Under the pieces are notes generated by a model. It worked only from the letters and a program-made list of their open reading frames with translations. It had not been told where the DNA came from and searched no databases. DNA of 64,000 nucleotides from an uncultured Gammaproteobacteria bacterium (GTDB taxonomy: Bacteria; Patescibacteriota; Patescibacteriia; Magasanikbacterales; GWA2-37-8). Positions 1-64,000 of this stretch are shown one piece after another. The stretch lies in NCBI GenBank assembly GCA_964533715.1, contig CAZHNI010000002.1:46496-110495 (forward strand), read 5' to 3'. Positions within the stretch are counted from its first letter, which is position 1; each line of letters begins with the position of its first letter. The position numbers and the translations under genes were made by a program.

Positions 1-163
1 ACAGGAAGGTCGCGATGACCAGAGAAAAATACTTTAAATCCTTAAAAAGTAAAATTGCTTTAAAAAATTTTATAAAAAATAATGCTAAAGTTGGTTAGAG
101 TCCCGACCTGTCGGGATTTACACCGAGGGGGTCGAGGGTTCGAATCCCTTGGCGTGCACGCCA
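1..163 (+). ncRNA. tRNA-like 3' domain ending in CCA (T-arm GGTTCGAATCC). Possibly the 3' portion of tmRNA (ssrA) or an atypical tRNA; the 5' partner strand is not found in the window.
   Basis: The canonical T-loop GGTTCGAATCC lies at 137-147 within a 5-7 bp T-stem (gaggg/ccctt), followed by a 7-nt strand and discriminator, and then CCA at 161-163. A D-loop-like AGTTGGTTAGAG is at 89-100. No standard 7-nt anticodon loop and no 5' acceptor strand could be folded. An intrinsic terminator follows immediately. Confidence 0.35.
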
Positions 164-167
164 TTTG

Positions 168-192
168 AAACAGAGTAAAACCTCTGTTTTTT
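168..192 (+). terminator. Rho-independent terminator (stem AAACAGAG / CTCTGTTT followed by a T-run)
   Basis: Perfect 8-bp inverted repeat with a 6-nt loop, followed by TTTTTT, directly after the tRNA-like CCA end. Confidence 0.6.
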
Positions 193-275
193 GTTGGGTA
201 AGTACATTACATTGACTGAAAAAATCAAGTCTGTTAGGATGGGCCTACACCAGCCATCCCGGCTAGGAGGTGCAC

Positions 276-1121
276 ATGTCGGCAAGAAGCTTCGTGCGAA
301 TGCTGAAAGCGCAGTGGGTGCTGCGGAAGTTCGTCTGCGTCGGGCTCGATCCCGATCCGAGCAAGATCCCCGGCTACACCGAGCAGGCGGGGACCATGGC
401 GGTCCGCGGGTTCCTCGAGGAGATCATCCTGAGCACCCACGACCTCGTGGGCGCCTACAAGCCGAACCTGGCGTTCTTCGAGCAGTTCGGCCCCGAGGGT
501 CTCCAGCTTCTGGTCGAGATCTGTCAGCACATCCGGTCGGTGTGCCCGCAGGTTCCCATCATCCTCGACGCCAAGCGCGGTGACATCGGGAACACCAACG
601 AGGGGTATGCCCGCTTCCTGTTCGATCGGTGCTGCGGCGACGCGGTCACCGTCCACCCGTACCTGGGGCAGGAGGCGCTCGCGCCGTTCCTCGCCCGCAA
701 GGACAAGGGCGTCTTTGTCCTCTGCCGGACCTCGAACCCAGGCGCGGGCGAGTTCCAGGATTTTCTCGGTCCGGACGGCACGCCGCTGTACCTGCGCGTC
801 GCCAGGAACGTGGCCACGAGCTGGAACGCGAACAACAACTGCGGCCTGGTCACCGGCGCCACCTATCCCATCGAGATCGCGGCGGTGCGCGAGGTAGCGC
901 CGAACCTGCCGCTCCTCATCCCGGGCGTCGGCAAGCAGGGCGGCGATCTGGAGTCGGCCGTGAAGGCGGCCCTGGCCGCCGACGGCGAGGGCAACTTCCT
1001 GGTCAACGCCTCGCGCGACATTCTGTACGCCTCGAAGGGCGACGACTACGCCCGGGCGGCACGGGCTGCCACGCTGCGGCTCCACGGCGAGATCATCCGG
1101 CACCTCGGGCTCACGGACTGA
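276..1121 (+). CDS. pyrF: Orotidine 5'-phosphate decarboxylase, type 2 (long, actinobacterial-like form)
   Basis: Motifs GLDPDP, KPNLAFFE, ILDAKRGDIGNT, VTVHPYLG, VFVLCRTSNP and LIPGVGKQGG line up with type-2 OMP decarboxylases. AGGAGG sits 5 nt upstream of the ATG at 276 (the listed ORF starts at an in-frame GTG at 270). The gene is markedly GC-rich compared with its flanks. Confidence 0.85.
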   Translation: MSARSFVRMLKAQWVLRKFVCVGLDPDPSKIPGYTEQAGTMAVRGFLEEIILSTHDLVGAYKPNLAFFEQFGPEGLQLLVEICQHIRSVCPQVPIILDAKRGDIGNTNEGYARFLFDRCCGDAVTVHPYLGQEALAPFLARKDKGVFVLCRTSNPGAGEFQDFLGPDGTPLYLRVARNVATSWNANNNCGLVTGATYPIEIAAVREVAPNLPLLIPGVGKQGGDLESAVKAALAADGEGNFLVNASRDILYASKGDDYARAARAATLRLHGEIIRHLGLTD

Positions 1122-1180
1122 TTCACCCCCGTTCTTCCCGCGGCGCGCGCCGTACCTACGAATTCGTCCCATCATCGATT

Positions 1181-1253
1181 CAGTGGTGGCGGGGCGATCG
1201 CAAGGTCCCCCGCCACTGTTATGTCTACAAAACAAAAGTGGGCATAACAGTGG
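1181..1253. repeat. Two overlapping GC-rich hairpins after pyrF: GTGGCGGGG...CCCCCGCCAC, and the 11-bp inverted repeat CCACTGTTATG...CATAACAGTGG
   Basis: Inverted repeats read directly from the sequence. The second one resembles the ACTGTYAT termini of the palindromic elements at 5207 and 22173. Confidence 0.35.
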
Positions 1254-1271
1254 GGATCTTGTGAAAATGAA

Positions 1272-1310
1272 ACCACCCCGATTTATTTCGGAGTGGTTTT
1301 TAATTTTTTT
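1272..1310. terminator. Bidirectional terminator-like hairpin (ACCACCCCGA / TCGGAGTGGT) with T-runs on the + side and an A-run on the other
   Basis: 10-bp stem with 1 mismatch and a 6-nt loop, followed by TTTTTAATTTTTTT. It lies between convergent genes (pyrF on + and the surface protein on -). Confidence 0.45.
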
Positions 1311-1365
1311 GGTGTGACGTCTTATAACCAAATAATGGTAAGGTGAAGATTTTTTTTGTGATTTC

Positions 1366-2937
1366 CTAAATTTTTATTAATCGTCTAATCAACCATGTCC
1401 CACCACCGATAATTACTACTCCTAGAGCAACCGCAATTGGTATTGTCGACGATCTGGACTGAGATATATTTTGTTTGAATATAACAGTGCTTGTAACGGT
1501 AGAAAACGGTTCCGTGCTGTTGCCGGCATAAGCGAGAAGTTTCAACAAATTCTCACCGTTCTCAAGCGTAAGTGTTTTTTTATATGTTCCATCTGTATTA
1601 ACAGCCAACTCAATTTTTTCACCGTTGAAGTTAAGAAATACCTGGGCATTAGGATTTGTGGACGTTCCGGAAATAACAAACTTATCGTTGGTGGTTTTAA
1701 CAGTCTGGCCAGAAGACAGGTTGCTAGTAAAAGAGGGTGCCATTGCAATGGTAATTTTCTCCCCTTCTTTCACATATTTTGTAATTGCGCTAGATTTAAC
1801 TGTAACGCTCTTTGCCCCCTCCTTTGTGAGAGCAACAGTATATTCATCCTTTTGGAGTGCACGACCATTTAAGGTAACCGGTGAATCGACAGTAAGTGTC
1901 TTGGCTGTATCGTAGAACGTGCAGTTAACGTCGGTTTTAAACAGTGCCCAGAATTTCCACTCAAACCAGACGTAGTAATAATCCAGGTGAGTCATGTTGT
2001 CGAGGTTTTTGAAGGTGTCGGCAGCAGTCTTGCTGGTCAAATTGGCCTGTCCTAAAAATGTAAAGTACATGAAGTTAGCGCGATCCAGGGAAAAATTTTT
2101 GACTCGGGCAGGATCGGTGCGTTTTAAATCCGTTGATTTTGAACCGGGAAAATAGTAATAGTTGTTGATCTGCACCTGGGTGATGGACGTAATAGCAGTT
2201 TGTTGGATAGCAACGACGGTGTTTTGTGTGTTTACTTGTTGAGGAGACTCTTTAATAACACTCGGAAACGCACATGAACCATTATCATGGGTGGCGTTTG
2301 GATCGTAATTAGTCGCGGCACGATCGGTGCATCCATACACTACGTTGGTGGTGGGGGTAATTACTGCTTTTGCAAACGTACAGGATCCATCGTCATTCGT
2401 CGCGGCGGCGTTATAATTGGTGGCGGTTCTATTGGTACAGCCATATACTACTGTGGGGCTCGTAACCGTTGTTGCTTTGGGGAGCACGCACGAGCCATCG
2501 TCTTGGGTTGCTTTTGGGTTGTAGTTAGAAGCGCGGTAATCGGTGCAACCTGTCACAACCGGATGGTTAATGGTAAAAATACCCGACAAATCTTCAACAC
2601 TTCCTTCACCTGTTTGACCGCCTATGAGGTCGATATAGAATTTAGTGTTAGCATTGTTGCTCATGTTAATTTTCCAAACGTATGATCCTGTGTTCGGTAT
2701 GTGAAATGCAATCCAGTCTAAGCAACTGGGGCAGGTTTTATACCCAATGGTAACAGTATCAATGTTTGGCGAAGAATCCCATTTTATAGTTACGGTATCC
2801 CCATCATTGTACACTTCACCGCCTGTGGGGTTAGTGAGTTTAACATATCCGGTCATGACTGCCTCACTACTCTCGGCACCTATGGTCGTAAACAGCACAA
2901 GACAGACGAAAAAGAGGAGAGTTTTAAAATAGCGCAT
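1366..2937 (-). CDS. Secreted, C-terminally membrane-anchored surface protein with three tandem ~37-aa Cys-containing repeats
   Basis: N-terminal signal peptide (MRYFKTLLFFVCLVLFTTIGA). Three repeats of the form VVxGCTDxxAxNYNxxATxDDGSC. C-terminal hydrophobic helix IPIAVALGVVIIGGGTWLI followed by RRLIKI. Confidence 0.7.
   Translation of the reverse strand: MRYFKTLLFFVCLVLFTTIGAESSEAVMTGYVKLTNPTGGEVYNDGDTVTIKWDSSPNIDTVTIGYKTCPSCLDWIAFHIPNTGSYVWKINMSNNANTKFYIDLIGGQTGEGSVEDLSGIFTINHPVVTGCTDYRASNYNPKATQDDGSCVLPKATTVTSPTVVYGCTNRTATNYNAAATNDDGSCTFAKAVITPTTNVVYGCTDRAATNYDPNATHDNGSCAFPSVIKESPQQVNTQNTVVAIQQTAITSITQVQINNYYYFPGSKSTDLKRTDPARVKNFSLDRANFMYFTFLGQANLTSKTAADTFKNLDNMTHLDYYYVWFEWKFWALFKTDVNCTFYDTAKTLTVDSPVTLNGRALQKDEYTVALTKEGAKSVTVKSSAITKYVKEGEKITIAMAPSFTSNLSSGQTVKTTNDKFVISGTSTNPNAQVFLNFNGEKIELAVNTDGTYKKTLTLENGENLLKLLAYAGNSTEPFSTVTSTVIFKQNISQSRSSTIPIAVALGVVIIGGGTWLIRRLIKI
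2263..2564 (-). repeat. Three tandem in-frame coding repeats (~111 bp each) inside the surface-protein gene
   Basis: Protein repeats at residues ~126-152, 163-189 and 199-225. The opposite-strand ORF 2287-2685 shows the same periodicity. Confidence 0.7.
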
Positions 2938-3036
2938 AGATTTGGTTACAAAATTGATATTTTAAAGATGTTGGGAACATACCACATATTGCTTGGCTTG
3001 GCAATAAATAAATAAGATTATTTTTATATAAATTGA

Positions 3037-3065
3037 TTGACTTATTGACGAAAAAAGAGTTTAAT
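3037..3065 (+). promoter_or_regulatory. Candidate sigma70-type promoter (TTGACT - 17 nt - TTTAAT) for the gene at 3097
   Basis: Hexamers and spacing read from the sequence, about 30 nt upstream of the ORF start in an AT-rich divergent intergenic region. Confidence 0.35.
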
Positions 3066-3096
3066 TTGTTTACTTATTAAGTAGCAATTTTAAACT

Positions 3097-4242
3097 ATGA
3101 CAGGATCAGGCAATAATAGGCATGGTGGTATTATAACAGAAGTTTTACAAAGGGAGACAGAAAGAACCCAACCCGACATGGCTCACAAAAAAATTGAGGA
3201 AGCAAAGAAACTTTTTATATCCATGGGTTTAGAGGTGAGCGGCGGTGGGTTTATTTCAAATAATATTTCGCCAAAAAAATTGGCAGAACTTCACGAGTGG
3301 CACGAATCGACGAGAGGGAAGGGAGGTATTGATATGCCAACAGAAGACTCTTTTTATGAAAAAGTTTATCTCGCCGTTTCTTTGTGGCCCCAAAGGGAAG
3401 ATACAAAAATAAACTATTTGTTAGGAAAGGGAGTTGGGGTGGAGGTTGCACTGAGGGGAACAGTTGTTGGAAGAGAAAAAAGGAAAATTGTTTTTCCTTA
3501 TCGGACACATTCCGACTTTGAATTGTACGGAGTTGACTATGAAAATGAAACATCTGAACAAACACCAAGTCTAGCTAAGCCGGTTTATACTCCAGGATTT
3601 AAGCAGGTATTTGGAGCCCAGGAGTATTATCCGCCAACCAAAACAAAAGGTCTTAAAGATATACCTCCTGGGCTACTGTATAAGACTGCCGAATCAGTAG
3701 ATTTAGGTGGAGTGCGAGTGCTTGTTCCAAAATTAGAATTACTATTTTTAGATAAATGGATGGCTCAAGAAACAACACCTAGAGCAGAAGGCAATGACGC
3801 TGAATTATTGGCCAGGCAATATAGTCTCGACAAGGATGAATTGCACGAATATTTGCAAAGATTTGTGGTTGAACCACGAATAAAATCAGTAGAGGCTGAC
3901 GGGAAAGTTTTATCAACCAGACATCTAAGCAATATAGAAAGATATCTGATAATCAAAATGAAAAGTATTGAAGAACCAACAAAAGAAAATATGGTTGCTT
4001 CTCTAAATACAGAAATAGCGCAATATTTATCTATTGATCCAAATGTAAGCATATCTGGGATTAGCGGAAAGTTGTGGATTCCTTTGTCGGCAGACCAAAT
4101 TGATGAGGGTGGTAAGTTAATTGATCAGTCTTATATAGATGAAGTAAATCGTAAAGTTGAAACTCAAACCAAAGTAAAAATAGAAAAAATCAATAATTTT
4201 CACACTGATCTAGATAAATTCTTGAGTCGTGTTGCTGATTGA
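3097..4242 (+). CDS. Hypothetical protein (381 aa; no recognisable domain; start could be the internal Met at 3178)
   Basis: Long ORF with native low-GC composition. No family-level motif recognised. Confidence 0.6.
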   Translation: MTGSGNNRHGGIITEVLQRETERTQPDMAHKKIEEAKKLFISMGLEVSGGGFISNNISPKKLAELHEWHESTRGKGGIDMPTEDSFYEKVYLAVSLWPQREDTKINYLLGKGVGVEVALRGTVVGREKRKIVFPYRTHSDFELYGVDYENETSEQTPSLAKPVYTPGFKQVFGAQEYYPPTKTKGLKDIPPGLLYKTAESVDLGGVRVLVPKLELLFLDKWMAQETTPRAEGNDAELLARQYSLDKDELHEYLQRFVVEPRIKSVEADGKVLSTRHLSNIERYLIIKMKSIEEPTKENMVASLNTEIAQYLSIDPNVSISGISGKLWIPLSADQIDEGGKLIDQSYIDEVNRKVETQTKVKIEKINNFHTDLDKFLSRVAD

Positions 4243-4450
4243 AGCTCATTTTATTTCTTTATACAACCCAGTGAGTTTGTTAAAAACTAATTCCGGAGTA
4301 CAAGTTACTAAAATCAACCCATCTTGATTTCATTAACTTTTAAAAAACAACCCTATCACTTTTATCACAATGTATTATGGTAAAAGTGACAGATCGGGTG
4401 GTTTTAATTCCCGAGCTATCATCGGGAGTTGATGCGGACGCCTCGGTGAC

Positions 4451-5059
4451 TTACTTGGGTGAGTGGACGGAGTGGTAGAGGGGGTGGCCGTAGACCGGAT
4501 AGCTGCCGGTCCCTTCGGCGGAGCAGGACGCGTAGCCGCCCCACTCGATGTAGAGGGCCGCGCCTGGGGGTGCCTCGTTCCAGTTCGTGCACACCACCTG
4601 GAAAGGAATCAGCTTGTCCTTTTCCAGGTGAAGCGGCGTGCTGCCTGGCATCCAGTAGCCAGAGTTGGGGCCGATTTGCTCGCCGATGGTGTCCCCCCCG
4701 CCGTAGCCAATTTCTCCGGTGGGGACTCCGTTCAGCCAGACCTCGATCCGGGGCACCCAGTTGCTGCGTTCATAGCCGAGCCACAGGGACACACCCTCAA
4801 GGTTGATCGGCTGGCAGTCGGCGCTGTCAGCGGCGTGCATGGCGCCGTTGATCAGCACCGCGACCGACTGAGACGCCGGCACCTCATCCGGCGGAGGGGT
4901 GGCCGGCTCAAAGACCGGGAAGCCCGGCACGATCATGTACTTGGCCGTCAGGGTGTACCCCGGGCGGGTTTCGGACAGCACCGGACCGCACTGTGGCTCC
5001 GGCCGATCGGCACCGCAACTAGCCGCGAGCAGCAGAGACAAAACAACCAGTTGGCGCAT
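4451..5059 (-). CDS. High-GC lipoprotein of unknown function
   Basis: Lipobox LLLAASCGA. RBS GAAAGGAAG 6 nt upstream of the ATG. GC-rich codon usage unlike the flanks. The antisense ORFs 4459-4806 and 4463-5110 are judged spurious. Confidence 0.7.
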   Translation of the reverse strand: MRQLVVLSLLLAASCGADRPEPQCGPVLSETRPGYTLTAKYMIVPGFPVFEPATPPPDEVPASQSVAVLINGAMHAADSADCQPINLEGVSLWLGYERSNWVPRIEVWLNGVPTGEIGYGGGDTIGEQIGPNSGYWMPGSTPLHLEKDKLIPFQVVCTNWNEAPPGAALYIEWGGYASCSAEGTGSYPVYGHPLYHSVHSPK

Positions 5060-5206
5060 CGGACACTTCCTTTCTTGTTTTTTAAGGAGCTACCCACTTC
5101 AGCCCCATAGAGCACGCTCTCCTTTGAGATGCTCAGGTGAGGCTTAAATGTTAGTATGTGATGTGTATCAAAGCATATTATTATAAGATGCGTCAATTGG
5201 CAAACC

Positions 5207-5375
5207 CCTTAAGCTTTGAATTACGAAACACCCATTTTGTCATCCTGAACCCCGCTCAAGCGGGGTGAAGGATCTCTGTCCGGTTGTTAACTTGGCCAAC
5301 GTTGGCCAATTAAGACAGAGATTCTTCGCTCTGCTCAGAATGACAGTTGAGTTTCGTAACTCAAAGCCCTTAAGG
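5207..5375. repeat. ~170-bp imperfect palindromic (MITE-like) element, copy A
   Basis: Outer inverted repeat CCTTAAGCTTTGAATTACGAAAC / GTTTCGTAACTCAAAGCCCTTAAGG. Inner termini TTGTCATCCTGA / TCAGAATGACAGTT. Internal hairpin CCCCGCTCAAGCGGGG. Central perfect palindrome TTGGCCAACGTTGGCCAA. Homologous to the element at 22173-22330. Confidence 0.55.
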
Positions 5376-5421
5376 GTCATAATAATAGCGTTTATCTAAA
5401 AAATATGCTAAAATATTACAC

Positions 5422-6618
5422 ATGTATAATCAGCCAGTTGCGCCAGAGAAAGTAGACCGCCCGGTGGTGCTCCACCAGGGCGTGTATAAACAAACCGCCA
5501 CTACCGCCGAGGCGGTGTTTATGATTACCGGCATGACCATTGGAGCCGGTATTTTGGGTATACCGTATGTTGTTGCCAAAGTGGGAATTTTAATTGGGCT
5601 CACGTATATAGTAATTCTTGGTCTTATCATGTTATTTTTAAATATCATGATAAGCGAAGTAGCGGGGCGGACCGGGGAGAATTTGCAGTTGCCAGGTTTA
5701 GCGGGCAAGTATTTAGGCCCGCGAGCTAAAGAAATTTTGTCTATTTCTACTGTGGTAAGTGCGGTGGGCGCGCTGCTTGCTTATATTATTGGTGAGGGCA
5801 AAGCTTTGAGCGCGCTTCTTGGAGGCAATTCTGATGTGTGGAGTGTTATTTTTTGGTCGGTAGGGAGTGGTCTTATATTAGCTGGCCTCCACCGCGTTAA
5901 AGTCGCAGAAAAAATTTTAAGTGCTTTGGTTATTGGCTGTATTACTTTTTTGTCGCTGTACTTATTACCACATATTTCGGTAAGTAATTTGACTCATTTT
6001 GACCCCAAAAATATTTTATTACCGTATGGCGTTATTTTATTTGCGCTCCACGGCACACCGGCTATCGCCGAAGCGCGGGCACTACTTAGTAATGATCGCC
6101 GCCGTTTTCGTAAAGCCGTTATTATTGGCACCTTAATTCCAATTGCGGTCTATATTCTATTTGCTCTTAGCGTGGTAGGGGCGAGTGGTCTTACTACTAC
6201 CGAAGTGGCCTCGGTCGGCCTCGGAGCCCGATTTGGTGGTTTTGTGTTGATTTTAGCCAATGTGTTTGCAGTGTTTGCTATGAGCACCGGTTTTATGGGG
6301 CTTGGTACGGCGCTGAAGGAAGTATTGGTGTGGGACCACAAACTGCCCAAATGGCTCGCCCAAAGCTTGGTCATTGGTATTCCTATTTTGTTATTTTTGG
6401 CGGGCTTTAATAATTTTGTTAATATTTTAGGTATTATCGGTGGCGTTTTTATAGGGCTTGAAGCAATTATAATGATTATGGTATATTGGCAGGCACGAAC
6501 CACCGGTCTATTTGCCCGTTCCCGGTCGGGCGCTCACCATATGTGGTTTCTGAGTGTGCCGCTTCTGGTGGTTTTTATGTTTATAACCATGCATAGTATT
6601 TTTAAATTATTAAATTAA
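5422..6618 (+). CDS. Amino-acid permease (about 11 TM helices; aromatic amino-acid / HAAAP-type transporter family-like)
   Basis: Polytopic membrane protein of 398 aa. The N-terminal GMTIGAGILGIPY motif is typical of Trp/Tyr-permease-like transporters. Confidence 0.55.
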   Translation: MYNQPVAPEKVDRPVVLHQGVYKQTATTAEAVFMITGMTIGAGILGIPYVVAKVGILIGLTYIVILGLIMLFLNIMISEVAGRTGENLQLPGLAGKYLGPRAKEILSISTVVSAVGALLAYIIGEGKALSALLGGNSDVWSVIFWSVGSGLILAGLHRVKVAEKILSALVIGCITFLSLYLLPHISVSNLTHFDPKNILLPYGVILFALHGTPAIAEARALLSNDRRRFRKAVIIGTLIPIAVYILFALSVVGASGLTTTEVASVGLGARFGGFVLILANVFAVFAMSTGFMGLGTALKEVLVWDHKLPKWLAQSLVIGIPILLFLAGFNNFVNILGIIGGVFIGLEAIIMIMVYWQARTTGLFARSRSGAHHMWFLSVPLLVVFMFITMHSIFKLLN

Positions 6619-6626
6619 AGTGGTGT

Positions 6627-6690
6627 TCGTCCCGATTTCGCTTCGGCGAAATCGAGGATCCTCGATTTTCCTCCACAGGAAAATCGGGAT
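6627..6690 (+). promoter_or_regulatory. Structured element in the metK 5' leader with mutually exclusive hairpins
   Basis: Three elements read directly: CGATTTCGC-TTCG-GCGAAATCG (9 bp, UUCG tetraloop), the palindrome GAGGATCCTC, and CGATTTTCC-tccacag-GGAAAATCG. An alternative long-range pairing CCCGATTT / AAATCGGG is also possible. GGTGTTCG is repeated at 6623 and 6703. Confidence 0.35.
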
Positions 6691-6798
6691 TGTTATTCAG
6701 TTGATGGTGTTCGTTGTTGGTTGGTTTACCATTTCGTGGTCGATCGAGCGGGTTACTTATCAACAACGTCCTTCTATCCCAAATTAAATATTCATATT

Positions 6799-7953
6799 AT
6801 GTCAAATTCATATTTATTTACTTCGGAGTCCGTTACGGAAGGTCACCCAGATAAAATTTGTGATCAAATTTCCGATGCGGTGCTCGACAGTCTTTTGGAT
6901 CAAGACCCCAATTCACATGTGGCAGTGGAATGTTTTACTACTACCGGGCTTGTAATTGTGGGTGGTGAGGTAACCACCAAAGGGTATGTGGATGTGCAAA
7001 AAATTACCCGTGCAGTTTTGGATGATATTGGGTATACCGACCCAGCGTATGGCATTGATGCTGAACACGCCGGTATTTTAGTTTCAATCCACGAACAGTC
7101 ACCTGATATTGCCCAGGGGGTAAACAGAACCAGTGTGGAAGATCAGGGCGCGGGCGACCAGGGGCTTATGTTTGGTTACGCCTGTAACGAAACTCCAGAA
7201 TTAATGCCACTCCCAATAACTTTGGCACATCGTTTGGCCGAGCAGCTGGCTAACGTGCGTAAAAGTGGCGAATTGCCATATTTACGTCCAGACGGCAAGA
7301 CACAAGTGGCGGTTGTGTATGAAAATAATAAACCGGTTAGACTTGAGAATGTGGTAGTGGCGGCGCAGCATCATGACACGGTAACGCTTGAACAAATTAG
7401 AAAAGATATTATTGAGCATGTTATAGAGCCAATATGCAGCCATTATATTGACGACAAAACCCAGTTTTTTATAAATATGACCGGAAAATTTGTGGTGGGT
7501 GGGCCGCAAGGCGATACTGGTTTAACTGGCCGTAAAATTATTGTGGATACCTATGGCGGCATGGGTCGGCACGGCGGTGGTTGTTTTTCTGGTAAAGATC
7601 CAAGTAAAGTGGATCGTTCTGGTGCCTATATGGCTCGCTATGTTGCCAAAAATATTGTGGCCGCCGGGTTGGCCGAGCGCTGTGAAGTACAAGTCTCTTA
7701 TGTAATTGGTCGCGCTGAGCCTACCAGTATTAACGTTAATTCTTTTGGCACATCAAAAGCGGGCGACGACAAGCTAATTGAGGCAGTTAAAAAAGTTTTT
7801 GATTTTCGTCCCGGTAAAATTATTGAAGCGTTGGATTTGCTTCGTCCCATATATCGAGCCACGGCGGCATATGGACATTTTGGTAGAGCGGAATTTCCGT
7901 GGGAAAAAATAGATAAAGTAGAAGCTCTTAAAGCACAGGTTGGAAACAAATAA
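6799..7953 (+). CDS. metK: S-adenosylmethionine synthetase
   Basis: Motifs [30 protein letters not shown] and [19 protein letters not shown]. The real start is the ATG at 6799 ([19 protein letters not shown]); the listed 5' extension from 6721 is non-coding leader. Confidence 0.92.
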
Positions 7954-7966
7954 TAAAATAATAAAA

Positions 7967-7995
7967 AACATCGGTTTAAAGCCGGTGTTTTTTTG
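7967..7995. terminator. Intrinsic terminator (8-bp stem AACATCGG / CCGGTGTT plus T7). Likely bidirectional, with an A-run on its 5' side.
   Basis: Hairpin with a 7-nt loop followed by TTTTTTT, between the convergent metK and the minus-strand gene ending at 8006. Confidence 0.6.
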
Positions 7996-8005
7996 TTCTA
8001 ATTTT

Positions 8006-9745
8006 TTATGGGGCGCTAACGGCGGCACCAAATTTGGCTCCACGATCGTCCGATGCTAGCTGATTAGAAAGGGCAGGGAGTTTAGTGTCAAAAATTTTGC
8101 CTACTACAGTGTCTTCTGCATGTACGGTTATTTCTTTTGTTATGGATAGAATGTTGCCAATTTGCTGTGGGGAAGGCGAGACGGAAACCTCAAAATATAA
8201 CCCGGTTTGGCTTTGGGCGGGCAGTTCTCTAAAATTCCAGTGTACCGTTCTAGTGTCTGCGGAATAGGTGAGCTCGGGGCCGATAGTAACGCTTTGTTTG
8301 CCGGTAAAGGCAACCCCGGGAGCAAGCGGGATGTTTACTGAAACATTGTCTACGGCGTTAACGGTGTTATTTAATGTAAGGAAAATCCAGTATTTAGTAG
8401 TTTCGCCAACGCGTGGTGGCAATGGGCCACGACCAAGCTGGTCGCCTTCAGCGGTGTAATAACGAATTTCATTTTTTCCGGAAAAATCTGTAGCCATTTG
8501 TATACTGAGAGGAGCGCTAGACTGCTTAAGCAATTGTCCAGAAACAAGTTCCGTTGATGCCTCCCAGGTAGGAGAGACGGTAAGTTGGTTGTTCGTCGGG
8601 TCGGAAGAGGCAAAGTTTTTTGCCAGTTGCAGGTTAATTATAAAATCATCTGTGGCGCCAGGTTTTGGTGCAGTTAAGGCGGTGCGTGCAAGATTATTAA
8701 TAATTAAATCTTCATGATCAACGGTGAGACGGTTATTTTTGGCTGTGGCAATTAGGTTTACCGCATGCGTGTTAAAGTGGAGACGGATTTGAGCGTTTGA
8801 AAATGCGAATGAGCTGTTATTGCGCCAGGTTATGTGGAGAGGTAATTCATCGCCGCTGTTTATAAAGGGTGGAGAGGTAGGAAAATCGGTGGTCAAATTT
8901 ACTTCTGGCTTAATAAGGGATATGCTTTGAGTATTTCTACCGAGTGGAATTGGTTGTTTGCCAACGGTGATAGTTGGAACCACTTGCGCGTTAAAGGTGG
9001 TCGCTGAAGTTGGAATAGTAAGTGTGCCGGTAAATGTTTTTGTTTCGCCTCCTTTAAGGAAAATATTTTCAAATTTTTCTTTTTCAAGGGTGCTTTGTTT
9101 CCAGTTAGTAACAATCGAAATATTTGGTACGTCGGTTGATCTTGAGTTAAAAATACTAATAGTATACGGGAGTGGTTGGTTGGGGAAAGAGGACGAAGCG
9201 GAGGAAAAAGAGGAAACCACTATACTCGCAGGTAATTCAACGAGCGTGGAGCTTAATTTTTGCTCGGTGCTAGTGTGCCCATCGGCACGATATGAAAGCG
9301 TGCCTATAATTTTTATTTCGGAGTTAGGAGTTGTCCATAGTATACCGGGGAGAACAACGCTACCCTTAGCCCCGGGTTTAATGTCGGGAAGAGTAAATCC
9401 GTTTTCTGCTGAAAAAGTTGAAGATGAAATTGTACTATAGTCAATTATAAAACCCGGAGGGAGCCGCAGTGTGATAGCGGCTTGATGAAGGGTAAATTTA
9501 TTTCGGTTGGTATATGTTGCGGACAGTTCAACTCGTTCGCCACTTTTTATGCGCGAGGTGCCGAGAGAGATTGAAAAATCAACGAGGCCGGTTGTGCCCG
9601 GTTTCCAAAAGAAGAAAAAAATGCTGGCGCCGAAAAAGGCGATGGCCAATCCAAGAAGCACGAGATCGAACACAAACAATTGCTGGGCATGTTGATAAAT
9701 ACCATGATATCGTTTGTGGTATAATTTGTGAAAAAAAGAGGTCAC
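8006..9745 (-). CDS. N-terminally membrane-anchored extracytoplasmic protein of unknown function (579 aa, Thr/Ser/Asn-rich beta-type domains)
   Basis: Single N-terminal TM helix (LVLLGLAIAFFGASIFFFFW) followed by a large hydrophilic, low-complexity beta-rich region. Confidence 0.6.
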   Translation of the reverse strand: MTSFFHKLYHKRYHGIYQHAQQLFVFDLVLLGLAIAFFGASIFFFFWKPGTTGLVDFSISLGTSRIKSGERVELSATYTNRNKFTLHQAAITLRLPPGFIIDYSTISSSTFSAENGFTLPDIKPGAKGSVVLPGILWTTPNSEIKIIGTLSYRADGHTSTEQKLSSTLVELPASIVVSSFSSASSSFPNQPLPYTISIFNSRSTDVPNISIVTNWKQSTLEKEKFENIFLKGGETKTFTGTLTIPTSATTFNAQVVPTITVGKQPIPLGRNTQSISLIKPEVNLTTDFPTSPPFINSGDELPLHITWRNNSSFAFSNAQIRLHFNTHAVNLIATAKNNRLTVDHEDLIINNLARTALTAPKPGATDDFIINLQLAKNFASSDPTNNQLTVSPTWEASTELVSGQLLKQSSAPLSIQMATDFSGKNEIRYYTAEGDQLGRGPLPPRVGETTKYWIFLTLNNTVNAVDNVSVNIPLAPGVAFTGKQSVTIGPELTYSADTRTVHWNFRELPAQSQTGLYFEVSVSPSPQQIGNILSITKEITVHAEDTVVGKIFDTKLPALSNQLASDDRGAKFGAAVSAP

Positions 9746-9915
9746 ATTTTTCTTTTAAGTTTAGTATATAAAGTATAACGATTTTAGGGTAATACTGTCA
9801 AATTAAATTTATGTTGGTTGAAAGTCAATTCGTGATTAATTCTATTTTTATTTATTGTGTGCATAAATTAATTAAAAAACCACCGGCGTTTAGGATGATG
9901 GTTTTTTAAGATTGC

Positions 9916-10254
9916 TTAGTTAGATGTTGGAGGTGGTGGTTCAGAATTTTTTGGTTGAGTAGGGGAGAGGGTTTTTGGATTGGGAGAGAACAGGGGGTTT
10001 TTTATCTTCCATTTATCAACAAATTGGCCGATTCCTTTTTGCATGAGCTTGTTTTTGATAGTAGTATGGCGCTGTGACCATTTTACTAGGCTTTCGAAAT
10101 TAAGTTTATAGCGCCCGCCAACTACCACGTAAGTTACCTCTTGGGCACGAATGGCGCGACGGATAGTTTGAGCGTTAACTCCGAACAGTCTGCCTGCTTC
10201 GGAAATAGATACCCGGATTAATTCTTTTGGTTTGTTTAATGGTGTTTCATTCAT
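9916..10254 (-). CDS. Small helix-turn-helix DNA-binding protein (excisionase/MerR-like HTH_17-type) with a Pro-rich tail
   Basis: ISEAGRLFGVNAQTIRRAIR is a typical HTH. 112 aa. Confidence 0.6.
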   Translation of the reverse strand: MNETPLNKPKELIRVSISEAGRLFGVNAQTIRRAIRAQEVTYVVVGGRYKLNFESLVKWSQRHTTIKNKLMQKGIGQFVDKWKIKNPLFSPNPKTLSPTQPKNSEPPPPTSN

Positions 10255-10405
10255 ATTTGTATACTATAGTATATACAAAATTTGAATTTTTGTCAAGTAA
10301 TGATGATTTTATGTTAGGATAGATTCTGTTTGTTTTGTATTAATATTTATTTTGTGTACACTATATTATACAATTATTGTATACACTATTGTATACAAAT
10401 TGTAA
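10253..10405. promoter_or_regulatory. Array of TTGTATAC(A) boxes, a candidate operator for the adjacent HTH protein
   Basis: TTGTATA-ctatagta-TATACAA (7-bp inverted repeat) at 10253-10274. GTGTACACTATA and ATTGTATACAC-T-ATTGTATACAA-ATTGTA direct repeats at 10353-10403. Confidence 0.4.
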
Positions 10406-10536
10406 AATTTAACACAGAGTTGCACTATTGTTTACCCTAATAACACCTACATAAAATATTTGTGGCAGGCTGTTTATTTGGAATTTAAAATCTTTTCTAA
10501 CTAAAATTGACCGATGATATATTTGTGCTCAATTGG

Positions 10537-10566
10537 TTGACCATTTAGCGGGTTATCTGATATACT
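10537..10566 (+). promoter_or_regulatory. Candidate promoter (TTGACC - 18 nt - TATACT) upstream of the ECF sigma gene
   Basis: Hexamers and spacing read from the sequence. Confidence 0.35.
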
Positions 10567-10612
10567 GGAAGAGCTAAAGTGTAACACTTTTGTTTTTTTT
10601 ACGTCTTCTAAA

Positions 10613-11170
10613 ATGCCAAGTAAGCTTAACGAAAAAATTCTTCTTTACAAATTACTTACCGAGCGCGACCCGGAAGCTTTTGCAGCTCTGTATGATATAT
10701 ATTTAACGCGCATATATCGTTTTGTGTACTTTAAAGTTTCTTCACATGAAGAAGCTGAAGATTTGACATCCGAAGTTTTTTTGAAAACTTGGCACTATAT
10801 ACAGGAGAAGCGCGAAGTGGAAAGTTTTAGTGGTCTTCTCTACAGAATTGCGCGCAACTGCATTATAGACTTATATCGTCAGAAAGCAAGCAAGCCAGAG
10901 ATTTTTACGGATGAAGAGATTGACGCCAGCGATGAAGGAAAGTGGCTCGGGGCTATGAATGTAAAGGCAGAGAATCAACAACTGTTTATAGCCTTGAAAA
11001 AATTAAAACAAGAATATCAAGAAGTTTTGACACTAAAGTATATTGATGAATTGGAGATCGATGAAATTTCGGCGATAACAGAAAAAGGGAGGGTAGCAGT
11101 ACGAGTAACCCTTCATCGCGCGCTAAAAAAATTACGAGAGATAATAGATGTTGAGGTAACCGTGCAATAA
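10613..11170 (+). CDS. ECF-type RNA polymerase sigma factor (sigma-70 regions 2 and 4)
   Basis: Region 2: AFAALYDIYLTRIYRFVYFKV...AEDLTSEVFLKTW. Region 4: LTLKYIDELEIDEISAITEKGRVAVRVTLHRALKKLRE. Confidence 0.85.
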   Translation: MPSKLNEKILLYKLLTERDPEAFAALYDIYLTRIYRFVYFKVSSHEEAEDLTSEVFLKTWHYIQEKREVESFSGLLYRIARNCIIDLYRQKASKPEIFTDEEIDASDEGKWLGAMNVKAENQQLFIALKKLKQEYQEVLTLKYIDELEIDEISAITEKGRVAVRVTLHRALKKLREIIDVEVTVQ

Positions 11171-11172
11171 AA

Positions 11173-12543
11173 ATGTACAATACTATGGGGAATCAGGATT
11201 TGATTCAACAATTAAAATCTTTGCGAAGAGCGGAAATTAACCCGCGTAAGGAATGGTTGGAAAGCAACCGGGCTTTGTTGTTGTCTCAAATTAACAATAC
11301 GTTACCGCCAGCCAGCTTGCGAAGTAAAACAGATCGCTGGCAAAATGTTTGGTCTGCCATGAGTGTGTTTGTGCCACAACGAATTGTTTATACTATAGTT
11401 AGACCGATGGCAGTAGTGGTAATTGCAGCTCTTATAATTACTACTGGTTCAATTGGCGCAGTAGACGCTGCGTATCAAGCTTTGCCGGGTGATTGGCTTT
11501 ATCCAGCCAAGCGTGCCGGTGAAAAAACACAAGTAGTCGTGGCTGGCTTAATTGGTGGGAAAAATGCCGAAACAAAATTACATGCCGAATTTGCCAAACG
11601 TCGCGCTGTAGAAACTCGTCAAATAATTACACGTGATGACCCGGGAACGGTGGCGCAAGTAGTGGCAACTGTGGCAGATTTAAAAAATGAAATTTCTACT
11701 CTGAGTCAAAGTTTAAATGATGAAAGAAAAAATGTTGGTACGTCGCTTCCGTCTGACGTGGTTCGAGAAGTAAAACAAAATGCAGAACAAATTAAAACGG
11801 TTCTCCAAGATGTTAAAATTAGTTTGAATACCACTTCTTCCCCCGAAACCCAAGCTGCTTCTCAGGCGGTGAGTGAAACCAAAGATTTGGTAAAGGACGT
11901 TTCTTTAAAAGCTGTAGGTGTTATTGTTTCAAAACATTTAGATGGTGATCAATCTATTTCTAAGGATGAAGTAACCAACGTTTTGGGTAAAACAATTCAA
12001 GATGCCGCCCTAGAAGCGGGTGATGCTAAACAAAATGTATCTGGAGTAAAAATTATTGTTGATGCCGCGAAAGTAGAAGTAAAAAATTTGGTAAATGATG
12101 ATAAGACCCAGGGGGTTACCACCACACAGCAGTTTGTGGACAAACTGGCGGCGGTTTCAAATCAAACTGTGGCCGCGGTGCTTAAAACAGAGGCGATGTC
12201 CGCTCAGGTAGATAAAAATGTTTCTGAAGCCAGAAAGTTACTTTCGGATGGAGATTTGAATAAAGTGGTTGATAAATTGAAAGAAGCCAATGAAACAACT
12301 AAAGAAGCAGAAAAAATTTCTGACGCAACTTTGCAGAAAGCCCAAACTGTTTTGCCAATTGTACAGGTTATAAAAGATTCAACTGAGGATATTAATGCGG
12401 CAGTTGTAACCACGACAGCCATAAAATCAAATCCATTAACAAACAGCGCAGACGGTCCGGTTATTGTTATGAGCTCAACACTTGTGGTAAAACCAACCTC
12501 TACCCCAGTGGTGGTACCTATTAACGTTATTATTAAGAAATAA
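11173..12543 (+). CDS. Putative anti-sigma factor / membrane protein, DUF5667-like, coupled to the ECF sigma
   Basis: Start lies 2 nt after the sigma stop. Single TM helix (MAVVVIAALIITTGSIGAV), then LPGDWLYPAKRAGEKTQ (a DUF5667-type motif, recalled from memory), then a long Lys/Glu/Thr-rich coiled region. Confidence 0.5.
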   Translation: MYNTMGNQDLIQQLKSLRRAEINPRKEWLESNRALLLSQINNTLPPASLRSKTDRWQNVWSAMSVFVPQRIVYTIVRPMAVVVIAALIITTGSIGAVDAAYQALPGDWLYPAKRAGEKTQVVVAGLIGGKNAETKLHAEFAKRRAVETRQIITRDDPGTVAQVVATVADLKNEISTLSQSLNDERKNVGTSLPSDVVREVKQNAEQIKTVLQDVKISLNTTSSPETQAASQAVSETKDLVKDVSLKAVGVIVSKHLDGDQSISKDEVTNVLGKTIQDAALEAGDAKQNVSGVKIIVDAAKVEVKNLVNDDKTQGVTTTQQFVDKLAAVSNQTVAAVLKTEAMSAQVDKNVSEARKLLSDGDLNKVVDKLKEANETTKEAEKISDATLQKAQTVLPIVQVIKDSTEDINAAVVTTTAIKSNPLTNSADGPVIVMSSTLVVKPTSTPVVVPINVIIKK

Positions 12544-12779
12544 TTTTAATAATTTTAATTTTTATCTCTCTCGAATAATTTTGGCAGACCGCGAAGGTTG
12601 TTTGAGAGAGGTAAGTTTATCGAATATGAACAGTGCTCCAAGGTCGAGGGTCCGTAAAGGATTCGCCTGTTCGGTTGTATCTTGCGGGGGTTTTAAATTC
12701 TCGTAAGAACGGCCCTAGAGTGATTGACTCAGAAATTTTTTCTGGGCGCAGCCATCTGGGGTTCATATTAATTTATTGT

Positions 12780-15700
12780 ATGTCGAATGTATTAAAGATT
12801 GCTAAAAAAGCCCTTACACTCGGCGTAGTATCGTCCACAATTTTGTGGTCCAGCATGGTTTCGGTATTGGTACCGTCTGTCGCGCAAGCGGCTTCGTGCC
12901 CAGTCCTTAACCCAGGTGACATGATTAAAGTTACCGGCAAGGCTGCTATCTACGCTGTAAATAATAGTAATAAAGTATTGTATTTCCCAAGTGGCGATGA
13001 GTTCAAGAGTTGGCGCCCGACCTACGGCGGATATGTTTCCGTCAGTCAGGATTGCTTTGACTCTTTGCAAGTTCCATCAACCTATCCTGGCGCGGTTAAC
13101 TTCCACCCAGGTTCATATGTTGTAAAACGCCCATCATCTGATCAGCTCTACGTAGTTGAACCAGGCAATACCTTAGCCAAAGTTACCCCAGAAGCAGCGA
13201 AAGCTCTTTACGGAACTGGTTATAAGGTAATGACTGTGGCGGATGCTTTCTGGCCACACTACGTTAATCGTGGTGCTGACGTAACAGAAGGCAAACCACA
13301 CCCAGGCATGCTCGTCATGAATGGTGGCAAGACATGGTATGTTGACACTGACATGAAATTGCGCGAAGTAACCGCGACCGGTATGACCGCAAACGGTTTC
13401 CAGAGCAAATTCGTACACGTGGTAACTGATGCCATGATTGCTGGTATGAGCTTTGGCGATAAAATTGACGCCGAAGTAAAAGCTTTAACTGACAAAACAC
13501 AAAGCGGTGGTGTTGCAGCTCCTACGACTCCAGTAGCCGGTGGTAGCCTTTCCTTAGCTTTGGCTTCGGACAACCCATTCTCCGCAACTGTAGTATCTGA
13601 TAACGCCAGCACTTCAAATGGTGCTCAAGCCATGATTCCAGTTTTGAAGGTTGTCTTCACTGCTGGTAATGACGGAGACGTTAAAGTTACCAGTCTTAAA
13701 TTGAAGCGTGGTGGTGTCTCGGCTGATACTGATATCAGCAACATGTACCTCTACGATGGGGATATGTTGGTTGCAAGCAACCCAAGCATCGCCAACAACA
13801 TGGTTACTTTCAGCAACTCTAACGGTGTTTTCACCGTTTCAAAGGGTAGCTCAAAGACCATTTTAGTCAAGTTGGATCTTAAGAATTCTGTATCTGCCGG
13901 TAAAACTTTGTCGTTCGGCGTTAATGCCGCTTCCGACGTAGTTCCAGCCGCCAGCTCCGGTTCTTTCCCACTTGTTGGTAACACCTTTACCACTGCTTCG
14001 GTAACTGATCTTGGTAAGCTCGCGCTTTCCAACGTCAGCCCAACTGTGGCCGGTACTGTAGATCCTGGAACCACTAACTTTGAGGTTTGGAGAATGCAAG
14101 CCCAAGGCAGTAACCAGGACATGGAATTACGCAAACTCAAAATTACTATGGTTGGCTCTGTCAACCCAGGTGATTTGAAGAATTTCGGTCTTTTTGCCGG
14201 CGCCACTCAAATTGGTTCTACCGTCGCTGAGATGGCTTCCGACAAGACAGTTACCTTTGATTTCTCCAGCGCTCCATACGTTATTACAAAGGGTCAAACC
14301 AAACAACTAAGCGTCCGCGCTGACGTTGTTGGCGGTACCAATCGTACCTTCTATGCTTCGATCCAGAATTCTGGCGATGTCATTACCTTTGACAAGAACT
14401 ATGGTGTGTTTGTAAAGACAAACGGTACCGACAGCTTCACGATTGTGCAAGCTGGTGGCAGCAGTTCAGTAAACTGGACTGTTAACACGGGTACTCTTTC
14501 CCAGACCTTGTCCAGTGATTCTCCGACTGGTAACGTAGCTTCAAGCTCCGTTAATACCATTCTCGCCAGATTCATGTGGAAAGCCAATGGTGAAGATATC
14601 AAAGTTTCAAGTCTCAACGTATCAAGTACCATTACCGGTGGCCCTGCCACACCTGTCCTCAAGAATGTTCGTCTCTTGGTTGACGGATCGCAAGTTGGTT
14701 CAACCATTTCAAGCTTAACCGCCAACGGTGCTTCCAACAATGGTTGGGGAACGTTTGGCAGTAGCTTTATTGTAAAATCAGGAACTTCTGCTAAGGTAGA
14801 AATTTCTGCCGATCTCACCGATACATCTATTGGTGCTGGTCAAACAATAACTGTTGGCACCCCAGCCGGTTCCAGCAATGGTCAAGGCACTGTTTCTCTT
14901 ACGAACGTAAGTTCCGTATTGAAGAATGGTAACACTCTTACTGTAAAAGGCGGTACCGTTAATGTTACCAAGAACGCTTCCTTCGGCGACAAATCATCGA
15001 CTAACCCAACTGGTCCAGTTAATGCCCAGGCCGTCAAAGTAGCCTCCTTTGTGGTTACTGCTGGCGCGGGTGAAGATGTAGAACTCAGTCAAGTAGTTTT
15101 GAAGGACAATAGCTCCAACTGTATCGGAACTTCCCTTCAAAATGTATTGTTGAAAGATGCTTCTGGTAAACAACTCGGAGCCACCTGGACTAACCCGGGA
15201 ACCTCGAGCTGTGGAAACAACAGCAACACCTTTAACATCACTCCAGCTGTTACTATTTCCAATGGTGCTCAATACGTGGTTGATGTGTACGCCGATCTTA
15301 AGGCCTCACTTTCTGCCACCGCTATCATGAAGGTTGACTCAGTAACCGCTACCGGCAAGAATACCGGTACCGATGCCAGCTACAGCACTGCCGTAGCTTT
15401 GCAGAACATGTTTGTATCTTCGTCCGGCGCCTTAATGGTGCAAACCGACTCAGATACATCCGTTGCTACTAACCAACTCATGGGTCAAACCGATCAGGTT
15501 ATTGGCAAATTCAAAATTTCTGCCAGTTCAACCGAAGCGGTAAATATTACTCAATTAGTAGTAAGTGGTATTTTCAGTAGCGGAGCTACCGGTACCGTTC
15601 GCAATATTCGCTTAGTCGATGATGCAACCGGTCAACAGGTAGGCAGCGCTGTTTCAGCCTTCAGTGATACTGTGGCTGGTACTAATGCAGCGACCACCAC

Positions 15701-16505
15701 ATACTCGCATGCTACTTTCAGCAGCCTCAATCTCCAGATTGCCAAGGGTACTTCCAAGACCTTGTCTGTAAAGGTTGACTTTACATCCTACGAGGACACT
15801 GGTCTTAGTACCACCGGTCAAACTGTTGCTCTAGTTGTCTTACGCACCTATTATGGTTCTTCAGGCAACAATCCAGTAACAGCTACCGGCGCTTCTTCTG
15901 GAACTTCGCTGACAGCAACAATTTCTGATTCTGGAACTATTCAGTCATTCGCGGGTGCTATTGGTGGCTATGGCTCTACCTCCACCTTGTATCGCGCCAA
16001 GCTTACAACCGCTTGGGCCTCCGATACACCAAGTGGTGCTTCTTCACCATCATCCGCTCAGACAATTGCTAAGTTTGTAATTACCAACTTAGCTAACTCT
16101 GGATCGTACACAGCTACAGTTAACTTAGTTAACTTTAACTTCTCCACCACGATCTCAGCCGCGGCTGGGGCTTCCATGAGCCAAGCCATGAATGTCTATA
16201 AGGATTCGCTTTCGACAACAGCCTTAGCTACTACATACTGGACGTACACCGGTGCTTCAACTGGTAACCCGTATGCTATGTCTGGCAATACTATTATCAC
16301 TGATGCAAACTTTACAGATGTAGATATTGCAGCCGGCGCCTCCAAGACATTCTACGTAACTCAAGACACCAGTGCCGCCGCGAGCACGAAGTCGCTCTCG
16401 GTTAGAATCGCTGGTAGCCAGGTGACGTGGACAGATGGCGTAAGCAGTAGTCTTACTGTTATGGGCCAAGATCTGCCACTTCAATTCAAGACGTTCACTT
16501 ACTAA
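12780..16505 (+). CDS. Giant secreted Thr/Ser/Gly/Val-rich cell-surface protein (1241 aa; repeated Ig-like beta-sandwich-type segments; S-layer/adhesin candidate)
   Basis: Signal peptide MSNVLKIAKKALTLGVVSSTILWSSMVSVLVPSVAQAAS. The real start is the ATG at 12780. The listed extension from 12633 has no coding character. Confidence 0.75.
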   Translation: MSNVLKIAKKALTLGVVSSTILWSSMVSVLVPSVAQAASCPVLNPGDMIKVTGKAAIYAVNNSNKVLYFPSGDEFKSWRPTYGGYVSVSQDCFDSLQVPSTYPGAVNFHPGSYVVKRPSSDQLYVVEPGNTLAKVTPEAAKALYGTGYKVMTVADAFWPHYVNRGADVTEGKPHPGMLVMNGGKTWYVDTDMKLREVTATGMTANGFQSKFVHVVTDAMIAGMSFGDKIDAEVKALTDKTQSGGVAAPTTPVAGGSLSLALASDNPFSATVVSDNASTSNGAQAMIPVLKVVFTAGNDGDVKVTSLKLKRGGVSADTDISNMYLYDGDMLVASNPSIANNMVTFSNSNGVFTVSKGSSKTILVKLDLKNSVSAGKTLSFGVNAASDVVPAASSGSFPLVGNTFTTASVTDLGKLALSNVSPTVAGTVDPGTTNFEVWRMQAQGSNQDMELRKLKITMVGSVNPGDLKNFGLFAGATQIGSTVAEMASDKTVTFDFSSAPYVITKGQTKQLSVRADVVGGTNRTFYASIQNSGDVITFDKNYGVFVKTNGTDSFTIVQAGGSSSVNWTVNTGTLSQTLSSDSPTGNVASSSVNTILARFMWKANGEDIKVSSLNVSSTITGGPATPVLKNVRLLVDGSQVGSTISSLTANGASNNGWGTFGSSFIVKSGTSAKVEISADLTDTSIGAGQTITVGTPAGSSNGQGTVSLTNVSSVLKNGNTLTVKGGTVNVTKNASFGDKSSTNPTGPVNAQAVKVASFVVTAGAGEDVELSQVVLKDNSSNCIGTSLQNVLLKDASGKQLGATWTNPGTSSCGNNSNTFNITPAVTISNGAQYVVDVYADLKASLSATAIMKVDSVTATGKNTGTDASYSTAVALQNMFVSSSGALMVQTDSDTSVATNQLMGQTDQVIGKFKISASSTEAVNITQLVVSGIFSSGATGTVRNIRLVDDATGQQVGSAVSAFSDTVAGTNAATTTYSHATFSSLNLQIAKGTSKTLSVKVDFTSYEDTGLSTTGQTVALVVLRTYYGSSGNNPVTATGASSGTSLTATISDSGTIQSFAGAIGGYGSTSTLYRAKLTTAWASDTPSGASSPSSAQTIAKFVITNLANSGSYTATVNLVNFNFSTTISAAAGASMSQAMNVYKDSLSTTALATTYWTYTGASTGNPYAMSGNTIITDANFTDVDIAAGASKTFYVTQDTSAAASTKSLSVRIAGSQVTWTDGVSSSLTVMGQDLPLQFKTFTY

Positions 16506-16557
16506 GCCAATGTAGTGGTTTAGCAGTAACGTTCGTTTATCGGTACACAACCGATAC

Positions 16558-16590
16558 AACCCCCGCCGCAATGGCGGGGGTTGTTTTATT
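16558..16590 (+). terminator. Intrinsic terminator (CCCCCGCC-gcaat-GGCGGGGG followed by TTGTTTT)
   Basis: Perfect 8-bp GC stem plus a T-run immediately after the giant surface-protein gene. Confidence 0.7.
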
Positions 16591-16619
16591 ATTAAAATTA
16601 TAGTAAAATAAAATAAAAA

Positions 16620-18890
16620 ATGACGAAAATTAGCAAATTATTGTATTTTATTATGACTTGCAATTATATTAAATTTCAACGCTACAGTCTTTATGCAAGC
16701 CTGATATTACCGTTACTTTTTACTTCATTCACCTTTTCTCCCTGGCATTTTGGAAAAACAATTTTTTTTCAAATTTTGGTGGAAGTAATGGTTGCAAGTT
16801 TATTTATATATTGGTTGCGCGTGGCTGGAGAAAAAGAAAAGTTAGTTTTGTGGAGCAAAAATCTAATTAGGCGTATAAATTGGCTCGATTGGTCAGTGAT
16901 TATTTTTTTGTTAGTACTTACTATCACTGCCTTAAGCGGATTTGATGTAAACAATAGTTTTTGGGGTAACCAAGCGCGAACCAACGGCGTATTTACGTGG
17001 TGGCATTTTGTAATATGGTACCTATTTCTTCGTAATATATTCAAAGAGAAAAAAGAATGGCTTTATTTTTTTGGTGTAATTATCGCCGTATCGCTTGTAG
17101 TGTCGTTCACTATTTTTTTCCCAAATTTGCTACCAATGTCGTGGCAGAGCGCTTCTGGCGGTGGCATTATTGGTAATCGGGCATTTGCTGCTAATTATCT
17201 TTTAGTCGCAGTAGGTCTGGCTGTTTATTTAGCAATAATTTTAAAAGGTTTTTGGAAATATGCTGTGATCATGGCTACCATTATACTTTTGGCAGCCCTT
17301 TTTTATCTGGGTACGCGCGGGGCGCAGCTTGGTTTGGTTGTGGGCGTAGTGGTTGGCTGCGGTCTCAGAATAGTGTATATGTCTCGTACAAAATATCGCC
17401 GCGCCGCTTTCGTAGCTGCTTGTTGTGCGGTTGGTATCGTTGGTATTTTAGTCTTTTTTGGACAATCTAATTCTTTTCGTCAAAATTGGCCAAGACTCGG
17501 CAATCTCATCAATTATCATCAGCTTATTTCAGGCACCGGGGAAACCCGTCTTATGGCGTGGCGTATCGCGCTTCAAGGCATTAAAGATAAACCAATTGTC
17601 GGCTGGGGAATGGAAAATTACACTATTGTTTTTAATAAATATTTTAATCCTCAATTTCTCAAACATAGTTTTCAAGAAACGGTTTGGGACAAACCACACA
17701 ATTGGCTTTTGGAAATTGGTATCAGCGCGGGCGTAATAGGTATATTGAGTTATATAAGTATTTTTTGTGCCGCTGGTTATTATATCTTACGTCGACAAGC
17801 TCTGCCGCCTTTTGCGCGAGCAATTTATGCCGGCACGTTGGTTGGTTATTTTGTGGCAAATTTATTTTTGTTTGAAACCAGTAACAGCTTGCTTATGTGG
17901 TTTGCGGTGCTGGCATTTATATCCAGTCAACAATCCATTGGTACCGAGCAATTATCGCAAGCAAGTGGGGCGGCGCAGAGCCAAGCCTCATCATTTAAAA
18001 AAGTATGGTTGGTTGGTGGTATACTATGTATAGTAATATTATTGTGGAAATACAATGTACTTCCTCTTCGTGTGTCATACTACCTTCGCTCTGCCCAAAA
18101 TGCGGTCACGGCGGAATCGTGGGCAGATTATGCGCAAAAAACTCTCAGCCTGCCAAGTTTGTTTCGTGGCGAAAGCGCTATTTTTTTGGCAGAAAGGTTT
18201 ACCCAGCTCGATAAATCAGGGATTTCTATAACCAGTACGTCTACAGTATCGGCCGCGTTGGCAGCAGCGCACGTGTTAGATAAGGAAAGCGAAACACACC
18301 CAACTAATCCGCTCTTTGCAGTCTGGTCGGGGCAAATGTATATGGTTTTAGGAGAGAAACTAAACGAAAAATATTACGCCGATGCCGAGCGCGCCCTCCT
18401 GGTTGCTTACCATTTATCCCCACGCAAACAGGAATTTTTATTTTTCTTGGGTCGGCTCTATCTTCTTAAAAAAGATTTTTCCACTGCCCTGGCCTATCAA
18501 AAGCAAGCCGTTGCCGCCGCGCCAAATATTAGTACAAGCCATTGGTTTTTAGGGCTTACCTATATAGCAAGCGGAGATAAACAAAATGGGCTTCTCGAAA
18601 TTGAACAAGCCTTAAAGTTGGGCTATTATTATAGTTTGACACCCAATCAAAAATTATATATTATAGACCTTTACGCAGAGACTCAACAATACGATAAAGT
18701 TATTGAATGGTATAAAAAATTTATTATCGAAGAACCGGAAAATGTGAATTGGTATATAAAATTGGCTACGGCTTATGCAGTTGCCGGTAAAAAAGATTTA
18801 GCTCTTGAGACAGTGCGTCAGGCAATAGATATGTACCCGCCGCTCGCGCCCCAGGCCGCGGCCTTCATTAAACAATATCATTTACAATAA
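16620..18890 (+). CDS. O-antigen-ligase-domain (Wzy_C-like) polytopic membrane protein with C-terminal TPR repeats
   Basis: Motifs GTRGAQLGLVVGVV, GWGMENYTIVFNKYFNP and WDKPHNWLLEIGISAGVIG. TPR-like C-terminus. Paralogous to 22384-24441. The start may be the internal Met at 16653. Confidence 0.75.
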   Translation: MTKISKLLYFIMTCNYIKFQRYSLYASLILPLLFTSFTFSPWHFGKTIFFQILVEVMVASLFIYWLRVAGEKEKLVLWSKNLIRRINWLDWSVIIFLLVLTITALSGFDVNNSFWGNQARTNGVFTWWHFVIWYLFLRNIFKEKKEWLYFFGVIIAVSLVVSFTIFFPNLLPMSWQSASGGGIIGNRAFAANYLLVAVGLAVYLAIILKGFWKYAVIMATIILLAALFYLGTRGAQLGLVVGVVVGCGLRIVYMSRTKYRRAAFVAACCAVGIVGILVFFGQSNSFRQNWPRLGNLINYHQLISGTGETRLMAWRIALQGIKDKPIVGWGMENYTIVFNKYFNPQFLKHSFQETVWDKPHNWLLEIGISAGVIGILSYISIFCAAGYYILRRQALPPFARAIYAGTLVGYFVANLFLFETSNSLLMWFAVLAFISSQQSIGTEQLSQASGAAQSQASSFKKVWLVGGILCIVILLWKYNVLPLRVSYYLRSAQNAVTAESWADYAQKTLSLPSLFRGESAIFLAERFTQLDKSGISITSTSTVSAALAAAHVLDKESETHPTNPLFAVWSGQMYMVLGEKLNEKYYADAERALLVAYHLSPRKQEFLFFLGRLYLLKKDFSTALAYQKQAVAAAPNISTSHWFLGLTYIASGDKQNGLLEIEQALKLGYYYSLTPNQKLYIIDLYAETQQYDKVIEWYKKFIIEEPENVNWYIKLATAYAVAGKKDLALETVRQAIDMYPPLAPQAAAFIKQYHLQ

Positions 18891-18896
18891 AAATAT

Positions 18897-19580
18897 ATGT
18901 ATAAAAAAATTATTATTGGTGTTGTCGCACTCGTCGTAATTGGTGGGGTGGCAGGACTCTGGTATACGGGGTTTTTGGGAGGGGAGAGGGCCGTGCGCCG
19001 TTCCATAAGTTCTAACCCCGAATGGCTTGCTAACTACGAAAAGGCCAAACAACGCGAGGCCGAAATACAAAAAAACCCAGAAAAAGCCGGCTTGTATTTT
19101 TCGCTCGGCTTGGCTTGGAAGAGTATTGGCGAACTGGGCGGACCAAAAGAATTTTTTAATCGTTCGCTTGCGGTATATGAACAAGGCATTGCTAAATTTG
19201 GCGCACAAAATATTTTGTTTTATCTTAATGCTGGCAAATTGGCCGAACGAGTGGATGACTTAGCCAAAGCGGAAAATTATTATAAAAAAGCTATAGAAAT
19301 TTCTCCCGCCGATGACAGTGGCTACAAATATTTAGCGGAGCTTTATGAGTATCGTTTAAAAAAATCTAAAGCCGAGGTATTGGCTGTTTTCCATATGGGT
19401 GATATTAAAATGGTTAACCCTTCCTCGCTTTTGATGGCCGAAGCATCCTATTTGCATCGGGTTGGTGATGTGCTTGGTGCATTAAAAATTTATCGTGTTT
19501 TGGTTGAGGCGTACCCTAGTAACCAAGGCTACAAACGAGTTGTTCAAGAGTTAGAAACCGAAGCTGCTGCTCAAAAATAG
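18897..19580 (+). CDS. N-terminally anchored TPR-repeat protein
   Basis: TM helix IIIGVVALVVIGGVAGLWY followed by TPR-like helical repeats. Confidence 0.6.
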   Translation: MYKKIIIGVVALVVIGGVAGLWYTGFLGGERAVRRSISSNPEWLANYEKAKQREAEIQKNPEKAGLYFSLGLAWKSIGELGGPKEFFNRSLAVYEQGIAKFGAQNILFYLNAGKLAERVDDLAKAENYYKKAIEISPADDSGYKYLAELYEYRLKKSKAEVLAVFHMGDIKMVNPSSLLMAEASYLHRVGDVLGALKIYRVLVEAYPSNQGYKRVVQELETEAAAQK

Positions 19581-19597
19581 CCTGTAGATTTACATAA

Positions 19598-19622
19598 CCT
19601 CGGTATCAGCCGGGGTTTTTTG
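19598..19622 (+). terminator. Intrinsic terminator (CCTCGG-tatcag-CCGGGG followed by TTTTTTG)
   Basis: 6-bp stem with one G-U pair plus a T-run after the TPR gene. Confidence 0.5.
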
Positions 19623-19663
19623 TTACAATTTTTGTTTATTTACTAATAAAAGTGGATTTTCTA

Positions 19664-19692
19664 TTGACAAAAGGCTCATTTTATGGTATAAA
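19664..19692 (+). promoter_or_regulatory. Consensus sigma70 promoter: TTGACA - 17 nt - TATAAA
   Basis: Perfect -35 hexamer, 17-nt spacer and a near-consensus -10, about 270 nt upstream of the high-GC gene at 19961. Confidence 0.5.
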
Positions 19693-19785
19693 GGGATGTT
19701 CAAATTGCGTCTTTTTGGGCATAATTTGAATGTTAAAACTGTTCTTTTACAATCTATTTGAAGCAATACAAAATGTAATAACGTT

Positions 19786-19903
19786 CCTTGGCACGAAGAG
19801 AGGATAGAAACTAGAAATTGGAAATTGGAAATTGGGGATTTTTAAATCGTCCCGAGTTTCTTATTTCTAGTTTTTAATTTCCAATTTTTCTCCGTGCCAA
19901 GGG
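19786..19903. repeat. Complex repeat/hairpin region: inverted repeat CCTTGGCACG...CGTGCCAAGG enclosing three tandem GAAATTG units plus interleaved complementary blocks
   Basis: AAACTAGAAAT pairs with ATTTCTAGTTT, and AATTGGAAATT pairs with AATTTCCAATT. The block order is not compatible with a single simple hairpin. Followed by the hairpins GGGAC-taaggtt-GTCCC and TCCGGC-tctaa-GCCGGA, the latter abutting the RBS GGAGGAGG. Confidence 0.5.
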
Positions 19904-19960
19904 ACTAAGGTTGTCCCAAGGCTTGTCCCCATTTCCGGCTCTAAGCCGGAGGAGGTTCCC

Positions 19961-20746
19961 ATGTACCAGCAGATCATCCGCATCGCCGCCCTCGTCTTCG
20001 CGCTTTTCGTCCTCAACTCCGCCCCGGCCTCGGCCAAGAAGCCGGCCCCGGTCGCCGAGATCGAGAGTCCCGACCTCTCCCTCGCGAAGGTCCGTTTCAA
20101 GACCGGCGAAAAGAAGTACGAGGCCGAGGACTACGCCGGCGCCCTCAAGGAGTTCGAGGGCGCGAAGTTCCTGCAGCCCAAGCGCATCGAGCTCGATTAC
20201 AACATCGCGCGCTGCCACGATCGGCTGGGCAACTGGGAGCAGGCGGTGAAGTTCTACACCGCCTACGCCGACACGAAGCCGAAGGACGAGAAGGAGGTGA
20301 GGGAGCGTATCGCGATCCTCAAGGAGAGGCTCGCGGCGAAGCCCCTCACCACCCCCGCCGTTGCCGGCACCCAGCCCGCTCCGCCCGCCCTGGCTCCCGC
20401 CCCCGCGACGCGGACTGACGGTGGCGTCACGCCCGCGGCTCCCGCCACCCCCTACGCCGGCAGCAAGCCGAACCTCAACCTGCCGGCCCCCGCCCCGGCC
20501 CCGCCCGCCGCGACTGTCCCGCTCGTTCCGACGACCCAGCCCGTGGCCCCCACGTCGACCAGCCCGCCCTTCTACAAGAAGTGGTGGTTCTGGACGGCCG
20601 TGGGCGCCGCCGCGCTCGTCGCGGTCGGCGTCGGCATCGGCGTCGGAGCTTCGCGGGAAACCACCTATTCCCAGACCCGCCCGGACCTGGGGACCGTTCA
20701 CTTCAACCTCAACCTCTTTCCCACCCCCGACACGGGGGGGAGGTGA
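19961..20746 (+). CDS. High-GC secreted TPR-like / proline-rich protein with a C-terminal TM helix
   Basis: RBS GGAGGAGG. Signal peptide IAALVFALFVLNSAPASA. Long Pro/Ala-rich linker. TM helix WWFWTAVGAAALVAVGVGIGVG. GC-rich. Confidence 0.65.
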   Translation: MYQQIIRIAALVFALFVLNSAPASAKKPAPVAEIESPDLSLAKVRFKTGEKKYEAEDYAGALKEFEGAKFLQPKRIELDYNIARCHDRLGNWEQAVKFYTAYADTKPKDEKEVRERIAILKERLAAKPLTTPAVAGTQPAPPALAPAPATRTDGGVTPAAPATPYAGSKPNLNLPAPAPAPPAATVPLVPTTQPVAPTSTSPPFYKKWWFWTAVGAAALVAVGVGIGVGASRETTYSQTRPDLGTVHFNLNLFPTPDTGGR

Positions 20747-20749
20747 CCC

Positions 20750-22006
20750 ATGCGCCAGACCCTCTTCGCCTTGATGGTCGCCGCCCTCCTCGCGGGGTGC
20801 GGCGCCGACATGCGCCCGTGCCCCAAGGGCGCGGTCCGTATCCACATGCAGTTCGACCAGGTCGTCCGTGATCGTGGGTACGCCGTCACGGCGACCCTCA
20901 CGATCGATGGGGTGTCGGTCCAGACCCCCTTCGACCCCAGCATCAACGGGGATGCGGAAGGGAATATGGACTTCGTCTTCACCCATGGCTACCCGGCGAT
21001 CGGTGCAGAGGCGCAGATCGACCTGGTCGTGCGTCGCAACAGCGACATCGTCGGCGAGGGGCACGCAACCTTCGAGATCACCGAAGGGTGCACCTACGTC
21101 GTCGTCCCGGTGACCGCTTCGGTGGCACCTGAGGACGGCGGCACTGATCTCGCGCGGCTCGACGGCGGCGCTGACCTGTCTCGGCCGGACCTCGCCAGTG
21201 GCGACGGTTCGGTCGACCAGGCCACCCCGCCTGACCTCACGACGCCCCCCGACCTGACGCGCCCCCCCGGCGACCTCACCGTTCCGCCCCCTGACCTCAC
21301 CGTCGCGGGGGACATGGCGCGGCTCCCGGACGCGGCCCTCCCCGACCTGACCACCGCCCCGCCTGACCTCACGACGCCCCCCGACCTGACGCGCCCCCCG
21401 GACCTCGTGGCCACGCCCGATCTGGTTCTCGCCTGCAATCTCGACGCCGACTGTGGCAGCAAGACCGGTGGTGCCTGCAAGAACGGCACCTGCCAGCCCC
21501 CTGCATGCACCGACGGCCTCAAGAACCAGGACGAGACTGACGTCGACTGCGGCGGCGCCAAGTGCGTGCCGTGCGTGCCCACCAAGGCGTGTATCAAGGA
21601 CGCCGATTGCATCATTCCGTGGTGCAACCCCAGCACCAAGAGGTGCGGCAACATGGTCGGTACGGTCTTCATCGGATCGGAGGGCGAGAAAATTGACCTG
21701 AACAACCCGGCGAACAACCCGCCGCCCGTGTGGAGCTGCCTCGACGCCTGCGCCAAGAAGTTCGGTGCCGGTACCTACCGCTGCTCCACCGTGCTCGGCT
21801 CCGTCAACGGGCTGAGCTGGTCGCAGTGCTACGGCGACGGGCAGCACTGCTCCCCTGGTGGAGAGGTGTCCGAGAGCTACAAACTCGGCACCACCTACTA
21901 CTGCCCAGGGGCGCCGGGCTGCGCCTGCTCGGCGTGGGTCGACTACCAGAACAGCGGTGGTTCGGCCTGCGCCAACGCGGGCGCCAAGTCCTACTGCTTC
22001 AAGTAG
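20750..22006 (+). CDS. High-GC lipoprotein with PPDLT(T/R)P repeats and a Cys-rich C-terminal domain
   Basis: Lipobox LLAGCGA. RBS GGGAGG overlaps the upstream stop. Repeated TPPDLTTPPDLTRPP. About 30 Cys in the C-terminal 190 aa (CxxGxCxxxxC patterns). The antisense ORF 19874-22150 is rejected. Confidence 0.7.
   Translation: MRQTLFALMVAALLAGCGADMRPCPKGAVRIHMQFDQVVRDRGYAVTATLTIDGVSVQTPFDPSINGDAEGNMDFVFTHGYPAIGAEAQIDLVVRRNSDIVGEGHATFEITEGCTYVVVPVTASVAPEDGGTDLARLDGGADLSRPDLASGDGSVDQATPPDLTTPPDLTRPPGDLTVPPPDLTVAGDMARLPDAALPDLTTAPPDLTTPPDLTRPPDLVATPDLVLACNLDADCGSKTGGACKNGTCQPPACTDGLKNQDETDVDCGGAKCVPCVPTKACIKDADCIIPWCNPSTKRCGNMVGTVFIGSEGEKIDLNNPANNPPPVWSCLDACAKKFGAGTYRCSTVLGSVNGLSWSQCYGDGQHCSPGGEVSESYKLGTTYYCPGAPGCACSAWVDYQNSGGSACANAGAKSYCFK
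21226..21398 (+). repeat. Two copies of a ~43-bp direct repeat (CCCCGCCTGACCTCACGACGCCCCCCGACCTGACGCGCCCCCC) encoding the PPDLTTPPDLTRPP motif
   Basis: Identical DNA blocks at 21226-21268 and 21356-21398. Confidence 0.6.
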
Positions 22007-22011
22007 ACCCC

Positions 22012-22057
22012 CGCCAGAGGGCGGAGCCCACTTCGGTGGTGCTCCGCCCTCGGCGGA
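22012..22057 (+). other. GC-rich hairpin (GCCAGAGGGCGGAGC...GCTCCGCCCTCGGCGG) at the 3' end of the high-GC islet
   Basis: Near-perfect 16-bp inverted repeat with no T-run after it. Confidence 0.4.
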
Positions 22058-22140
22058 TCTAACCTCGCGGTTGCCTACGGCGACCGCTTCTCTCTTGTAC
22101 TCAAGATTAGTTAAATCGTGGTTACAAGTATAGAAAAAAT

Positions 22141-22172
22141 AAAATCCCAAGGCACATGTCCGGGATTTTTTT
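22141..22172 (+). terminator. Terminator-like hairpin AAATCCC...GGGATTT followed by TTTTTTT
   Basis: 7-bp stem with an imperfect GGCACATGTCC interior, plus a T-run. Confidence 0.45.
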
Positions 22173-22330
22173 ATTAAGTTTGGTTAATAACTGTCATTCC
22201 GACTGAGGAGCTCGCGCGACGAGTGGAGGAATCCCTTGGTTCGTTAAATGGCGATTTTGGTAAAAGGGATTTCTCGACTAGGCCTCCGGCCTCGCTCGAA
22301 ATGACAGTTTTTCATTGAGCTATTTTTGTT
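22173..22330. repeat. ~150-bp imperfect palindromic (MITE-like) element, copy B, homologous to 5207-5375
   Basis: Termini AACTGTCATTCCGACTGAGG / CTCGCTCGAAATGACAGTT, inner GGAATCCCTT / AAGGGATTTC, internal hairpin CTCGcgcgaCGAG. Shares TGTCATYC, GTGRAGGA-TC and GAAATGACAGTT with copy A. The left flank ATTAAGTTTGG resembles copy A's CTTAAGCTTTG. Confidence 0.55.
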
Positions 22331-22383
22331 TGACAGTAATTGTTTAGGCCAGGTATACTATACTGGTATTATTACACTTTTTT

Positions 22384-24441
22384 ATGAAAAATATCATTGA
22401 ACGGATTGTTAAATTCTGTATCTACGCCACATTTTTTGTGCCGCTGGTGGTGGTACCGTCGTCGTTTATTTTTCCGTTTATTGTCCCCAAAATTTTGTTA
22501 TTTCGCGCCCTGGTTACTATAATGCTTGCTGGTTACATTTTGCTTTTAGCTGTAGATTTTGAATCGTATCGGCCAATTCGTTCTATTTTGTCGTTATCTG
22601 TTTTGTTGTTCTTGTTAAGTTTTGGTTTGTCAACTTTTTTAGGCGTGGATGCCTACCATAGTTTTTGGGACAACCACGAACGCATGTTGGGCCTGTTTAC
22701 TATTACTCACTATATTATTTATTTTTTTATTTGTGGCGCCGTGCTGCGAAGCTGGTCGGATTGGAAGTGGGCGTTGCGCCTATTTTTATTGGCTGGTTCC
22801 ATAGTAATGTTTATTGCAGTTTTGCAAAAAGGCAATCCAGAATTACTCTTAAACCAGGGTAGCGACCGCACCGCAAGCACGCTTGGCAATGCAATTTATG
22901 TGGGCGGTTATGGTTTGTTTTTGTTTTTTGTTTCCTTGCTTCTTTTTACCAAGGATAAAATAACAAGTTGGCGGTTTGCCTATGGTTTAGCGGGTATTTT
23001 GGCCATACTTGGTATATTTTTTAGTGGCACGCGCGGATCAGTTATTGGTTTATTGGCAGGCTTGTTTGTAACTATTGTGGGTTATTTAATTATTATAAAA
23101 AATCACGCTCGCGTGCGGTATAGTTTACTTGGCATTTTAGGACTTGTAGTCTTTGGTGTCCTCGTATTGTATGCCAATCGTAATTCAGCGTGGGTGGAAT
23201 CATTGCCGGCCATCGGTCGTTTGTCCGCCACTTCGTTTTCTGATATTAAAAACGGCACTCGTTTTATTGCTTGGCAAATTGCTTGGCAAAGCGCGGCCGA
23301 AAAGCCTTTTTTTGGCTGGGGGCCCAACAACTTTTTTTACGCGTTTAACAAATATTACAATCCACGCTCGCTGGAATTTGGTTATGGCGAAACCTGGTTT
23401 GATAATGCCCACAATATTATTCTTAACACGCTTACCGTACAAGGGTGGTTCGGTCTTATAGTATATCTTTCTGTTTTTGGCGTGGCCGGAGTTGTTTTGT
23501 GGAGAAACAAAAATTTTCGTGAAAGCCAGCCGCACGTAGTGGTTATTGGATCTGCTTTTTTGTTTGCACATTTAGTGCAGAATATTACGGTTTTTGAAAA
23601 CCCCACTTCATATTTGTACTTTATGTTTTGGCTGGCGCTCGTGGCGCAGAGCACAACCGCGGTTGTTAAAAGTGATGAGAATAATATTCAAAAAATAAAA
23701 ACAGCCGCAGCGTCGCAGCCGGTTGGGATCGGCGCGGTTGTGCTCACTGGGCTGGCAGCGTTGGCGGTAATTTTTGTTTTTGAAATTCAACCAGCTCGCG
23801 CTAATATTAAAACACTCGACGCACTTAACGCTTTTGCGACAGACCCGACAACCGGGTTCGCTGTTATGCAGGAAACTCTAAAATTTAACTCTCCCCATAT
23901 TGATGATATTAGAAGCGACCTTGCCCGCATGGTGGTTGACTTGGTTGGGAGATATTATCAAAAATTAGGCAAAGAGCAGTCAGTGCAATTTATTGATTTT
24001 ACTCGAACTTCACTTGAAGAGAATGTTAAACTTCACCCTTTGGATATTCGTAACAACATGACGTTAACGCAGCTTAACCAGCTTAGTTACGCCATTACGA
24101 ATGATCCGCGTTTTATAGTGTCCGCACACGAATACCTTGTAGACGCATTAAGTAAGAGCCCGCGGCGCCAACAACTTATGTATATGTTGGCAAGCATTAA
24201 ATTGCAGCTCGGTCGCAAAGATGAAGCAATACGCCTAATGGAACAATCAATTGAAGAAGACCAGAAAATTTCTGAAGGTTACTGGCGTTTAGCTTTTATC
24301 TACCAGTTTATTGGCGACACAATTCGTGCCAGAGCCACTCTTGGTTTGGCTCATGAGCGGGGAGTAGTATTTGACGCTCAGGGTCAAGATGTTGAAACCC
24401 AGATTATGGCTGGACTTGGAAAGAACGGTACAAAGAAGTAG
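22384..24441 (+). CDS. O-antigen-ligase-domain membrane protein with C-terminal TPR repeats (paralog of 16620-18890)
   Basis: Motifs GTRGSVIGLLAGLFV, FFGWGPNNFFYAFNKYYNP and WFDNAHNIILNTLTVQGWFGL. TPR-like C-terminus. Confidence 0.75.
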   Translation: MKNIIERIVKFCIYATFFVPLVVVPSSFIFPFIVPKILLFRALVTIMLAGYILLLAVDFESYRPIRSILSLSVLLFLLSFGLSTFLGVDAYHSFWDNHERMLGLFTITHYIIYFFICGAVLRSWSDWKWALRLFLLAGSIVMFIAVLQKGNPELLLNQGSDRTASTLGNAIYVGGYGLFLFFVSLLLFTKDKITSWRFAYGLAGILAILGIFFSGTRGSVIGLLAGLFVTIVGYLIIIKNHARVRYSLLGILGLVVFGVLVLYANRNSAWVESLPAIGRLSATSFSDIKNGTRFIAWQIAWQSAAEKPFFGWGPNNFFYAFNKYYNPRSLEFGYGETWFDNAHNIILNTLTVQGWFGLIVYLSVFGVAGVVLWRNKNFRESQPHVVVIGSAFLFAHLVQNITVFENPTSYLYFMFWLALVAQSTTAVVKSDENNIQKIKTAAASQPVGIGAVVLTGLAALAVIFVFEIQPARANIKTLDALNAFATDPTTGFAVMQETLKFNSPHIDDIRSDLARMVVDLVGRYYQKLGKEQSVQFIDFTRTSLEENVKLHPLDIRNNMTLTQLNQLSYAITNDPRFIVSAHEYLVDALSKSPRRQQLMYMLASIKLQLGRKDEAIRLMEQSIEEDQKISEGYWRLAFIYQFIGDTIRARATLGLAHERGVVFDAQGQDVETQIMAGLGKNGTKK

Positions 24442-25567
24442 TTTTGTTTATCATTTCTGCGAGTGAAGGCAAAGGAGGTGCGTTTTTGGCAAGTTCTTTC
24501 ATTTTTTCAGGGTGCTCAGCAGCCCAAACCAGCGCTTCGCTTAATTCTTCAATTGAATCCGGTTGTACCAACAGGCCGGATTTTTTATTTTCAATTAATT
24601 CGGGGATCCCGCCCACACGTGTGGCGATAATTGGGACATGCGCCCTCAGTGCTTCTAAGAGAACATACGGCAAACCTTCTTTGCGGGAGGGGAGAACAAA
24701 AGTTGAAAATTTGGTCAGAAATTGCGCTGCATTTTCTGTTTGGCCCTTCAAAAAGATATTTGCACCAAGATTGTATTCAGCAATCAATTTTTGGATATAT
24801 TTTTTTTCTGGTCCATCACCGTAAATTAAAAATAAACTGTTATGTAATTTAATTTTCGCTTTGGCGACCGCTTTAATAAGTACATCAATACCTTTTGTTT
24901 TGTATAAATTAGCAATGGTACCAAAATATATTTTCGGTAATTGATTTAGTGGGTCCGCGTTCGGCAAAAGATTGGCTTTTCCGTCAGCAAGTGGGTTAAT
25001 TCCGTTTTGCACTAAGTGTATTTTTTCTTTTGGTATACCAATTGTCGTTCCACGCTCAGCGTCATGCTTTGAGAGCGTAATAATAGCCGACTTATCCAAA
25101 GCGGTAGATTTTTCTAAATAGCGGTACAGCGCTTGTCGCCACGACGCAAGTGGTTCATCAAATACCCAGCCGTGAACTGTATACACAATGTGCGGGCGCA
25201 GAGCTTTGGGTAGTCTTCGCGCCGCATACGAACCAATTACGCCAGCTTTGGAACTGTTTAAATGAACAATTCCAGGTCCAAAATTTTTATACAATTTTCT
25301 TAATTCCCATACCGCTCGAATATCGTCCCAAAGAGAGATGTTTCTTACTAAGTATTTTAATTGGACAATTTTAATTTTTTTTGTTAGTTGTTCATTGTTA
25401 ATTGTTAATTTATGTTGCAAATCTCTTCCTCCACTCGGTTCTCCCACCGCCACCGTTACCTCAAATTCAGGTCCCAAATTGGTGGCCAAATCAAACACAT
25501 AGCGTTGCGCACCACCCCACTCGCTTTGAGTAATAACGTACAGAATTTTTATCTTGGTGTGTAACAT
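24404..25567 (-). CDS. Glycosyltransferase, GT4 family
   Basis: N-terminal ILYVITQSEWGGAQRYVFDLA and C-terminal EGLPYVLLEALRAHVPIIATRVGGIPELI. Overlaps the convergent upstream gene by 38 nt. Confidence 0.8.
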   Translation of the reverse strand: MLHTKIKILYVITQSEWGGAQRYVFDLATNLGPEFEVTVAVGEPSGGRDLQHKLTINNEQLTKKIKIVQLKYLVRNISLWDDIRAVWELRKLYKNFGPGIVHLNSSKAGVIGSYAARRLPKALRPHIVYTVHGWVFDEPLASWRQALYRYLEKSTALDKSAIITLSKHDAERGTTIGIPKEKIHLVQNGINPLADGKANLLPNADPLNQLPKIYFGTIANLYKTKGIDVLIKAVAKAKIKLHNSLFLIYGDGPEKKYIQKLIAEYNLGANIFLKGQTENAAQFLTKFSTFVLPSRKEGLPYVLLEALRAHVPIIATRVGGIPELIENKKSGLLVQPDSIEELSEALVWAAEHPEKMKELAKNAPPLPSLAEMINKTTSLYRSFQVQP

Positions 25568-25663
25568 AAAAATGCTTATTTAAGCCAAGCCTGAACGAAT
25601 TGTATCATTTCAGGTAAACAATTGTCAAAAATGCTTTTTAAGATCTGTTAACTGCTAATTTTA

Positions 25664-25692
25664 TTGACTTTTTGTGTTTTTTGTTGTATACT
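25664..25692 (+). promoter_or_regulatory. Candidate promoter TTGACT - 17 nt - TATACT for the long plus-strand glycan operon
   Basis: Hexamers and spacing read from the sequence, 44 nt upstream of the ATG at 25736. Confidence 0.45.
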
Positions 25693-25735
25693 ACTTTGTA
25701 GGTTTTAGCTCAAAAAGGCTTATTTTATTTAAAAT

Positions 25736-26671
25736 ATGACCATAGTAGTAACTGGTGGGGCAGGGTTTATTGGTTCTCACCTGTGTGACCGTCTTGTGGC
25801 CGAAGGGCATCGTGTAATTTGTGTTGACAGTCTTTTTACTGGTAGCCGTGCCAACATTGCCGCTTTGCTGTCTAGCAAAAACTTTTCTTTTCTTGAACAT
25901 GATATTGTTCATCCTTTATTTATTGAAGAGAAAATTGATCAGATCTATAACTTGGCTTGTCCGGCCTCAACTATTCAGTATCAAGAAAACCCAGTGCACA
26001 CTATTAAGGCTAATACACTTGGCGTTATTAACATGCTGGGGTTAGCGCGTAAACATAAGGCTCGTTTTTTGCAAACATCTACTTCCGAAGTGTATGGTGA
26101 TCCAGAAATTCACCCGCAGACAGAAGAGTACCGTGGCAATGTAAACCCGGTTGGTCCGCGGGCCTGTTACGACGAGGGCAAACGTTGTTCCGAAACTCTT
26201 TGTTTTGATTATCATCGTATGCATGGTATGGAAATAAAAGTGGTGCGTATTTTTAACACTTATGGACCGAGAATGGCGTTTGACGACGGGCGTGTTATTT
26301 CTAATTTTATAATCCAAGCTCTTCGAAATGAACCAGTAACAGTATATGGCGATGGGAGCCAAACGCGCAGCTTTTGTTATGTGGATGATTTAGTAGATGG
26401 GCTCATTAAGATGATGAACAGTGATAAAACAATAACCGGGCCGATTAATCTTGGTAACCCAGGTGAACGTAGCATGCGCGAGATGGCCGAAAAAGTTATT
26501 GCACTTACAAAATCAAAAAGTGTCATTGTTAAGCGTAGTCTACCCACCGATGACCCGCGTCGACGTTGCCCAGATATAACTAAAGCACGTGAGCTGCTTA
26601 GTTGGCAGCCAAAAATCAAAATGGAAGATGGGCTTACAAAAACAATCGCCAATTTTAAATCACGACTCTAA
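25736..26671 (+). CDS. UDP-glucuronate decarboxylase / UDP-xylose synthase-like NAD-dependent sugar-nucleotide epimerase/dehydratase
   Basis: Motifs [39 protein letters not shown] and [10 protein letters not shown]. Closely resembles UXS/ArnA-type decarboxylases. Confidence 0.8.
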
Positions 26672-26687
26672 AGTGGACAGCTACGCT

Positions 26688-28382
26688 ATGCGCCTTTCCA
26701 ATCGAATTCGCACGTATGTTTCCCAAAATAAAATATTGGCTATCACCCTGTTGTTAGCCAGTTTTTTTATTTTTTTCCGAATCTCTCACGTCGATATGCT
26801 CGGCGATGACGCACATTACAGCGTGCGATCCATTGGTCTTGTGGATTTTATGTTTTCGGATGTGGAATTTCAACCCACCCCCCTACAGTGGTTTGATCAG
26901 ATGCCTCTTTGGGCACGCCTATCCTTCCACGACCATCCCTTGGTGCTTTTTATTATTCAACATTTCTTCTTAACAATTCATCTCAGTATATTTTTTTCCA
27001 AGTTGCCGTATGCACTCATGGCTCTTGGAACAATGTTTGTTACGTATACATGGATTAAAAAATTATTTGGACAGCGCGTTGCTGAGCTAAGCGCCGCGCT
27101 GTTCCTTCTCAACGCACATTTTATATGGCAGGGCAGAGTGGCTTTTATGGAGAGCGGCGTTCTATTTTTTATTTCACTTGCGTGCTATTATTTTATTTTA
27201 TTTCTCGAGAATCCTAAAAAGTGGCTGCGATTTGGTTTCTTTTTAGGTCTGCTTGTGGAAGTAAAATTTACCACTCTTTTTATTTTTCCGGCGTTTCTTA
27301 CCTATCTTATTATCAAAAAACGTTCATTTTTTAGAGATGTCCGGTTGTATTATGCGGCTCTTGTGGCTGTTCTCGTTGTTTTACCAGTAGTTATTTACAA
27401 CGTGGCTATGTATAGTGCGCGCGGGCATTTTGCCCTGCAGTTAGCCAGACTATTTCATCAATCGGCAAGCCCCTGGCATTTATCAGGAGTAGGGGCCTCA
27501 AGTGGAGTTGGTTTTTTTGGTTATTTCTCTTTTCTTGGCGGGCTTATTTCATATCCGTTTCTGGTTATTTTTGTTTTATCAATTATTTACACCCTTATTT
27601 TTCGGCGCGATGCCTTGCTTATTCATTTGGCGCTAGGTTTTTTTATTGTCGAAGACTTGCTTATAGGTGCGCGTGATTTGTATCCTGTTTTTGCTGCTTC
27701 GCTTACCGCTATCGCCGGGTATGATTTATCTCAGCGTTTGGCTTTAAAACACGCTAAGTTAAGGCGATTTTTTTTGGGATTTGCAGTGGTGTTTAGCGCG
27801 TATCTGCTTTTTTTTATGGCGCGTAGTATTACTTTATTTTCTCCTCAAAATAAAATATATGCTGGTTGGTTGCAATCCAGCGAACCGATGATTAATGTGG
27901 GGGTTGCCCAGATGGATTCGTATCTCAATTCGCTTATAGCTCGCGACCACTCGCTTACTTTTTTGGATGGTTATGGAGATTTAAAATTAAAACAAAATAA
28001 TTTACAAAAATATCTTTTGCGTTTGACTACGGACGAGTTGGAACAAAAGCAGTCACATGCTCGCATTATTATTTTTGATGGCAATATTAATTGGTTTGCG
28101 CGGGTGTGGTTGTTTGAACGGCGGCGGTTTTACCAAAATGTACCCATTTTTTCGCTTAATGAAAAACAAATTTTAGACCAGCTTTCGTTGGAAGATTATT
28201 ATTTTATCAAAGTAACCGAAGACGGTCCGCTTGATCCATATCGTACTCCAAATGGAGAGGCGACCGAGCAGAATATTACGGCGCTTGGAATTAAACCCGA
28301 TTTAGTTTACCGGAATGATGGTAAAGTCGCGTTCAAAATATATCATGTGAGTCAGGGGTCGATACCAAAAAAATATGATTAA
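26688..28382 (+). CDS. Polytopic membrane glycosyltransferase, GT39/GT83 (PMT / ArnT-like) family
   Basis: About 12 TM helices in the N-terminal half and a soluble C-terminal domain. The start is the ATG at 26688 (MRLSNRIR...); the listed extension overlaps the upstream gene. Confidence 0.6.
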   Translation: MRLSNRIRTYVSQNKILAITLLLASFFIFFRISHVDMLGDDAHYSVRSIGLVDFMFSDVEFQPTPLQWFDQMPLWARLSFHDHPLVLFIIQHFFLTIHLSIFFSKLPYALMALGTMFVTYTWIKKLFGQRVAELSAALFLLNAHFIWQGRVAFMESGVLFFISLACYYFILFLENPKKWLRFGFFLGLLVEVKFTTLFIFPAFLTYLIIKKRSFFRDVRLYYAALVAVLVVLPVVIYNVAMYSARGHFALQLARLFHQSASPWHLSGVGASSGVGFFGYFSFLGGLISYPFLVIFVLSIIYTLIFRRDALLIHLALGFFIVEDLLIGARDLYPVFAASLTAIAGYDLSQRLALKHAKLRRFFLGFAVVFSAYLLFFMARSITLFSPQNKIYAGWLQSSEPMINVGVAQMDSYLNSLIARDHSLTFLDGYGDLKLKQNNLQKYLLRLTTDELEQKQSHARIIIFDGNINWFARVWLFERRRFYQNVPIFSLNEKQILDQLSLEDYYFIKVTEDGPLDPYRTPNGEATEQNITALGIKPDLVYRNDGKVAFKIYHVSQGSIPKKYD

Positions 28383-29505
28383 AAAACGTATTCTCATTTT
28401 TTCTACCGCGTATTTCCCGCTTGTCGGCGGAGCAGAAGTAGCGGTTAAAGAAATTACCGACCGTCTCCCCGAGTTTGAGTTTGTCATGATTACCGCTAGA
28501 ATTAAACCGGAATTCCCTGAAGTTGAGCAAATTGGCAATATTCAAGTTCACCGTATTGGACTTGGTAATCAATGGGACAAATTTCGCCTTATTTTAAACG
28601 GCTCGAAAAAAGCTAAAGAGTTAGGAAAATTTGATGCAGTGTGGTCAATTATGGCGAGCTACGCCGGTTTTGCCGCGCTTAGATTCAAGAAAAAAAATAA
28701 ACAGGTGCCATTTTTGTTAACGCTTCAGGAAGGGGATAGCCGTTTCCAAATTTATAAACACGTGTGGTGGTGTTGGTGGTATTTTAAACACATTTTTAAA
28801 AAAGCCGATAAAATCCAAGCGATTAGCAGCTATTTGGCACGTTGGGCAAGGCAGCTTGGTGCCAACGCCGAAACAATTGTAGTGCCGAATGGTGTTGATG
28901 TTCAAAAGTTCGCCTTTAATAATTCACAATCAGGAGCGCGAAACGAATTATTAAACAAACTCAATATTCCGCCCCAAGCAAAAATTGTTTGTACTATTTC
29001 TCGCCTAGTTAAAAAAAATGGAGTTGGCCCACTTATCAAATCACTCCAATATTTAAATCCTTCTGTTCATTTATTAATTTTAGGGAGTGGTGAACTGGAG
29101 CAGAACCTCAAAGCCCTTGCGCTAAAGCTGGGTCTTTCGGGGCGAGTTCATTTTTTAGGCAATACTCCTCATAATGTCCTGCCCCAGTACTTAGCAGTAA
29201 GTTCGGTATTTTGTCGCCCCAGCTTGTCGGAAGGTCTTGGAGTAGCCTTTTTGGAGGCTATGGCAGCAGGTGTGCCAGTGGTAGCGCCGGCAATTGGCGG
29301 TATCCCGGATTTTTTACTGGATGGTGAAACGGGTCTTTTTTGTAAAGTTAATAACCCTAAAGATATTGCCGAAAAAATTGAGCGAGTTTTAAATGACGAG
29401 ATGTTGGGAACTAGGCTCCGCGAAACAGGGCGAAAACTGGTTGAGCTTAAATATACTTGGGAGAGCGTTACTCGCCAAATGAAAAATATTTTTGAAAAAT
29501 TATGA
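28375..29505 (+). CDS. Glycosyltransferase, GT4 family
   Basis: EGLGVAFLEAMAAGVPVVAPAIGGIPDFL. ATGA overlap with the upstream gene. Confidence 0.8.
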   Translation: MIKKRILIFSTAYFPLVGGAEVAVKEITDRLPEFEFVMITARIKPEFPEVEQIGNIQVHRIGLGNQWDKFRLILNGSKKAKELGKFDAVWSIMASYAGFAALRFKKKNKQVPFLLTLQEGDSRFQIYKHVWWCWWYFKHIFKKADKIQAISSYLARWARQLGANAETIVVPNGVDVQKFAFNNSQSGARNELLNKLNIPPQAKIVCTISRLVKKNGVGPLIKSLQYLNPSVHLLILGSGELEQNLKALALKLGLSGRVHFLGNTPHNVLPQYLAVSSVFCRPSLSEGLGVAFLEAMAAGVPVVAPAIGGIPDFLLDGETGLFCKVNNPKDIAEKIERVLNDEMLGTRLRETGRKLVELKYTWESVTRQMKNIFEKL

Positions 29506-30635
29506 AATTATTAATTGCAGCGGATATTTTTCCTCCCGAGTCCGGCGGCCCGGCTACGTACTCTGTTACGCTGGCGAATGAACTCGTGAAGCGGGGAGTT
29601 GAGGTTGTAATCGTTTCGCTTAACCCTAATTCGGATAAAAGCAAGGTTAATTGTCCTGTATTTGTAGTTAAAAGTAGTTTTAAGCCACTGCGTTATTGGC
29701 AGTATTATCAATTATTGTTACAGCATGGAAAAGATGCTCATGTAATTTACGCCATGGGTCCGGTAAACGCTGGCTATCCAGCCAAATGTGCGGCGCAAAA
29801 ATTAAAAAAGAAATTTGTGGTCAAAGTAGTGGGGGATTACGCGTGGGAACAAGGCCAAGTTTCCGGGGTAGTCAGAGATTCGATTGATGATTTTCAGAAA
29901 AAGAAGTACGGCGGAAAAATCGGGTTGTTACAAAAAGTCGAGAAGAAAGTTGTTAAATGTGCCGACCGAGTAATTGTGCCCAGCAAATATCTGGCGGGAA
30001 TAGTAAAGGGCTGGGGAGCGGCAGGTGACAAAATAAGTGTGGTGTATAACTCCGCAGAGTTTACGTCCGTTATCGGGAAATTTTCACACCCCGGTGAGCG
30101 GTGGATTGTATCGGTAGGACGTTTGGTGCCCTGGAAAGGAATGTCGGCACTTGTTGAAATTATGCCAAATTTATTGGCGGCGCTACCAAACTGTAAATTA
30201 AAAATTGTTGGCGATGGTCCCGAAATTCAGAATTTAAAAAATTTAATTAAGGTTTTAAATCTAGAGAACGTTGTTGAGTTGGTAGGTAATTTATCACACC
30301 AAAAAACACTTAATTACATTCAGTCGGCTGATGTCTTTGTTCTCAACAGTGGGTATGAAGGCTTGTCACACGTGCTACTTGAAGCGCTTAATTCCGAGGC
30401 GCCTGTTCTGGCTAGTAATGTTGGTGGTAATTCAGAAGTAGTTCGTCGACAGGAGGATTTATTTGAGTTTAATAACAAACAAAGTTTGATTAAAAAAATT
30501 CTCACATCGCTCGCGTCTCCAGTTGTGAATAGGGCGTCGGAATGGATGAGAGGCGATAATTTTTATGGTCGCTTCATGTTGCCGATCATGGTCTCGAAAA
30601 CCAAAGAAATATTAGAAAAAGTATGCGCCAACTAA
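29502..30635 (+). CDS. Glycosyltransferase, GT4 family
   Basis: EGLSHVLLEALNSEAPVLASNVGGNSEVV. 4-nt overlap with the upstream gene. Confidence 0.8.
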   Translation: MKLLIAADIFPPESGGPATYSVTLANELVKRGVEVVIVSLNPNSDKSKVNCPVFVVKSSFKPLRYWQYYQLLLQHGKDAHVIYAMGPVNAGYPAKCAAQKLKKKFVVKVVGDYAWEQGQVSGVVRDSIDDFQKKKYGGKIGLLQKVEKKVVKCADRVIVPSKYLAGIVKGWGAAGDKISVVYNSAEFTSVIGKFSHPGERWIVSVGRLVPWKGMSALVEIMPNLLAALPNCKLKIVGDGPEIQNLKNLIKVLNLENVVELVGNLSHQKTLNYIQSADVFVLNSGYEGLSHVLLEALNSEAPVLASNVGGNSEVVRRQEDLFEFNNKQSLIKKILTSLASPVVNRASEWMRGDNFYGRFMLPIMVSKTKEILEKVCAN

Positions 30636-31591
30636 TGATAAGTTTGGACAAAAAAATATTGGACCAAACGTCCGCGGCTGCTCGGCGCATGGTTGAATAT
30701 GGAAAAGACAACGAATTGTACATAGTTATTCCACACGTCCAAAAACTGGAGCAAAATTTAAGTAGTTCCGTTCACGTATACGGCTCTGGCGGTAGCAGTA
30801 AAGTGTGCCAATTTTTTAATACCTGCAAAACCGCTCGCGGCCTGGTGCCGAAGTTTAAAATTAATTCAGTCACCACACAAGATCCGTTCTTTACCGGCTT
30901 GCTCGGGCTTCGCGTTTCCCATAAATTTAAGATTCCGCTTGAAGTGCAGGTGCACGGTGATTTTTTTAGCGGCACATATTATAACGCAACGTTTTTTGGC
31001 AAATTAAAAAATTTGCTCGCAAAATTTGTTTTACGCCACTCCGACTCGGTGCGCACGGTGGGGGAGCGAGTCCGCGCTAGTCTTGTAAAAATAGGCGTAC
31101 CAAAAGAAAAAATTTACGTAAAACCTATTAATTTAAATATTGGCACGGTGTCCAAAAAAAATGATTTGCCAAATAAGAAATATTTTGTGTGGGCCGGTCG
31201 AATGGACCCGGTAAAGAACTTGCCGTTTTTGCTCGAAGTATTTTGTGAAGTTTGCAAAACAAGGCCGGAGGCCCGCCTTGTATTAATAGGAGAAGGCAGC
31301 GAGGCAAATAAACTTCGAGAACTTGTGCGCGCGCTTGGTTTAGAAAAAAATGTTACATTTGTTGGCTGGCATTCAGCGCCATTCATGGATATATACAATG
31401 CTAGCGCCCTGCTTTTGCCAAGCTTAAGCGAAAGTTATAGCGCGGTCGCGATGGAGGCAAATGCAATCGGCACGCCAGTGATTATGAGCGACGTCGGAGT
31501 TGCCAATTACGAACTAAAGCCTAGTGACAAGGTAACTATCCTGCCTATTAATGACAAAGAAAAGTGGGTGCAGGCGATCTTAAAAGTATAA
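30623..31591 (+). CDS. Glycosyltransferase, GT4-like
   Basis: C-terminal SESYSAVAMEANAIGTPVIMSDVGVANYEL. Confidence 0.7.
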   Translation: MRQLMISLDKKILDQTSAAARRMVEYGKDNELYIVIPHVQKLEQNLSSSVHVYGSGGSSKVCQFFNTCKTARGLVPKFKINSVTTQDPFFTGLLGLRVSHKFKIPLEVQVHGDFFSGTYYNATFFGKLKNLLAKFVLRHSDSVRTVGERVRASLVKIGVPKEKIYVKPINLNIGTVSKKNDLPNKKYFVWAGRMDPVKNLPFLLEVFCEVCKTRPEARLVLIGEGSEANKLRELVRALGLEKNVTFVGWHSAPFMDIYNASALLLPSLSESYSAVAMEANAIGTPVIMSDVGVANYELKPSDKVTILPINDKEKWVQAILKV

Positions 31592-31597
31592 ATTAAT

Positions 31598-32209
31598 ATG
31601 GAAAAGCCCTGGGAGATTTTTTTAAAAGAAAAAATTAAAAAGATTTTTACGGAAAAGAAAACCATAATCGATATTGGTGGCGGTTTGCGTATTGATGCCA
31701 AGCGCAACAATCGTATCGATCCAAAAAATGTTTGGATTCAGGAGTTGCTGCCTAAAGTTGATTACAAAATTTTAGACAAAGTAGCGGATTATCATCCGGA
31801 TATTGTTGGCGATGTCCACCATCTTCCATTTGCCGACAACAGCATTGACGCCGTGGTTTGTATTGCGGTTTTAGAACACGTGGAGGAGCCTCAGCAGGCG
31901 ATGCGGGAAATATATCGCGTGCTAAAACCCGGCGGTTATTGTTTTTTTTACGCCCCGTTTTTGTATTATTACCATCCTATGAGCGGGTACTATAGCGATT
32001 TCTATCGGTTTACCTATGACGGTGTTAAATATCTCGCCAAAGATTTTAAAACAGTCCAAATTCAAAATGTGCGCGGCGCTTTGGCTACGCTAGGCAATCT
32101 GGTACCTGCTTTTTCCAAGCGCACCGGAATTTTTGAATTCTTGGACAAAGTATTCAAAAAAGAAAAAAGCAATCAAACGAGTGGTTACAGCGTATTTTGC
32201 ATTAAGTAG
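31598..32209 (+). CDS. Class I SAM-dependent methyltransferase (type 11)
   Basis: Motifs IDIGGG, DNSIDAVVCIAVLEHVEEP and LKPGGYCFF. Confidence 0.75.
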   Translation: MEKPWEIFLKEKIKKIFTEKKTIIDIGGGLRIDAKRNNRIDPKNVWIQELLPKVDYKILDKVADYHPDIVGDVHHLPFADNSIDAVVCIAVLEHVEEPQQAMREIYRVLKPGGYCFFYAPFLYYYHPMSGYYSDFYRFTYDGVKYLAKDFKTVQIQNVRGALATLGNLVPAFSKRTGIFEFLDKVFKKEKSNQTSGYSVFCIK

Positions 32210-32214
32210 AGGTT

Positions 32215-33252
32215 ATGAATCTTTTGGTTACAACTCAAGTAGTTAACAAAAATGATGCTAACCTTGGATTTTTTCATGAGTGGCTTAAGCGTTTAGCTGC
32301 TGAGGTCGACAAACTATATGTTGTTTGTCTTTTTAAAGGTGACTACGATCTGCCGTCAAATGTTGAAGTAATTTCGCTTGGCAAAGAGCAGGGGAAAGTG
32401 AATAAATTGATCTATTCTTTTCGTTTTTATAAAATTTTTTGGCAGCTGCGGGGCAAATACGACGGAGTATTCGTGCATATGAATCCCGAGTATGCCGTGC
32501 TCGCGGGGTGTCTGTGGAAATTGGCCAAGAAAAAAGTTTTGCTCTGGTATACGCACAAGTCGGTTGATTTTAAATTGCGCCTTGCCGAAAAATTGGTTGA
32601 TAAAATATTTACCGCCTCCAAGGAAAGTTTCCGCCTGCCAAGTAAAAAGGTTGAAGTGGTGGGGCATGGTATTGATACGGAACATTTCAGGCCTGGGCAA
32701 CGATTGTTACCATCAAATTATTTTTTGTCAGTTGGTCGCCTTTCTCAGTCAAAAGATTGGGAAACCGTTGTGAAAGCGCTGAAAGCAATAAACGACAATG
32801 GAATTATTATTAACCCTCTGCTCGATATTGCTGGTGTGCCTGTTACTGGTGCAGATTTTGAATATGTAAAAGAACTGCATAAAACATTTGGCAACATTAC
32901 TTTTAAATCATTTACTTATGATGAAATGCCACAACGCTATCAGTTGCACAGCTTACTCATTCATACCAGTCGTACCGGTAGTATGGATAAAGTCGTCTTG
33001 GAAGCTCTAGCTTCTGGGCGGCCCGTAGTTACTTCCAGTGAAGCCTATGCTAGTTTGGCTGATGGGGAGCTTAAAGGCGTGGTTTTTCGTTTTACTCCAG
33101 GTAATTATAAAGAATTGGCTAAGACTATTGAAAAAATATATACAGATGGTATACTTAACACTATCCCTAACCAAAAAGGGATTGATTATGTTAGGCAACA
33201 CCATAATTTAGATAATCTGATACAAAAGATTGTTGGATATTTTAAGGCATAA
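32215..33252 (+). CDS. Glycosyltransferase, GT4-like
   Basis: C-terminal TSRTGSMDKVVLEALASGRPVVTS. Confidence 0.65.
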   Translation: MNLLVTTQVVNKNDANLGFFHEWLKRLAAEVDKLYVVCLFKGDYDLPSNVEVISLGKEQGKVNKLIYSFRFYKIFWQLRGKYDGVFVHMNPEYAVLAGCLWKLAKKKVLLWYTHKSVDFKLRLAEKLVDKIFTASKESFRLPSKKVEVVGHGIDTEHFRPGQRLLPSNYFLSVGRLSQSKDWETVVKALKAINDNGIIINPLLDIAGVPVTGADFEYVKELHKTFGNITFKSFTYDEMPQRYQLHSLLIHTSRTGSMDKVVLEALASGRPVVTSSEAYASLADGELKGVVFRFTPGNYKELAKTIEKIYTDGILNTIPNQKGIDYVRQHHNLDNLIQKIVGYFKA

Positions 33253-33255
33253 TAT

Positions 33256-33954
33256 ATGAAACTATCGGTTGTCATTCCGGTCTATAACGAGATTAAAACC
33301 ATTGAGCAAACTCTAGCGACGGTAAAAGAAGCCGAATTGCCTAATTTAGAACGAGAAATTGTTATAGTTGATGACTGCTCAACGGACGGTACGCGAGAGT
33401 GGCTCCAAAAATTATCCGACCCGATGGCTAAAATTTTTTACCATGAAGTTAATTGCGGCAAAGGAGCGGCGCTCCGTACGGGTTTTAAGGAAGCGACGGG
33501 CGATTTTTGTATTATTCAAGACGCCGATTTAGAGTATGATCCGAATGAGTATCACCTGCTTCTCAAACCGTTAATAAACGGTAGAGCTGATGTGGTGTAT
33601 GGATCCCGTTTTGTTGGCGGTAAGCCTCATCGCATTTTATTTTTTTGGCATTCATTTGGTAATAAACTCCTCACCATTTTTTCTAACATGTTTACCGATT
33701 TAAATTTAACCGACATGGAAACGTGTTACAAAGCGTTTACCAAAGACGCCTTGCATAAAATTTTATCGCGGCTCACTGCTAACCGTTTTAATATTGAACC
33801 GGAAATTACCGCGCGAGTGGCACAAGCCAAGTTGCGTATCTACGAAGTTGGTATTTCGTATTACGGTCGTACGTATGCCGATGGAAAAAAAATTGGCTGG
33901 AAGGATGGTTTTAGTGCGGTGTGGTCAATTATTAAATTTAATATATGGCGGTAA
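33256..33954 (+). CDS. GT2 glycosyltransferase (polyprenyl-phosphate sugar transferase, DPM1/ArnC-like)
   Basis: Motifs SVVIPVYNE, VIVDDCSTDGT, GKGAALRTG and QDADLEYDP. Confidence 0.8.
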   Translation: MKLSVVIPVYNEIKTIEQTLATVKEAELPNLEREIVIVDDCSTDGTREWLQKLSDPMAKIFYHEVNCGKGAALRTGFKEATGDFCIIQDADLEYDPNEYHLLLKPLINGRADVVYGSRFVGGKPHRILFFWHSFGNKLLTIFSNMFTDLNLTDMETCYKAFTKDALHKILSRLTANRFNIEPEITARVAQAKLRIYEVGISYYGRTYADGKKIGWKDGFSAVWSIIKFNIWR

Positions 33955-35159
33955 AGAAGGTGCTTGTTGTTACACCAAAATTTCCATATCCCCCCAAGGG
34001 AGCATGTGAGTTGGATCGTGCCAGCGGAATAGAAATGCTGATTGCGAAAGGATTTGAAGTGCAGGTGATAACCAAGGTATACGACAGCGAACACGCTTTG
34101 GTTGCCAAGCATACTGCGGATAGATTGGGCATAAAAATTATGCCGATTGCTTATAAAAATTTAAGCATGAATTTTTTTGGTAGATTAAAATCAATTTTTA
34201 CGCGGGTAATTAAACCGTGGTATCTTGATGGCGCGGCTTTTGAATACGCCGATGCAGAAATTCAGACCGTACTCAAAACAACCCTGGATTCTTTTAAGCC
34301 GGATGTGGTGTGGTTTGATTATACGTATTTATGGCCGCTGTATAAATTTGTCAGACGGCGGAATATCCCCATAGTGACACGCTCAATTAATTTTGAACCA
34401 AATCATTTTTTAGAAGAGGATGGGCGATCGTTAATTAATTATTTCAAATTTTTACCTAAGTTATTAAGTGAATATCTTTCTGCCAAGTGGAGTGCTGTTG
34501 TCTTTGCCATTACTCCGAGCGAGGAGGCAATTTATAAAAAAATTGGCGCACCTAAAGTGGTCACTCTTCCGCTTCGCAGTTTGTCACGGTGTGTTAATTT
34601 TAAAATTACCGAACACGTCGGCGCCCCGCTCCAAGTTTTTTTTATGGGCTCCACCTATAATGTGGCCCATAATTTGGCTGCCCTGCGCTTTTTATTGTTA
34701 GAAATTGTTCCCAGAACGGAGAAAATGTTCCCGGGCCGTTTTCAGTTTAATATTTTTGGCGCTAAAATTCCCGAATCATTAAAGGTACAGCTCCGCCCTG
34801 CGGTTAGTTTTGTTGGTCATGTGCCTTTCGAGAGGTTAGACGGAGTCTTATCTCGCATGGACATCGCGGTAGTTCCTTCCTTATATGGCGCCGGTATGCA
34901 GCAGAAAATTTTTGAACCGATTACTCGCGGATTTTCCACAGTTGTTTCTCCGCGCGGCTTGGCCGGTTATCCTTTTAAAAATGACGAGCACCTGCTTCTT
35001 GCTTCCACGGGCGAAGAGTTTGCCAATAGCCTGGGCCGGTTGCTTGATGTTAATTTGCGTCGCCGGTTGTCGTCTGCCGCCAAACAAGCTGCTGCTCAAA
35101 TTTTTTCCAGCCAGACAATAGAGAAGATTATGTTCGACTCTTCACTTGGAGTTTTTTAA
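33945..35159 (+). CDS. Glycosyltransferase, GT4-like
   Basis: N-terminal VLVVTPKFPYPPKGACELD and C-terminal VVPSLYGAGMQQKIFEPITRGFSTVVS. Confidence 0.65.
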   Translation: MAVKKVLVVTPKFPYPPKGACELDRASGIEMLIAKGFEVQVITKVYDSEHALVAKHTADRLGIKIMPIAYKNLSMNFFGRLKSIFTRVIKPWYLDGAAFEYADAEIQTVLKTTLDSFKPDVVWFDYTYLWPLYKFVRRRNIPIVTRSINFEPNHFLEEDGRSLINYFKFLPKLLSEYLSAKWSAVVFAITPSEEAIYKKIGAPKVVTLPLRSLSRCVNFKITEHVGAPLQVFFMGSTYNVAHNLAALRFLLLEIVPRTEKMFPGRFQFNIFGAKIPESLKVQLRPAVSFVGHVPFERLDGVLSRMDIAVVPSLYGAGMQQKIFEPITRGFSTVVSPRGLAGYPFKNDEHLLLASTGEEFANSLGRLLDVNLRRRLSSAAKQAAAQIFSSQTIEKIMFDSSLGVF

Positions 35160-35161
35160 TT

Positions 35162-36190
35162 ATGCAAAATACCTACTTAATTATAGGGGGAGCCGGTTTT
35201 ATCGGCAGCAATGCCGCAGAATATTTTTTGAATCAAGGTCATCGTGTTATTATTTTTGATAATTTTTCTCGTTCCGGTTGCGTCGCAAACTCAGAGTGGC
35301 TTAAATCGTTGGCTTCAGGAGGGTCGCTGGAAATTGTAAAATGTGATGTCATCGATGTGAACCAAGAGGTCTTAAAAAATTTGGTGGAAAAAGCGGATTT
35401 TGTTTTGCATCTGGCCGCACAAGTTGCCGTTACCACTTCTGTTATTGATCCCAGAGCCGATTTTTTAACTAACGCTTTTGGAACCTTTAATGTGCTAGAA
35501 GCAGTTAGGTTATCCAAAAAACGTCCTGGCCTGATTTATGCCTCAACCAATAAAGTATATGGCGGTTTAGAGAATTTGGCGGTTATAGAAAACGATACGC
35601 GCTACGTATTCCGCGATGTGCCGTCTGTTTCCGAAACTCAACCGTTGGATTTTCACTCGCCATATGGCTGTAGTAAGGGCGCTGCCGACCAATATGTGCG
35701 GGATTATTCGCGCATTTTTGGTCTTAAAACTGCCGTCTGCCGTCAATCATGCATTTATGGCACGCGTCAGTTTGGGGTTGAAGATCAGGGGTGGGTAGCC
35801 TGGTTTATAATTGCTGTGCAGACCGGTAAAAAAATTACAGTTTATGGCAACGGTAAGCAGGTACGCGATTTGTTGTTTGTTACAGATCTGGTGCGTCTTT
35901 ATGATACCATCTGTAACAACTTTGATCGTGTGTCCGGCTCAATATTTAATGTCGGTGGGGGAGAGAACAACACGCTTTCACTTCTTGAATTTTTGGATAT
36001 TTTATCAAAAAAGATGGGGCGGCCTATTCAATACACCGCTGGCGATATTCGTCCCGGCGACCAGCCTATATATATTAGTGACAATAGCTTGGCTAAATCG
36101 AAATTGGATTGGGTTCCGAAAGTAGATGTTAATCATGGTATAGAAAAATTGTGGGTATGGGTAAAAAATAATCCGTCGCTTTTTGTGTAA
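35162..36190 (+). CDS. NAD-dependent nucleotide-sugar epimerase (CDP-paratose 2-epimerase / UDP-Glc 4-epimerase family)
   Basis: [15 protein letters not shown], a YGCSKGAADQYV active-site Tyr-xxx-Lys motif, and Rossmann fold. Confidence 0.75.
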   Translation: MQNTYLIIGGAGFIGSNAAEYFLNQGHRVIIFDNFSRSGCVANSEWLKSLASGGSLEIVKCDVIDVNQEVLKNLVEKADFVLHLAAQVAVTTSVIDPRADFLTNAFGTFNVLEAVRLSKKRPGLIYASTNKVYGGLENLAVIENDTRYVFRDVPSVSETQPLDFHSPYGCSKGAADQYVRDYSRIFGLKTAVCRQSCIYGTRQFGVEDQGWVAWFIIAVQTGKKITVYGNGKQVRDLLFVTDLVRLYDTICNNFDRVSGSIFNVGGGENNTLSLLEFLDILSKKMGRPIQYTAGDIRPGDQPIYISDNSLAKSKLDWVPKVDVNHGIEKLWVWVKNNPSLFV

Positions 36191-37529
36191 GATTATGATT
36201 AATTGGTTATATCAAAATAAAATTATACTCAGTATAGTGTTTTTGTCATTTATTTTTTCTCTGACCTATTCTTTCATCTATCGCATTCAACCGGTTGTGG
36301 ATGCCTATGCGTACGATCAAATTGCACTTAATATAGCGTCCGGGTACGGTTTCCGTGAAAATATTGACGTCGACATTCTAAACGATGTGTCTATCGTTCG
36401 GGCCGGCCCTGGATATGAATATATGTTGGCGGCCCTGTATCGATTATTTGGGCATTATTATGAAGCGGTTTGGATATTGCAGGCCATATTGCACGCTTTA
36501 TCGTCTGGTGTGCTCTATTTGGCTGCCAAACGTTTATTTAAAGGGAACGGTCACGTAATTGGGGTAGTTGCTGCACTTGTTTTTGGTTTTCATCCGGATC
36601 TAATAGAAATTTCTGCCATGTTGATGACGGAAACTCTGTATCTGTTTTTTACCACCATAATAATTTATGGGTTAGTTCGTTTTTTTGATGAGCCTAAAAA
36701 CCGTGTGTTGGCCGCGCTCCTCGGTGTCGCTCTCGCCGCCGGCGTACTTACTAGGCCCCCACTCATACTTCTGGTTCCGATAGTTTTATTTATAGCTTAT
36801 CGATTTCGCGCCTGGCATACCGGCATAATATTTATTTTAGCTCTCGGTTTGTCGCTACTGCCGTGGGTTGTTCGCAACTATCTCATTTATCATCAGCTAA
36901 TCCTCGCAACTCTTATCGGGGAATATAATTTGTGGGTTGGCAATACGCTTCTTTCTAATGGCGGCCAAATATCGGGCGGCTTTAATGCTGTTACAAATTA
37001 TACAGATGCGCATGGTTTTTTGAATTTGTCTAAAGTTGCCCATCATGAATTTTGGAATTTTATTTTTACCCACCCTGTGGTTTTTGTTAAGTTGTGTTTG
37101 TTTAGAGCTCTGCGTTATGTCAGTCTTATTCGCCCCATGGGTTTTTGGTTTTATCAAACTGGTTTGTCGCAGATGATTTTTGTGGGCAGTTCTCTTATTG
37201 GCATAGCGGTTTTATTTATTGGTGGTGTTACCGGCATGACTATTTTGCTTAAGGAAAAGCAGTTTCGCTACAACGTGCTTGTTGTTTCTGCGCTAACTGC
37301 ACCGCTTCTTCTCATACCGACGGTTGTTCAGTCGCGTTATCGTTTTCAAATTTATCCTTTTCTGGCCATATTTGCGGCCTATGCGTTCGTAAAAGCTAAG
37401 CAAACTCCTGTCTGGTGGAAAAGCCCCTGGTTCGTAGCACCCGGCGCTGCTTTAGCTGTGTTGTCTGCTATCGACATATTGCTGAGTTCTCCGGTTATTA
37501 TGCAGAGGATTTTTTCACTTCTCCAATAG
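36183..37529 (+). CDS. Polytopic membrane glycosyltransferase, GT39/ArnT-like
   Basis: About 12 TM helices. ATGA-type overlap with the upstream gene. Confidence 0.6.
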   Translation: MCKIMINWLYQNKIILSIVFLSFIFSLTYSFIYRIQPVVDAYAYDQIALNIASGYGFRENIDVDILNDVSIVRAGPGYEYMLAALYRLFGHYYEAVWILQAILHALSSGVLYLAAKRLFKGNGHVIGVVAALVFGFHPDLIEISAMLMTETLYLFFTTIIIYGLVRFFDEPKNRVLAALLGVALAAGVLTRPPLILLVPIVLFIAYRFRAWHTGIIFILALGLSLLPWVVRNYLIYHQLILATLIGEYNLWVGNTLLSNGGQISGGFNAVTNYTDAHGFLNLSKVAHHEFWNFIFTHPVVFVKLCLFRALRYVSLIRPMGFWFYQTGLSQMIFVGSSLIGIAVLFIGGVTGMTILLKEKQFRYNVLVVSALTAPLLLIPTVVQSRYRFQIYPFLAIFAAYAFVKAKQTPVWWKSPWFVAPGAALAVLSAIDILLSSPVIMQRIFSLLQ

Positions 37530-37537
37530 TTTTTATT

Positions 37538-38986
37538 GTGTCCTTAAAGATAATAAAACAATTTTCTAATCGAACCGCTATTGCTGGCGCTGCTATCGCT
37601 GTAGCGTTGTTGTTTTTCAGCACCTGGAATTTGGGGAATAGCCCGGCTACATGGTTTGATGAAGGTATTAACATGGGAATAGCCAAATCATTTTTGAATT
37701 CAAGTGTTTATAGTTTACCAATCGGTCCGGACGAATACGTTTCGGAAAGATTTCAATTGATCACTACCAATTTTCCCCTACTTATTCCAGTGTCATTCTC
37801 GCTCGCAATATTCGGCAATTCAATTGCAGTTGCGCGTCTGCCTATGGTTTTGTTCTTGTTTGTTTTTGTAGTTTTGGCGTACTTCTTCGTTAAGAAGGAG
37901 GCTTCGCAGTTTGCTGCTTTGTGGAGCGCCGCCCTTATCGTTGCGTTTTCCCCATTTTATGGAAATGGTAAGGCTGTCTTGGGGGAGGTCCCAGGGCTAG
38001 TGTTTTTTTTGGCGGCCCTGCTTTTTTTGCCAATTGAATTCAAACGAAGGAGACTGTTTTCAGCGGGATTATTTTTTGGCTTGGCGGCGACGACTAAGCC
38101 TTTTTTTCTCATCATCGGTTTGTCCCTTTTGTTTGGGGAATTGATTGCAAATTTTAATAAAAATAATATTAAATTGTTGCTTACCAGACTAGTTTACTTG
38201 GGTATAGGTGCGTTTTTACCGCTCACAATTTGGATTTTTACAATCATGCCGGAAATATCTTTGTCGGGTTTACAAAACACTTTTTCGTTTTATTCAAACT
38301 CATATGCAGCGCAAAGTTTTTTTCCGTTGATATTTAAGAATGCAGTTCGATTTTTTTCCGAAACCACCCCTCTTCACATGACACTGCTTGTCGTTATTTC
38401 TTTGTATGCGTGGTATAAAAGTTGTCGCAGTGGCGAAAAATCGAGTGAACGTAAGCGAATTGTTTGGATTTTTATTATCATTAATATTTTGTGGTATTTA
38501 AAAACCCCCGGCTGGTATCGTTATTTTTTTACCGCCCACATACTGGCGTTCTTATGGTTTCCCGCTGCTTTAGAAAAGATTTTTTCAAAGCGCTTGGCAA
38601 CCGTCATGCTTAGCGTTCTCCTGGTAGTCCAGCTTGGGTATCTGCTACAAAGGAGAAATGACCCTTTATATTTTTCGGTTGAGTCGGACACCGCTTCTGC
38701 CAAGATTAATAGTTTAGCCAGACGCGACGACTCCGTATTGTTTGTAAACGCCCCCAGCTTGGCGTTTGTTAACAAGGATCACAAGGTTTATCAGTTTCTG
38801 CAAATTAATCCACAGCTTTTTTTTGGAAACAAACGACTTAATGATGAAATGGGGGAGCCCTACCGCTGGTTAGTTGTTAACGGAGATATCGGTGCGACCG
38901 CCCTTGCGAGTGAGACACAAGTTTTAAAACAGCAGTACAGCAGGGTCGCCGAAGAAGGCCATTTTGTTTTTTACAAGCACTTATGA
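37538..38986 (+). CDS. Polytopic membrane glycosyltransferase, GT39/ArnT-like (tandem paralog). The start is uncertain: GTG at 37538 or ATG at 37415, the latter overlapping the upstream gene by 115 nt.
   Basis: TM1 (AIAGAAIAVALLFFSTW) begins only after the upstream stop, and the ORF is in a different frame from 36183-37529. Confidence 0.5.
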   Translation: MSLKIIKQFSNRTAIAGAAIAVALLFFSTWNLGNSPATWFDEGINMGIAKSFLNSSVYSLPIGPDEYVSERFQLITTNFPLLIPVSFSLAIFGNSIAVARLPMVLFLFVFVVLAYFFVKKEASQFAALWSAALIVAFSPFYGNGKAVLGEVPGLVFFLAALLFLPIEFKRRRLFSAGLFFGLAATTKPFFLIIGLSLLFGELIANFNKNNIKLLLTRLVYLGIGAFLPLTIWIFTIMPEISLSGLQNTFSFYSNSYAAQSFFPLIFKNAVRFFSETTPLHMTLLVVISLYAWYKSCRSGEKSSERKRIVWIFIIINILWYLKTPGWYRYFFTAHILAFLWFPAALEKIFSKRLATVMLSVLLVVQLGYLLQRRNDPLYFSVESDTASAKINSLARRDDSVLFVNAPSLAFVNKDHKVYQFLQINPQLFFGNKRLNDEMGEPYRWLVVNGDIGATALASETQVLKQQYSRVAEEGHFVFYKHL

Positions 38987-39711
38987 ATCCAGTTTTAACC
39001 TTGATCGTGCCGGTATATAATGGAGAGGATTTTTTGGCCGCTACGCTGGCGAATTTAATAAAATGGCGTAATGGCCGGTCTGAAATAGAGATTATTATCG
39101 TTAATGATGGTAGTACTGATGCGACCGAAAGCATTATTAAAGAGGCACAAAAACAATCTGACCTACGCAGTATTTTATTAGCACACAACAAAGGTAAGGG
39201 GGCGGCGCTACGTGCCGGGCTTGCTTCTGCAAAGGGGAGCGTGGTCGCCTTTACTGACGCAGATCTGCCGTACGGGCTAGAAAGTATAGATGCGATGTGT
39301 GAAAGAATTCGCACGGCCCCCGCACTCCAGCTTTTATACGGTTCGCGTAGCCACCACAAATCAGTGGTCAGAAAAGACTACGGAATACTGAGAAAATTTG
39401 GCAGGTTATTTTTTTCACTCGCCGTTAGAATATTGGCTATACCGGGAGTTCCCGATACGCAATGCGGAATTAAGATGCTCCGCAGAGAATTGGTAAATGC
39501 CGCAGTTAAGCTCGCTCGTTTAGATAGGTTTGCTTTTGATATCGAATTGTTTACTATTGCTCGCCAAAACGGTATGATAATGGAGCCTTTTCCAGTTGAG
39601 TTGAATCATCGACGGGAGAGTAGCGTCCGGGTTGTGGTAGATACTCTAAAAATGCTTTTTGATATTCTTAGAATCCGTTTGCGATCAATTCGTGGTTTTT
39701 ATCGTCCTTAA
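38983..39711 (+). CDS. GT2 glycosyltransferase (polyprenyl-phosphate glucosyl/mannosyltransferase-like)
   Basis: Motifs LIVPVYNGE, IIIVNDGSTDAT, NKGKGAALRAG and TDADLPYG. Confidence 0.8.
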   Translation: MNPVLTLIVPVYNGEDFLAATLANLIKWRNGRSEIEIIIVNDGSTDATESIIKEAQKQSDLRSILLAHNKGKGAALRAGLASAKGSVVAFTDADLPYGLESIDAMCERIRTAPALQLLYGSRSHHKSVVRKDYGILRKFGRLFFSLAVRILAIPGVPDTQCGIKMLRRELVNAAVKLARLDRFAFDIELFTIARQNGMIMEPFPVELNHRRESSVRVVVDTLKMLFDILRIRLRSIRGFYRP

Positions 39712-39718
39712 TTTCATT

Positions 39719-41590
39719 ATGTGTGGCATTAATGGTTTTAGTTTTAAAAATGATGACTGCCTCAAACGAATGAACGAGGTAACGAAACACCGTGGGCCAG
39801 ACCAGACGGCTCTATTTAGCGATGCACACATTTCGCTTGGTTTTAATCGCTTGTCAATTATTGATTTATCAGAGCGCGGTAATCAGCCCATGTGGGACGA
39901 ACGCGAAGAACTCGTTATTGTTTTTAATGGAGAAATTTATAACTTTAAAGAACTCCGCTCCGTTCTTGAAAAAAAATATGCGTTTCGTTCGCAGAGTGAT
40001 ACCGAAGTAATTCTGTATGCCTATCGTGAGTGGGGGATAGAGTGTATTAAAAAATTAAATGGCATGTTTGCCTTGGCAATTTGGGATACTCGAACGAGTG
40101 AATTATTTTTGGCGCGTGACCCCATGGGTGTTAAACCGCTGTATTATTATTTTGATGGAGAACGATTAATTTTTTCTTCGGAAATAAAGGCCGTTTTGGA
40201 ACATAATATACCACGCAGTGTGGATGTTGACGCTTTTAATTTTTATTGCCGTATTCTTTACGTTCCGGAACCACTAACCATGTTTGAGGATATTAAAAAA
40301 TTGCCTGCCGCACACTACGCACATTTTAAAAATAACAAACTCACCATTACGCGCTATTGGCAGATTGATAATTTTACCGACTTCACATCGTATAATAATA
40401 CTCGTGAGCAAGTTCGTAATTTATTTGACGATTCAGTTCGCCGACAATTAGTCTCAGATCGCCCAGTGGGTGTATTTTTAAGCGGAGGCATTGATTCAAC
40501 GGCGGTACTTGGTGCTGTAAAAAAATATACAACTGGCCTAGTTAGCACATTTTCTGTTGGTTTCGCGACCAAAAAAGTCGATGAGAATAAGTTTAACGCC
40601 GATTTTTTATTAGCACGAAAATCAGCTCAATTTTTTAATTCCAACCACCATGAGCTCGTGATTAGCGCGCGCGACATTGGTGATAACTTAGAAAAAATTG
40701 TCTGGCATTTGGACGAACCAAATTTTAACGCTACAGCCGGAGCAGTTTATTTGCTGTCGCAGGAAGCCAAAAAAAAGGTAACAGTAGTTTTAGGAGGTGA
40801 CGGCGGTGACGAGTTGTTTGGTGGGTATCCGCGCTATTATTACAGTCGTTTGCTTAGTTATTATTGGCGTTTACCAAGGGCCGCGCGAACATTAATTGAA
40901 ACAGCTCTACAGCGAATTCAGCAGGGAGATCTTGCCACAAAAATACATATGGGCTCAAAGGAGAGTCGGATACTCCGATTTTTGTCACAAAAAAATGATA
41001 CAGTTGCAGATATTATGAATCCGTCGCAACTGCGCCCAAACGTTGTCAATGGATATTTTGCGCATAGATTTTTTAGTAATTCAGAACAACAAGACGATTT
41101 TGAAAAAAAATTCATGAATATCGATCGACAAAGTTGGCTTGTGGATGAATCGCTCACGCGAACAGACAGAATGACGATGGCGTTTGGCATTGAAGAGCGC
41201 GTGCCTATTTTAGATATTCCGCTTGCAACCTTAGCGTATCGTATTCCGACAAAGTGGAAATTTTCTGTTTGGCAGAAAGGGAGTACATTTCAAGGGAAGA
41301 AAATTTGGATAGACGCGGTAAAAGATTATTTACCAGCCCATGTTTTGCACCAAGAGAAACGCGGTTGGTTTACCCCAATGGCCAAATGGATTAGAGAAGA
41401 TTTGCTCGACCAGGTAGCCGATATTATTAGCCCGCATAATATTCAAAAAGAATTTTTCAATCCCCAAGCGGTACAACGGATTTGGCGCGATCACCTCAGT
41501 GGTAAAAAATACAACTTGAACATTATTTGGGCAATTGTGATGTGGCAACTGTGGTATAATGCTTTTATTAAAAAATATGAATCTCGTTAA
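39719..41590 (+). CDS. asnB: Asparagine synthetase (glutamine-hydrolysing) family amidotransferase, copy 1
   Basis: Starts MCGINGF (class-II GATase with N-terminal Cys). PP-loop SGGIDS. The real start is the ATG at 39719. Confidence 0.85.
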   Translation: MCGINGFSFKNDDCLKRMNEVTKHRGPDQTALFSDAHISLGFNRLSIIDLSERGNQPMWDEREELVIVFNGEIYNFKELRSVLEKKYAFRSQSDTEVILYAYREWGIECIKKLNGMFALAIWDTRTSELFLARDPMGVKPLYYYFDGERLIFSSEIKAVLEHNIPRSVDVDAFNFYCRILYVPEPLTMFEDIKKLPAAHYAHFKNNKLTITRYWQIDNFTDFTSYNNTREQVRNLFDDSVRRQLVSDRPVGVFLSGGIDSTAVLGAVKKYTTGLVSTFSVGFATKKVDENKFNADFLLARKSAQFFNSNHHELVISARDIGDNLEKIVWHLDEPNFNATAGAVYLLSQEAKKKVTVVLGGDGGDELFGGYPRYYYSRLLSYYWRLPRAARTLIETALQRIQQGDLATKIHMGSKESRILRFLSQKNDTVADIMNPSQLRPNVVNGYFAHRFFSNSEQQDDFEKKFMNIDRQSWLVDESLTRTDRMTMAFGIEERVPILDIPLATLAYRIPTKWKFSVWQKGSTFQGKKIWIDAVKDYLPAHVLHQEKRGWFTPMAKWIREDLLDQVADIISPHNIQKEFFNPQAVQRIWRDHLSGKKYNLNIIWAIVMWQLWYNAFIKKYESR

Positions 41591-42239
41591 ATATTTAAAA
41601 GAAATGTGGCGCGGTAAAGACATTTACCGTATTCTTATGAACGCGGAATGTTCGGAACATTCATTATCTGGTGTCACCTTAGATGTAGGAAGTGGAGAAA
41701 ACATGGCCAGTTATCACCGATTTTTAAAAAGAAAACCGGATGTAGAAGTTATGTCTTTAGATTTGCATTTTGTTTCGGATGGAAATGAGAAACAGTTTAT
41801 TGATTTAGAGAAAGACGCATTGCCAAAAAATGATTCTAGCGTTGACACCGTACTTTTATTCAATTTTTTGGAACATATATATAACTATTCTCATGTCTTT
41901 AATGAAATTAAGCGGGTTTTAAAACCGAACGGCACATTAATTGGAGCAGTGCCATTTTTAGTGGCGTACCATCCCGACCCGCACGATTACTGGCGGTATA
42001 CAAAAGAGACGTTGGAAAAGATTTTTACTTCTGCTGGATTTATGCATGCGAGCATTAAGTCGTTTGGTTGTGGTCCGGCCACAGCCGCTTTCTCGCAGTT
42101 TGAAGTCGTGTGCCCGCGGATTTTAAAAATGTTTTTATTCCCAATTGTTTTTTTATTAGATTCAATTATAGTTCGTTTGCGCCCACAATTTGGTAAAGAG
42201 AAGTTTTCGCTTGGCTTATTTTTTGAGGTTTCTCCGTAA
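41577..42239 (+). CDS. Class I SAM-dependent methyltransferase
   Basis: Motifs LDVGSGEN, DTVLLFNFLEHIYN and LKPNGTLIGAVPF. Overlaps the asnB end; the listed start at 41559 is also possible. Confidence 0.65.
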   Translation: MNLVKYLKEMWRGKDIYRILMNAECSEHSLSGVTLDVGSGENMASYHRFLKRKPDVEVMSLDLHFVSDGNEKQFIDLEKDALPKNDSSVDTVLLFNFLEHIYNYSHVFNEIKRVLKPNGTLIGAVPFLVAYHPDPHDYWRYTKETLEKIFTSAGFMHASIKSFGCGPATAAFSQFEVVCPRILKMFLFPIVFLLDSIIVRLRPQFGKEKFSLGLFFEVSP

Positions 42240-42242
42240 CAT

Positions 42243-43370
42243 ATGCAGAAAATATATTACATTGCCAATATTCGTCTGCCGACCGAAAAAGCGCATGGTT
42301 TGCAAATAATGAAGACATGCGAAGCCATGGCTAGGCAAGGAGTTGAGGTTGAATTGATTGTTCCAAAACGTTTTAATCATATTACGGAGGATCCATTTGT
42401 GTTTTATGGTGTGAAAAAAAATTTTACAATTACCAAATTATGGTGTTTGGATTTAATTTCTCTAAATTTTTTTGGCTCAGTAGGGTTCTGGGTTGAAAGT
42501 TGGACATTTTATCGGAGTGTGCGAAAATATCTCAAGCAACAACAATCTGGTGTTTATTATACGCGCGATTTACCAATTGCAAATTGGCTTTCAAAAAGTT
42601 TTGGTCCATTGTTTTATGAAATTCACACCTTGCCCGATGTTATTTCGTCGCGCTACAGGTCGGCATGGCAGCGGGCCAAAGGCTTAGTGGTAATTAGTAA
42701 TGGGCTAAAAAGTGCCTTGCTTAAACAGGGGATAGTAGAAAGTAAAATACTTGTGGCGCGTGATGCAGTAGATATTGAACAGTTTTCCATTGCTCTTTCA
42801 CAAATTGAATGCCGACGAAAACTTGAATTACCTCAAGACAAAAAAATTGTTCTTTATTCCGGACACTTGTATTCGTGGAAAGGGGTATATAATGTTTTGG
42901 CGGTAGCTAAGTTATTGCCAGAGGTTTTATTTATTTTTGTTGGTGGAACGACTGAAGATTTATTATCATTCCGGCAGAGAGCTAAGACTGAAGGAACTAC
43001 CAATGTTCTTATTTTTGGTTACAAAAAGCATGAAGAGATTCCCCCTTTTCTTAAAGCGGCAGATGTGTTATTATTGCCGAATAGTGCAATGGAAAAAATT
43101 TCAGAGTATTACACCTCTCCTTTAAAACTATTTGAGTATATGGCTTCAGGAGTACCGATCGTGGCCTCTGACATCCCTTCAATTCGAGAAGTTTTATCGG
43201 AGAAGAACGCCTTTTTTTTCCCGACTGACAATTTAAATAAGTTTGTTGATACAATTAATTTTGTCTTGAATAACCCGGCTTTTTCTGGCAAGATTGCCGC
43301 ACAGGCCCATGAAGATTCCAAGCGGTTTAGTTGGGCTAACCGAACTAAGGCTATTATTAATTTTTTATAA
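42243..43370 (+). CDS. Glycosyltransferase, GT4 family
   Basis: C-terminal domain with SEYYTSPLKLFEYMASGVPIVASDIPSIREVL. Confidence 0.75.
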   Translation: MQKIYYIANIRLPTEKAHGLQIMKTCEAMARQGVEVELIVPKRFNHITEDPFVFYGVKKNFTITKLWCLDLISLNFFGSVGFWVESWTFYRSVRKYLKQQQSGVYYTRDLPIANWLSKSFGPLFYEIHTLPDVISSRYRSAWQRAKGLVVISNGLKSALLKQGIVESKILVARDAVDIEQFSIALSQIECRRKLELPQDKKIVLYSGHLYSWKGVYNVLAVAKLLPEVLFIFVGGTTEDLLSFRQRAKTEGTTNVLIFGYKKHEEIPPFLKAADVLLLPNSAMEKISEYYTSPLKLFEYMASGVPIVASDIPSIREVLSEKNAFFFPTDNLNKFVDTINFVLNNPAFSGKIAAQAHEDSKRFSWANRTKAIINFL

Positions 43371-43406
43371 TATATTTTTAGAAAAAGTGTATCATCCTTT
43401 TTTATT

Positions 43407-43808
43407 ATGGAATATTATAATAAATTAGGGTTTATTAAACAGTTCGCACGCTTTGTGTTGTCTGGCGGGTTAGCTGGTTTTTTAGGGATATTCACAATTT
43501 ATATTTTGGTTGATCTGCTTCATTTATGGTATTTGGTTTCAAGTATAGCAGCATTTTTTGTTACTTTTGTGGCTGCATTTTTTTTACAAAAGTTTTGGAC
43601 CTTTAAAAATTATGCTTTGTTTTTGTTGCCTAAGCAGGCGACTTTCAGTTTTGGGATTGCGGTGTTGAATTTTTTCCTTAACACTTTTTTGATGTATGGT
43701 TTGGTCGATAGGTTAAGCTTAAACTATCTTTTTTCACAATTTCTTACATATATTTTTTTTGGTGTAGTTGATTTTTATATTTATAAGTTTGTTATTTTCA
43801 AAAGTTAA
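43407..43808 (+). CDS. GtrA-family membrane protein
   Basis: 133 aa, 4 TM helices, FARFVLSGGLAGFLGIFTIYILVDLL and a KFWTFKN motif. Confidence 0.7.
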   Translation: MEYYNKLGFIKQFARFVLSGGLAGFLGIFTIYILVDLLHLWYLVSSIAAFFVTFVAAFFLQKFWTFKNYALFLLPKQATFSFGIAVLNFFLNTFLMYGLVDRLSLNYLFSQFLTYIFFGVVDFYIYKFVIFKS

Positions 43809-43820
43809 TTAAGAATATGT

Positions 43821-45989
43821 ATGCATGATTTGTCCATTATTTCTGGCTGTTTAAATGAAAGTCGAAATGTCGTGGAACTTGTTGAAAGACTACAGGCGGT
43901 TTTTGTTAAAGATAAAATTAATGGAGAAATTATTTTGGTGGATGACGGGTCCACCGATGATACGGGGCAGCTAATTGAGGAAATGTCCAAAAAATTTTCT
44001 AATGTAAAAAAAATCACTCATTCTCATAATCGAGGCATAGAGCAATCCTGGAAATCTGGCCTTCGCGCTGCCTCCGGTGTGTACGTCTGTCTTATTGATT
44101 CAGATTTACAAAATTTGCCAGAAGACTCAGGGAGATTGTATAGAGAAATTCAGTTTTCGCACGTTGATGTTGTTCAAGGTTGGCGCAACCACATTGGAAG
44201 GCTGCAAGATAGTTTTTTGCGACACTGGTTTAGCCGCGGCCTTAATGCGTTGTTAAATATGGTTTTTGGGATGTCTCTCAAGGACAATAAATCCGGGTTT
44301 ATTTTGTGTCGTAAATCAGTATTGGAAGATATTTTAAATCACCACTTGAACTATCATTATTACCAGACGTTTGTTACTGTGGCAGCTAAATATAAAGGGT
44401 ATACCATTAAAGAGGTAGAAACTCTTTTTCAAAGCAGAGTTTTGGGCAAGTCTTATTTAACAAATTCTTTTAAAGCTAGTTTTTTGACTTTTGTCGATAT
44501 ATTAAAAGGATTTTTTGAATTTCATTTTATTTCTAAGTACGATAATTTTTTAAGGGATTTTTTGCGAGAGAATCCTGTTGTTTCAAAAGATAAAGAAAGC
44601 TCTTGGTTCAGACGTTTGTATTTTAAATTATATATTTTTTTGTTTCCGCTCCATCATTGGTTTATTTCCAAGAATTCTTATGAGTACTTACAGGATTTAA
44701 ATAATAGTCAATGGCTAACTCCCCAAAAAATTAGGGAATATCAAGAAAATCGATTAAAAAAATTAATTAACCACGCGTATTACCACGTGCCTTTTTATCG
44801 CGATCTGTTTAATGCTCAAGGAATTAAACCAGAACATATTCAGACATTGGAAGATTTGCAAAAATTGCCAATAATTAATAAAAAAATTGTAAAGGAAAAT
44901 ATCTATTTTGGGTTACTGTCGGATAACCACAATAAGAAAAACCTCCAAAAGGTACAGACCAGCGGCTCGACCGGGGAACCTTTTTATACGTTCGCCGAAA
45001 GGAAACAGCTCGAAATGAGGTGGGCAGCCACTCAGCGTGCGTTTGATTGGACCGGGTATCGTTTTGGTGATCGTCAGGTCCGGTTATGGCACAAATATCT
45101 TGGTATGAAGCCGCTAGAGATCGTCCGTGAGTTGCTGGACGCGCTGCTCACTAGGCGTAAATTCATCCCCGCCTACGAAATTAAGGAAGACAACTTGGGG
45201 GAGTATGTTGACTCCATCATGAAATATAAGCCGGTACTGCTTGATGGTTATGCAGAATCATTTAATTTTTTAGCGCACTATCTTAAACATCATACTTATG
45301 ATGGCTATAAACCAAAAGCCATTATGTCGTCGGCCCAGTCGATGCCGCCGGAGAGTCGTAGAATAATTGAGGAAGTTTTTGGGTGTGGAGTCTATGATAA
45401 ATACGGTTCACGAGAATTTGGCGGGGGAGTGGCGTATCAATGCAAGGAACGTAATGGGTACCATGTTGTAGCGGAGTGTGGTATCGTGGAAATAATTAAG
45501 GATGGCCGACCGGCACAGCCGGGTGAAATAGGCGAAATTGTTATAACCGAGCTGAATAATTTTGCCTTGCCATTGATCCGCTACAACATAGGCGATCTCG
45601 CTGTAAAAATAGACCCCAATCAAACGTGTAAATGCGGGCGCGGTTTGCCACTAATTGGTGAGATTCAGGGGCGTGTTCAATCCATTGTTGTTGGTACCAA
45701 CAAGCAATTTATTCCGGGAACTTTTTTTAATCGCGTTTTTTTTAAACATGATTTGGCAGTGCGCCAATACCAAGTCGTTCAGGAAGAACTGGGCAAATTA
45801 AATATAAAAATAATTAAAGGTAATTTATTTACCGACCAAATCCTTGAAACCATCTCCAAAGATATTAAAATACACATGGGAGAAAACATGGTTATCCAAT
45901 TTGAATTTGTCGACGAAATACCGCTTGGTAGAACCGGTAAAAGACAATATTGTGTGTCCAAAATTAATCCGCTTGAATATCTAAAATAA
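43821..45989 (+). CDS. Bifunctional protein: N-terminal GT2 (polyprenyl-phosphate sugar transferase-like) fused to a C-terminal adenylate-forming ligase (PaaK/CapK/F390-synthetase family)
   Basis: GT2 motifs ILVDDGSTDDT, NRGIEQSW and LIDSDLQN. Ligase motifs TSGSTGEPF (ANL P-loop) and YDKYGSREFGG. Confidence 0.7.
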   Translation: MHDLSIISGCLNESRNVVELVERLQAVFVKDKINGEIILVDDGSTDDTGQLIEEMSKKFSNVKKITHSHNRGIEQSWKSGLRAASGVYVCLIDSDLQNLPEDSGRLYREIQFSHVDVVQGWRNHIGRLQDSFLRHWFSRGLNALLNMVFGMSLKDNKSGFILCRKSVLEDILNHHLNYHYYQTFVTVAAKYKGYTIKEVETLFQSRVLGKSYLTNSFKASFLTFVDILKGFFEFHFISKYDNFLRDFLRENPVVSKDKESSWFRRLYFKLYIFLFPLHHWFISKNSYEYLQDLNNSQWLTPQKIREYQENRLKKLINHAYYHVPFYRDLFNAQGIKPEHIQTLEDLQKLPIINKKIVKENIYFGLLSDNHNKKNLQKVQTSGSTGEPFYTFAERKQLEMRWAATQRAFDWTGYRFGDRQVRLWHKYLGMKPLEIVRELLDALLTRRKFIPAYEIKEDNLGEYVDSIMKYKPVLLDGYAESFNFLAHYLKHHTYDGYKPKAIMSSAQSMPPESRRIIEEVFGCGVYDKYGSREFGGGVAYQCKERNGYHVVAECGIVEIIKDGRPAQPGEIGEIVITELNNFALPLIRYNIGDLAVKIDPNQTCKCGRGLPLIGEIQGRVQSIVVGTNKQFIPGTFFNRVFFKHDLAVRQYQVVQEELGKLNIKIIKGNLFTDQILETISKDIKIHMGENMVIQFEFVDEIPLGRTGKRQYCVSKINPLEYLK

Positions 45990-45994
45990 AATTT

Positions 45995-46786
45995 ATGAAT
46001 CTGATAGAAAAAAACACCGGTGACCTATACTCTGATTGTTGGCAGGTATTAAGAAAGGAGCAGTGGTTGGCGCAGGGGGAGCTTTTGTCCGATCAGCTGG
46101 GGCTTACCTCGGATCAGGTGCAGGGCAAAATTTGCCTGGATGGAGGTTGTGGCCACGGCGCCCTTAGTTATAGGCTGCATTTGTTGGGAGCCAAAGAAGT
46201 AGTCGGTGTTGATTTAAAGCCTACTCCTCCCAAGGAAGTTTTTCAGGATATTACATCAGTTAAATTTGTCGAGGCGTCTCTAATCAAAGTTCCATTTAAC
46301 GATCAGTCTTTTGATTTGGTGGTTTCCAGCGGAGTTATTCATCACACAATCGATCCGGAGAAATGTTTCTCCGAACTTGCTCGTGTGTTAAAACCAGGAG
46401 GAATACTTACTTTGGGTGTATATGGTAAACACGGTTTATTTTCTTATTGTCTTTGGGTGGCCAGATTATTTACTATCAAATTGCCAATTCTACGTAAAAA
46501 TATTGTTTCTAAAATAGTCGATCTTTTTAGGCTGGATCCTATTTGGAGGTACCAAGTTTTAGATTATCTTTATGTTCCCATACTACATCGTTATAGCCCA
46601 GAACAGGTTAAAGAAATGTTTATAAGAAACGGATTGATGGATCCTCGGCGCGTATCCAATATTAGTAGCGACAAGGCCAAGAAATATATTTCCCAAAATA
46701 CATCATATTCTTATGATCATCGTCGCTGGACTTCAAAACTACTTTTTGGTTATGGTTTCATTGTAATTAAGGGACGTAAAAAATAA
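45995..46786 (+). CDS. Class I SAM-dependent methyltransferase
   Basis: Motifs LDGGCGHGALS, VVSSGVIHHTIDP and LKPGGILTLGVY. Confidence 0.75.
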   Translation: MNLIEKNTGDLYSDCWQVLRKEQWLAQGELLSDQLGLTSDQVQGKICLDGGCGHGALSYRLHLLGAKEVVGVDLKPTPPKEVFQDITSVKFVEASLIKVPFNDQSFDLVVSSGVIHHTIDPEKCFSELARVLKPGGILTLGVYGKHGLFSYCLWVARLFTIKLPILRKNIVSKIVDLFRLDPIWRYQVLDYLYVPILHRYSPEQVKEMFIRNGLMDPRRVSNISSDKAKKYISQNTSYSYDHRRWTSKLLFGYGFIVIKGRKK

Positions 46787-46790
46787 TAAT

Positions 46791-48566
46791 ATGTGTGGGG
46801 TTGTGGGTTTTTTTGATAAAAAAAACCAACTTACCGAAGTCGAAAGGCAGAGGTTAATTGGACAAATGATAGAGCAAATTGATCATCGCGGCCGTGATGA
46901 TCGTGGTTCGTACTCAGAAAATGGCGTAGTATTGGGCCACACCCGTCTTAGTATTTTAGACCTAAGTAAGAACGGCGCGCAGCCATTTTTTAGCTATGAT
47001 AATTCGGTTGTGTTGTCATATAATGGAGAAGTTTACAATTATCAAACGCTCAATGAGGAATTATCAAAAAGACACCCTCTAAAATCAAACTGCGACACGG
47101 AGACCATTGCTGTTAGTTATGTTGATAAAGGGGTATCATGTGTCCAGACCTTTAATGGCATGTTTGCTTTTTCTTTATACGATAAAAAAAAGCAAAATAT
47201 TGTTTTAGCAGTAGACCGTTTTTCCATTAAGCCTTTGTATTTCATTGATACGCCAAATTGGTTCGCTTGGAGTTCTGAGGCCAAGAGCCTGCTGTTGCTT
47301 CCAGGGTTTAAGGCTGAGTTTAATGAAAAAAAGCTGTCGGAATATTTAATGTTTAGACAAATTGCTGGCAAAGAAACCCTTTTTAAAAATATATATCGTG
47401 TTCTACCAGCGCAAATCATTAATTTTGAAACATCATCAAACGAGTTCACTAGTAATATTTATTGGGATTTGGCCAAAAATGATTTTGGTGATATTGATTA
47501 CGAAACGTTTTTGCTTAAAAAATTGGAGAGTAGTGTTTCCAGTCATCTCATGTCGGATGTGCCGGTTGGAGTTCAATTAAGCGGCGGATTAGATTCTAGT
47601 TTAGTTGCGGCCATTGCCAAGAGGCAGATTAAAAATTTGAATACCTTTTCTATTGGTTTAAAGACAGAGGGTTGGAATGAGTTCGAATATTCGCAAAAAG
47701 TTGCCGGTGAAATCAATACTACACATCACCAAATAACTTTTTCGGAAGATGATTTTTGTCGGGAGTTGCCAAACCTTACTTATTTTCACGACGAACCAAT
47801 AAGCCACTCTCATTCTGTGCCCATGTATTTATTAGCCAAAGAAGCCGCGAAATATGTAAAGGTTCTGCTCAGTGGTGAGGGTGCGGATGAGGTTTTTTTC
47901 GGCTACAGGCGATACTTGAATTTTTTTGGTAAAAATATTCAAGCTAATGATTTAGTCTTTTCTAATGCATGGGTAGGAGCGGCTTTTGCCCAAAAAGTTA
48001 GCAGACTAGAATTTAACCAGCTTGAGGCCTTGGAGCAAAGATTCGCTCTCGCTAAGAAGGTAGATAACCTTTCTACAGTGGATAAATTGAGCTTTTATGA
48101 TATAAAAACTTATCTGCCATCTTTGTTGTTGCGACAAGACAAAATGGGTATGGCGGTAACTTTAGAAAATCGGGTGCCGTTTTTGGATTATACTTTGGTT
48201 GAGTTCGGTTTTTCATTGCCGGAGAATTTAAAAATTGACAGGAGTGGAAATAAAATTTTGTTAAAAAAAGTGGCTGAAAGTTTTATATCGCAGAATATTA
48301 TATATCGCAAGAAGTGTGGTTTTGCTCAACCGCTGTCCGAGTGGTTTAAAAACAAAAATGGTTTAGGGGCTTTTCTTAGCTTGCTTTTGGAAAGTAAAAG
48401 AGATTTCTTGAACTATGAAGAAATAAACAAAATAGTTGTTGAACATCAGGCAGATAAATCTGATCATTCAGAAATCCTGTGGGTTTTAGTTAATTTGGAA
48501 ATATGGTTTCGGATTTTTATTGACGGCATCAAACCAAGCGAAATTCTAAATAGTGTTTATAGGTAG
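46791..48566 (+). CDS. asnB: Asparagine synthetase family amidotransferase, copy 2
   Basis: Starts MCGVVGFF. PP-loop SGGLDSS. Confidence 0.85.
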   Translation: MCGVVGFFDKKNQLTEVERQRLIGQMIEQIDHRGRDDRGSYSENGVVLGHTRLSILDLSKNGAQPFFSYDNSVVLSYNGEVYNYQTLNEELSKRHPLKSNCDTETIAVSYVDKGVSCVQTFNGMFAFSLYDKKKQNIVLAVDRFSIKPLYFIDTPNWFAWSSEAKSLLLLPGFKAEFNEKKLSEYLMFRQIAGKETLFKNIYRVLPAQIINFETSSNEFTSNIYWDLAKNDFGDIDYETFLLKKLESSVSSHLMSDVPVGVQLSGGLDSSLVAAIAKRQIKNLNTFSIGLKTEGWNEFEYSQKVAGEINTTHHQITFSEDDFCRELPNLTYFHDEPISHSHSVPMYLLAKEAAKYVKVLLSGEGADEVFFGYRRYLNFFGKNIQANDLVFSNAWVGAAFAQKVSRLEFNQLEALEQRFALAKKVDNLSTVDKLSFYDIKTYLPSLLLRQDKMGMAVTLENRVPFLDYTLVEFGFSLPENLKIDRSGNKILLKKVAESFISQNIIYRKKCGFAQPLSEWFKNKNGLGAFLSLLLESKRDFLNYEEINKIVVEHQADKSDHSEILWVLVNLEIWFRIFIDGIKPSEILNSVYR

Positions 48567-48577
48567 CCTATATATTT

Positions 48578-49156
48578 ATGAGTGTTGCAGAAATTAAATT
48601 AAATTTAGGTTGTGGCGAGACCAAGAAGGCCGGCTATGTTAATGTCGATTGGAATTTTCGCGACAACCCGGATGTAGTTCATGATTTGAATGTTTTCCCG
48701 TATCCTTTTGCTGACAGCACGTTTGATTTAGTTGAAGCCGATCATGTTTTGGAGCATTTAGATAAACCTTTTCTCGTAATGAAGGAACTGCATCGCATAT
48801 TAAAGCCATCGGGGCGCGTGGTTATTCGGGTCCCGCATTTTAGTCGCGGTTTTACACACGCTGAACATGCTCACGGTTTCGATGTCACATTCCCCTTATA
48901 TTTTAACAAAAAGACGACCGTGGCCAATTACTATGGTAGTGACTTTGAACTAGTTAATTTGGAATTAAAATGGGAGGCATTTCTTCATTTGTTGCCATTT
49001 ATGGGCTATGGGAAAATTACTATAATGTTTATTAAATTGCTGAATCACATAATTTCTTTTTTGGCCAATTTAAGTCCGGCTTTTTGTAGCCGGGTGTGGT
49101 GTTTTTGGGTGGGGGGATTCAATGAAATAAAATTTGAAATGAAGTGTATTAAATAG
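48578..49156 (+). CDS. Class I SAM-dependent methyltransferase (type 11)
   Basis: Motifs LNLGCGETKK, EADHVLEHLDKP and LKPSGRVVIRVP. Confidence 0.7.
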   Translation: MSVAEIKLNLGCGETKKAGYVNVDWNFRDNPDVVHDLNVFPYPFADSTFDLVEADHVLEHLDKPFLVMKELHRILKPSGRVVIRVPHFSRGFTHAEHAHGFDVTFPLYFNKKTTVANYYGSDFELVNLELKWEAFLHLLPFMGYGKITIMFIKLLNHIISFLANLSPAFCSRVWCFWVGGFNEIKFEMKCIK

Positions 49157-49163
49157 TTTTGGT

Positions 49164-50057
49164 ATGAAATCAATTTCTGAATTTTTAAAAATTCTTCGTT
49201 GTACTTGCGGCGCTGATTTAAATAGTATCCAAAAAAATATTGCTTGTTCAAAATGTGGACAAATATATGGATCGGCGGACAATGCTTATTTTAATTACAC
49301 AAAAGAACACAAAAATAAAGAAAACGTTGAATCAAATCCGGATGGTCTTGTGGCGCGACTTAAATATTTTTTTAAAAAATTTCCGAAATTTTACTATTTT
49401 CTGGCCTATTTATTTGGCGGTCGTCAGGTAAATACTACGGCAGAAAAATTTTGTAAGACACTCCGTTCCGACGCCGTTGTAGTTAATGTTGGATCTGGCA
49501 CAAAAAGATTGGGGGAAAATGTGATAAACGTTGATTTTTTTCCATTTTCTGTAGTTGATGTGGTGACCCTAGCAGAGCAGCTACCATTCAAAGATGGTTC
49601 GGTGGATGCAGTGGTGTGCGATAACCTGCTTGAACACGTCAAAAAACCGCTGGCCGTAATTAGAGAAATACACCGTGTTTTGAAAACGGGTGGTATTGTT
49701 TATGTTGGTATACCTTTTATGCTTGGTTATCATTCGTCACCAAATGATTTTCAGCGTTGGACTGCTGAGGGGCTTCGTGAACTAATGTTCGGGTTTAGCG
49801 AGAGAGAACTAAAAATCGCTTATGGTCCAACTTCAGCTATGGTAACCGTTTTGAGTGAGTGGTTGGCCTTGGTTTTTTCTTTTAACATCTCCTTTCTTTA
49901 CAATAGTTTACTTATTATCCTTACCATCATCTTGTCGCCACTTAAGTTGCTTGATTGTGTTGTTTCGCATTATAAAACAGCCGAAAATATTGCTTATGGA
50001 TTTTATTATATTGGTACCAAAAAGTCAGTCAACAGTAGCCTATGTCTATCTTTATAA
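49164..50057 (+). CDS. SAM methyltransferase with N-terminal Cys4 zinc-ribbon (Trm112-like) and a C-terminal hydrophobic segment
   Basis: CTCG...CSKCG zinc ribbon. Methyltransferase motifs VNVGSGTKR, DAVVCDNLLEHVKKP and LKTGGIVYVGIPF. C-terminal TM-like stretch. Confidence 0.7.
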   Translation: MKSISEFLKILRCTCGADLNSIQKNIACSKCGQIYGSADNAYFNYTKEHKNKENVESNPDGLVARLKYFFKKFPKFYYFLAYLFGGRQVNTTAEKFCKTLRSDAVVVNVGSGTKRLGENVINVDFFPFSVVDVVTLAEQLPFKDGSVDAVVCDNLLEHVKKPLAVIREIHRVLKTGGIVYVGIPFMLGYHSSPNDFQRWTAEGLRELMFGFSERELKIAYGPTSAMVTVLSEWLALVFSFNISFLYNSLLIILTIILSPLKLLDCVVSHYKTAENIAYGFYYIGTKKSVNSSLCLSL

Positions 50058-51790
50058 GAAAAAATTTTATATTTATTATGGGCGCTCTTTTGGTTGGCGT
50101 CGTTTCTATTCTACCCCAAATTATTCCAGTTTTGCATTTGGGCAATGAGTATAAAGGCATCCCTTTTATATACACCGCTAACGAAGACACCTACCTTGCC
50201 AGAATTAGAGAAGTCATTGACGGGCACCCGTTAGTTGGGTCGGCTTTTTTTTATGAATATAAAAATTGGCGCCCAATTGTTCCGGCAATCGGAGAAAACT
50301 TATATGCAATTCCAACCTTATTGTTTTCTGCGCCCCTGCTTGGCGTAGTTACGGCTAGTAAATTTCTGCTCCCAGCCGGTCTATTTATCCTGGCGTCTCT
50401 TTTAATTCTGCGTTTAAGCACCGACCCACAATCAAAGTGGTCCAAAGTTAATGCGTTTGTGGGTGCTCTTCTCATTACTTTGGGCTATGATATCTTTGAT
50501 TACCAACATTTTTTTAAGCTGGTTACTAATCCGGTAGATGCTTTTAGCCTCTCTGTGTGGACTAGGCCGATTAACCCGATATTGGGGGCAATTTTTTTAC
50601 TAATTTTTTTGTTGCTCATCTTAAAAATAATAGAACAAAGGAAAATAATTTATATTATTCCGGCCGCCGTAGTGTGGGCGCTGTCAGTGGGGTATATATT
50701 CAGCTGGACGCTTATTCTGGCAATTGTTGGTCTCTTTATTTTGCTATTCATAATAAAGAAAGATTTCGTCCTTGTTCGTCAGCTAATCTTACTTGTTTTG
50801 CTTTGGTTCGTGTTAACTTTTCCGTATTGGTACAGTTTGTTGGGTGCTTTAGGTAATTCGGTTGGGGGGGTGGCTGCTGCTTCTCGAAATGGAATTTTTT
50901 TAACTCATCGCCCCATTATCAATAAAATTGTTTTGGCATTTACCTTTATTTTTTTGGGATTTTCCGGTTATTTTCGATGGTATCAGAAAGGAAAAAATTC
51001 GCCGGAAACTTGGTGGTATGTTTTAGAGGTATTCGTAGCCGCCTCCTGGGCGGTTTTCAATCAGCAAATTATCACCGGTCGAACCGTTTGGTATCATCAT
51101 TACGTGCAATACACGATTCCGCTTGGTATTGTTGTGGTTATGGTTATCTTTAATAATTGGGTTAGACCGATTTTATTTAAGGTTTGGGCTGGGTTTATTG
51201 TCAGTATCATTCTGTTTGTCAGTTTTTATAATTTTATAGATTTGCGCGCGATAAATTATCGTTATTTAGATTTTCAAAATTTGCAAAGTTACGCCCCGCT
51301 TTTTTTGTGGATTAATAAAAACGCCGCAAGAGAATGTGTAATATTAAATCAAGACACCCCTGTTAGATTTGAATTGTTGGTCTCGGCGTTTACCGGCTGT
51401 AATAGTTATGCCCCTTCATGGGTTTTTGATGGTGTCCCTGCGGAGAGAATCAGACATGATTATTTAGTTATGCTTAGGCTTAGGGGTATTAACCCAGAAT
51501 CAGTTAAACAATATCTAATCGATCACGAAACTGAAGTTCGCTCATACTTTTTTAAAGACTGGGATCAGATGTTTGGCCGAGGACCAGACCCGTACATAAC
51601 AGAAGTTATTGACCGTTTGTCGAGCGATTATGCAAGTTTTGTTAAGGGTAATTTTGTCGATGAATTAAAAAAGTATAAGTTGGATTATATACTTTTTGTC
51701 GGGCCACCATCTCCTGATCTGACGAAATCCCTGCCAGGAATTATGCCGGCGTTTCAATATGATAATTTTTATCTCTATAGATTTAATTGA
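50042..51790 (+). CDS. Polytopic integral membrane protein of unknown function (possible GT-C-fold glycosyltransferase)
   Basis: 582 aa, more than 12 predicted TM helices, and a soluble C-terminal region. Confidence 0.5.
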   Translation: MSIFIRKNFIFIMGALLVGVVSILPQIIPVLHLGNEYKGIPFIYTANEDTYLARIREVIDGHPLVGSAFFYEYKNWRPIVPAIGENLYAIPTLLFSAPLLGVVTASKFLLPAGLFILASLLILRLSTDPQSKWSKVNAFVGALLITLGYDIFDYQHFFKLVTNPVDAFSLSVWTRPINPILGAIFLLIFLLLILKIIEQRKIIYIIPAAVVWALSVGYIFSWTLILAIVGLFILLFIIKKDFVLVRQLILLVLLWFVLTFPYWYSLLGALGNSVGGVAAASRNGIFLTHRPIINKIVLAFTFIFLGFSGYFRWYQKGKNSPETWWYVLEVFVAASWAVFNQQIITGRTVWYHHYVQYTIPLGIVVVMVIFNNWVRPILFKVWAGFIVSIILFVSFYNFIDLRAINYRYLDFQNLQSYAPLFLWINKNAARECVILNQDTPVRFELLVSAFTGCNSYAPSWVFDGVPAERIRHDYLVMLRLRGINPESVKQYLIDHETEVRSYFFKDWDQMFGRGPDPYITEVIDRLSSDYASFVKGNFVDELKKYKLDYILFVGPPSPDLTKSLPGIMPAFQYDNFYLYRFN

Positions 51791-51796
51791 AGCAGT

Positions 51797-52456
51797 ATGA
51801 ACATATTTATAAAAGAATTTTTAAAATATAAAGAAAAAATATTTCCCGACAGAAAGTTCCGTCGCGCCAGAATTTGGTCCAACCAAGAACTAAAAAAAAT
51901 CGCCAATCTTTTTGAGGGAGACATAATAAATGTGAGTGGGTGGAAAGACAGTGACAAACGGGATGGTTTTTATCGGGACTATTTTCCCAAAGCCAAGTCT
52001 TATTGGCTTTCTAACTTTTCCGGTCCATCTGGTTTCCAGGGCAATAATCCAAATGAAATTTTTCTTGATTTGGAAAAAGACTTAGACAATGATTTTGTGG
52101 GGAAATTTGACGTGGTATTTAACCACACCACTCTTGAGCATGTATACAATTTTCAAAAAGCTTTTCAGAATTTATGTCATTTAAGCAAGGACGTAGTCAT
52201 TATTGTTCTGCCTTTTTTGCAACAATTACATGCGGTTAAGGGTGATTATGAAGACTATTGGAGATTTAGCCCGTATGCTATAGAAAAAATGATGAAAGAA
52301 AACGGATTGGCGTTATTGTATATGTCAGCCAATAACAAAAAGTCCGAGAGTGTTTACGTGTTTGCTGTTGGGACAAAAAACCCGCTCCGGTGGGCGGGAA
52401 AAATACAAAACGGTAATCAGGATTTTTTTAATAATTTAGGCGATAAAGCCTTTTAA
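51797..52456 (+). CDS. Putative SAM-dependent methyltransferase-like protein
   Basis: Motifs FDVVFNHTTLEHVYNFQKAF and VVIIVLPF, resembling type-11 methyltransferase motifs. Confidence 0.5.
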   Translation: MNIFIKEFLKYKEKIFPDRKFRRARIWSNQELKKIANLFEGDIINVSGWKDSDKRDGFYRDYFPKAKSYWLSNFSGPSGFQGNNPNEIFLDLEKDLDNDFVGKFDVVFNHTTLEHVYNFQKAFQNLCHLSKDVVIIVLPFLQQLHAVKGDYEDYWRFSPYAIEKMMKENGLALLYMSANNKKSESVYVFAVGTKNPLRWAGKIQNGNQDFFNNLGDKAF

Positions 52457-52457
52457 T

Positions 52458-53957
52458 TTAGGCAAGATTGATTCTTTTGGCAATCAGATCAACCAACGGT
52501 TCTATTCCTGTCAAAATTTTGTTGAAATCACGTTCGTGGTACCAAAGGTGCACAATATCAACCGGTACAGTGTCGCGCTTGAGCGCCGCAATAAACTGCA
52601 CCAATTCGTCATGGTTATAAGAGAAGTTTTTTAATTGGTGCTCCACTGTTTGTGGTAGCTGAGCAATGTTTTCACAGTTTTTTACCATCGATAGACAATT
52701 ATAAAAAGTATTGCCAAATGTGATGGGCGGTTTTTTATAGAGCAACGCTTCCCATGCGGCAGTTCCGGTTATGGTAACGATCAGTTTTGCATTTTTAATT
52801 AATTCAAAGCTTTTTATGTTCGGTCGAATTAATTTTACATTCGGCATTTTCTTCAACTCTTTATAAAATGTTTTAGTACGATAGCCAACCATGGCTGGGT
52901 GTTCTTTTACGTACAATTTAAAATTAAGCGGCAACGATCGGGCCAGCTGGCGAACGTAAAACAATTGGTTGGTAGCGTGTTGTGCGTAGAGCAATAAAAA
53001 AATTTCCGGTTCAACGGCCAATGGAAAGTAGACAAAATCTTCTCCTGGCGCAACCTCATCGTATAAATCTTCAAAACCAACCAACATTCTAATTTTTCGT
53101 TTCATTCTGTCTAGTAAATGGTTCCAGGGGCTAATGCTAGTATAGCCTTTCCAGTTTTTGGAATAATATTGTTTGAACATGAAAGCAACCCCACCGAGTG
53201 ATTTTAGCCAGTTTTTTGGATGCAAGAATTTAAATTGACGCAATCTATTGATTGGTTGGCGATCCGGTGAATCCCCCTGGTGGTAGGGGCGGGGAGTCTC
53301 GGCGAATTGGGTGATGTATGAATTAATTTCTTCGACTTCAGTTTCTTTAAGTTTTATTTCCCCGCTTTGTATTTTGTGCCAGTTTTCCTCGGCCCAGTAG
53401 TATCGCTTAAAATCGTTTGTTATCATGTAGCTGTCAGGAAAGCGTGATAATTCGCCAAAAATGACCCTGATGCCTCTTTTTTTGGCAACTTCATAAAGCA
53501 CGTAACTGCTCATGTTATTTATAACGGCGAAGAAAATGGCGTCCGGTTTTTCCCTTTCAATAAAATTTATGACCTCTCTAATCGTCACCTGGAGGAGTTT
53601 CATTAAATCCTCGTGACTGTATTGGGTTTGGTCGTATGGGTATTCCCTTAAAAGTTGGCCATGCATTAATACTCTGTCTACCAGAAGATAGGGCCACAAA
53701 AAAGGTATCCCATATTCAGTTTCCATTTTTTTTAAATATTCTATATCCAACTTTTCTACTTTATAGGACTCATGCAGTTTCTCATCGAGTAAAAGAGAAG
53801 TATAGGCAATATCTCTTTGATTTTTTAAAAAATTATAACTATAACGCGTAGAAACAAGCGCACAAAAATCATGCACCCCATATTTTTTTTTAAATTGTAT
53901 TGCCATGGCGTGTCCAACGCGAACAAAGCTACGTTGCATGTGGAAGCAGATTTTCAT
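52458..53957 (-). CDS. Polysaccharide-biosynthesis protein of uncertain family (capsule-polysaccharide-biosynthesis / KpsS-LpsZ-like or glycosyl-phosphate transferase-like)
   Basis: 499 aa soluble protein. Motifs VKEHPAMVGYRTKTFYKELKK and IVTITGTAAWEALLYKKP resemble capsule-synthesis family proteins. The assignment is tentative. Confidence 0.3.
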   Translation of the reverse strand: MKICFHMQRSFVRVGHAMAIQFKKKYGVHDFCALVSTRYSYNFLKNQRDIAYTSLLLDEKLHESYKVEKLDIEYLKKMETEYGIPFLWPYLLVDRVLMHGQLLREYPYDQTQYSHEDLMKLLQVTIREVINFIEREKPDAIFFAVINNMSSYVLYEVAKKRGIRVIFGELSRFPDSYMITNDFKRYYWAEENWHKIQSGEIKLKETEVEEINSYITQFAETPRPYHQGDSPDRQPINRLRQFKFLHPKNWLKSLGGVAFMFKQYYSKNWKGYTSISPWNHLLDRMKRKIRMLVGFEDLYDEVAPGEDFVYFPLAVEPEIFLLLYAQHATNQLFYVRQLARSLPLNFKLYVKEHPAMVGYRTKTFYKELKKMPNVKLIRPNIKSFELIKNAKLIVTITGTAAWEALLYKKPPITFGNTFYNCLSMVKNCENIAQLPQTVEHQLKNFSYNHDELVQFIAALKRDTVPVDIVHLWYHERDFNKILTGIEPLVDLIAKRINLA

Positions 53958-54061
53958 ATTTTTAATTTAACTAAAATTTTTGATATCTTAGCAATTTCCT
54001 AATAAAATTGCAAACTCTCGCTTAGAACGTATAACCGAAAATTTTTTCGCTTTAAGTTACA

Positions 54062-54898
54062 TTAGCGAATTAATAATAAAAGTCCCAAGATAAGGCAAAC
54101 TCCTAGGATTAGTTTTTTTAAAATGTGCTCTTCCCCAAAATATAATTTACCAGAGATTACGGCTAGCACTAATGCTGAGGCACGTATAGCAGATAAAATT
54201 ATGGCAGCAGGTGCGAATTTATAAGCAAAGCTTGTTAGAATTGCTGCTCCAACTTGGGTGCTGGATTGAATTAAAAAAAGTGGTTTAAATAAATTATACG
54301 AAAAATTCTGTTGTTTCTTCAGAAATGTGCCAATAAAAAAATAAATTGTTAACCCACCATACGCTATAGTTTGTTCTGCAATTACAGAATTAAAGTGAGT
54401 AATATTATATTTATATAAAGAAATAGTGCATGCCGCATTAATAGCCGAAATAATAATAAGGCCCGCTCCTGTACGGCTAAATTCTTGTTTAATAAAAGCG
54501 ATTATAAGCGCCAGTAGGATTAAAATAATGCCCATTATTTGTCGATTAGATATAGAATATCCTAGCGTTAAGTCTATAATTAGAACAAGAGGGATGGCTG
54601 TGCTGCGTAGAAAACTAAACGTACTGCGATCACTTTTAACAAGCGCTAAAATTGCTAAATGTGCCTGGGTGATTTCTAAAATTAAGCGAATTGCTACAAA
54701 TGGCAGGGAAGCGGCAACAAAGACAAAACCGCCGGGTTGGATTATTGCTAAAAGTATGAAAACAGCAAGTGTCGCCGAGTTTTGGATAAACCCAAGCGTG
54801 TAGATACTTTCTCGGCCGGCTGCTACTGCCCATTTCCCAATAGAACCGGATAATTCATCGCCGAGTGATCCGAGAGCTGCAAGTAAAACTCCAAACAT
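54062..54898 (-). CDS. DMT-superfamily (EamA-like) membrane transporter
   Basis: 278 aa, about 10 TM helices, with a two-repeat architecture. Confidence 0.55.
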   Translation of the reverse strand: MFGVLLAALGSLGDELSGSIGKWAVAAGRESIYTLGFIQNSATLAVFILLAIIQPGGFVFVAASLPFVAIRLILEITQAHLAILALVKSDRSTFSFLRSTAIPLVLIIDLTLGYSISNRQIMGIILILLALIIAFIKQEFSRTGAGLIIISAINAACTISLYKYNITHFNSVIAEQTIAYGGLTIYFFIGTFLKKQQNFSYNLFKPLFLIQSSTQVGAAILTSFAYKFAPAAIILSAIRASALVLAVISGKLYFGEEHILKKLILGVCLILGLLLLIR

Positions 54899-54959
54899 AG
54901 TACTTTTGAGTATATCACAATTTTAAAAAATTAGCTGTAGATGCCCTAATCAGTCTTTA

Positions 54960-54998
54960 AATCAAAACCGTCCAGATGATTTCTGGACGGTTTTGATT
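54960..54998. terminator. Perfect 15-16-bp hairpin (ATCAAAACCGTCCAG-atgattt-CTGGACGGTTTTGAT) between two minus-strand genes, at the edge of the high-GC islet
   Basis: Inverted repeat read directly. Likely the terminator of the high-GC gene ending at 55058. Confidence 0.5.
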
Positions 54999-55057
54999 AG
55001 TGCTCGAGGGGGGTGGAAACCTCAGGGGGATGTCGAGCGGCATCGTGAGGGGGGGCT

Positions 55058-55894
55058 CTAGAAGATCTGGAGGTCGAGGAGGGCGCGGAGCGCCAGGGCG
55101 CGGCACATGTTGCCGCCCTTGGTCTGCATCCGCACCACCCGGTTCAGCGTCTGGAAGGCGCCGGCCGGGTTGTCGAGTCGGAGCTGGGCCTTGGCCGCGA
55201 AGAGGAGCGCGGTCCCGATGGCGTCCCCGTACTCGCCGGTGAGCGCGGTCGCCTCGGCGATCTCGATGGCGCTGGTGAAGTCGCCGGCGTCGTAGAGCCT
55301 GGCCACCTGGGCCATCATCCAGAACGGGCGGAACAGGTCGTGGTAGCGGTTGTCGGCCGCCTCCATCGCCTGCATCGCCGCCAGGTACGACGAGCGGCCC
55401 TGGTACTGGTTGATGTTGGCGAGCATGCTCGCCTCGACGACGTGGGCCGGGATGTTCCCCTCGACCCACTCGAGCGCACGAGGGGACTCGTCGCCCGCGA
55501 GCGCCTGCTGCGCCACTGCGGCGGCGGCGGCGAGCCGGTTGAAGGTGTGGCCCAGCTCGTCGCCCCTGACCACGGCGTTGTTGAACGCCGAGACCGTGGC
55601 GAGGAACGCCTCGATCGCGTAGCTGGTGTCGGTCTCGCGCGTTGCCGGGGGCGAGCGGTACTGCTCGGCGGCCAGCAGGTGCAGGTTGATCAGCGCACCG
55701 TAGCCGCCGCCGTCGCGCGTCATGATGCGGGCGTTGTAGCCGGCGCGGAGCGCGAGCGCCGTGCGCTCGACCCCGTCCGGCAGCTCCGCGATCTCCGCCA
55801 TGACCTCACGCAGGAGGACGGCGGCTTCCCCGAATCCCTCGTTGGTCTGGCGCAGCGCGTACACCCGGTCGATTTTTTTTCCGATTTCTTCCAT
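55058..55894 (-). CDS. High-GC all-helical hypothetical protein (278 aa)
   Basis: RBS AAGGAGGG 8 nt upstream of the ATG at 55894 (MEEIGKKIDRVY). GC-rich throughout. The plus-strand antisense ORFs 55340-55939 and 55000-55242 are judged spurious. Confidence 0.6.
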   Translation of the reverse strand: MEEIGKKIDRVYALRQTNEGFGEAAVLLREVMAEIAELPDGVERTALALRAGYNARIMTRDGGGYGALINLHLLAAEQYRSPPATRETDTSYAIEAFLATVSAFNNAVVRGDELGHTFNRLAAAAAVAQQALAGDESPRALEWVEGNIPAHVVEASMLANINQYQGRSSYLAAMQAMEAADNRYHDLFRPFWMMAQVARLYDAGDFTSAIEIAEATALTGEYGDAIGTALLFAAKAQLRLDNPAGAFQTLNRVVRMQTKGGNMCRALALRALLDLQIF

Positions 55895-56044
55895 GTGCTT
55901 GCCCTCCTTGTGGGCGTTTTGGGTCAAAATTTTGCTTAGCAAAAATTAAAGCACCCCTCATTTTATCATATAATAAGGTTTTTGTCAATTCGCGATCATC
56001 GATTCGTTTAAAATTTTTAACCCGCTAGTTTTTCTTGATAAATT

Positions 56045-56053
56045 TGGTATAAT
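56045..56053 (+). promoter_or_regulatory. Extended -10 element TGGTATAAT
   Basis: TGnTATAAT match 46 nt upstream of the ATG at 56099. Confidence 0.4.
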
Positions 56054-56098
56054 ATGGTACTCTTAACTCAGATTAGATTGAAAGAAATTACCTTAAAT

Positions 56099-56821
56099 AT
56101 GAAAATTCTTGGTATTATTCCAGCGCGTGGCGGCAGTAAAGGTATTAAAAATAAGAATATTAGACAGTTTTGTGGAAGGCCATTAATCTCGTACGTTATT
56201 GATTGCGCCAAAAAATCAAAATACATTCAAAAAACCATAGTTTCTACCGAATCAGAGGAAATTGTCAAAGTTGCTAGGCGTTATGGCGCAGAAGTTCCAT
56301 TTTTGCGCCCTCCCCAATTTGCGCAAGATAAAAGCAGGGTTTCTGATGCGATAATTCATTTGTTAAGCAAGCTAAAAACGGATTTCGATTATATACCAGA
56401 TATTATCGTTTTGCTTCAGACAACTTCTCCTCTTAGAACCCCTCAAGATATCGACGGCGCTATTAAGTTATTAATCGATAAAAAAGCGGATTCGGTGGTG
56501 AGTGTGTGTGCTACAGAGCAACTGGTTTTTACTAAAGATTCGGAGAATCGGCTCAAAAATTTAATTACAAAAAAAGAATTCCTGCGTTCTAATAATCGAC
56601 AGGAACTGCCTCGTACTTTTAAACTGGATGGTTCCATGGTGTATGCCATTAAAACAAAAATTTTTCTAAAGTATAAATCTTTTTTAGCCGGTAAATTGGT
56701 GGGTTATGAAATTCCACGTTGGAGAAGTGTTGATTTAGACGAACCTGAGGATTTTGTGGTAGGAGAGTTGATTTTTTCTCAATTTAAAAAATTGGCACAT
56801 AAAATTGAGCATTTTAAGTAA
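56099..56821 (+). CDS. Acylneuraminate (CMP-nonulosonate / CMP-sugar) cytidylyltransferase family protein, copy 1
   Basis: ILGIIPARGGSKGIKNKN and LLQTTSPLR motifs. The real start is the ATG at 56099. Confidence 0.8.
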   Translation: MKILGIIPARGGSKGIKNKNIRQFCGRPLISYVIDCAKKSKYIQKTIVSTESEEIVKVARRYGAEVPFLRPPQFAQDKSRVSDAIIHLLSKLKTDFDYIPDIIVLLQTTSPLRTPQDIDGAIKLLIDKKADSVVSVCATEQLVFTKDSENRLKNLITKKEFLRSNNRQELPRTFKLDGSMVYAIKTKIFLKYKSFLAGKLVGYEIPRWRSVDLDEPEDFVVGELIFSQFKKLAHKIEHFK

Positions 56822-56831
56822 TTAAAATCAT

Positions 56832-58148
56832 ATGTCTTCCAAACCACACATTAAAGAATTGCTAAAAAAGCGGCACGATCTAATTCCGGGTGCTGCTCAT
56901 ACCTACTCCAAAGGCGACGACCAATTTCCAGCCAACGCCCCCAAAGCCATGCTAAAAGGCAAGGGCGCTTATGTGTGGGGAGATGATGGTAAAAAATATC
57001 TTGATTGGTGCATGGGGCTTAGATCAGTATCGCTTGGACATGGTTATTCAACAGTTGTTAAAGCGGTGTCCAAAATAATCAAAGACGGAACTAACTACGG
57101 TCGTCCCCATATTTCTGAGTTTGCCTTGGCTAACAAAATTACAAAAATTATTCCATATGCGGAAATGGTAAAATTTGCTAAAAACGGCTCTACCGTTACC
57201 ACCGCCGCCACCAAACTGTCTAGGGCCTTTACTGGTAGAAAATATATCGCTGTGTGTAGTAGCCATCCTTTTTTTAGCTATGACGATTGGTTTATTGGTA
57301 CTACCCAATGCGACGCCGGAATTCCCGAGGAGATTAAACAATTGACGCTAACTTTCAAATACAACGATATCGACAGCGTTGAAAAATTGTTTGCGGAACA
57401 TCCCAAAGAAATAGCCTGCGTTATAATGGAGGTTGTAACCACCGACGAGCCGCAAAATAATTTTTTGCAAAAAGTTCAGGATATAACCAAGCGCAATGGC
57501 GCCGTGTTTATTTTGGATGAGATGATTACCGGTTTCCGTTTTGATTTGCAGGGCGCCACTAAATTATATGGGTTAAAGCCTGATTTAATAACATATGGCA
57601 AAGGCATCGCCAATGGTTTTTCTTTGGCAGTGTTAGCGGGCCGCAAAGACATTATGGAATTAGGTGGGCTCAAACACAAAAAAGAAAGGGTGTTTCTTAT
57701 TTCCACTACTCACGGCGCGGAAACTTCCGCCCTAGCAGCGGCCAGCGAAACAATCCAAGAAATGAAAAAGAAAAGAATCCAACAACATTATTGGAAGATG
57801 GGAGGTAAGCTACGCAAAGGCCTGGCAGACTTAATAAAAAAACATGGTTTGTCGAAGAATTTGGATTTAATTGGGTTTGCCCCAAATTTGAGTTTGAATT
57901 TTAAGGACAACTCTGGCACTGTGTCGTTTGTTTATAAATCAATTTTTTTACAGGAAATAATCAAGCGCGGTATTCTCTTTCAGGGTTATTTTGCAATTTC
58001 TTTTTCCCATAAAGAAGCTGAAATTAAACACACGATAAAAGTTTTTGACGAAGCTATGAAAACTTTTAAACAGATAATTTCAACAGGTAACCCAGAAAAA
58101 TATTTGTTAGGCGAGGCGGTTAAGCCGGTCTTCAGAAAATATAATTAA
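56832..58148 (+). CDS. Class-III PLP-dependent aminotransferase (glutamate-1-semialdehyde 2,1-aminomutase-like)
   Basis: Motifs YVWGDDGKKYLDWCMG, FILDEMITGFRF and YGKGIANGFSLAVLAGR (PLP-Lys region). Confidence 0.75.
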   Translation: MSSKPHIKELLKKRHDLIPGAAHTYSKGDDQFPANAPKAMLKGKGAYVWGDDGKKYLDWCMGLRSVSLGHGYSTVVKAVSKIIKDGTNYGRPHISEFALANKITKIIPYAEMVKFAKNGSTVTTAATKLSRAFTGRKYIAVCSSHPFFSYDDWFIGTTQCDAGIPEEIKQLTLTFKYNDIDSVEKLFAEHPKEIACVIMEVVTTDEPQNNFLQKVQDITKRNGAVFILDEMITGFRFDLQGATKLYGLKPDLITYGKGIANGFSLAVLAGRKDIMELGGLKHKKERVFLISTTHGAETSALAAASETIQEMKKKRIQQHYWKMGGKLRKGLADLIKKHGLSKNLDLIGFAPNLSLNFKDNSGTVSFVYKSIFLQEIIKRGILFQGYFAISFSHKEAEIKHTIKVFDEAMKTFKQIISTGNPEKYLLGEAVKPVFRKYN

Positions 58149-58155
58149 TTGAGGT

Positions 58156-58956
58156 ATGCAAAAAGGTGTGGTAAGGGTCGCATTGGCACAAATGAACGTT
58201 GAATGGGAAGACAAAACAAAAAATCAAACAACGTGTGAAGAACTGGTTGCTAAAGCCGCTAACCGCGGGGTTGATATTGTGATATTTCCGGAAATGACTT
58301 TGACCGGATTCTCAATGAACGTTGCTAAGGTCGGGGAGTTAAACAATCGGAGCCAAACCACAAGATTTTTTGCAGATTTGGCAAGTAAATACAAACTGGG
58401 TATAGTTTTTGGTGTGGTAGAGAAAACACTCTCGGCTAAGGGGGCCAATACGGCAATCTTTGTAGATAGATCTGCTCGCGTCAAGGCGCGTTATCAAAAA
58501 ATTCATCCCTTCAGTTTTTCTGGAGAGCACAAGCATTTTATTTCGGGTGAAAAACTATCTTTTTTTACAGTCAACGGACTAAGATTTGTTTTGGCAATCT
58601 GTTATGATCTTAGATTCCCCGGAATGTTTGAAGCCATATCTAGATATAAACCGGATGCCACGATAGTGATTGCTAACTGGCCACAACAACGAATTAGTCA
58701 TTGGAAGACGCTTCTTTGTGCCCGTTCGCTGGATTTACAAAGTTATGTCATCGGAGTTAACCGGCTAGGGGATAGCCCCGTTGGAAAATATAACGGAGAA
58801 TCAACCGTGTATGATCCCGGAGGTAAAGCAATACTAAAATTAAACAATAAGGCGGGGGTTGGATATGTAGATTTGAAAAAGGCCGATGTTTTAGAGGCTC
58901 GAAGAAAATTTCCTTCTGTTAAAGACAAGAAGTTTTCTGTATATAAGAATCTGTAA
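58156..58956 (+). CDS. Carbon-nitrogen hydrolase (nitrilase superfamily)
   Basis: Motifs VALAQMN, DIVIFPEMTLTGF, KIHPF and AICYDLRFP (catalytic Cys). Confidence 0.75.
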   Translation: MQKGVVRVALAQMNVEWEDKTKNQTTCEELVAKAANRGVDIVIFPEMTLTGFSMNVAKVGELNNRSQTTRFFADLASKYKLGIVFGVVEKTLSAKGANTAIFVDRSARVKARYQKIHPFSFSGEHKHFISGEKLSFFTVNGLRFVLAICYDLRFPGMFEAISRYKPDATIVIANWPQQRISHWKTLLCARSLDLQSYVIGVNRLGDSPVGKYNGESTVYDPGGKAILKLNNKAGVGYVDLKKADVLEARRKFPSVKDKKFSVYKNL

Positions 58957-58958
58957 TT

Positions 58959-59960
58959 TTGGTTCTATTATTTATGAATAAAAGGCTGGTTACTATTGTT
59001 ACATACCACTACGTTCGCGATTTAAAGAATTCTCGCTACCCGGCAATAAAGGGGCTGACAGTCTCTGATTTTAAAGAGCAGCTTTCTTATATTAAACGTC
59101 ATTATGAGGTTGTCTCCATGGAGTCGATCCTCAATGCCGTTGTTTACGGTGGTGATTTGCCGACCAATTCACTATTGCTTACCTTTGATGATGGTTATGC
59201 CGACCACTTTAACACGGTATTTCCTATTTTGGATGACCTTGGTTTGCAAGGAAGTTTTTTTCCTCCATTTAAGGCGGTATTAGAGCACGAAGTTTTGGGT
59301 GTAAATAAGGTACATTTTATTTTGGCCACAGTATTAGATCGTAAAAAATTGTTGCGCGAAATTTTTTCAGAATTAAACGTGTATCGTAAAAGTAATAAAA
59401 TAGAAAGCAACCAGTATTTTGTTGACATGATCACAAAAGATCATCGCTTTGATGACCGGGAAACTCTGGTTGTAAAACGGTTGTTGCAGAGGGAAATTCC
59501 TGAAAAGATTCGGGGTGGCATCGTCGATAAGCTATTTAAAAAATATGTCACCTCTGACGAAGCATCCTTTGCCAGTGAACTTTATGTAACTATGGATCAG
59601 TTGCGGTGTATGAAAAAAAATAATATGTATATTGGTGGCCACGGATATAGCCACTCCTGGTTGGGGCGTCTAAATCCGATCGAGCAAAAAAAAGAAGTTA
59701 AACTTATGATTAAAAATCTTAAGGCTGTCGGCGCAGATACAAAACGCTGGGTGATGTGCTTCCCGCACGCCTCATATAACGATTCTCTCATCCAAATATT
59801 AAAAGAAAACGGCTGTGTTGTGGGTTTGGATGTGGTTCAAAGAGTCGCCAACTTGGATAGCGACAACACCTTTCTTTTACCCAGGCTAGATACCAACGAT
59901 TTGCCGCACAAAGCCTCGGCTAAACAGGATAAATGGATAAAAAACTATGATGTTTGCTAA
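58959..59960 (+). CDS. Polysaccharide deacetylase (NodB / CE4 family)
   Basis: LLTFDDGYADHFNTVFPIL and HGYSH motifs. Confidence 0.75.
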   Translation: MVLLFMNKRLVTIVTYHYVRDLKNSRYPAIKGLTVSDFKEQLSYIKRHYEVVSMESILNAVVYGGDLPTNSLLLTFDDGYADHFNTVFPILDDLGLQGSFFPPFKAVLEHEVLGVNKVHFILATVLDRKKLLREIFSELNVYRKSNKIESNQYFVDMITKDHRFDDRETLVVKRLLQREIPEKIRGGIVDKLFKKYVTSDEASFASELYVTMDQLRCMKKNNMYIGGHGYSHSWLGRLNPIEQKKEVKLMIKNLKAVGADTKRWVMCFPHASYNDSLIQILKENGCVVGLDVVQRVANLDSDNTFLLPRLDTNDLPHKASAKQDKWIKNYDVC

Positions 59961-61737
59961 CAACAAAATAGTAAGGGCGTTCAGAATTTTTCGGCGCGCT
60001 TATGGCGAGTACAAATATCGCGCATTGCTCCAAGTGGCTTTGAGTTTTGCCAACTCAGTTTTGGAGGGTGTTGGTATTACGGCCATTATTCCTATATTTT
60101 CGTTCATCGTAAAAAATCAGAATCCAAGCAGTGATTTTATTTCTAATATTATCTCTCGTGTTTTCGGTTATTTTAATATAGCCTTTAGCCTGCGTTATCT
60201 GCTTGTTTTTGTAGCTTTTCTATTATTTAGTAAGGTTGTGGTTTTATTTTTAGCTAATTATTTAGCTGCTAAGATGGCCGCAGAGTACGAGTCTAGGACC
60301 CGAGACAGGTTATTGTCCGCTACCCTTTCAGCCAATTGGTCAGTGCTATCAAAACAAAAGATTGGGCATCTAGACCAAGTTGTCACTACAGATGTGATAA
60401 ATGCATCCAGCTTGCTTCTGAATCTCAATACATTTTTACTTTTCTTGGCGCAGCTGATAACTTATACGCTCGTTGCGGTCAACATTTCTTTTGTTGTAAC
60501 TGTTCTTGTTGGAATTGTTGGGTTGCTTATACTCTTTGTATTTAAAAAATACTTTTATCTTAATAAAGTTGTTGGAAGACAAGGCGAGCAGCTGTATAAA
60601 AAAGTTGCTCATTTTATCAATCAAAATGTTTTGGGTTTAAAAACGGTTAAAGCCATGGCGGTAGAGGACAGCGTAATTAAAGAAGGGGTTGGTTATTTTG
60701 GTGAACTAAGAAGGATTAATATTAAGACGGCAGTTTTTCGTAATATTACCACAATTTTTATTCAGCCGATCGGGATTTTGTTTGTCATTGGTGTCTTCAC
60801 TTATTTATATAAAACAACTAACTTTAATTTTGCATCTTTTGTTGTTATTATTTTTGCCATCGGTCGAATTTTCACACAAATTCAGACAGGACAAACCCAG
60901 CTGCATAATATTATCGGTTTAGTTCCATATCTTCAGAACATACTTAATTATACAGACTTGATGGAAGGTGGGCGGGAAGAGACAACCGGCGCTCTGTCTT
61001 TTGTAATGAATGTAGGATTGGAATTTAAAAATGTTAGCTTTTCCTATCCGGGACGCGACTTGGCAATTTCCGATGTAAGCTTCCTGCTTAAAAAAGGCGA
61101 GCTCACCGGGCTTATTGGTCCATCGGGTGCTGGTAAAACCACGATCGCTGATTTGTGTCTTCGTTTGTTTTACCCTGTGGAAGGAAAAATTTTGCTAGAC
61201 GCGGTAGACAGTAGGGGGGTCAGCCTCAAGGAATGGCGTAAAAACATCGGCTATGTTTCTCAGGATAACGTGCTGATCAACGATACTGTTGAGGCGAATA
61301 TCCGTTTTTATGATAGTTCTATTTCCGAGAATGATGTGATGGCGGCGGCGCGCAGTGCTTATATTTATGATTTTATAAAAAGCATGCCAAATGGTTTTTC
61401 CACCGTAATCGGTGATCGCGGAATCGATTTATCAGCCGGTCAACGTCAAAGGGTTATGTTGGCTCGGGTTTTGGCTCGTCGACCGCGCATGCTCATTCTA
61501 GACGAGGCCACCAGCGCTCTGGATAATGAATCCGAGGATTATATTCAGAATGTAATAAATAATTTACGAGGTTCCGTAACTGTTTTAATAATTGCACACC
61601 GACTTTCTACGATAATTAATTGTGATAATTTATTGGTTCTAGATCGAGGAAAAATTGCCGAAAGTGGTTCCCCGCAATCATTGCTAAGTGATGAAAGCAG
61701 CTATTTTTTTAAGATGTATAATATTAAAGTCAAGTAA
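59947..61737 (+). CDS. ABC transporter, fused permease/ATPase (MsbA-like exporter)
   Basis: Six N-terminal TM helices. Walker A GPSGAGKTT, ABC signature LSAGQRQR and Walker B ILDEATSALD. Confidence 0.85.
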   Translation: MMFANNKIVRAFRIFRRAYGEYKYRALLQVALSFANSVLEGVGITAIIPIFSFIVKNQNPSSDFISNIISRVFGYFNIAFSLRYLLVFVAFLLFSKVVVLFLANYLAAKMAAEYESRTRDRLLSATLSANWSVLSKQKIGHLDQVVTTDVINASSLLLNLNTFLLFLAQLITYTLVAVNISFVVTVLVGIVGLLILFVFKKYFYLNKVVGRQGEQLYKKVAHFINQNVLGLKTVKAMAVEDSVIKEGVGYFGELRRINIKTAVFRNITTIFIQPIGILFVIGVFTYLYKTTNFNFASFVVIIFAIGRIFTQIQTGQTQLHNIIGLVPYLQNILNYTDLMEGGREETTGALSFVMNVGLEFKNVSFSYPGRDLAISDVSFLLKKGELTGLIGPSGAGKTTIADLCLRLFYPVEGKILLDAVDSRGVSLKEWRKNIGYVSQDNVLINDTVEANIRFYDSSISENDVMAAARSAYIYDFIKSMPNGFSTVIGDRGIDLSAGQRQRVMLARVLARRPRMLILDEATSALDNESEDYIQNVINNLRGSVTVLIIAHRLSTIINCDNLLVLDRGKIAESGSPQSLLSDESSYFFKMYNIKVK

Positions 61738-61811
61738 TCATTTTGGTTGGAGGGGAAAGATCGGCGTAAATTTATCGAAACAATATATCAACTTCATTTA
61801 TAGAATATACT

Positions 61812-62546
61812 ATGGAGAAAAAAACTATTTTGGCAATCATCCCTGCTCGCTCTGGCTCTAAGCGTATTCCTAATAAAAACATTAAGAAATTTTTAGGCAA
61901 ACCATTGATCGCTTACACTATAAAGCAGGCCTTATCTAGCCCTCTGGTTGACCGTGTAATTGTTGATACGGATTCCGATGAAATCGGAAAAATTGCCAGG
62001 CATTTTGGCGCTGAAGTTCCATGGCTTCGCCCGAAAAAACTGGCTTCAGACAAAGCCAATGTTGTTGATAGTATATTGTATACGTTGAAAAGGCTTTCTG
62101 CAGAAGAAGGTTATCACCCCACACACTTAATGGTTTTGCAAACCACCTCACCGCTCAGAGAACAAGAAGACATTGAGGCGTGTTGGAATCTTTTGAAAAA
62201 AACTAAAGCCACCACAGTTTTAACTGTCGCGCCCACCCACCCAAAGCTGTATCATTTGTCAAAGTACCAAGACACCATTTTGGTAAACGGTTCGGAGAAA
62301 CACTCCAACAATACCCAGACCTGGGAGCCGGCCTATATTCTAAACGGATGTACTGTATATATAGTCGAGGTAAAAGCGTTGTTAAGGGAAAAGCGGGTAA
62401 TTACCGAGAAGACTAAAGCAGTTATCTTGCCAAAATGGCGCTCCGTTGATTTGGATACACCGGAAGAATGGGTGATGGCGGAACTTTTTTATAAAAATAA
62501 AGACTTTATTAAACGGCGGATTAAGTACATTGTAAACAAGGTATGA
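61812..62546 (+). CDS. Acylneuraminate cytidylyltransferase family protein, copy 2
   Basis: ILAIIPARSGSKRIPNKN and LQTTSPLR motifs. Confidence 0.8.
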   Translation: MEKKTILAIIPARSGSKRIPNKNIKKFLGKPLIAYTIKQALSSPLVDRVIVDTDSDEIGKIARHFGAEVPWLRPKKLASDKANVVDSILYTLKRLSAEEGYHPTHLMVLQTTSPLREQEDIEACWNLLKKTKATTVLTVAPTHPKLYHLSKYQDTILVNGSEKHSNNTQTWEPAYILNGCTVYIVEVKALLREKRVITEKTKAVILPKWRSVDLDTPEEWVMAELFYKNKDFIKRRIKYIVNKV

Positions 62547-63481
62547 GAATAGGAATCATCGGTTTCGGTTCGGCGGGGGAACGCCATTATAATAATTTAC
62601 AAAAATATACCAAAGACATCGTTGTTTTTTCTAAGAGAAAAGATGTTAATGTATCTTGTTTGGTAAATGATTGGGGGGAATTCAAAAAATTCGGGCCATT
62701 TGATTTGGTTTTTATTACGAACGAAACACATAAACATGTCCAGACAATTAAGAAGTGTTTAAAGATGGGTTTTAGAGCTTTTTTTGTTGAAAAACCGATT
62801 TCACACAATTTACGCGGTCTAGCCGCCCTGCGCAGGCTAGTGCATCAGAAAAAAATTATTTTGTGGGTCGGCTATAATCGACACTTCTACCAACCGCTCA
62901 TAGAAATTAAAAAGTTTATTCAAGGAAATAAGCTTGGAAAAATTTATTATTTACGTGTCTCCATCGGTCAAAATCTCAAGGACTGGCGTCGGCGTGATTA
63001 CCGGCTTACTTACTCATCCAAAAAAGAACAGGGGGGCGGAGTGATGTTGGATTTGGTTCATGAAATAAATTATGCGGGTTGGATGCTCGGTGAGACCCTA
63101 GAGCCAAAGGCCGGAGTCAACCGTAAATTGTCTAATCTAGAAACCGATGTAGAAGATTGTGCGGAAAGCCTGCTGGTATCAAAAAATGGCACTATTGTTT
63201 CTATTCATCAGGATTATTTAAATACAGTATTAAAATGGAGTGTTGAAGTGGTTGGCTCGAGTGGCAATATAAATTGGGAAAGACGTGACAGGAAGATCAT
63301 TTTTCAAAATGACAAGAAAACTATCGTTAGGCCAGTTTTTGCTGAGTATAATAAAATGTTTGAGGCAGAGTTAGTTTATTTATTTAAAATGCTTGGAAAA
63401 AAGAAGTTTTTTACCAACATAGATGAAGCTTGTCGTGATATTGAAATTATTGAAAAACTTAAACGCTATGGACAGAAATAA
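62543..63481 (+). CDS. Gfo/Idh/MocA-family NAD(P)-dependent oxidoreductase
   Basis: N-terminal Rossmann motif RIGIIGFGSAGERH and the family-typical EKP motif. Confidence 0.7.
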   Translation: MRIGIIGFGSAGERHYNNLQKYTKDIVVFSKRKDVNVSCLVNDWGEFKKFGPFDLVFITNETHKHVQTIKKCLKMGFRAFFVEKPISHNLRGLAALRRLVHQKKIILWVGYNRHFYQPLIEIKKFIQGNKLGKIYYLRVSIGQNLKDWRRRDYRLTYSSKKEQGGGVMLDLVHEINYAGWMLGETLEPKAGVNRKLSNLETDVEDCAESLLVSKNGTIVSIHQDYLNTVLKWSVEVVGSSGNINWERRDRKIIFQNDKKTIVRPVFAEYNKMFEAELVYLFKMLGKKKFFTNIDEACRDIEIIEKLKRYGQK

Positions 63482-64000
63482 TTTTATTTTTTTGCACGTT
63501 GGTCTTGGCTCAATGGGGAAAAGACGAATTAGAAATTTATTGCACTGCGGTATAAGCCGTGATAAAATTTTTGGTTTTGATTTTTCCGAAAATCGCGCTG
63601 ATGAAGTGGCGAAGGAGTATGGTATTAAGACCTTCAGCAATTTTGAGAGGGCGGTGGCTGAGACCAAGCCCAGCGCGCTTATTATTTCCACCCCTCCAAA
63701 CCAACACCATTCATATTTTTTGTTTGCCGCCAAAAATAAAATTAATTTTTTTGTTGAAGTAACAACTCGGGAAGATGGCTATGATGAACTTTTTTCGTTG
63801 CTCGATGATTCTTTTGTGGCGGCGCCATCTTGTACGTACCGTTATTTTCCGGCCGTAAAAAAGATGAAAGAAGTTATAAACTCAAATATCATCGGAAGAC
63901 CGCTCTCGTTCAATCACTACTTGGGTCAATATCTGCCAGATTGGCACCCGTATGAAGACTATCGTAAAGTATACTTTGCTCAGAAAGATACTGGCGGCTG
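63468..64000 (+). CDS. Second Gfo/Idh/MocA-family oxidoreductase (5' part only; runs off the window end)
   Basis: Open frame from the ATG at 63468 (MDRNNFIFLHVGLGSMGKRRI...) to the window end, overlapping the upstream stop. Not in the ORF table because it has no stop inside the window. Confidence 0.6.
   Translation, partial: MDRNNFIFLHVGLGSMGKRRIRNLLHCGISRDKIFGFDFSENRADEVAKEYGIKTFSNFERAVAETKPSALIISTPPNQHHSYFLFAAKNKINFFVEVTTREDGYDELFSLLDDSFVAAPSCTYRYFPAVKKMKEVINSNIIGRPLSFNHYLGQYLPDWHPYEDYRKVYFAQKDTGG

Follow-up and report, generated by a model that had tools for sequence, protein, structure and literature searches.

A broken tRNA-Val(UAC) copy with a preserved 3' half, next to a high-GC pyrF block, in a Magasanikbacteria-like CPR bacterium

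Introduction

The tRNA-like domain of tmRNA (ssrA) is characterized by the alanine identity pair G3·U70 in its acceptor stem and by the closing helix of a pseudoknot-rich body that precedes the T-arm. It lacks the anticodon loop, the variable loop and the D-arm of a tRNA-Val. When a genomic island integrates into a tRNA gene, one end of the island is described as carrying a regenerated gene and the other end a displaced 3' fragment of it (PMC4383910). Patescibacteria are reported to gain nucleotide-biosynthesis functions by horizontal gene transfer (HGT) (PMC12455944).

Here we analyzed a 64-kb stretch of DNA, hereafter the window, whose first bases contain a tRNA-like 3' end followed by pyrF in high-GC DNA. 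An initial annotation had interpreted this arrangement as a possible tmRNA at what may be an integration junction. Judged by sequence comparison, positions 84-158 of the window are instead a broken, non-functional copy of tRNA-Val(UAC) in a Magasanikbacteria-like bacterium of the candidate phyla radiation (CPR).

Results

The element at the window start derives from tRNA-Val(UAC)

A scan for relatives of the metK gene in the window led to two loci, L001 (Candidatus Magasanikiibacteriota) and L002 (Patescibacteria), in each of which metK is 77% identical. L001 carries a tRNA-Val(UAC) gene 1.7 kb upstream of metK, and in an alignment to this gene window positions 117-158 correspond to the first anticodon-loop base through the discriminator (UUUACAC, CGAGG, GGGUC, the T-arm, GGCGUGC and A). 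A pattern scan of metagenome contigs found 13 further intact copies of the tRNA, in loci of 32-49% GC. Compared with the intact tRNA-Val(UAC) of the 14 related CPR loci, 117-158 has the same base at 40 of 42 positions (tRNA positions 32-73). This 42-nt match is not due to chance (blastn E = 1.5e-14; covariance model (CM) E = 2.4e-6). The T-loop 11-mer alone is weak evidence, with 1.1 matches expected at ≤1 mismatch. The 5' half of the gene, GCACGCCTAGCTCAGTTGGTTAGAGCACCTCG, was nearly invariant in all 14 intact genes, and at the place of GCACGCCTA in this half the window has AAAAATAAT.

A family CM built from ten intact tRNA-Val(UAC) relatives gave a single hit in the 64-kb window, at 30.9 bits; intact genes score 107.7-109.8 bits. 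The same model flagged the acceptor and D-stem pairs of the element as unpaired or non-standard. ARAGORN found no tRNA or tmRNA gene in the entire 64 kb, and Rfam at the gathering threshold gave no tRNA or tmRNA hit in the window. As a control, intact relatives reached 69.1 bits with the Rfam tRNA model in the same tool. The 74-nt tRNA-Val is identical in many CPR genomes. An exact 30-mer of the element had no match in the genome or metagenome contig collections, and window positions 1-116 and 159-400 had no similarity to the flanks of tRNA-Val in the 14 relatives.

The window begins with AT-rich DNA. The following features were identified around the element, all on the plus strand:

3-97, plus: open frame (ending in REKYFKSLKSKIALKNFIKNNAKVG and a stop) that runs off the left window edge and stops at the TAG of the D-loop remnant; a candidate gene
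84-101, plus: D-arm remnant of tRNA-Val, GCTAAAGTTGGTTAGAGT (intact genes: GCTCAGTTGGTTAGAGC), placed by alignment, with a 12-nt exact match at 89-100
98-119, plus: 9-bp hairpin with a CCUG loop (GAGUCCCGA/UCGGGAUUU), folding at -12.1 kcal/mol, z = -3.8
117-158, plus: intact 3' half of tRNA-Val(UAC), made up of anticodon loop UUUACAC, 3' stem strand CGAGG, variable loop GGGUC, T-arm, 3' acceptor strand GGCGUGC and discriminator A
134-150, plus: T-arm (GAGGG UUCGAAU CCCUU), intact, containing GGTTCGAATCC at 137-147
151-163, plus: palindrome GGCGTGCACGCC followed by A, that is the 3' acceptor strand, CG, then CCA; predicted mini-hairpin of -6.3 kcal/mol
167-192, plus: terminator-like 9-bp hairpin ending in a U-run, -9.6 kcal/mol, z = -3.8

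The 3' half differs from the intact genes solely at T-stem positions 49 and 50 (G49 A50 vs A49 G50), and both pairs are kept. The D-arm remnant has 3 possible pairs. The hairpin at 98-119 stands where the 14 intact genes have position 26 and the 5' strand of the anticodon stem (ACCUCG): the window has CCCGACCTGTCGGGA in place of ACCTCG, and these bases pair with adjoining ones to form the 9-bp hairpin. With the intact strand CCUCG changed to CCCGACCUGUCGGGA, the anticodon stem is not closed. Reading the sequence of 1-83, we found nothing able to pair with GGCGUGC in a 7-bp acceptor stem. The open frame at 3-97, which may not be a real gene, shares bases with the D-arm remnant.

The CCA at 161-163 does not sit in its tRNA place but 2 nt further on: the discriminator A is position 158, and tRNA positions 74-76 would read CGC. 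CCA is encoded straight after the discriminator in five relatives, and the window has an inserted CG that also makes the GGCGTGCACGCC palindrome. This palindrome looks like the fusion of a 3' strand to a 5' strand and gave the idea of a split or permuted tRNA. The idea was rejected, as the palindrome is not followed by a D-arm and two extra bases in front of an encoded CCA are a simpler explanation. A hairpin with a T-run directly 3' of the tRNA is also present in relatives; a simple consensus terminator scan made no call at 167-192.

The minimum free energy fold of the element consists of two hairpins and no cloverleaf (-33 kcal/mol, z = -3.1). The element is derived from tRNA-Val and cannot serve as a tRNA, as the predicted RNA is unable to form a cloverleaf or be charged. 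As an object it is a new instance of a well-known type, a routine broken copy of a tRNA gene.

The tmRNA interpretation

Several of the observations behind the initial annotation were confirmed. The canonical T-arm is there, with GGTTCGAATCC at 137-147 inside 134-150, and so is the terminator, a 9-bp hairpin with a U-run at 167-192 (-9.6 kcal/mol), for which the consensus scan gave no call. The 5' acceptor strand is missing, as had been noted, from the 83 nt upstream. The switch to high GC is at about 241 and is followed by the pyrF ATG at 276; the distance from the terminator hairpin to this switch is about 45 nt, not the ~30 nt that had been given. Two observations held in part. The CCA trinucleotide is present at 161-163, but its tRNA register is off by 2 nt. 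The 7-nt anticodon loop that had been reported absent exists as the loop sequence UUUACAC at 117-123, and it is its 5' stem strand that is gone.

On this basis the element had been taken for the 3' tRNA-like domain of tmRNA (ssrA), with the 5' part upstream of the window and pyrF as the cargo of an island at its 3' end. The T-arm, A73 and U70 are present as in a tmRNA, and the 5' strand of the acceptor is not in view. However, the 17 nt before the T-arm (UUUACAC-CGAGG-GGGUC) match tRNA-Val(UAC) positions 32-48 base for base and are preceded by the D-arm remnant. In the intact relatives U70 pairs with A3 and not with G3 (GCACGCC/GGCGUGC). The best Rfam tmRNA match at E ≤ 10 on 1-400 scored 6.6 bits, against a gathering score of 47, and covered the T-loop only. 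The check that the annotation had proposed, with ARAGORN and the Rfam tmRNA model, made no call in the window, beyond whose edge the 5' part of a tmRNA would lie, and under its own rule the idea fails when there is no tmRNA or tRNA hit at all. The island part of the interpretation lacks an att repeat. Because the element has the anticodon loop, variable loop and D-arm of tRNA-Val, and because the acceptor of the family has A3-U70, we consider the tmRNA reading refuted, with practically no probability left to it.

The broken copy lies at a variable tRNA-Val locus

The order permease, metK, p579, p112, p185 and p456 is common to the window, L001, L002, L086 and L089. An intact tRNA-Val is located directly upstream of the permease in L001, L086 and L089, at ~215-260, 85 and ~500 nt respectively. 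In L083 the distance is ~900 nt and the permease is a more remote homologue (40% identity); the comparison there covers the tRNA-Val and this permease homologue. Judged by gene order, the broken copy occupies the ancestral tRNA-Val site, upstream of the permease and metK. The region between them contains the following features:

159-5421, no strand: variable region from the tRNA-Val remnant to the permease, 5.26 kb in the window and 85-900 nt in four syntenic relatives (L086, L001, L089, L083)
276-1121, plus: pyrF, high-GC, in the variable region
1366-2937, minus: p523, low-GC surface-type protein, in the variable region
3097-4242, plus: p381, low-GC, function not assigned, in the variable region
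4451-5059, minus: p202, the second high-GC gene, in the variable region
5213-5367, no strand: REP-like inverted repeat, in the variable region
5422-6618, plus: permease, a conserved neighbor of tRNA-Val in relatives
6721-7953, plus: metK, a conserved neighbor of tRNA-Val in relatives

The p381 protein had no match in Pfam, PHROGs or NCBIfam. Besides its own 100% entry it has about 90 homologues of 34-51% identity, and the few that are named belong to DPANN archaea (Altiarchaeota, Micrarchaeota and Nanoarchaeia). The relatives scattered over CPR and DPANN contigs reach at most 48% identity. Ultra-small prokaryotes seem to share p381 as an accessory gene family.

Partial tRNA-Val copies in relatives

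Partial copies of tRNA-Val were also found beside the intact gene in relatives. In L001 and L090 the last 16-20 nt of the tRNA-Val, together with flank, recur 150-195 nt downstream of the intact gene. In L093/L088 and in L085 the partial copy is just upstream of the intact gene, and the copy in L093/L088 keeps positions 1-47. These partial copies scored 18.8-61.7 bits on the family CM. Partial tRNA-Val(UAC) copies beside intact genes, set apart from them by short inserts of 87-195 nt, were noted at these places:

L001, 8303-8480
L090, 2497-2707
L093, 1304-1461 (the same as L088)
L085, ~3790-3855

Recombination seems to recur at tRNA-Val(UAC) in this CPR clade. The inserts beside the partial copies share the motif ACGGGCAGAAG[CT]GAG or GGATTCGAACGGG. 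An Rfam search of the inserts beside tRNA-Val in L090 and L093 found no family. The inserts could be what is left of a small element with tRNA-Val(UAC) as its target.

A separate observation concerns the hairpin motif TCCCGA-N(4-7)-TCGGGA, which occurs twice in the window (101-116 and 4409-4427) where 0.03 occurrences would be expected by chance. The first occurrence lies inside the broken tRNA, the second at the edge of high-GC block 2. In L082, CCCGA-N5-TCGGGA is found ~40 nt upstream of tRNA-Val.

pyrF and its high-GC block

Downstream of the terminator-like hairpin, we identified the following features:

212-240, plus: promoter-like site TTGACT-17-TAGGAT, ending exactly at the start of the high-GC DNA
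241-1218, plus: high-GC foreign block, ~68% GC against a background of ~40%, ending in a GC-rich hairpin at 1181-1218
276-1121, plus: pyrF, orotidine-5'-phosphate decarboxylase subfamily 2, with the ribosome-binding site (RBS) AGGAGG at 265-270 and GC3 of 0.91

The assignment of pyrF is based on TIGR02127 (245.4 bits vs a cut-off of 110.6; the match spans 1-260 of the 261 profile positions) and Pfam PF00215 (99 bits). Its GC3 of 0.91 compares with 0.28-0.44 in the native genes, and by composition pyrF is truly foreign. The closest proteins among 5.8 billion were 52-57% identical. When named, the best hits were from CPR or of Chloroflexota/Ktedonobacteria type, and two of the best came from contigs of 52-54% GC; the best database hits identified no donor. 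An antisense open frame at 234-1331 was discarded as a gene candidate: a search with it matched only the antisense frames of other pyrF genes, at ~40% identity.

Searches for att sites and mobility genes

The initial annotation had predicted an att-like direct repeat of the last 15-25 nt of the RNA gene at about 1120-1320. No such repeat was present there or anywhere in the 64 kb. A search with the terminal 15-mer of the tRNA, tolerating ≤3 mismatches, recovered just the element itself in the window. The whole tRNA searched by blastn-short found no repeat in the window; the one extra match, of 11 nt at 22229-22239 (E = 0.78), was judged to be chance. Repeat finders run over 1-7000 and around each high-GC block gave no direct or inverted repeats flanking 241-1218 or 159-5421. 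There were no integrase or other mobility genes among the open frames of 1-5400 (Pfam, PHROGs and NCBIfam). On this basis pyrF is not shown to be part of a classical tRNA-anchored island.

What remains of the integration junction that had been proposed is the 3' end of a tRNA gene followed by 5.26 kb of extra DNA; an att repeat and an integrase are absent from the window. The junction idea is half right and survives in a weakened form, as a variable, recombination-prone tRNA-Val locus with foreign DNA downstream and no att signature. The orientation of the tRNA also bears on it. As the tRNA is on the plus strand, the fragment would be the downstream end, so an island ending at it would lie upstream of the window and not over pyrF. 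If the fragment marks an island at all, that island would be upstream, beyond the window.

Four high-GC blocks in the window

The block with pyrF is one of four high-GC blocks, each with one or two complete genes:

~241-1218: high-GC block 1
~4440-5075: high-GC block 2
~19905-22090: high-GC block 3
~55000-55905: high-GC block 4

The four blocks have 67-71% GC and GC3 of 0.82-0.95 in a genome of ~40% GC, and they have no flanking direct or inverted repeats and no mobility genes. Because the three other blocks are equally foreign and lie away from any tRNA, the adjacency of pyrF and the tRNA is not evidence of entry via the tRNA site. Block 3 codes for a Cys-rich lipoprotein and a TPR protein, and their matches, all of them partial, include proteins of Nannocystis and Labilithrix (Myxococcota).

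Exact look-ups showed that the native proteins and p202 are encoded on one public NCBI contig. The four blocks are present in the deposited assembly and are not peculiar to the window. The public gene calls are in the wrong frame in blocks 1, 3 and 4, at 629-1264 (plus), 19874-22150 (minus) and 55340-55939 (plus). The real genes are missing from the protein collection:

276-1121: pyrF
19961-20746: gene in block 3
20750-22006: gene in block 3
55058-55894: gene in block 4

Some further observations were made on these blocks and their surroundings. A strong AGGAGG or GGAGG at 5-8 nt precedes four of the five block genes, and p202 has the weaker GAAAGGAAG. The native low-GC genes are mostly without a recognizable Shine-Dalgarno sequence upstream of the start. 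Low-GC DNA immediately upstream of block 3, at 19783-19905, holds a 56-nt imperfect inverted repeat (73% complementary) with (GAAATTG)x3. REP-like nested inverted repeats, GTCAT(C/T)C(C/T)GA…GAATGACAG, are found at 5213-5367 and ~22190-22310; both are intergenic and lie next to blocks 2 and 3.

Discussion

Origin of the broken copy

We consider it most likely, with a probability of roughly 0.75, that the broken tRNA-Val at the ancestral site is a displaced or left-over recombination fragment, and that the pyrF block is a separate acquisition with no recognizable att site. A recombination event at the tRNA-Val gene would have left the fragment behind, with an intact copy of the gene, and possibly an inserted element, located further upstream, beyond the window edge. 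The pyrF block would have arrived as a separate foreign acquisition that settled in the variable region, downstream of the tRNA terminator and of a native-looking promoter. A recombination origin is preferred because conservation breaks sharply between positions 31 and 32, because tRNA-Val(UAC) is expected to be essential, and because relatives carry partial copies. By codon reading rules this tRNA should be essential in a 40%-GC genome, and an intact copy is therefore expected. The break points are complementary, with the partial copy of L093 keeping positions 1-47 and the window keeping 32-74. The D-arm remnant lies upstream of the crossover, which is unexpected in a displaced fragment; it fits decay in place or a tRNA-derived attP.

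The remnant thus bears on an alternative in which no mobile element took part. The original tRNA-Val would have been inactivated in place by small lesions, with a functional copy elsewhere: a deletion of ~20 nt (positions 1-9 with the promoter-proximal leader), a D-loop indel, the insertion of the anticodon-stem hairpin and the 2-nt insertion before CCA. Several independent lesions of this kind are visible, the copy sits where, by synteny, relatives have their intact gene, and the D-arm remnant is in the right order and spacing. However, the damage is very uneven. The 42-nt 3' half has two changes, which keep their pairs, while the 5' half is largely unalignable, suggesting replacement over uniform drift, and partial copies of recombination type are common at tRNA-Val in relatives. 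We regard decay in place as unlikely. The perfectly kept 3' half, including the paired swap in the T-stem, could also point to a functional tRNA-like RNA, whose hairpin, T-arm and acceptor mimic would form a 3' structure on an upstream transcript or a short RNA, for example as a processing or stabilizing signal for tRNA-processing enzymes. The stable predicted fold (-33 kcal/mol, z = -3.1) and the retained terminator-like hairpin of its own are in line with this. But the genome and metagenome scans gave no second example of the 5' architecture, and hence no evidence from covariation or conservation, and a recent origin from a real gene explains the conservation equally well, which makes a functional RNA highly improbable.

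An assembly artefact would account for both the broken tRNA and the blocks. The contig would be chimeric at the conserved tRNA, at the edges of the high-GC blocks or at both, and the combination would exist in no single genome. This is a metagenome-type contig, a 74-nt tRNA identical in many CPR genomes is a type of repeat at which assemblers can jump, and the blocks are ~30% GC apart from their surroundings. A jump between two intact tRNA-Val genes, however, would produce an intact gene and not a 5' half such as this one. Each high-GC block is flanked on both sides by the same low-GC genome, the gene order across block 1 matches that of relatives, and the blocks hold whole genes with RBS behind native-looking promoters. 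An artefact is very unlikely on these grounds; the two-sided synteny and the whole genes behind native-looking promoters favor blocks that are biological rather than chimeric.

Origin and meaning of the high-GC blocks

Returning to recombination at tRNA-Val with pyrF as a separate gain, the identification of the element as tRNA-Val corrects the tmRNA lead, and pyrF is not demonstrably the cargo of a tRNA-integrated island. The scattered high-GC blocks are a more interesting lead than the broken tRNA. One tentative and somewhat doubtful explanation is that a small CPR genome recently captured at least four gene-sized pieces from one or more unsampled high-GC organisms, by a route that involves no att sites, terminal repeats or mobility genes. 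Such a route might, for example, combine the uptake of DNA with its illegitimate recombination into intergenic sequence behind native promoters, and the slot behind the tRNA-Val terminator would be one landing place for captured DNA. A Myxococcota-like neighbor or host is a donor candidate, because block 3 has Cys-rich and TPR lipoproteins of Myxococcota type.

If read-level data confirm the blocks, they would represent an unusually clean case of recent cross-phylum gene gain in a streamlined, probably host-dependent bacterium, and could possibly hint at its partner. If the capture is true, pyrF would add a step of nucleotide synthesis to an organism expected to scavenge nucleotides, and the composition of the donor could indicate the physical partner of this uncultured bacterium. 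The wrong-frame calls in three of the four blocks make their genes, including pyrF, invisible in protein databases.

Comparison with known systems

The element shares with the tRNA-like domain of tmRNA the T-arm and the 3' acceptor strand with discriminator A. It differs in having the anticodon loop, variable loop and D-arm remnant of tRNA-Val and in giving no match to a tag frame or pseudoknot; the intact relatives have A3-U70 and not G3·U70, the element itself being without the 5' strand. It resembles tRNA pseudogenes in its recognizable homology to one specific tRNA, in the loss of the acceptor and anticodon stems and in being called by neither ARAGORN nor the Rfam tRNA model. Unlike such pseudogenes, the copy in the window is damaged in its 5' half alone, with hardly any change in the 3' half.

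The locus can also be compared with Islander-type islands, in which tyrosine integrases use tRNA and tmRNA genes (PMC4383910). The fragment in the window extends from the anticodon loop to the 3' end and has a native downstream flank, the tRNA-Val locus is variable among relatives, and partial copies adjoin intact genes in related genomes, all as in such islands. Unlike in the islands described there, the window shows no intact partner gene, integrase or second repeat, a D-arm remnant lies upstream of the presumed crossover, and the foreign pyrF is on the wrong (downstream) side to be the cargo of an island ending at the fragment.

Finally, the blocks can be set beside the genes and islands that Patescibacteria have gained by HGT (PMC12455944). 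Unlike those islands, there are here four blocks of one or two genes with ~68-71% GC in 40% GC DNA, lacking mobility genes and repeats, and three of the four have wrong-frame public calls. Like the described cases, they are genes of foreign composition in a CPR genome, and they include a gene of nucleotide metabolism.

Follow-up and report, generated by a model that had tools for sequence, protein, structure and literature searches.

A high-GC orotidine-5'-phosphate decarboxylase gene, probably acquired recently, is one of at least four high-GC islets in a Candidatus Magasanikbacteria chromosome

The stretch of DNA analysed here (the window; 64,000 nucleotides) carries a pyrF gene near its left end (Table 1). 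Its product matched the Pfam family OMPdecase (PF00215) with E=4.6e-28 and 99.1 bits (cutoff 27) and the NCBIfam model TIGR02127 pyrF_sub2 with 245.4 bits (cutoff 110.6), the latter match covering residues 6-262 of 281 aa and profile positions 1-260 of 261. Every residue invariant in an alignment of nine homologues is kept, including D25 (GLDP), K62 (YKPN), D98-A-K100-R-G-D103, Q221-G-G and R247, which we take, as in the OMP decarboxylase family, to be the catalytic residues (D98-x-K100-x-x-D103 for the central motif). Judged by both the profile score and the conserved active-site residues, the product is a type-2 OMP decarboxylase. The predicted enzyme would turn OMP into UMP, the last step of pyrimidine synthesis.

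Table 1. Features of the pyrF locus and of the further high-GC islets, in window positions.
Feature	Position	Strand	Remarks
tRNA-Val(TAC) pseudogene, decayed	84-158 (about)	+	alignment to intact tRNA of relatives, and fold
Terminator-like hairpin and T-run, AACAGAG-taaaac-CTCTGTT-TTTT	169-192	+	after the tRNA remnant, in low-GC host DNA
Sigma-70-like promoter match, TTGACT-17 nt-TG-n-TAGGAT	212-240	+	in low-GC DNA; stops at the islet border
pyrF islet, high-GC segment	241-1214	.	974 bp, 67.5% GC; two-state GC HMM and composition profile
AGGAGG Shine-Dalgarno site	265-270	+	5 nt before ATG at 276
pyrF CDS	276-1121	+	281 aa; predicted type-2 orotidine-5'-phosphate decarboxylase, active-site motif intact
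Out-of-frame ORF, 211 aa	629-1264	+	called as gene instead of pyrF; not a real gene
Imperfect palindrome, 67 nt	1198-1264	.	straddles the right compositional border; fold and inverted repeat I16
Host bidirectional terminator hairpin	1269-1300	.	common to the pyrF side and the convergent 523-aa gene
Convergent gene, 523 aa	1366-2937	-	shares terminator 1269-1300
Islet 2, lipoprotein-like ORF, 202 aa	4434-5059 (CDS 4451-5059)	-	65% GC, GC3 0.82
Islet 3, two-gene unit	19892-22087	+	closes at terminator hairpin 22067-22087
Islet gene 3A	19961-20746	+	TPR protein with signal peptide
Islet gene 3B	20750-22006	+	lipoprotein, PPDLT repeats and Cys-rich domain
Islet 4, all-helical orphan ORF, 278 aa	55002-55894 (CDS 55058-55894)	-	HMM segment and composition

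The best matches of the pyrF product were 52-57% identical and came from CPR bacteria, Ktedonobacteria and unnamed contigs; the named ones, mostly CPR, reached 52-56%. The maximum was 57% among 5.8 billion proteins, known TIGR02127 members included, and 55% in JGI contigs. Its identity to low-GC homologues falls in the same range (47-57%) as that to high-GC ones, with no special closeness to those of CPR. Among known structures, 3v75, presumably a Streptomyces PyrF, gave 97.9 bits, while an entry that we take to be the Leishmania OMPDC gave 185.5 bits. An actinobacterial affiliation is not supported, on two grounds, the named best matches and the lower score of the Streptomyces structure. Thus the label "long (actinobacterial-type)", given in an earlier reading of the sequence only, holds loosely, as a name for type 2, but not for the closest named matches, and the protein search it had proposed for finding the phylum pointed to CPR and Ktedonobacteria.

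Homologous pyrF genes elsewhere often have a phosphoribosyltransferase gene just after them. The pyrF-pyrE pairs on CPR-like and Chloroflexota contigs resemble the pyrF described here in length class, TIGR02127 score and invariant residues; in loci L081, L083 and L084 the phosphoribosyltransferase gene adjoins pyrF, whereas the pyrF of the window stands alone. As the sequence-only reading had anticipated, no pyr-related domain was found by Pfam in any other scanned ORF of the window. Judged from the pairs on other CPR-like contigs, pyrF would benefit the cell only if an orotate phosphoribosyltransferase gene were present elsewhere in the genome.

The composition of pyrF is sharply different from that of its surroundings. 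The flanks of the islet have 37.9% and 39.4% GC by the two-state GC HMM, while the pyrF CDS has a GC of 0.675 (GC1/GC2/GC3 = 0.67/0.45/0.91), and its GC3 compares with 0.27-0.44 in sixteen native genes. Homologous pyrF genes elsewhere have a GC within 0.10 of that of their own flanks, but the difference here is +0.28. The expected excess of GC over the native neighbours was hence borne out, and the GC model and GC3 together confirmed a sharply bounded high-GC segment at pyrF.

Signals of both kinds of DNA meet at the borders. The promoter match upstream agrees with 9 of 12 consensus positions plus the TG and is, by this consensus match, the putative pyrF promoter. The perfect AGGAGG and the hairpins on the far side, both noticed earlier, are present: the folding energy of region 1119-1310 is -84.1 kcal/mol (z = -7.9). 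No second copy of the palindrome 1198-1264 was found in the window or in any fetched locus, and a GC-rich stem that can form instead, at 1181-1218, resembles a terminator of the donor. By these sequence features, the 974-bp segment comprises a donor-type ribosome-binding site, an intact gene predicted to encode a type-2 OMP decarboxylase, and a GC-rich hairpin on the 3' side.

The out-of-frame ORF across the islet matches exactly P0248, a called protein on the deposited 110,616-bp NCBI contig, on which the islet-2 protein and five native proteins of the window are also found. Because this frame was called instead, the pyrF reading frame is absent from the protein collection searched. The MetK of the window is 100% identical to P0121 of the deposited contig and shares 79-88% identity with proteins of Magasanikbacteria. 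The MetK search of genome contigs also supplied relatives, with at least two (L001, L002) among the matches listed.

On the left, the tRNA-like element noticed earlier proved to be real, namely a degenerate tRNA-Val(TAC) that is intact at the equivalent site, upstream of a permease gene, in the relatives L085, L087 and L001. No tRNA or Rfam family was called in the window by ARAGORN or Rfam; by blastn, however, positions 117-159 are 95% identical to the intact tRNA-Val of relatives. The remnant keeps the D-loop and the part from the anticodon loop to the 3' end but has lost the 5' acceptor strand, and a 9-nt insertion forms a hairpin where the anticodon stem should have its 5' strand. The window contains a single copy of the 3' half of the tRNA and none of the 5' half. 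The spacing between tRNA-Val and permease is about 90-185 bp in the relatives, and 5.26 kb is inserted in the window. (P0245, which represents the permease's cluster, was set aside as an unrelated protein of 56 aa from a 778-bp contig.) As aligned with the relatives, the pyrF islet occupies a variable interval adjoining the decayed tRNA-Val.

The pyrF islet is not the lone single-gene islet it had been taken for. Four high-GC segments of 66-71% GC were delineated by the HMM against a background of roughly 40%, at 241-1214 (pyrF), 4434-5033, 19892-22087 and 55002-55871, so that three further islets lie in the same window. The genes of the four islets have GC3 values of 0.82-0.95. All five islet genes carry Shine-Dalgarno sites, four of them matching 7 nt, whereas 40 of 44 native ORFs lack an SD-like match of at least 4 nt upstream, in line with the earlier remark that native genes essentially do without such motifs. 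That the native genes of the host do not use these sites is a point against the acquisition reading favoured below. Every islet contains whole genes, is placed in host intergenic DNA and has a promoter-like match upstream in low-GC DNA; islet 4, for instance, has a strong low-GC promoter match (55988-55960) on one side and a low-GC hairpin with a perfect 17-bp stem (54960-54998) on the other.

The products of the other islets have few relatives. No known family was found for the islet-2 protein, and the islet-4 protein gave six weak matches among 1.84 billion representative proteins; their predicted structures (pLDDT 41 and 59, respectively) were too poor for fold searches. The islet 3 proteins have partial homologues only, the named ones from Myxococcota, and protein 3B shares just one domain with other proteins. 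A phage route was discarded, as no relatives of the pyrF, islet-2 or islet-4 protein occur on viral contigs. PHROG and PADLOC offered no convincing family for the islet proteins, with two weak PHROG matches to protein 3A. Neither target-site duplications nor shared end motifs were found at the islet borders, and there was no common flanking "vector", the flanks of different islets being unrelated.

Related Magasanikbacteria MAGs (L085, L087 and L001) carry high-GC islets of their own, with no homology found among themselves or with the islets of the window. The L001 islet shares the layout of the window islets. The high/low-GC junction of L085, an NCBI MAG, is 100% identical in L086, an ENA contig with a MEGAHIT-style name, and reads are therefore inferred to span this junction.

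Codon usage was then compared over a panel of 11 loci. The four islets differ among themselves by a distance of 1.03, extreme GC3 itself compressing such distances. Four genes of one high-GC locus gave 1.11 +/- 0.16 and four genes of four different loci 1.37 +/- 0.16, with 0.6% of the latter draws as low as 1.03. The similar codon usage thus suggests one donor lineage for the four islets. The Muto-Osawa/Lawrence-Ochman regressions relate positional GC to genome GC; by these, the GC3 of pyrF points to about 73% GC in the donor, and GC1 and GC2 imply 65-67%. As the GC3-implied value is not below the others, no amelioration is detectable. The pyrF islet shows no drift toward host composition. No close donor sequence was found in the protein and JGI searches described above, which fits poorly with transfers so recent that they lack amelioration and speaks against the acquisition reading.

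Compositionally atypical acquired genes are reportedly treated in an amelioration framework by Lawrence and Ochman. The pyrF islet is like such genes and "genomic islets" in its foreign GC, codon usage and translation signals, its variable region by a tRNA gene and its complete accessory genes, and differs in its very large GC contrast without amelioration and in having no identifiable donor. With classical tRNA-linked islands it has in common the atypical composition and the adjoining (decayed) tRNA-Val. Classical islands are larger, whereas the islets here measure 0.6-2.2 kb with four in 64 kb, and have no integrase, direct repeats or mobility genes: Pfam found no integrase or mobility gene domain in the listed ORFs of at least 150 aa, minus a few overlapping ORFs, and no direct repeats flank the borders, the 3' half of the tRNA being single-copy within the window.

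In groundwater Patescibacteria MAGs, up to 13% of genome length was assigned to horizontal transfer, in islands of 2.7-45 kb (Gios et al. 2025, PMC12455944). The transfers detected there by MetaCHIP are mostly between Patescibacteria and not recent, with gene-pair divergence averaging 23.7% (PMC12455944). Phylum and habitat type are the same as here, the relatives we found carry accessions starting with JAHFH, and the isolate name of L001, "nzgw350", fits the MAG naming of that study. Its text makes no mention of pyrF, orotidine or Magasanik, and GC content is mentioned twice, neither time in connection with small high-GC islets. In a Gracilibacterium genome, a region with a Pro/Thr/Asp-repeat surface gene was possibly derived from a co-occurring bacterium (Sieber et al. 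2019, PMC6851277); islet 3 is alike in encoding a PPDLT-repeat lipoprotein. That study had Colwellia present as a candidate partner and checked the read support, whereas the islets of the window are known from assembled sequence and have no donor found.

Judged by its composition, codon usage and translation signals, all of them foreign and unameliorated, the pyrF islet is probably a recently acquired foreign gene in a Candidatus Magasanikbacteria (CPR/Patescibacteria) chromosome, one of at least four insertions of high-GC bacterial DNA, and the very recent horizontal acquisition proposed in the sequence-only reading is upheld. The other half of that proposal, an assembly or contamination chimera in which the assembler joined high-GC stretches of another metagenome organism to the CPR contig, has lost ground and is very unlikely. 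The source is indeed a metagenome-assembled contig, the GC jump at the islet borders is extreme and sharp, and the relative's contig L086 stops 289 bp into its high-GC islet; since it ends there, the assembly graph is not simple at that islet. Against this, eight false joins would be needed in 64 kb, all in host intergenic DNA, enclosing complete genes only and leaving no Ns. Moreover, the deposited contig includes the DNA of the pyrF islet together with the right junction, the called ORF P0248 spanning 629-1264, islets of the same kind occur in three other Magasanikbacteria MAGs, and the L085 junction recurs in L086. An abundant donor would also be expected in public assemblies, yet nothing above 57% identity was found.

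That native genes had their GC raised in place, e.g. by a GC-biased process limited to the transcription unit, is extremely unlikely in our judgement. It would fit a pyrF family common to other CPR, with named relatives largely from CPR, and the position of the islets between host-type promoters and terminators. However, pyrF is no closer to low-GC than to high-GC homologues, the Cys-rich domain of protein 3B is otherwise found in Myxococcota proteins, protein 3A has no similarity to the adjacent native TPR protein from which it might have arisen in place, and the islets came with SD sites unused by the host. The GC step is 28 points within a few bases, and we know of no process that yields such a step. 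A dedicated cassette capture, whether integron-like, hairpin-targeted or by reverse transcription of donor mRNAs, could put promoterless gene- or transcript-sized units at hairpins behind host promoters. We regard this as improbable, although donor intergenic DNA makes up all eight islet ends, the 5' leaders are short (about 22-70 nt), islets 1 and 3 terminate at terminator stems, long hairpins adjoin six of the eight borders, a host-type promoter match precedes each islet and the L001 islet is laid out alike. Promoter and hairpin matches are frequent in AT-rich intergenic DNA, the Pfam scans revealed no integrase, transposase or reverse transcriptase encoded in the window, and the islets have unrelated flanks and lack target-site duplications or shared end motifs. 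In attC sites, R''(RYYYAAC) precedes R'(GTTRRRY) at the cassette 3' end. No such arrangement was seen, and an integron cassette was rejected: the sole GTT...AAC palindrome, at 1213-1253, reads GTTATG...CATAAC with the opposite polarity, and the islets are spread across 55 kb rather than in a tandem array.

Under recent acquisition, the cell would have imported DNA of a high-GC organism, illegitimate recombination would have placed it in intergenic, hairpin-rich DNA, and deletion would then have stripped the non-functional flanks, leaving whole genes behind host-type promoters. Random fragment insertion does not predict that all eight ends fall in donor intergenic DNA, an observation that tells against this explanation, and selection and deletion must therefore be invoked. 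Transcription of pyrF may start from the promoter-like site 212-240, with translation from its own AGGAGG. The four islets may come from one donor lineage, possibly the organism on which the CPR cell lives. As horizontal transfer, the case is of an ordinary kind; what stands out is how densely the islets lie, how sharply and gene-precisely they end, and that no donor is known.

Metabolic reconstructions built on such wrong-frame calls would overlook the pyrF enzyme, and high-GC islets of other low-GC MAGs may suffer the same mis-annotation. Unameliorated imports with one codon signature offer a concrete search key for the donor, perhaps the host, and high-GC contigs of the same samples nearly identical to the islets would indicate it. 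To our knowledge, few groundwater CPR bacteria have a known host. More speculatively, and at rather long odds, the islets of the window and of related Magasanikbacteria would be imports from one unsampled high-GC lineage, either the physical host of these ultra-small cells or their prey; their capture might have proceeded by a gene- or transcript-precise mechanism, landing behind host-type promoters. If a single host or prey was indeed the donor, the islets would be a record of host association.

Running a two-state GC model (switch probability 1e-6) over the whole 64-kb window returned four high-GC segments, which sum to 7.25% of the window against a background of ~40% GC. The sequence-only reading had described a single islet, and the three further segments, whose islets range over 65-71% GC, show that it is not unique; its description of a high-GC pyrF amid low-GC genes was confirmed both by this model and by GC3. 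The GC1/GC2/GC3 values of the pyrF ORF are 0.67/0.45/0.91, and GC3 of the remaining islet genes is 0.82-0.95 versus 0.27-0.44 in native genes (n=16). The contrast in SD motifs it had drawn was likewise upheld. All five islet genes carry an SD-like match, 7 nt long in four of them (for pyrF, AGGAGG at 265-270 is spaced 5 nt from the ATG), whereas 40 of the 44 native ORFs have no match of at least 4 nt in the 18 nt upstream. Native upstream regions are AT-rich, several with a -10-like box very close to the ATG. Together with the scarcity of SD sites, these boxes suggest that native genes of this organism use leaderless or SD-independent initiation.

Coordinates of the islets and associated features in the window and in contigs of related Magasanikbacteria MAGs (L085, L087, L001; own contig positions)
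Feature	Position	Size	GC	Remarks
Decayed tRNA-Val(TAC)	84-158			alignment to relatives' intact gene
Sigma-70-like match, pyrF	212-240			ends at islet border
Islet 1 segment	241-1214	974 bp	67.5%	two-state GC model
pyrF ORF	276-1121 (+)	281 aa		inside islet 1
GC-rich stem	1181-1218			downstream of pyrF
Imperfect palindrome	1198-1264	67 nt		high-GC arm and low-GC arm, exactly at right pyrF-islet border
Host bidirectional terminator	1269-1300			downstream of pyrF
Islet 2 segment	4434-5033	600 bp	66.3%	two-state GC model
Islet 2	4434-5059			202-aa lipoprotein-like orphan; strong SD site
Sigma-70-like match, islet 2	5203-5175			
Sigma-70-like matches, islet 3	19726-19774			
Islet 3 segment	19892-22087	2,196 bp	68.7%	two-state GC model
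Islet 3	19892-22087			TPR protein and PPDLT-repeat/Cys-rich lipoprotein; strong SD site per gene
Islet 4 segment	55002-55871	870 bp	70.8%	two-state GC model
Islet 4	55002-55894			278-aa all-helical orphan; strong SD site
Sigma-70-like match, islet 4	55988-55960			11/12 consensus matches
L085 islets	2732-3293, 4026-4582, 4897-6360		61-73%	
L087 islet	3167-3657			
L001 islet	3685-4964			low-GC promoter-like site, AAGGAG SD, one ORF of ~410 aa, terminator

The islet-1 gene is predicted to encode a type-2 OMP decarboxylase. Its product matched Pfam OMPdecase (E=4.6e-28) and NCBIfam TIGR02127 pyrF_sub2 (245 bits, cutoff 110.6), and every column invariant among nine homologues is retained, including GLDP, YKPN, DAKRGD, QGG and SR. 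The best matches among 5.8 billion proteins are 52-57% identical, and contigs bearing the top matches have a GC content of 52-55%. The actinobacterial type named earlier found no support, as the named best matches come from Uhr-, Kaiser-, Pace- and Levybacteria, Parcubacteria (all CPR) and Ktedonobacteria, and among solved structures what we take to be a Leishmania OMPDC domain scored 185 bits while 3v75, presumably a Streptomyces enzyme, scored just 98 bits. A DNA-level scan of JGI metagenomes gave no pyrF match above 55% identity, and at 31 JGI loci the GC of the homologue stays within 0.10 of that of its flanks, versus a difference of 0.28 in the window. In L081 and L083/L084, other contigs bearing pyrF homologues, a phosphoribosyltransferase gene follows pyrF. 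The islet-1 product would supply the final step of UMP synthesis, a function that would be sensible only alongside an orotate phosphoribosyltransferase encoded elsewhere in the genome.

Five native proteins and the islet-2 protein have exact matches, all on one deposited NCBI contig. By exact look-up, the pyrF reading frame is missing from the protein collection, which holds instead an out-of-frame 211-aa ORF (629-1264), a gene call on the deposited contig. Hence islet 1 and its right junction belong to the deposited sequence, and the collection contains no close pyrF relative because the gene call in the islet took the wrong frame. MetK (6799-7953) is 100% identical to P0121 of this contig; its identity to many other proteins is 79-88%, and where these carry a taxon name it is mostly Candidatus Magasanikbacteria. 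The remaining window content also fits a CPR chromosome, with genes for an ECF sigma factor and its DUF5667 partner, for O-antigen-ligase/TPR proteins and for a long cluster of glycosyltransferases. The cluster (22384-53957) lies mostly on one strand, comprises glycosyltransferases, PMT-family mannosyltransferases, methyltransferases and two asparagine-synthase paralogues, and presumably serves cell-surface glycan synthesis.

Relatives were obtained via MetK, namely L085 (GCA_023246655.1), L087 (GCA_023246725.1) and L001 (isolate nzgw350), and in all three an intact tRNA-Val(TAC) lies directly upstream of the permease-MetK pair. ARAGORN and Rfam made no call, and so no intact tRNA, in the whole 64 kb; the relatives' gene and window positions 117-159 share 95% identity, so that the "tRNA-like element" noted beside pyrF is real, a decayed tRNA-Val. 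The alignment shows that the D-loop and the part from the anticodon loop through the 3' end are kept, while the 5' acceptor strand is gone and the anticodon stem carries a 9-nt insertion. The spacing between tRNA and permease is ~90-185 bp in the relatives versus 5.26 kb in the window, where it is occupied by the pyrF islet, low-GC genes of 523 aa and 381 aa, islet 2 and a structured repeat. Variable intervals next to tRNA genes are common sites of foreign DNA accumulation, and this interval is of that kind; no integrase was found in it, and the tRNA 3' half is unduplicated within the window. Because they are absent from the relatives' equivalent interval, the two low-GC genes (1366-4242) were probably acquired likewise. 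The 523-aa product is a surface protein with Kre9/KNH-like and Glucodextran_B domains, the 381-aa product has no assigned function, and each is a singleton in the protein collection.

In every islet a short leader bearing a strong SD precedes one or two complete ORFs, which are followed by a 3' hairpin region; no partial neighbouring gene was found inside any of the four. Sigma-70-like matches lie in low-GC DNA upstream of every islet, although such matches are frequent in AT-rich DNA and the promoter assignments are thus putative leads. The hairpins noted on the other side of pyrF are present as stem, palindrome and terminator, the entire 3' region folding with z = -7.9; no second copy of the palindrome occurs in the window or any fetched locus. 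Six of the eight islet borders have a long inverted repeat next to them. A 123-nt imperfect hairpin with GAAATTG repeats (19783-19905) touches the 5' border of islet 3 and sits between it and the promoter-like sites. Two structured elements of ~125-155 nt (5213-5367 and 22186-22312), each separating an islet from the native gene that follows, have inverted ends containing GTCATYCYGA...GAATGAC and resemble a MITE- or REP-like repeat family. Hallmarks that a mobile element or capture system would be expected to leave were looked for, and no target duplications, common end motifs or related flanks were found for the islets. Pfam scans of most window ORFs of at least 150 aa gave no integrase, transposase or reverse transcriptase, the islet proteins have no convincing match to a phage or defence family, and no viral-contig relatives of three of them were found.

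The sequence-only reading had left the choice between horizontal transfer and an assembly chimera. Foreign composition and the SD sites speak for transfer, and in kind the window islets are probably horizontally acquired DNA. That a chimera created them is very improbable, since an assembler would have had to make eight false joins with no Ns, every one of them in host intergenic DNA and around whole genes only. Comparable high-GC islets also occur in low-GC DNA of three further Magasanikbacteria MAGs (three in L085, one each in L087 and L001), in the syntenic region upstream of tRNA-Val. Moreover, one high/low-GC junction lies within a 9,427-bp stretch over which the NCBI MAG contig L085 and L086, a contig from ENA named in MEGAHIT style, agree at 100% identity; from this we infer that reads span the junction. 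No homology was detected among the relatives' islets or between them and the window islets; thus the islet-forming process recurs independently.

As to the donor, regressions of codon-position GC on genome GC imply islet donors of ~67-75% GC, with no amelioration detectable. All five islet genes have similar third-position usage (C 0.47-0.58, G 0.30-0.39). Between the four islets, codon usage differs by a mean distance of 1.03, compared with 1.11 +/- 0.16 for four genes from one high-GC locus and 1.37 +/- 0.16 for four genes from four loci (<=1.03 in just 0.6% of draws). Because the reference panel holds just 11 loci and extreme GC3 compresses distances, these values, while consistent with a single donor lineage for the four islets, are suggestive only. 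Islet protein 3B, with PPDLT repeats and a Cys-rich domain, gave partial matches only, the named ones from Myxococcota (Nannocystis, Labilithrix), and for the islet-4 protein a search of 1.84 billion representatives gave six weak matches, the best of them 28% identical. The main unexplained point is a transfer that is recent yet has an unsampled donor. The most parsimonious model comprises four steps: foreign DNA would be taken up by the cell, inserted into intergenic DNA by illegitimate recombination and pared by deletions to the useful gene, whose expression a host promoter would then drive.

Horizontal transfer and islands are known in groundwater Patescibacteria (PMC12455944). The islands in that study are 2.7-45 kb and the transfers mostly older and intra-phylum, whereas the window islets span 600-2,196 bp; a text search of the paper gave no occurrence of pyrF, orotidine or Magasanik. 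A loose parallel is a surface-repeat gene region of possible host origin in a Gracilibacterium (PMC6851277). The window is notable for how densely islets occur in it, for their gene-precise ends, for the contrast in SD sites with host genes and for the common codon signature, as well as for the mis-annotation of the pyrF islet on the public contig. Such mis-calls may be frequent for high-GC islets within low-GC MAGs, and the window islets are a possible handle on the host organism of this bacterium.

Follow-up and report, generated by a model that had tools for sequence, protein, structure and literature searches.

Insertion sequences of the IS982 family are, in the ISfinder description, about 1 kb long, carry one transposase gene and produce a short target duplication of variable length. 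A MITE derived from this family, MITECca01, has been described in Cardinium, where it stems from ISCca4 and is presumed to move in trans by means of intact parental copies (PMC9769881). The CGTC-tagged REPs form another kind of repeat. They have an unpaired CGTC head, "changed to TGTC in many repeats", stems that start with A-T and an unpaired 3-nt tail with the consensus CCA; they are found mostly as inverted dimers with spacers of 20-100 bp that sometimes contain stem-loops, heterodimers are common, and no dedicated transposase was found for them (Di Nocera, De Gregorio and Rocco 2013, PMC3733652). In H. neapolitanus all the CGTC-1 dimers lie inside an outer palindrome, GGGaaGCTT-GAAAaACC...GGTaTTTCgAAGC-gCCC (PMC3733652). 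REPINs (Bertels and Rainey 2011; Nunvar et al. 2010, PMC2817692) and the BIMEs of E. coli also consist of two inverted REP hairpins with a short spacer, can fold either into a single long hairpin or into separate ones and, in the case of the Y and Z REPs of BIMEs, often pair units of different variants.

Within the window, the whole stretch of 64 kb that was analysed, positions 5207-5373 form an imperfect palindrome, and we consider that positions 5213-5367 (copy A) are very probably a non-autonomous MITE whose parent insertion sequence, of the IS982 family, is common in Patescibacteria (CPR). The element is of an ordinary kind, an IS982-family MITE, with an unusual interior, a REP-type doublet. 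Copy A has two nested layers, the outer MITE at 5213-5367 and an inner hairpin doublet at 5238-5345. As in MITECca01, copy A is short and non-coding, has inverted repeats that match an IS982-family element and shares few bases beyond the repeat with its parent (only ∼25 nt per end are common to MITE and insertion sequence), and movement in trans by intact parental copies is likewise supposed. It differs from MITECca01 in its host, a member of the Patescibacteria, in its length (155 bp vs ∼240 bp) and in that the same ends enclose many unrelated, always palindromic interiors, with a CGTC/TGTC-type REP doublet, in several subtypes, in ∼10 of 27 elements and other palindromic fillers in the rest.

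The evidence for the outer layer begins with the ends themselves. A repeat search found arms at 5213-5229 and 5351-5367 that are 94% complementary, and a second pair at 5259-5280 and 5314-5335. The terminal inverted repeats are 19 bp long, with the family consensus GCTTTGAATTACGAAAC(T/A)C, from which each end in the window departs by one mismatch: the left repeat (5213-5231, + strand) reads GCTTTGAATTACGAAACAC against the consensus GCTTTGAATTACGAAACTC and matches with an nhmmer E value of 3.7e-5, and the right one (5349-5367, - strand), which reads GAGTTTCGTAACTCAAAGC on the + strand, with 1.1e-5. The nhmmer profile was built from 68 ends at other loci, and its only matches in the window are 5213-5229 and 5348-5367, both with E ∼1e-5. 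The extra arms that lie outside the core, GCTTTGAATTACGAAAC at the left end and GTTTCGTAACTCAAAGC at the right end, are found nowhere else in the window; the end sequence of the IS982-type elements can also be given as GCTTTGARTTACGAAAC. The element is flanked by CCTTAA at 5207-5212 and again at 5368-5373. The initial annotation had taken the outermost CTTAAG...CTTAAG for an inverted arm, but most of it is this 6-bp direct repeat, which seems inverted because TTAA is self-complementary, and the target-site duplication that the same annotation suggested looking for is therefore present around copy A. An empty site, with a single CCTTAA, would read ...GGCAAACCCCTTAA|GGGTCATAAT... As had been stated, the element has no coding capacity, no ORF of at least 60 aa lying wholly within 5213-5367; the ORFs listed nearby (4899-5147, +; 4948-5196, -; 5422-6618, +; 5430-5708, -) are all outside.

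These ends recur outside the window. When one genome per species was searched, the 19-mer GCTTTGARTTACGAAACTC was present at 76 loci, against ∼9 expected by chance by our own estimate, and 59 of the 76 are in MAGs titled as Patescibacteria lineages (a count by record title), among them Magasanik-, Falkow-, Uhr-, Staskawicz-, Vogel-, Nomura- and Saccharibacteria. Four lone matches of the 19-mer, in Nostoc, two Salipiger and a Clostridia MAG, seem to be due to chance, since a partner arm is missing in all of them, and the two matches of the 17-mer outer repeat in viral contigs, neither with a partner arm, were also taken as chance. The same 17-19 nt bound both insertion sequence and MITE copies in loci L097-L177. 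Of the end matches, 45 of 81 reach a contig end within 250 nt, and in each genome they fall into a few identical types of end, which is the expected signature of a multi-copy insertion sequence because such a sequence breaks assemblies. Full-length copies were found as well. The one in L128 (1516-2495, 980 bp) has a single ORF for a transposase of 267 aa (1593-2396) that scores 139.1 bits against the NCBIfam model NF033520, 'IS982 family transposase', with a cut-off of 130; no flanking duplication was seen around this intact copy. The one in L151 (2494-3551, 1058 bp) also has one ORF, with a DDE_Tnp_1_3 domain, and is flanked by the duplication ACCAA; its transposase reaches only 88 bits because an in-frame stop truncates the ORF. 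The insertion sequences with these ends thus range from 980 to 1058 bp, and the length, gene count and 5-6-bp duplications of elements of this type fit the description of the IS982 family.

The short elements bounded by these repeats number ∼27 and are 71-179 bp long, as counted by pairing approximate ends. Direct repeats flank ∼19 of the 27, of 5 bp in ∼14 and of 6 bp in five, the window copy included, and none was seen in seven; the 6-bp duplication in the window is therefore longer than the commonest length in the family, which is 5 bp. The smallest element (L177) has 71 bp and a 33-nt centre. Three further elements in metagenome contigs (L097, L098 and L099) have the paired outer arms around unrelated interiors, each with its own flanking direct repeat (AGGTAA, TTTAG and ATTGA, respectively). 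One and the same MITE was also found at different sites: in a Saccharibacteria MAG with different duplications (L152 and L157), and in the genome nzgw350, where a doublet-bearing MITE is present at two sites, L104 (TTATA) and L132 (CCTGT). The 64-kb window contains one copy of the MITE and no IS982 transposase, blastn of the element against annotated phage and plasmid records gave no match, and our literature searches gave no report of such a MITE in Patescibacteria.

IS982-type ends were observed, in addition, in MAGs labelled Nanoarchaeota, Pacearchaeota and 'uncultured Gammaproteobacteria' (L146 2531-2653, L171 and others from CAYJXK01, CAYHPG01 and CAZKXN01), and the element in the Nanoarchaeota-labelled MAG is a MITE of 123 bp whose interior is a classical CGTC-type doublet. 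These labels may reflect an error of labelling or binning, or a real spread of the family outside Patescibacteria.

Taken together, the terminal repeats, the duplication and the autonomous relatives uphold the mobile-element option among those that the initial annotation had offered, whereas its structured-RNA and att-like options find no such backing. A DDE transposase from a full-length copy elsewhere in the genome would bind both 19-bp terminal repeats and move the 155-bp unit, duplicating 5-6 bp of target; the CCTTAA repeat is observed, and its origin as a duplication would follow from this mechanism.

The inner layer is made of two hairpin units. Half-unit 1 (5238-5276, + strand), which matches GTCATNNNGA..GANNNATC, consists of the head TGTC, the stem ATCCT, GA, a variable hairpin ACCCCGC-TCAA-GCGGGGT, GA, the stem AGGAT and the tail CTC, and its triplets CCT/AGG are self-complementary inside the unit. 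Half-unit 2 (5318-5345, - strand; the pattern match is 5320-5344) reads TGTC-ATTCT-GA-GCAGAGC-GA-AGAAT-CTC on its own strand; its triplets, TCT/AGA, are again self-complementary within the unit and differ from those of unit 1, and its variable part is minimal, a 7-nt GC-NNN-GC. The heads are thus at 5238-5241 and, on the - strand, at 5342-5345. Between the units, the spacer (5277-5317) has its own stem (TGTC.../...GACA) and the perfect 18-nt palindrome TTGGCCAACGTTGGCCAA at 5292-5309. The half-unit pattern GTCATNNNGA...GANNNATC has four matches in the window, which make up two inverted pairs, with 0.07 expected.

When units were parsed with no constraint on head or triplet, the consensus was T-GTC-AT-YYY-GA-[5-44 nt]-GA-RRR-AT-C. 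A T precedes GTC in 306 of the 315 units even though the search did not require it, the AT...AT that starts the stem is present in every parsed unit, the common triplets are all pyrimidines, and the shortest variable part is a 7-nt GC-GNA-GC mini-hairpin; ATCCTGAGCGAAGCGAAGGAT is an example of a unit with the TGTC head. A search for whole doublets with TGTCATYYYGA-N70-100-TCRRRATGACA gave 96 viral loci, many with several copies and up to seven in 14 kb, and the inner RRR-AT-Y motif, which this search did not demand, is present in 98 of 117 distinct matches. The inner units are a real family. A full-text literature search with the unit sequence returned only unrelated primers, and a link of such hairpins with small GIY-YIG nuclease genes was considered and set aside, since all the loci together have one GIY-YIG-like ORF, in a locus with no TGTC unit.

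RNA folding of 5200-5390 gave -85.4 kcal/mol for the + strand and -91.3 for the - strand, against means of -43 and -49 (sd ∼4) for shuffled sequences, that is, z = -9.9 and -10.2, and none of 200 shuffles was as stable as the real sequence. The stable fold expected by the initial annotation is thus there on both strands (z ∼-10), and all the inverted repeats that it listed are present at their places. It had, however, read the whole palindrome as one hairpin, and covariation places the conserved inner pairing within the half-units and not across them: in 69 of the doublets with the inner RRR-AT-Y motif the outer triplets differ between the two units, and in 61 of these both units are perfectly Watson-Crick self-complementary, while pairing between units would give mismatches (e.g., CCT/AGG vs TCT/AGA). 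Because of these 61 of 69 doublets, the conserved structure is the hairpin within the unit and not the long hairpin. In copy A the structure with unit hairpins, in which the IS ends close a four-way junction, is predicted at -68.0 kcal/mol vs -75.9 for the long hairpin, a cost of only ∼8 kcal/mol. The G-U and C-A mismatches of heterodimers, one of each per strand, give no information on the transcribed strand.

Judged by their sequence, the inner units fit the CGTC/TGTC-tagged REP superfamily in most respects, with the head, the A-T start of the stem, a 3-nt tail, inverted dimers (the four units of the window are two of them) and heterodimers. Published CGTC REPs have plain 8-9-bp stems and loops of 4-5 nt, whereas here a 5-bp stem leads into a tandem G-A/G-A internal loop and then into a second, variable hairpin (5-44 nt); a stem of nine positions is approached by the minimal form alone (unit 2, GC-AGA-GC), with G-A mismatches at two of the nine. 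The tail is CTC or, more generally, CYC and not CCA, and the hosts are Patescibacteria and phage contigs, outside the 2013 survey of Di Nocera et al. The units also differ from REPINs and their RAYT system, as they have no GTAG head and the search of the window for a cognate RAYT gave nothing, and RAYT-type movement leaves no target duplication, whereas the doublet of copy A is located inside DDE-transposon ends with a duplication. The outer palindrome of H. neapolitanus appears to resemble the arrangement of copy A and, loosely, the IS982-type end sequence, with the difference that here the outer palindrome could be assigned to IS982 ends and has a target duplication.

Doublets of this type are also found without any IS ends. 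In the window, this is the case of copy B (22192-22306), which has a TGTC head on both units, unit 1 at ∼22192-22236 (+ strand, TCC/GGA) and unit 2 at ∼22265-22306 (- strand, TTC/GAA). The region 22173-22330 had been annotated as a second copy of the whole element, but what both copies have in common is the inner skeleton only, TGTCATYCYGA-[variable]-GARGRATCYC-[centre]-GRGATYCYTC-[variable]-TCRRRATGACA. We considered that copy B could be a decayed MITE, as its flanks weakly resemble the terminal repeat by eye, and discarded this, since the terminal-repeat profile finds nothing near copy B even at E values up to 100. To its left there is, by eye, a hairpin followed by a T-run (∼22140-22175), and a promoter-like site lies beyond it at 22330-22359. 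Doublets without IS ends are also present in L116, L124, L126, L166 and L181. Copy B shares GTTCGTTAA-T-GGC with L116, whose doublet centre (TTAATTTGGCCAAC) resembles that of copy A (TTAATTGGCCAAC). A scan of 533 kb of Patescibacteria loci, with the window added, gave 32 strict units, whereas five shuffles gave 0-4 (mean ∼1.4). Of the 32, 12 lie within or next to IS982-type ends, and the other 20, most of them in doublets, are naked. In L116, from a Magasanikbacteria MAG, the doublet at 1430-1600 was seen inside different outer inverted arms (AGTAACTATYCAGTTCTTT), and this could be a MITE derived from a different IS family, with the same cargo.

In phage contigs the doublets are mostly between co-directional genes, with a median distance of ∼50 nt after the stop codon, and the recurrent ORF families beside them are apparently structural or packaging proteins (terminase-, portal- and tape-measure-like, by eye from the sequences), with no RAYT among them. 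An array of doublets present in phage contig L029 (330-720) is absent at the orthologous intergenic site of L094 (826-1092) and L045 (3631-3913), where the flanks are 74-80% identical. The array in L029 extends the upstream ORF. GC-rich phage contigs (e.g., L037, L043 and L069) have many TGTC doublets, which are sometimes in tandem or have extra partial heads or tails.

Because it is found naked in the window, in other Patescibacteria and in phages, and present or absent at an orthologous phage site, the doublet is a module of its own, with independent turnover, and in copy A it is the cargo between IS982 ends. Either the MITE would have captured it as filler during its formation, or the doublet would have entered a minimal end-to-end MITE at its centre, and the composite would afterwards have moved as a single unit.

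The naked doublets and the polymorphic phage site also feed the alternative that retains most weight, namely that the REP doublet is the primary mobile element, REPIN-like, moved on single-stranded DNA by an enzyme of the RAYT/HUH type or another one, with the outer arms being merely a palindromic target, a solo pair of IS982 ends, into which it inserted. We regard this as rather improbable. The REP dimers centred in outer palindromes, as all the CGTC-1 dimers of H. neapolitanus are (Di Nocera et al. 2013, PMC3733652), agree with it, and so does the 71-bp MITE of L177 with its 33-nt centre, since it shows that a minimal MITE exists. Against it, no HUH...Y motif pair was found in a six-frame translation of the window, by a regular-expression test that is weak, the CGTC repeats are themselves without a dedicated transposase (PMC3733652), and at the boundary between doublet and linker no duplication or conserved junction is visible. 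Moreover, it is the outer ends that the direct repeat flanks, and one composite is present at both nzgw350 sites, so that the last move was that of the whole composite. The alternative concerns the origin of the composite and is compatible with its later movement by the IS982 transposase.

Much less probable is that copy A acts as a structured non-coding RNA, or in cis as a regulatory hairpin (a terminator, stabiliser or attenuator) for the permease or for the gene upstream. The very stable fold predicted on both strands would suit such a function, REP-type elements elsewhere act as mRNA stabilisers or terminators (reviewed in PMC3733652), and the location of phage doublets shortly after stop codons between co-directional genes points the same way. 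Copy A, on the contrary, lies in the 362-bp spacer between divergent genes, a 202-aa ORF (4451-5059, -) and a Trp/Tyr-type permease (5422-6618, +), and it is past the promoter-like site of the left gene (5203-5175), so that it is outside that transcript; no promoter-like site was detected on the + strand for the permease, no T-run follows the hairpin, and the same ends enclose unrelated interiors. The known RNA that the initial annotation had contemplated was not found either, as no Rfam family fits: neither the window nor six doublet-rich loci gave a match at the gathering score, and at E values up to 10 there is only noise, the sole match in 5100-5500 being a plant miRNA hairpin model with 19.6 bits vs a gathering score of 200. 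Syntenic relatives (those with the permease followed by metK, or by the DUF11/ECF-sigma block) also lack the element upstream of this gene, where they have 93-274 bp with neither terminal repeat nor TGTC motif; their permeases are 58-60% identical and the intergenic DNA is not alignable.

As for the neighbouring genes, those of the window include DUF5667, DUF11 and an ECF sigma factor, and the homologues of the permease, the best of them 69% identical, are named Magasanikbacteria or Patescibacteria; a look-up of the exact permease sequence in the protein collection gave no record. The promoter-like site at 5203-5175 faces left and is 4 bp from the MITE. Nothing suggests any effect of the MITE on its neighbours and, since it lies between divergent genes with the promoter-like site adjoined but intact, it is probably neutral. 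In one syntenic relative (L181, GCA_964641245.1), several other intergenic regions have TGTC motifs (∼1289-1425, 8101-8199 and 8995-9062), in the block that is syntenic with 8-12 kb of the window, and none was seen upstream of the permease. An AT-rich inverted repeat with 33-nt arms is present at 10255-10400, upstream of the ECF sigma gene.

Finally, that copy A could be a site-specific recombination site, att-like or attC-like, marking the edge of the neighbouring GC-rich islet can be practically dismissed, since, even if copies A and B each have an islet immediately on their left (4351-5150 and 19851-22150), the other two islets have no such element, no integrase is seen by eye among the Pfam-scanned neighbours, the ends misfit the attC core sites (RYYYAAC/GTTRRRY), nothing observed requires a site of this type, and the terminal repeats, duplication and IS match explain the element fully.

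The islets themselves are four (201-1300, 4351-5150, 19851-22150 and 54951-55950), with 61-67% GC against a window mean of 42% and one or two ORFs each, and they could derive from horizontal transfer from a high-GC donor or from an assembly chimera. Islet 3 has a TPR protein (19961-20746, +) with an N-terminal hydrophobic stretch that by eye looks like a signal peptide, and a 418-aa ORF without Pfam match. At its left edge there is a second long imperfect palindrome (19783-19905), with 56-nt arms that are 73% complementary and GAAATTGG three times and a sequence related neither to the MITE nor to the TGTC units, and at the left edge of islet 4 a perfect 17-nt inverted repeat (54960-54998, AATCAAAACCGTCCAGA / TCTGGACGGTTTTGATT). 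Directly before islet 1, positions 90-165 resemble the 3' part of a tRNA or tmRNA (GGTTCGAATCCC...GCACGCCA), which is a typical integration site. ARAGORN found no tRNA or tmRNA in the window, and its silence at 90-165 is perhaps due to the window start cutting the gene.

MITEs and insertion sequences are hardly described in Patescibacteria. The family visibly breaks MAG assemblies, and knowing its ends helps assembly, binning and annotation. In addition, the composite joins two kinds of repeat that are usually separate, DDE-transposon ends and REP-type hairpin doublets, and offers a testable route for the movement of the 'orphan' CGTC/TGTC repeats; that REP doublets, reported to be without a transposase, are carried inside IS982 ends is possibly new. 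The conservation of the hairpin skeleton from Patescibacteria to GC-rich phage contigs points to a shared binding partner or structural role. Tentatively, we would propose that REP doublets may spread in Patescibacteria between IS982-family ends and that the hairpin skeleton may be functional cargo and not inert filler, a possibility that we hold to be real but the less likely one. If it were true, the skeleton would be a site for a conserved protein, or a single-stranded DNA or RNA structure that aids transposition or insulates the insertion, and the outer palindromes around the CGTC dimers of Halothiobacillus would be the same phenomenon.

Follow-up and report, generated by a model that had tools for sequence, protein, structure and literature searches.

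The 180-nt spacer that separates an amino-acid permease gene from metK at this locus raises the question of whether the leader of metK carries a regulator of that gene and, if so, which part of the spacer it occupies. The spacer lies in a window, by which we mean the whole 64,000-nt stretch of DNA analysed here, that derives from a Magasanikbacteria-type genome of the Patescibacteria and whose MetK shares 77-88% identity with proteins annotated as Candidatus Magasanikbacteria, and the gene call for metK proved correct, with all three S-AdoMet synthetase domains present. The order of permease and metK is kept in several relatives (L081, L085, L126, L127, L130, L132, L134, and L135). On the far side of metK, the canonical terminator serves as an in-genome yardstick for what a terminator looks like, and beyond it lies a DUF11-containing gene (Pfam) convergent to metK. 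An earlier note on this DNA had viewed the spacer as a possible divergent or novel cis-regulator on the strength of two hairpins, a palindrome, a long-range alternative pairing, and a repeated motif, and had allowed that the whole might amount to no more than the permease terminator. Our comparison of related loci leads to a different division of the spacer, which is composite and very probably consists of a conserved, structured cis-regulatory RNA of metK (6703-6778) and a non-conserved hairpin insertion (6631-6691). The coordinates of all features are collected in Table 1.

Table 1. Features of the permease-metK spacer and of the flanking genes, in window coordinates.
Feature	Position	Strand	Details
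Amino-acid permease gene (Trp_Tyr_perm / Aa_trans)	5422-6618	+	Pfam PF03222, E 9e-20
Upstream junction copy, TTATTAAATTAAAG-TGGTGTTCGT	6607-6630	+	perfect 10-mer at 6621-6630, direct repeat
Inserted cassette, both hairpins	6631-6691	+	present in none of the 13 metK leaders obtained from relatives
Hairpin A	core 6633-6654, extended 6629-6659	+	arms CGATTTCGC/GCGAAATCG at 6633-6641/6646-6654, 9 bp, TTCG loop
Outer complementarity	6630-6638 with 6681-6689	+	TCCCGATTT with AAATCGGGA, taken from 22-nt arms
Perfect 20-nt palindrome, AAATCGAGGA-TCCTCGATTT	6649-6668	+	includes GAGGATCCTC
Hairpin B	core 6663-6672/6677-6686, extended 6661-6688	+	CGATTTTCCT/AGGAAAATCG, 10 bp (12 extended), CCAC loop
Downstream junction copy, TTATTCAGTTGA-TGGTGTTCGT	6692-6714	+	10-mer at 6705-6714, within P1, J1/2, and P2a
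Conserved metK-leader RNA, candidate riboswitch aptamer	6703-6778 (76 nt)	+	covariance model 73.4 bits, E 4e-17
P1 5' strand, GAUGG	6703-6707	+	with 6774-6778; 95.7% of cells paired
J1/2, UGUU	6708-6711	+	U and G invariant, 14/14
P2a 5' strand, CGUUGUUG	6712-6719	+	with 6761-6768, 8 bp
Helix S 5' strand, GGU	6723-6725	+	with 6755-6757, 3 bp; 95.2% paired
Variable apex P2b	6726-6754	+	ACC/GGU and UUCG/CGAG stems, loop UGGUCGAU
Helix S 3' strand, ACU	6755-6757	+	preceded by invariant UU, within conserved UUACU
P2a 3' strand, CAACAACG	6761-6768	+	pairs with 6712-6719
J2/1, UCCUU	6769-6773	+	pyrimidine-rich, nearly invariant
P1 3' strand, CUAUC	6774-6778	+	ends 20 nt before metK ATG
metK (S-adenosylmethionine synthetase)	6799-7953, ATG 6799	+	three S-AdoMet synthetase domains, E 1e-42 to 1e-69 (Pfam)
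Canonical intrinsic terminator 3' of metK, bidirectional	7963-7993	+	14-bp stem, then TTTTTT tail

The most conspicuous part of the spacer is the hairpin block. The perfect 9-bp hairpin with its UUCG loop, the palindrome, and the second hairpin, of 10 bp, are all present where the earlier note had placed them, and the 70-nt segment that holds the block is unusually stable (-34.9 kcal/mol, z = -5.9, matched by 0/200 shuffles), as is the fold of the whole metK leader (z = -4.9). The mutually exclusive long-range pairing that had been proposed fares less well. The complementarity exists, but the outer-stem fold reaches only -27.6 kcal/mol against -34.9 kcal/mol for the two-hairpin fold, a penalty of 7.3 kcal/mol on the outer stem. 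The ensemble probabilities are ~0.99 for each of hairpins A and B and ~1.6e-4 for the outer stem. The block is also missing from the closest relatives, L081 (by alignment) and L135, and nothing resembling it was found in any other related metK leader. Within the 64-kb window, neither hairpin sequence has a second copy at up to 3 mismatches, and a search of viral contigs with the insertion palindrome gave no match. The hairpins, the palindrome, and the alternative pairing do not support a regulator of metK, as they lie in a lineage-specific insertion that the relatives do not share.

The flanks of the block point to how it may have arisen. The inverted ends of the block, CCCGATTT/AAATCGGG, correspond to the outer complement, and TGGTGTTCGT occurs in exactly two copies, at 6621 and 6705, as part of a duplication that is imperfect over ~24 nt and whose score was reached by 1/500 shuffles. 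In the relatives, the conserved GATGGTGTTCGTTGTTGG starts 8 nt (L081) or 16 nt (L135) past the permease stop codon. The repeated GGTGTTCG had been listed as a motif of the leader; because the hairpin segment is flanked by the duplicated original junction, the repeat appears to be an insertion scar rather than a regulatory repeat, and its downstream copy forms the 5' end of the conserved motif described below. Judged from sequence comparison, then, 6631-6691 is apparently a non-conserved insertion specific to the lineage of the window, and probably a recent one, made up of two very stable, independent hairpins between copies of the junction that it interrupted. When compared with a MITE, the block has inverted ends and a flanking duplication, with the right copy not abutting the right inverted end. 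As for function, the block would at most terminate or insulate transcription of the permease gene and would not be a regulator of metK, and it is possible that it was acquired in this capacity. Hairpin B (12 bp, 5 G-C) followed by the tail ATTGTTATTC passes a loose terminator scan, with a tail much weaker than the TTTTTT of the metK terminator.

The remainder of the spacer looks plain by comparison, and it is here that conservation is found. Related metK loci were gathered by a MetK scan of genome contigs, which yielded only L001, L002, L017, and L069 as useful loci, the rest being universal MetK peptides, and from the contigs encoding twelve of the closest MetK proteins. The motif at 6703-6778 lies 5' of metK and on the same strand in all 14 of the distinct Patescibacteria loci in which it occurs (the window, L001, L017, L081, L083, L085, L126, L127, and L130-L135), the MetK proteins of which are 66-88% identical to that of the window, and it is missing from L002, where the spacer measures 18 nt, and from L069 and L128. 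The spacer sequence flanking the motif cannot be aligned between loci. Overall, the RNA is a rod-like or three-way irregular hairpin of 59-100 nt that is closed by P1. This outer helix varies from U-A to C-G at its third position and from G.U to G-C or A-U at its fourth. The principal helix, P2a, is paired in 99.1% of cells, has 5 pairs with double-sided change, and occurs in such forms as GUUGUUG/CAACAAC, UUUGCCG/CGGCAAA, GUUGCGG/CCGCAAC, and GUUAUCG/CGAUAAC. A 3x3 internal loop separates P2a from helix S, which reads GAU/AUU in L001, and above this the P2b stem differs in length and sequence between loci in single-sequence folds of the 14 instances. Other segments behave in the opposite manner, as UGUU and UCCUU, which together make up the internal loop between P1 and P2a, and UUACU are nearly invariant across the 14 sequences, and G6709 of the first could pair with the invariant C6771 of the second.

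Whole stems can be gained or lost around this core. An optional hairpin, P3, stands between J2/1 and the 3' strand of P1 in six relatives and is absent from the window; these P3 hairpins are perfect yet unrelated in sequence among the six, and P1 is longer in those loci (GAAGAUGG/CUAUCUUC). At the other extreme, L126 and L131-L134 are short forms of 59-60 nt that do without P2b. Two further elements were considered and set aside. Extra pairs between P2a and helix S (23-65 and 24-64) are paired in just 60.7% of cells, and a pseudoknot joining CC in J2/1 to GG in the UGGUCGAU loop fails as a general feature, since L085, L017, and L135 have no GG in that loop.

Comparison of the metK leaders of relatives for covariation, which the earlier note had put forward as a check, gives a positive result over these 14 loci, and the covariation lies at 6703-6778. 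The alignment (A7, 14 sequences) was guided by our own segmentation of the motif, with P3 excised from 6 rows, since MAFFT on the full-length motifs misaligned the 3' strands of P1 across P3. In this alignment, standard pairing is seen in 93.6% of the 266 pair cells and 8 pairs show double-sided change, a count to which shared ancestry among the 14 related sequences contributes and in which the C-G variant of P1 may represent a single event. The observed covariation score was reached by 0/500 shuffles, and sliding the structure by 1-3 columns as a control reduced pairing to 37-65%. RNAalifold, to which the structure was not supplied, returns the same helices from the 14 sequences, and the minimum free energy folds of single sequences show the same architecture in most of them, with P1 missing in L017, L085, and L130. 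The RNA was assigned to the + strand because of its abundant G.U pairs, which dominate two columns and would turn into A.C if the other strand were read, and because of the model scores, which are 39-75 bits on the + strand and 16 bits or less on the - strand. With filters off, the covariance model, which was built from the P3-excised alignment and does not span P3 cleanly, gives one match in the 64-kb window, the next best scoring 13 bits. Among 96 sources it matches only the motif instances, the Patescibacteria DNA so searched amounting to only about 175 kb, and it has no match in 66 non-Patescibacteria metK loci. A sequence pattern of ATGGTGTT, 7 N, and GG recovers all local motif instances and, in viral contigs, found one chance match, within coding sequence (L125).

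The RNA does not correspond to a catalogued family. Rfam 15 gave no matches in the window at the gathering threshold, and relaxing the search to E<=10 gave nothing over the motif from any family, all SAM and SAH classes among them, in the window (6450-6950), in L001, or in 10 further loci. The families covered include SAM-I, -II, -III, -IV, -V, -VI, SAM-I/IV, SAM/SAH, SAH, and SAM-Chlorobi. Within Patescibacteria loci the same search did detect RNase P RNA as well as tRNAs, and it found SAM-I in the metK leaders of five Bacillota loci (L003, L004, L007, L018, and L022), so that the scan with the SAM riboswitch models that had been suggested for this leader ends without a match while its positive controls succeed. 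In those parts of the literature on riboswitches in Patescibacteria, Parcubacteria, and the candidate phyla radiation and on metK motifs that were available to us, we found no description of the element. The suspicion that the interval contains a divergent or novel cis-regulator is therefore partly borne out, in that it holds a conserved, covarying RNA without an Rfam match at 14 loci, in a different part of the spacer from the hairpins that had aroused it.

The position of the motif relative to transcription and translation signals is informative. A promoter scan of six relatives found strong sigma-70-like sites (10-11 of 12) in 4/6 (L017, L130, L131, and L133), ending 7-30 nt before P1, and three with an extended -10 TG; similar promoter-like sites can be seen by eye in L083, L126, and L134. 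There is none near 6690 in the window, where the nearest + strand site (6458-6487) lies inside the permease gene. The placement of promoter-like sites just before P1 suggests that the motif begins the metK transcript, with a putative promoter directly upstream in the relatives. Downstream of the motif, the loci differ. In L017, the stretch from the motif to the ATG contains a canonical terminator, its U-tract ending 4 nt before the start codon, and in L130 and L134, AU-rich hairpins followed by U-tracts occupy the same interval. In the window, L126, L131, and L085, only 20-23 unstructured nt extend from P1 to the ATG, with no terminator. Most instances, the window included, have neither a terminator nor a sequesterable ribosome-binding site before metK. 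Shine-Dalgarno sequences precede 11/52 long ORFs of the window, about half of these in or beside GC-rich islands, and metK of the window has none; because the genome is largely without Shine-Dalgarno sequences, sequestration of such a sequence would be unavailable as a mechanism. Constrained folding of L130, L134, L017, L083, L001, and L081 revealed no convincing antiterminator or switching structure.

What might such an RNA do? It shows generic features of a riboswitch in its covarying helices, its conserved unpaired bases, and its consistent position 5' of metK. The association with metK only in the DNA searched, the probable location at the very start of the transcript, the covarying helices of variable length, and the near-invariant unpaired bases together make the pattern of a riboswitch aptamer, and the optional stem and the conditional-looking terminators of some members fit the same pattern. 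Since SAM sensors are classically found in metK leaders, SAM would be the ligand that demands the fewest assumptions. A U-rich pocket would also be suited to SAM, the sulfonium of which is contacted by uracil carbonyls in SAM riboswitches of solved structure. In the model that we favour, the candidate aptamer at 6703-6778 would sense SAM, the product of MetK, and plentiful SAM would lower metK expression. Where a hairpin and U-tract precede the ATG (L017, L130, and L134), control would be exerted by transcription termination. In the window, control would be translational, with ligand-stabilised P1 and J2/1 hiding a single-stranded, pyrimidine-rich stretch, 20-30 nt before the AUG, on which a ribosome might need to land; this proposal of control by occlusion is speculative. 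Conservation, covariation, strand, the association with metK, promoter-like sites, and absence from Rfam are observed, whereas which ligand is sensed, in which direction expression responds, and through which platform are what we infer, and our confidence is graded to match. That 6703-6778 may be a SAM-responsive riboswitch is a proposition we regard as close to evenly balanced, leaning slightly against. The fuller statement, in which the composite spacer contains the aptamer of an undescribed SAM-sensing riboswitch class that lowers metK expression, we likewise hold at a little under an even chance. A broader version, an undescribed class confined to Patescibacteria (Magasanikbacteria and neighbours) that would be one more independent RNA solution for sensing SAM or a related compound such as SAH or methionine and would control metK where Shine-Dalgarno-based initiation is lacking, through a platform unlike those of SAM-III, SAM-VI, and SAM/SAH, is offered still more tentatively.

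The main rival to this model keeps the conserved RNA and changes its reader, in that 6703-6778 would be recognised by a protein or another trans factor instead of a small molecule; the candidates are an RNA-binding repressor, MetK itself, an RNase III-type processing or stability site, and the target of a small RNA. The rod-like shape with conserved internal loops is consistent with this, and the simple build, one irregular hairpin on a 5-bp P1, would suit a protein-binding site too. The folds revealed no switching partner and no recognisable expression platform, which points the same way, as does the loop UGGUCGAU, with its self-complementary UCGA, which is found in many, but not all, instances. 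Against a trans factor stands the combination of near-invariant unpaired bases, covarying helices of variable length, and an optional stem, which is the usual signature of a riboswitch, together with the absence of any candidate regulator gene from the conserved neighbourhood. Moreover, the metK leader in other phyla typically holds a SAM-binding RNA, as it does in the loci where SAM-I was found here, and SAM-binding RNAs of classes besides SAM-I are likewise typical of metK leaders in other phyla. We consider a trans-acting reader unlikely on balance, and the other explanations are much less likely than this one. A stand-alone small RNA, or an element governing stability or processing at the 5' end, with its own promoter, in some cases its own terminator, and metK as a neighbour by chance, could account for the promoter-like sites directly upstream and for the terminator-like hairpins after the motif in L017, L130, and L134. 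However, the U-tract of the L017 terminator lies 4 nt from the metK ATG with no second promoter to be seen, four other loci, the window among them, leave no more than 20-23 nt and no terminator between P1 and the ATG, and the strand of the motif is that of metK in every instance; promoter, structured RNA, conditional terminator, and gene in this order are also the layout of an attenuating riboswitch. An independent transcript is thus improbable.

Two further explanations are weaker still. According to one, the whole 180-nt region is the intrinsic terminator of the permease gene and has no role for metK, as the earlier note had allowed. Both hairpins are very stable, and hairpin B with its tail (6661-6688 and ATTGTTATTC) passes the loose scan, so that this explanation may hold for hairpin B; however, the hairpins are missing from every related locus, the T-tract is poor beside that of the genome's own metK terminator, and the conservation and covariation of 6703-6778 are left unexplained. 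For the latter segment the explanation is largely refuted, and as an account of the entire region it is very improbable. According to the other, a leader peptide (MV[FL]VVGW...) would be translated from an AUG inside P1, and ribosome stalling on it would control metK. An AUGGUG is present in 9/14 instances, and in the window the reading frame runs from 6704 to 6787. In 5/14, however, the AUG is replaced by ACG, so that the start codon is missing, and neither the length nor the frame is consistent, as the ORF stops after 6 codons in L001 and reads through into metK in L017. Compensatory changes in the 3' arms also alter the peptide and keep the pairing. We have rejected the leader-peptide attenuator on these grounds and attach next to no probability to it. 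The reading of 6703-6778 as a candidate SAM-sensing leader RNA is accordingly the one that we carry forward, with the qualifications expressed above.

The presence of such an element has implications for the biology of these organisms. Few riboswitch reports for Patescibacteria were encountered in the literature searched, and a survey of Parcubacteria genomes (2015) reported that the Rfam model had failed to detect the riboflavin (FMN) riboswitch. A metK leader RNA specific to the clade would be a rare documented regulatory RNA for the huge and uncultivated Patescibacteria. Because these genomes are mostly without Shine-Dalgarno sequences, the element could also show how a riboswitch acts on initiation that is independent of them. 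If SAM is indeed bound, the RNA would add a further independent fold to the best-known case of convergent ligand recognition by RNA. The short forms, down to 59 nt (L131-L134), would be convenient for structure work and possibly for genetic tools in Patescibacteria, for which inducible genetic systems are being sought (PMC11665869). There is a more general lesson as well, in that the eye-catching perfect hairpins of this spacer are not conserved and the real element is the plain-looking sequence next to them.

It is useful, finally, to set the motif beside the leader RNAs that it most resembles. SAM-I (RF00162), the classical feedback sensor of the MetK product, likewise resides in the 5' leader of metK, downstream of the promoter and on the strand of the gene, and it sits 150-450 nt upstream of metK in the five Bacillota loci. 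It folds into a four-way junction of roughly 110 nt that has a kink-turn and a pseudoknot, whereas the motif is an irregular hairpin of 59-100 nt with an optional third stem, and it matches neither RF00162 nor its clan at E<=10. SAM-III (the SMK box, RF01767) and SAM-VI (RF02885) fall in a similar size range; both are small, lineage-restricted, and found almost only before metK, and they act by pairing of Shine-Dalgarno and anti-Shine-Dalgarno segments around bound SAM. The UCCUU of the motif resembles such an anti-Shine-Dalgarno segment, but metK and most genes here are without a Shine-Dalgarno sequence, and there is no match to the covariance models of these classes. In architecture only, the motif is like the THF-II (folE motif) and xanthine (NMT1 motif) riboswitches, each a single extended hairpin with an internal-loop pocket that is associated with one type of gene; sequences, ligands, and gene contexts are unrelated, and their covariance models give no match. 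The SAM/SAH riboswitch (RF01727) shares with the motif its small size and its restriction to metK in one bacterial lineage. That riboswitch is a hairpin whose 14-nt, almost invariant loop pairs with a 3' tail that includes the ribosome-binding site to form an H-type pseudoknot (PMC6411933). The motif, in contrast, has its conserved bases in internal loops, its terminal loop is variable, there is no ribosome-binding site near metK, and the covariance model does not match, so that we rejected its assignment to this class. A parallel in evidential status is SAM-Chlorobi (RF01724), a lineage-specific leader motif of metK and ahcY for which, to our knowledge, ligand binding has never been demonstrated. 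The motif differs from it in sequence and structure and shows no covariance-model match to it; like it, the motif is a lineage-specific RNA before metK, and we would place it for now as a new structural class among metK leader RNAs and riboswitch candidates.

The permease gene, metK, and a convergent gene for a protein of ~580 aa with DUF11/CLIPPER-type repeats follow one another in the window (3097-9745), and this order is also kept in the retrieved metK loci L081, L083, L126, L131, L132, L134, and L135, with a Beta_propel or beta-lactamase gene interposed in some copies. The position held by a tRNA gene in several relatives is occupied in the window by a GC-rich ORF and a palindromic element, and across all 64 kb of the window (1-64000) no tRNA gene was detected by either Rfam or ARAGORN.

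Features near the permease-metK pair and GC-rich islands of the window (L-numbers, metK loci of relatives, in their own coordinates)
Feature	Location	Strand	Context
tRNA	L001 1229-1302		shortly 5' of permease-metK pair
tRNA	L081 1060-1133		same
tRNA	L127 1026-1099		same
tRNA	L130 407-480		same
tRNA	L132 466-539		same
Outer inverted repeat	window 5213-5229/5351-5367		upstream of permease gene
Inner inverted repeat, nested	window 5259-5280/5314-5335		upstream of permease gene
GC-rich island	window 276-1121	+	
GC-rich island	window 4451-5059	-	
GC-rich island	window 19961-22006	+	
GC-rich island	window 55058-55894	-	

The four islands have a GC content of up to 0.69, compared with roughly 0.40 in the remaining sequence, and their ORFs, whose products include an OMP decarboxylase in one island and a TPR protein in another, carry strong GGAGG Shine-Dalgarno sites that native genes of the same genome mostly lack. 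Such islands could reflect either horizontal transfer or chimeric assembly.

Together, the nested repeats build a MITE-like, palindromic element some 155-170 nt long (window 5213-5367). A similar-looking element with GTAACTCAAA-type ends occupies the metK leader of L128 (2304-2465), which lacks the conserved leader motif. Immediately 5' of metK in the motif-less locus L128/L129 is a SAM_HAT_C-domain gene (SAM hydroxide adenosyltransferase-like; L128 1357-2208), a different SAM-related neighborhood. In motif-bearing L133, the long "intergenic" region is explained by a bacterial RNase P RNA gene (1407-1823, minus strand; 152 bits), which lies opposite in strand to the motif and adjoins its promoter-like site on the upstream side.

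MAGs labeled as DPANN archaea (Woesearchaeota, Nanoarchaeota; L013, L016, L034, and L054) encode a bacterial-type MetK with 62-64% identity to that of the window, which points to inter-domain transfer or mis-binning. None of these loci gave a match to the motif covariance model.

The window also encodes a 278-aa protein (54065-54898, minus strand) with a weak EamA/DMT-transporter match, under the Pfam threshold, and the motif model gave no match upstream of its gene. The weak match could bear on SAM supply, as known SAM transporters are found among members of the EamA/DMT superfamily.
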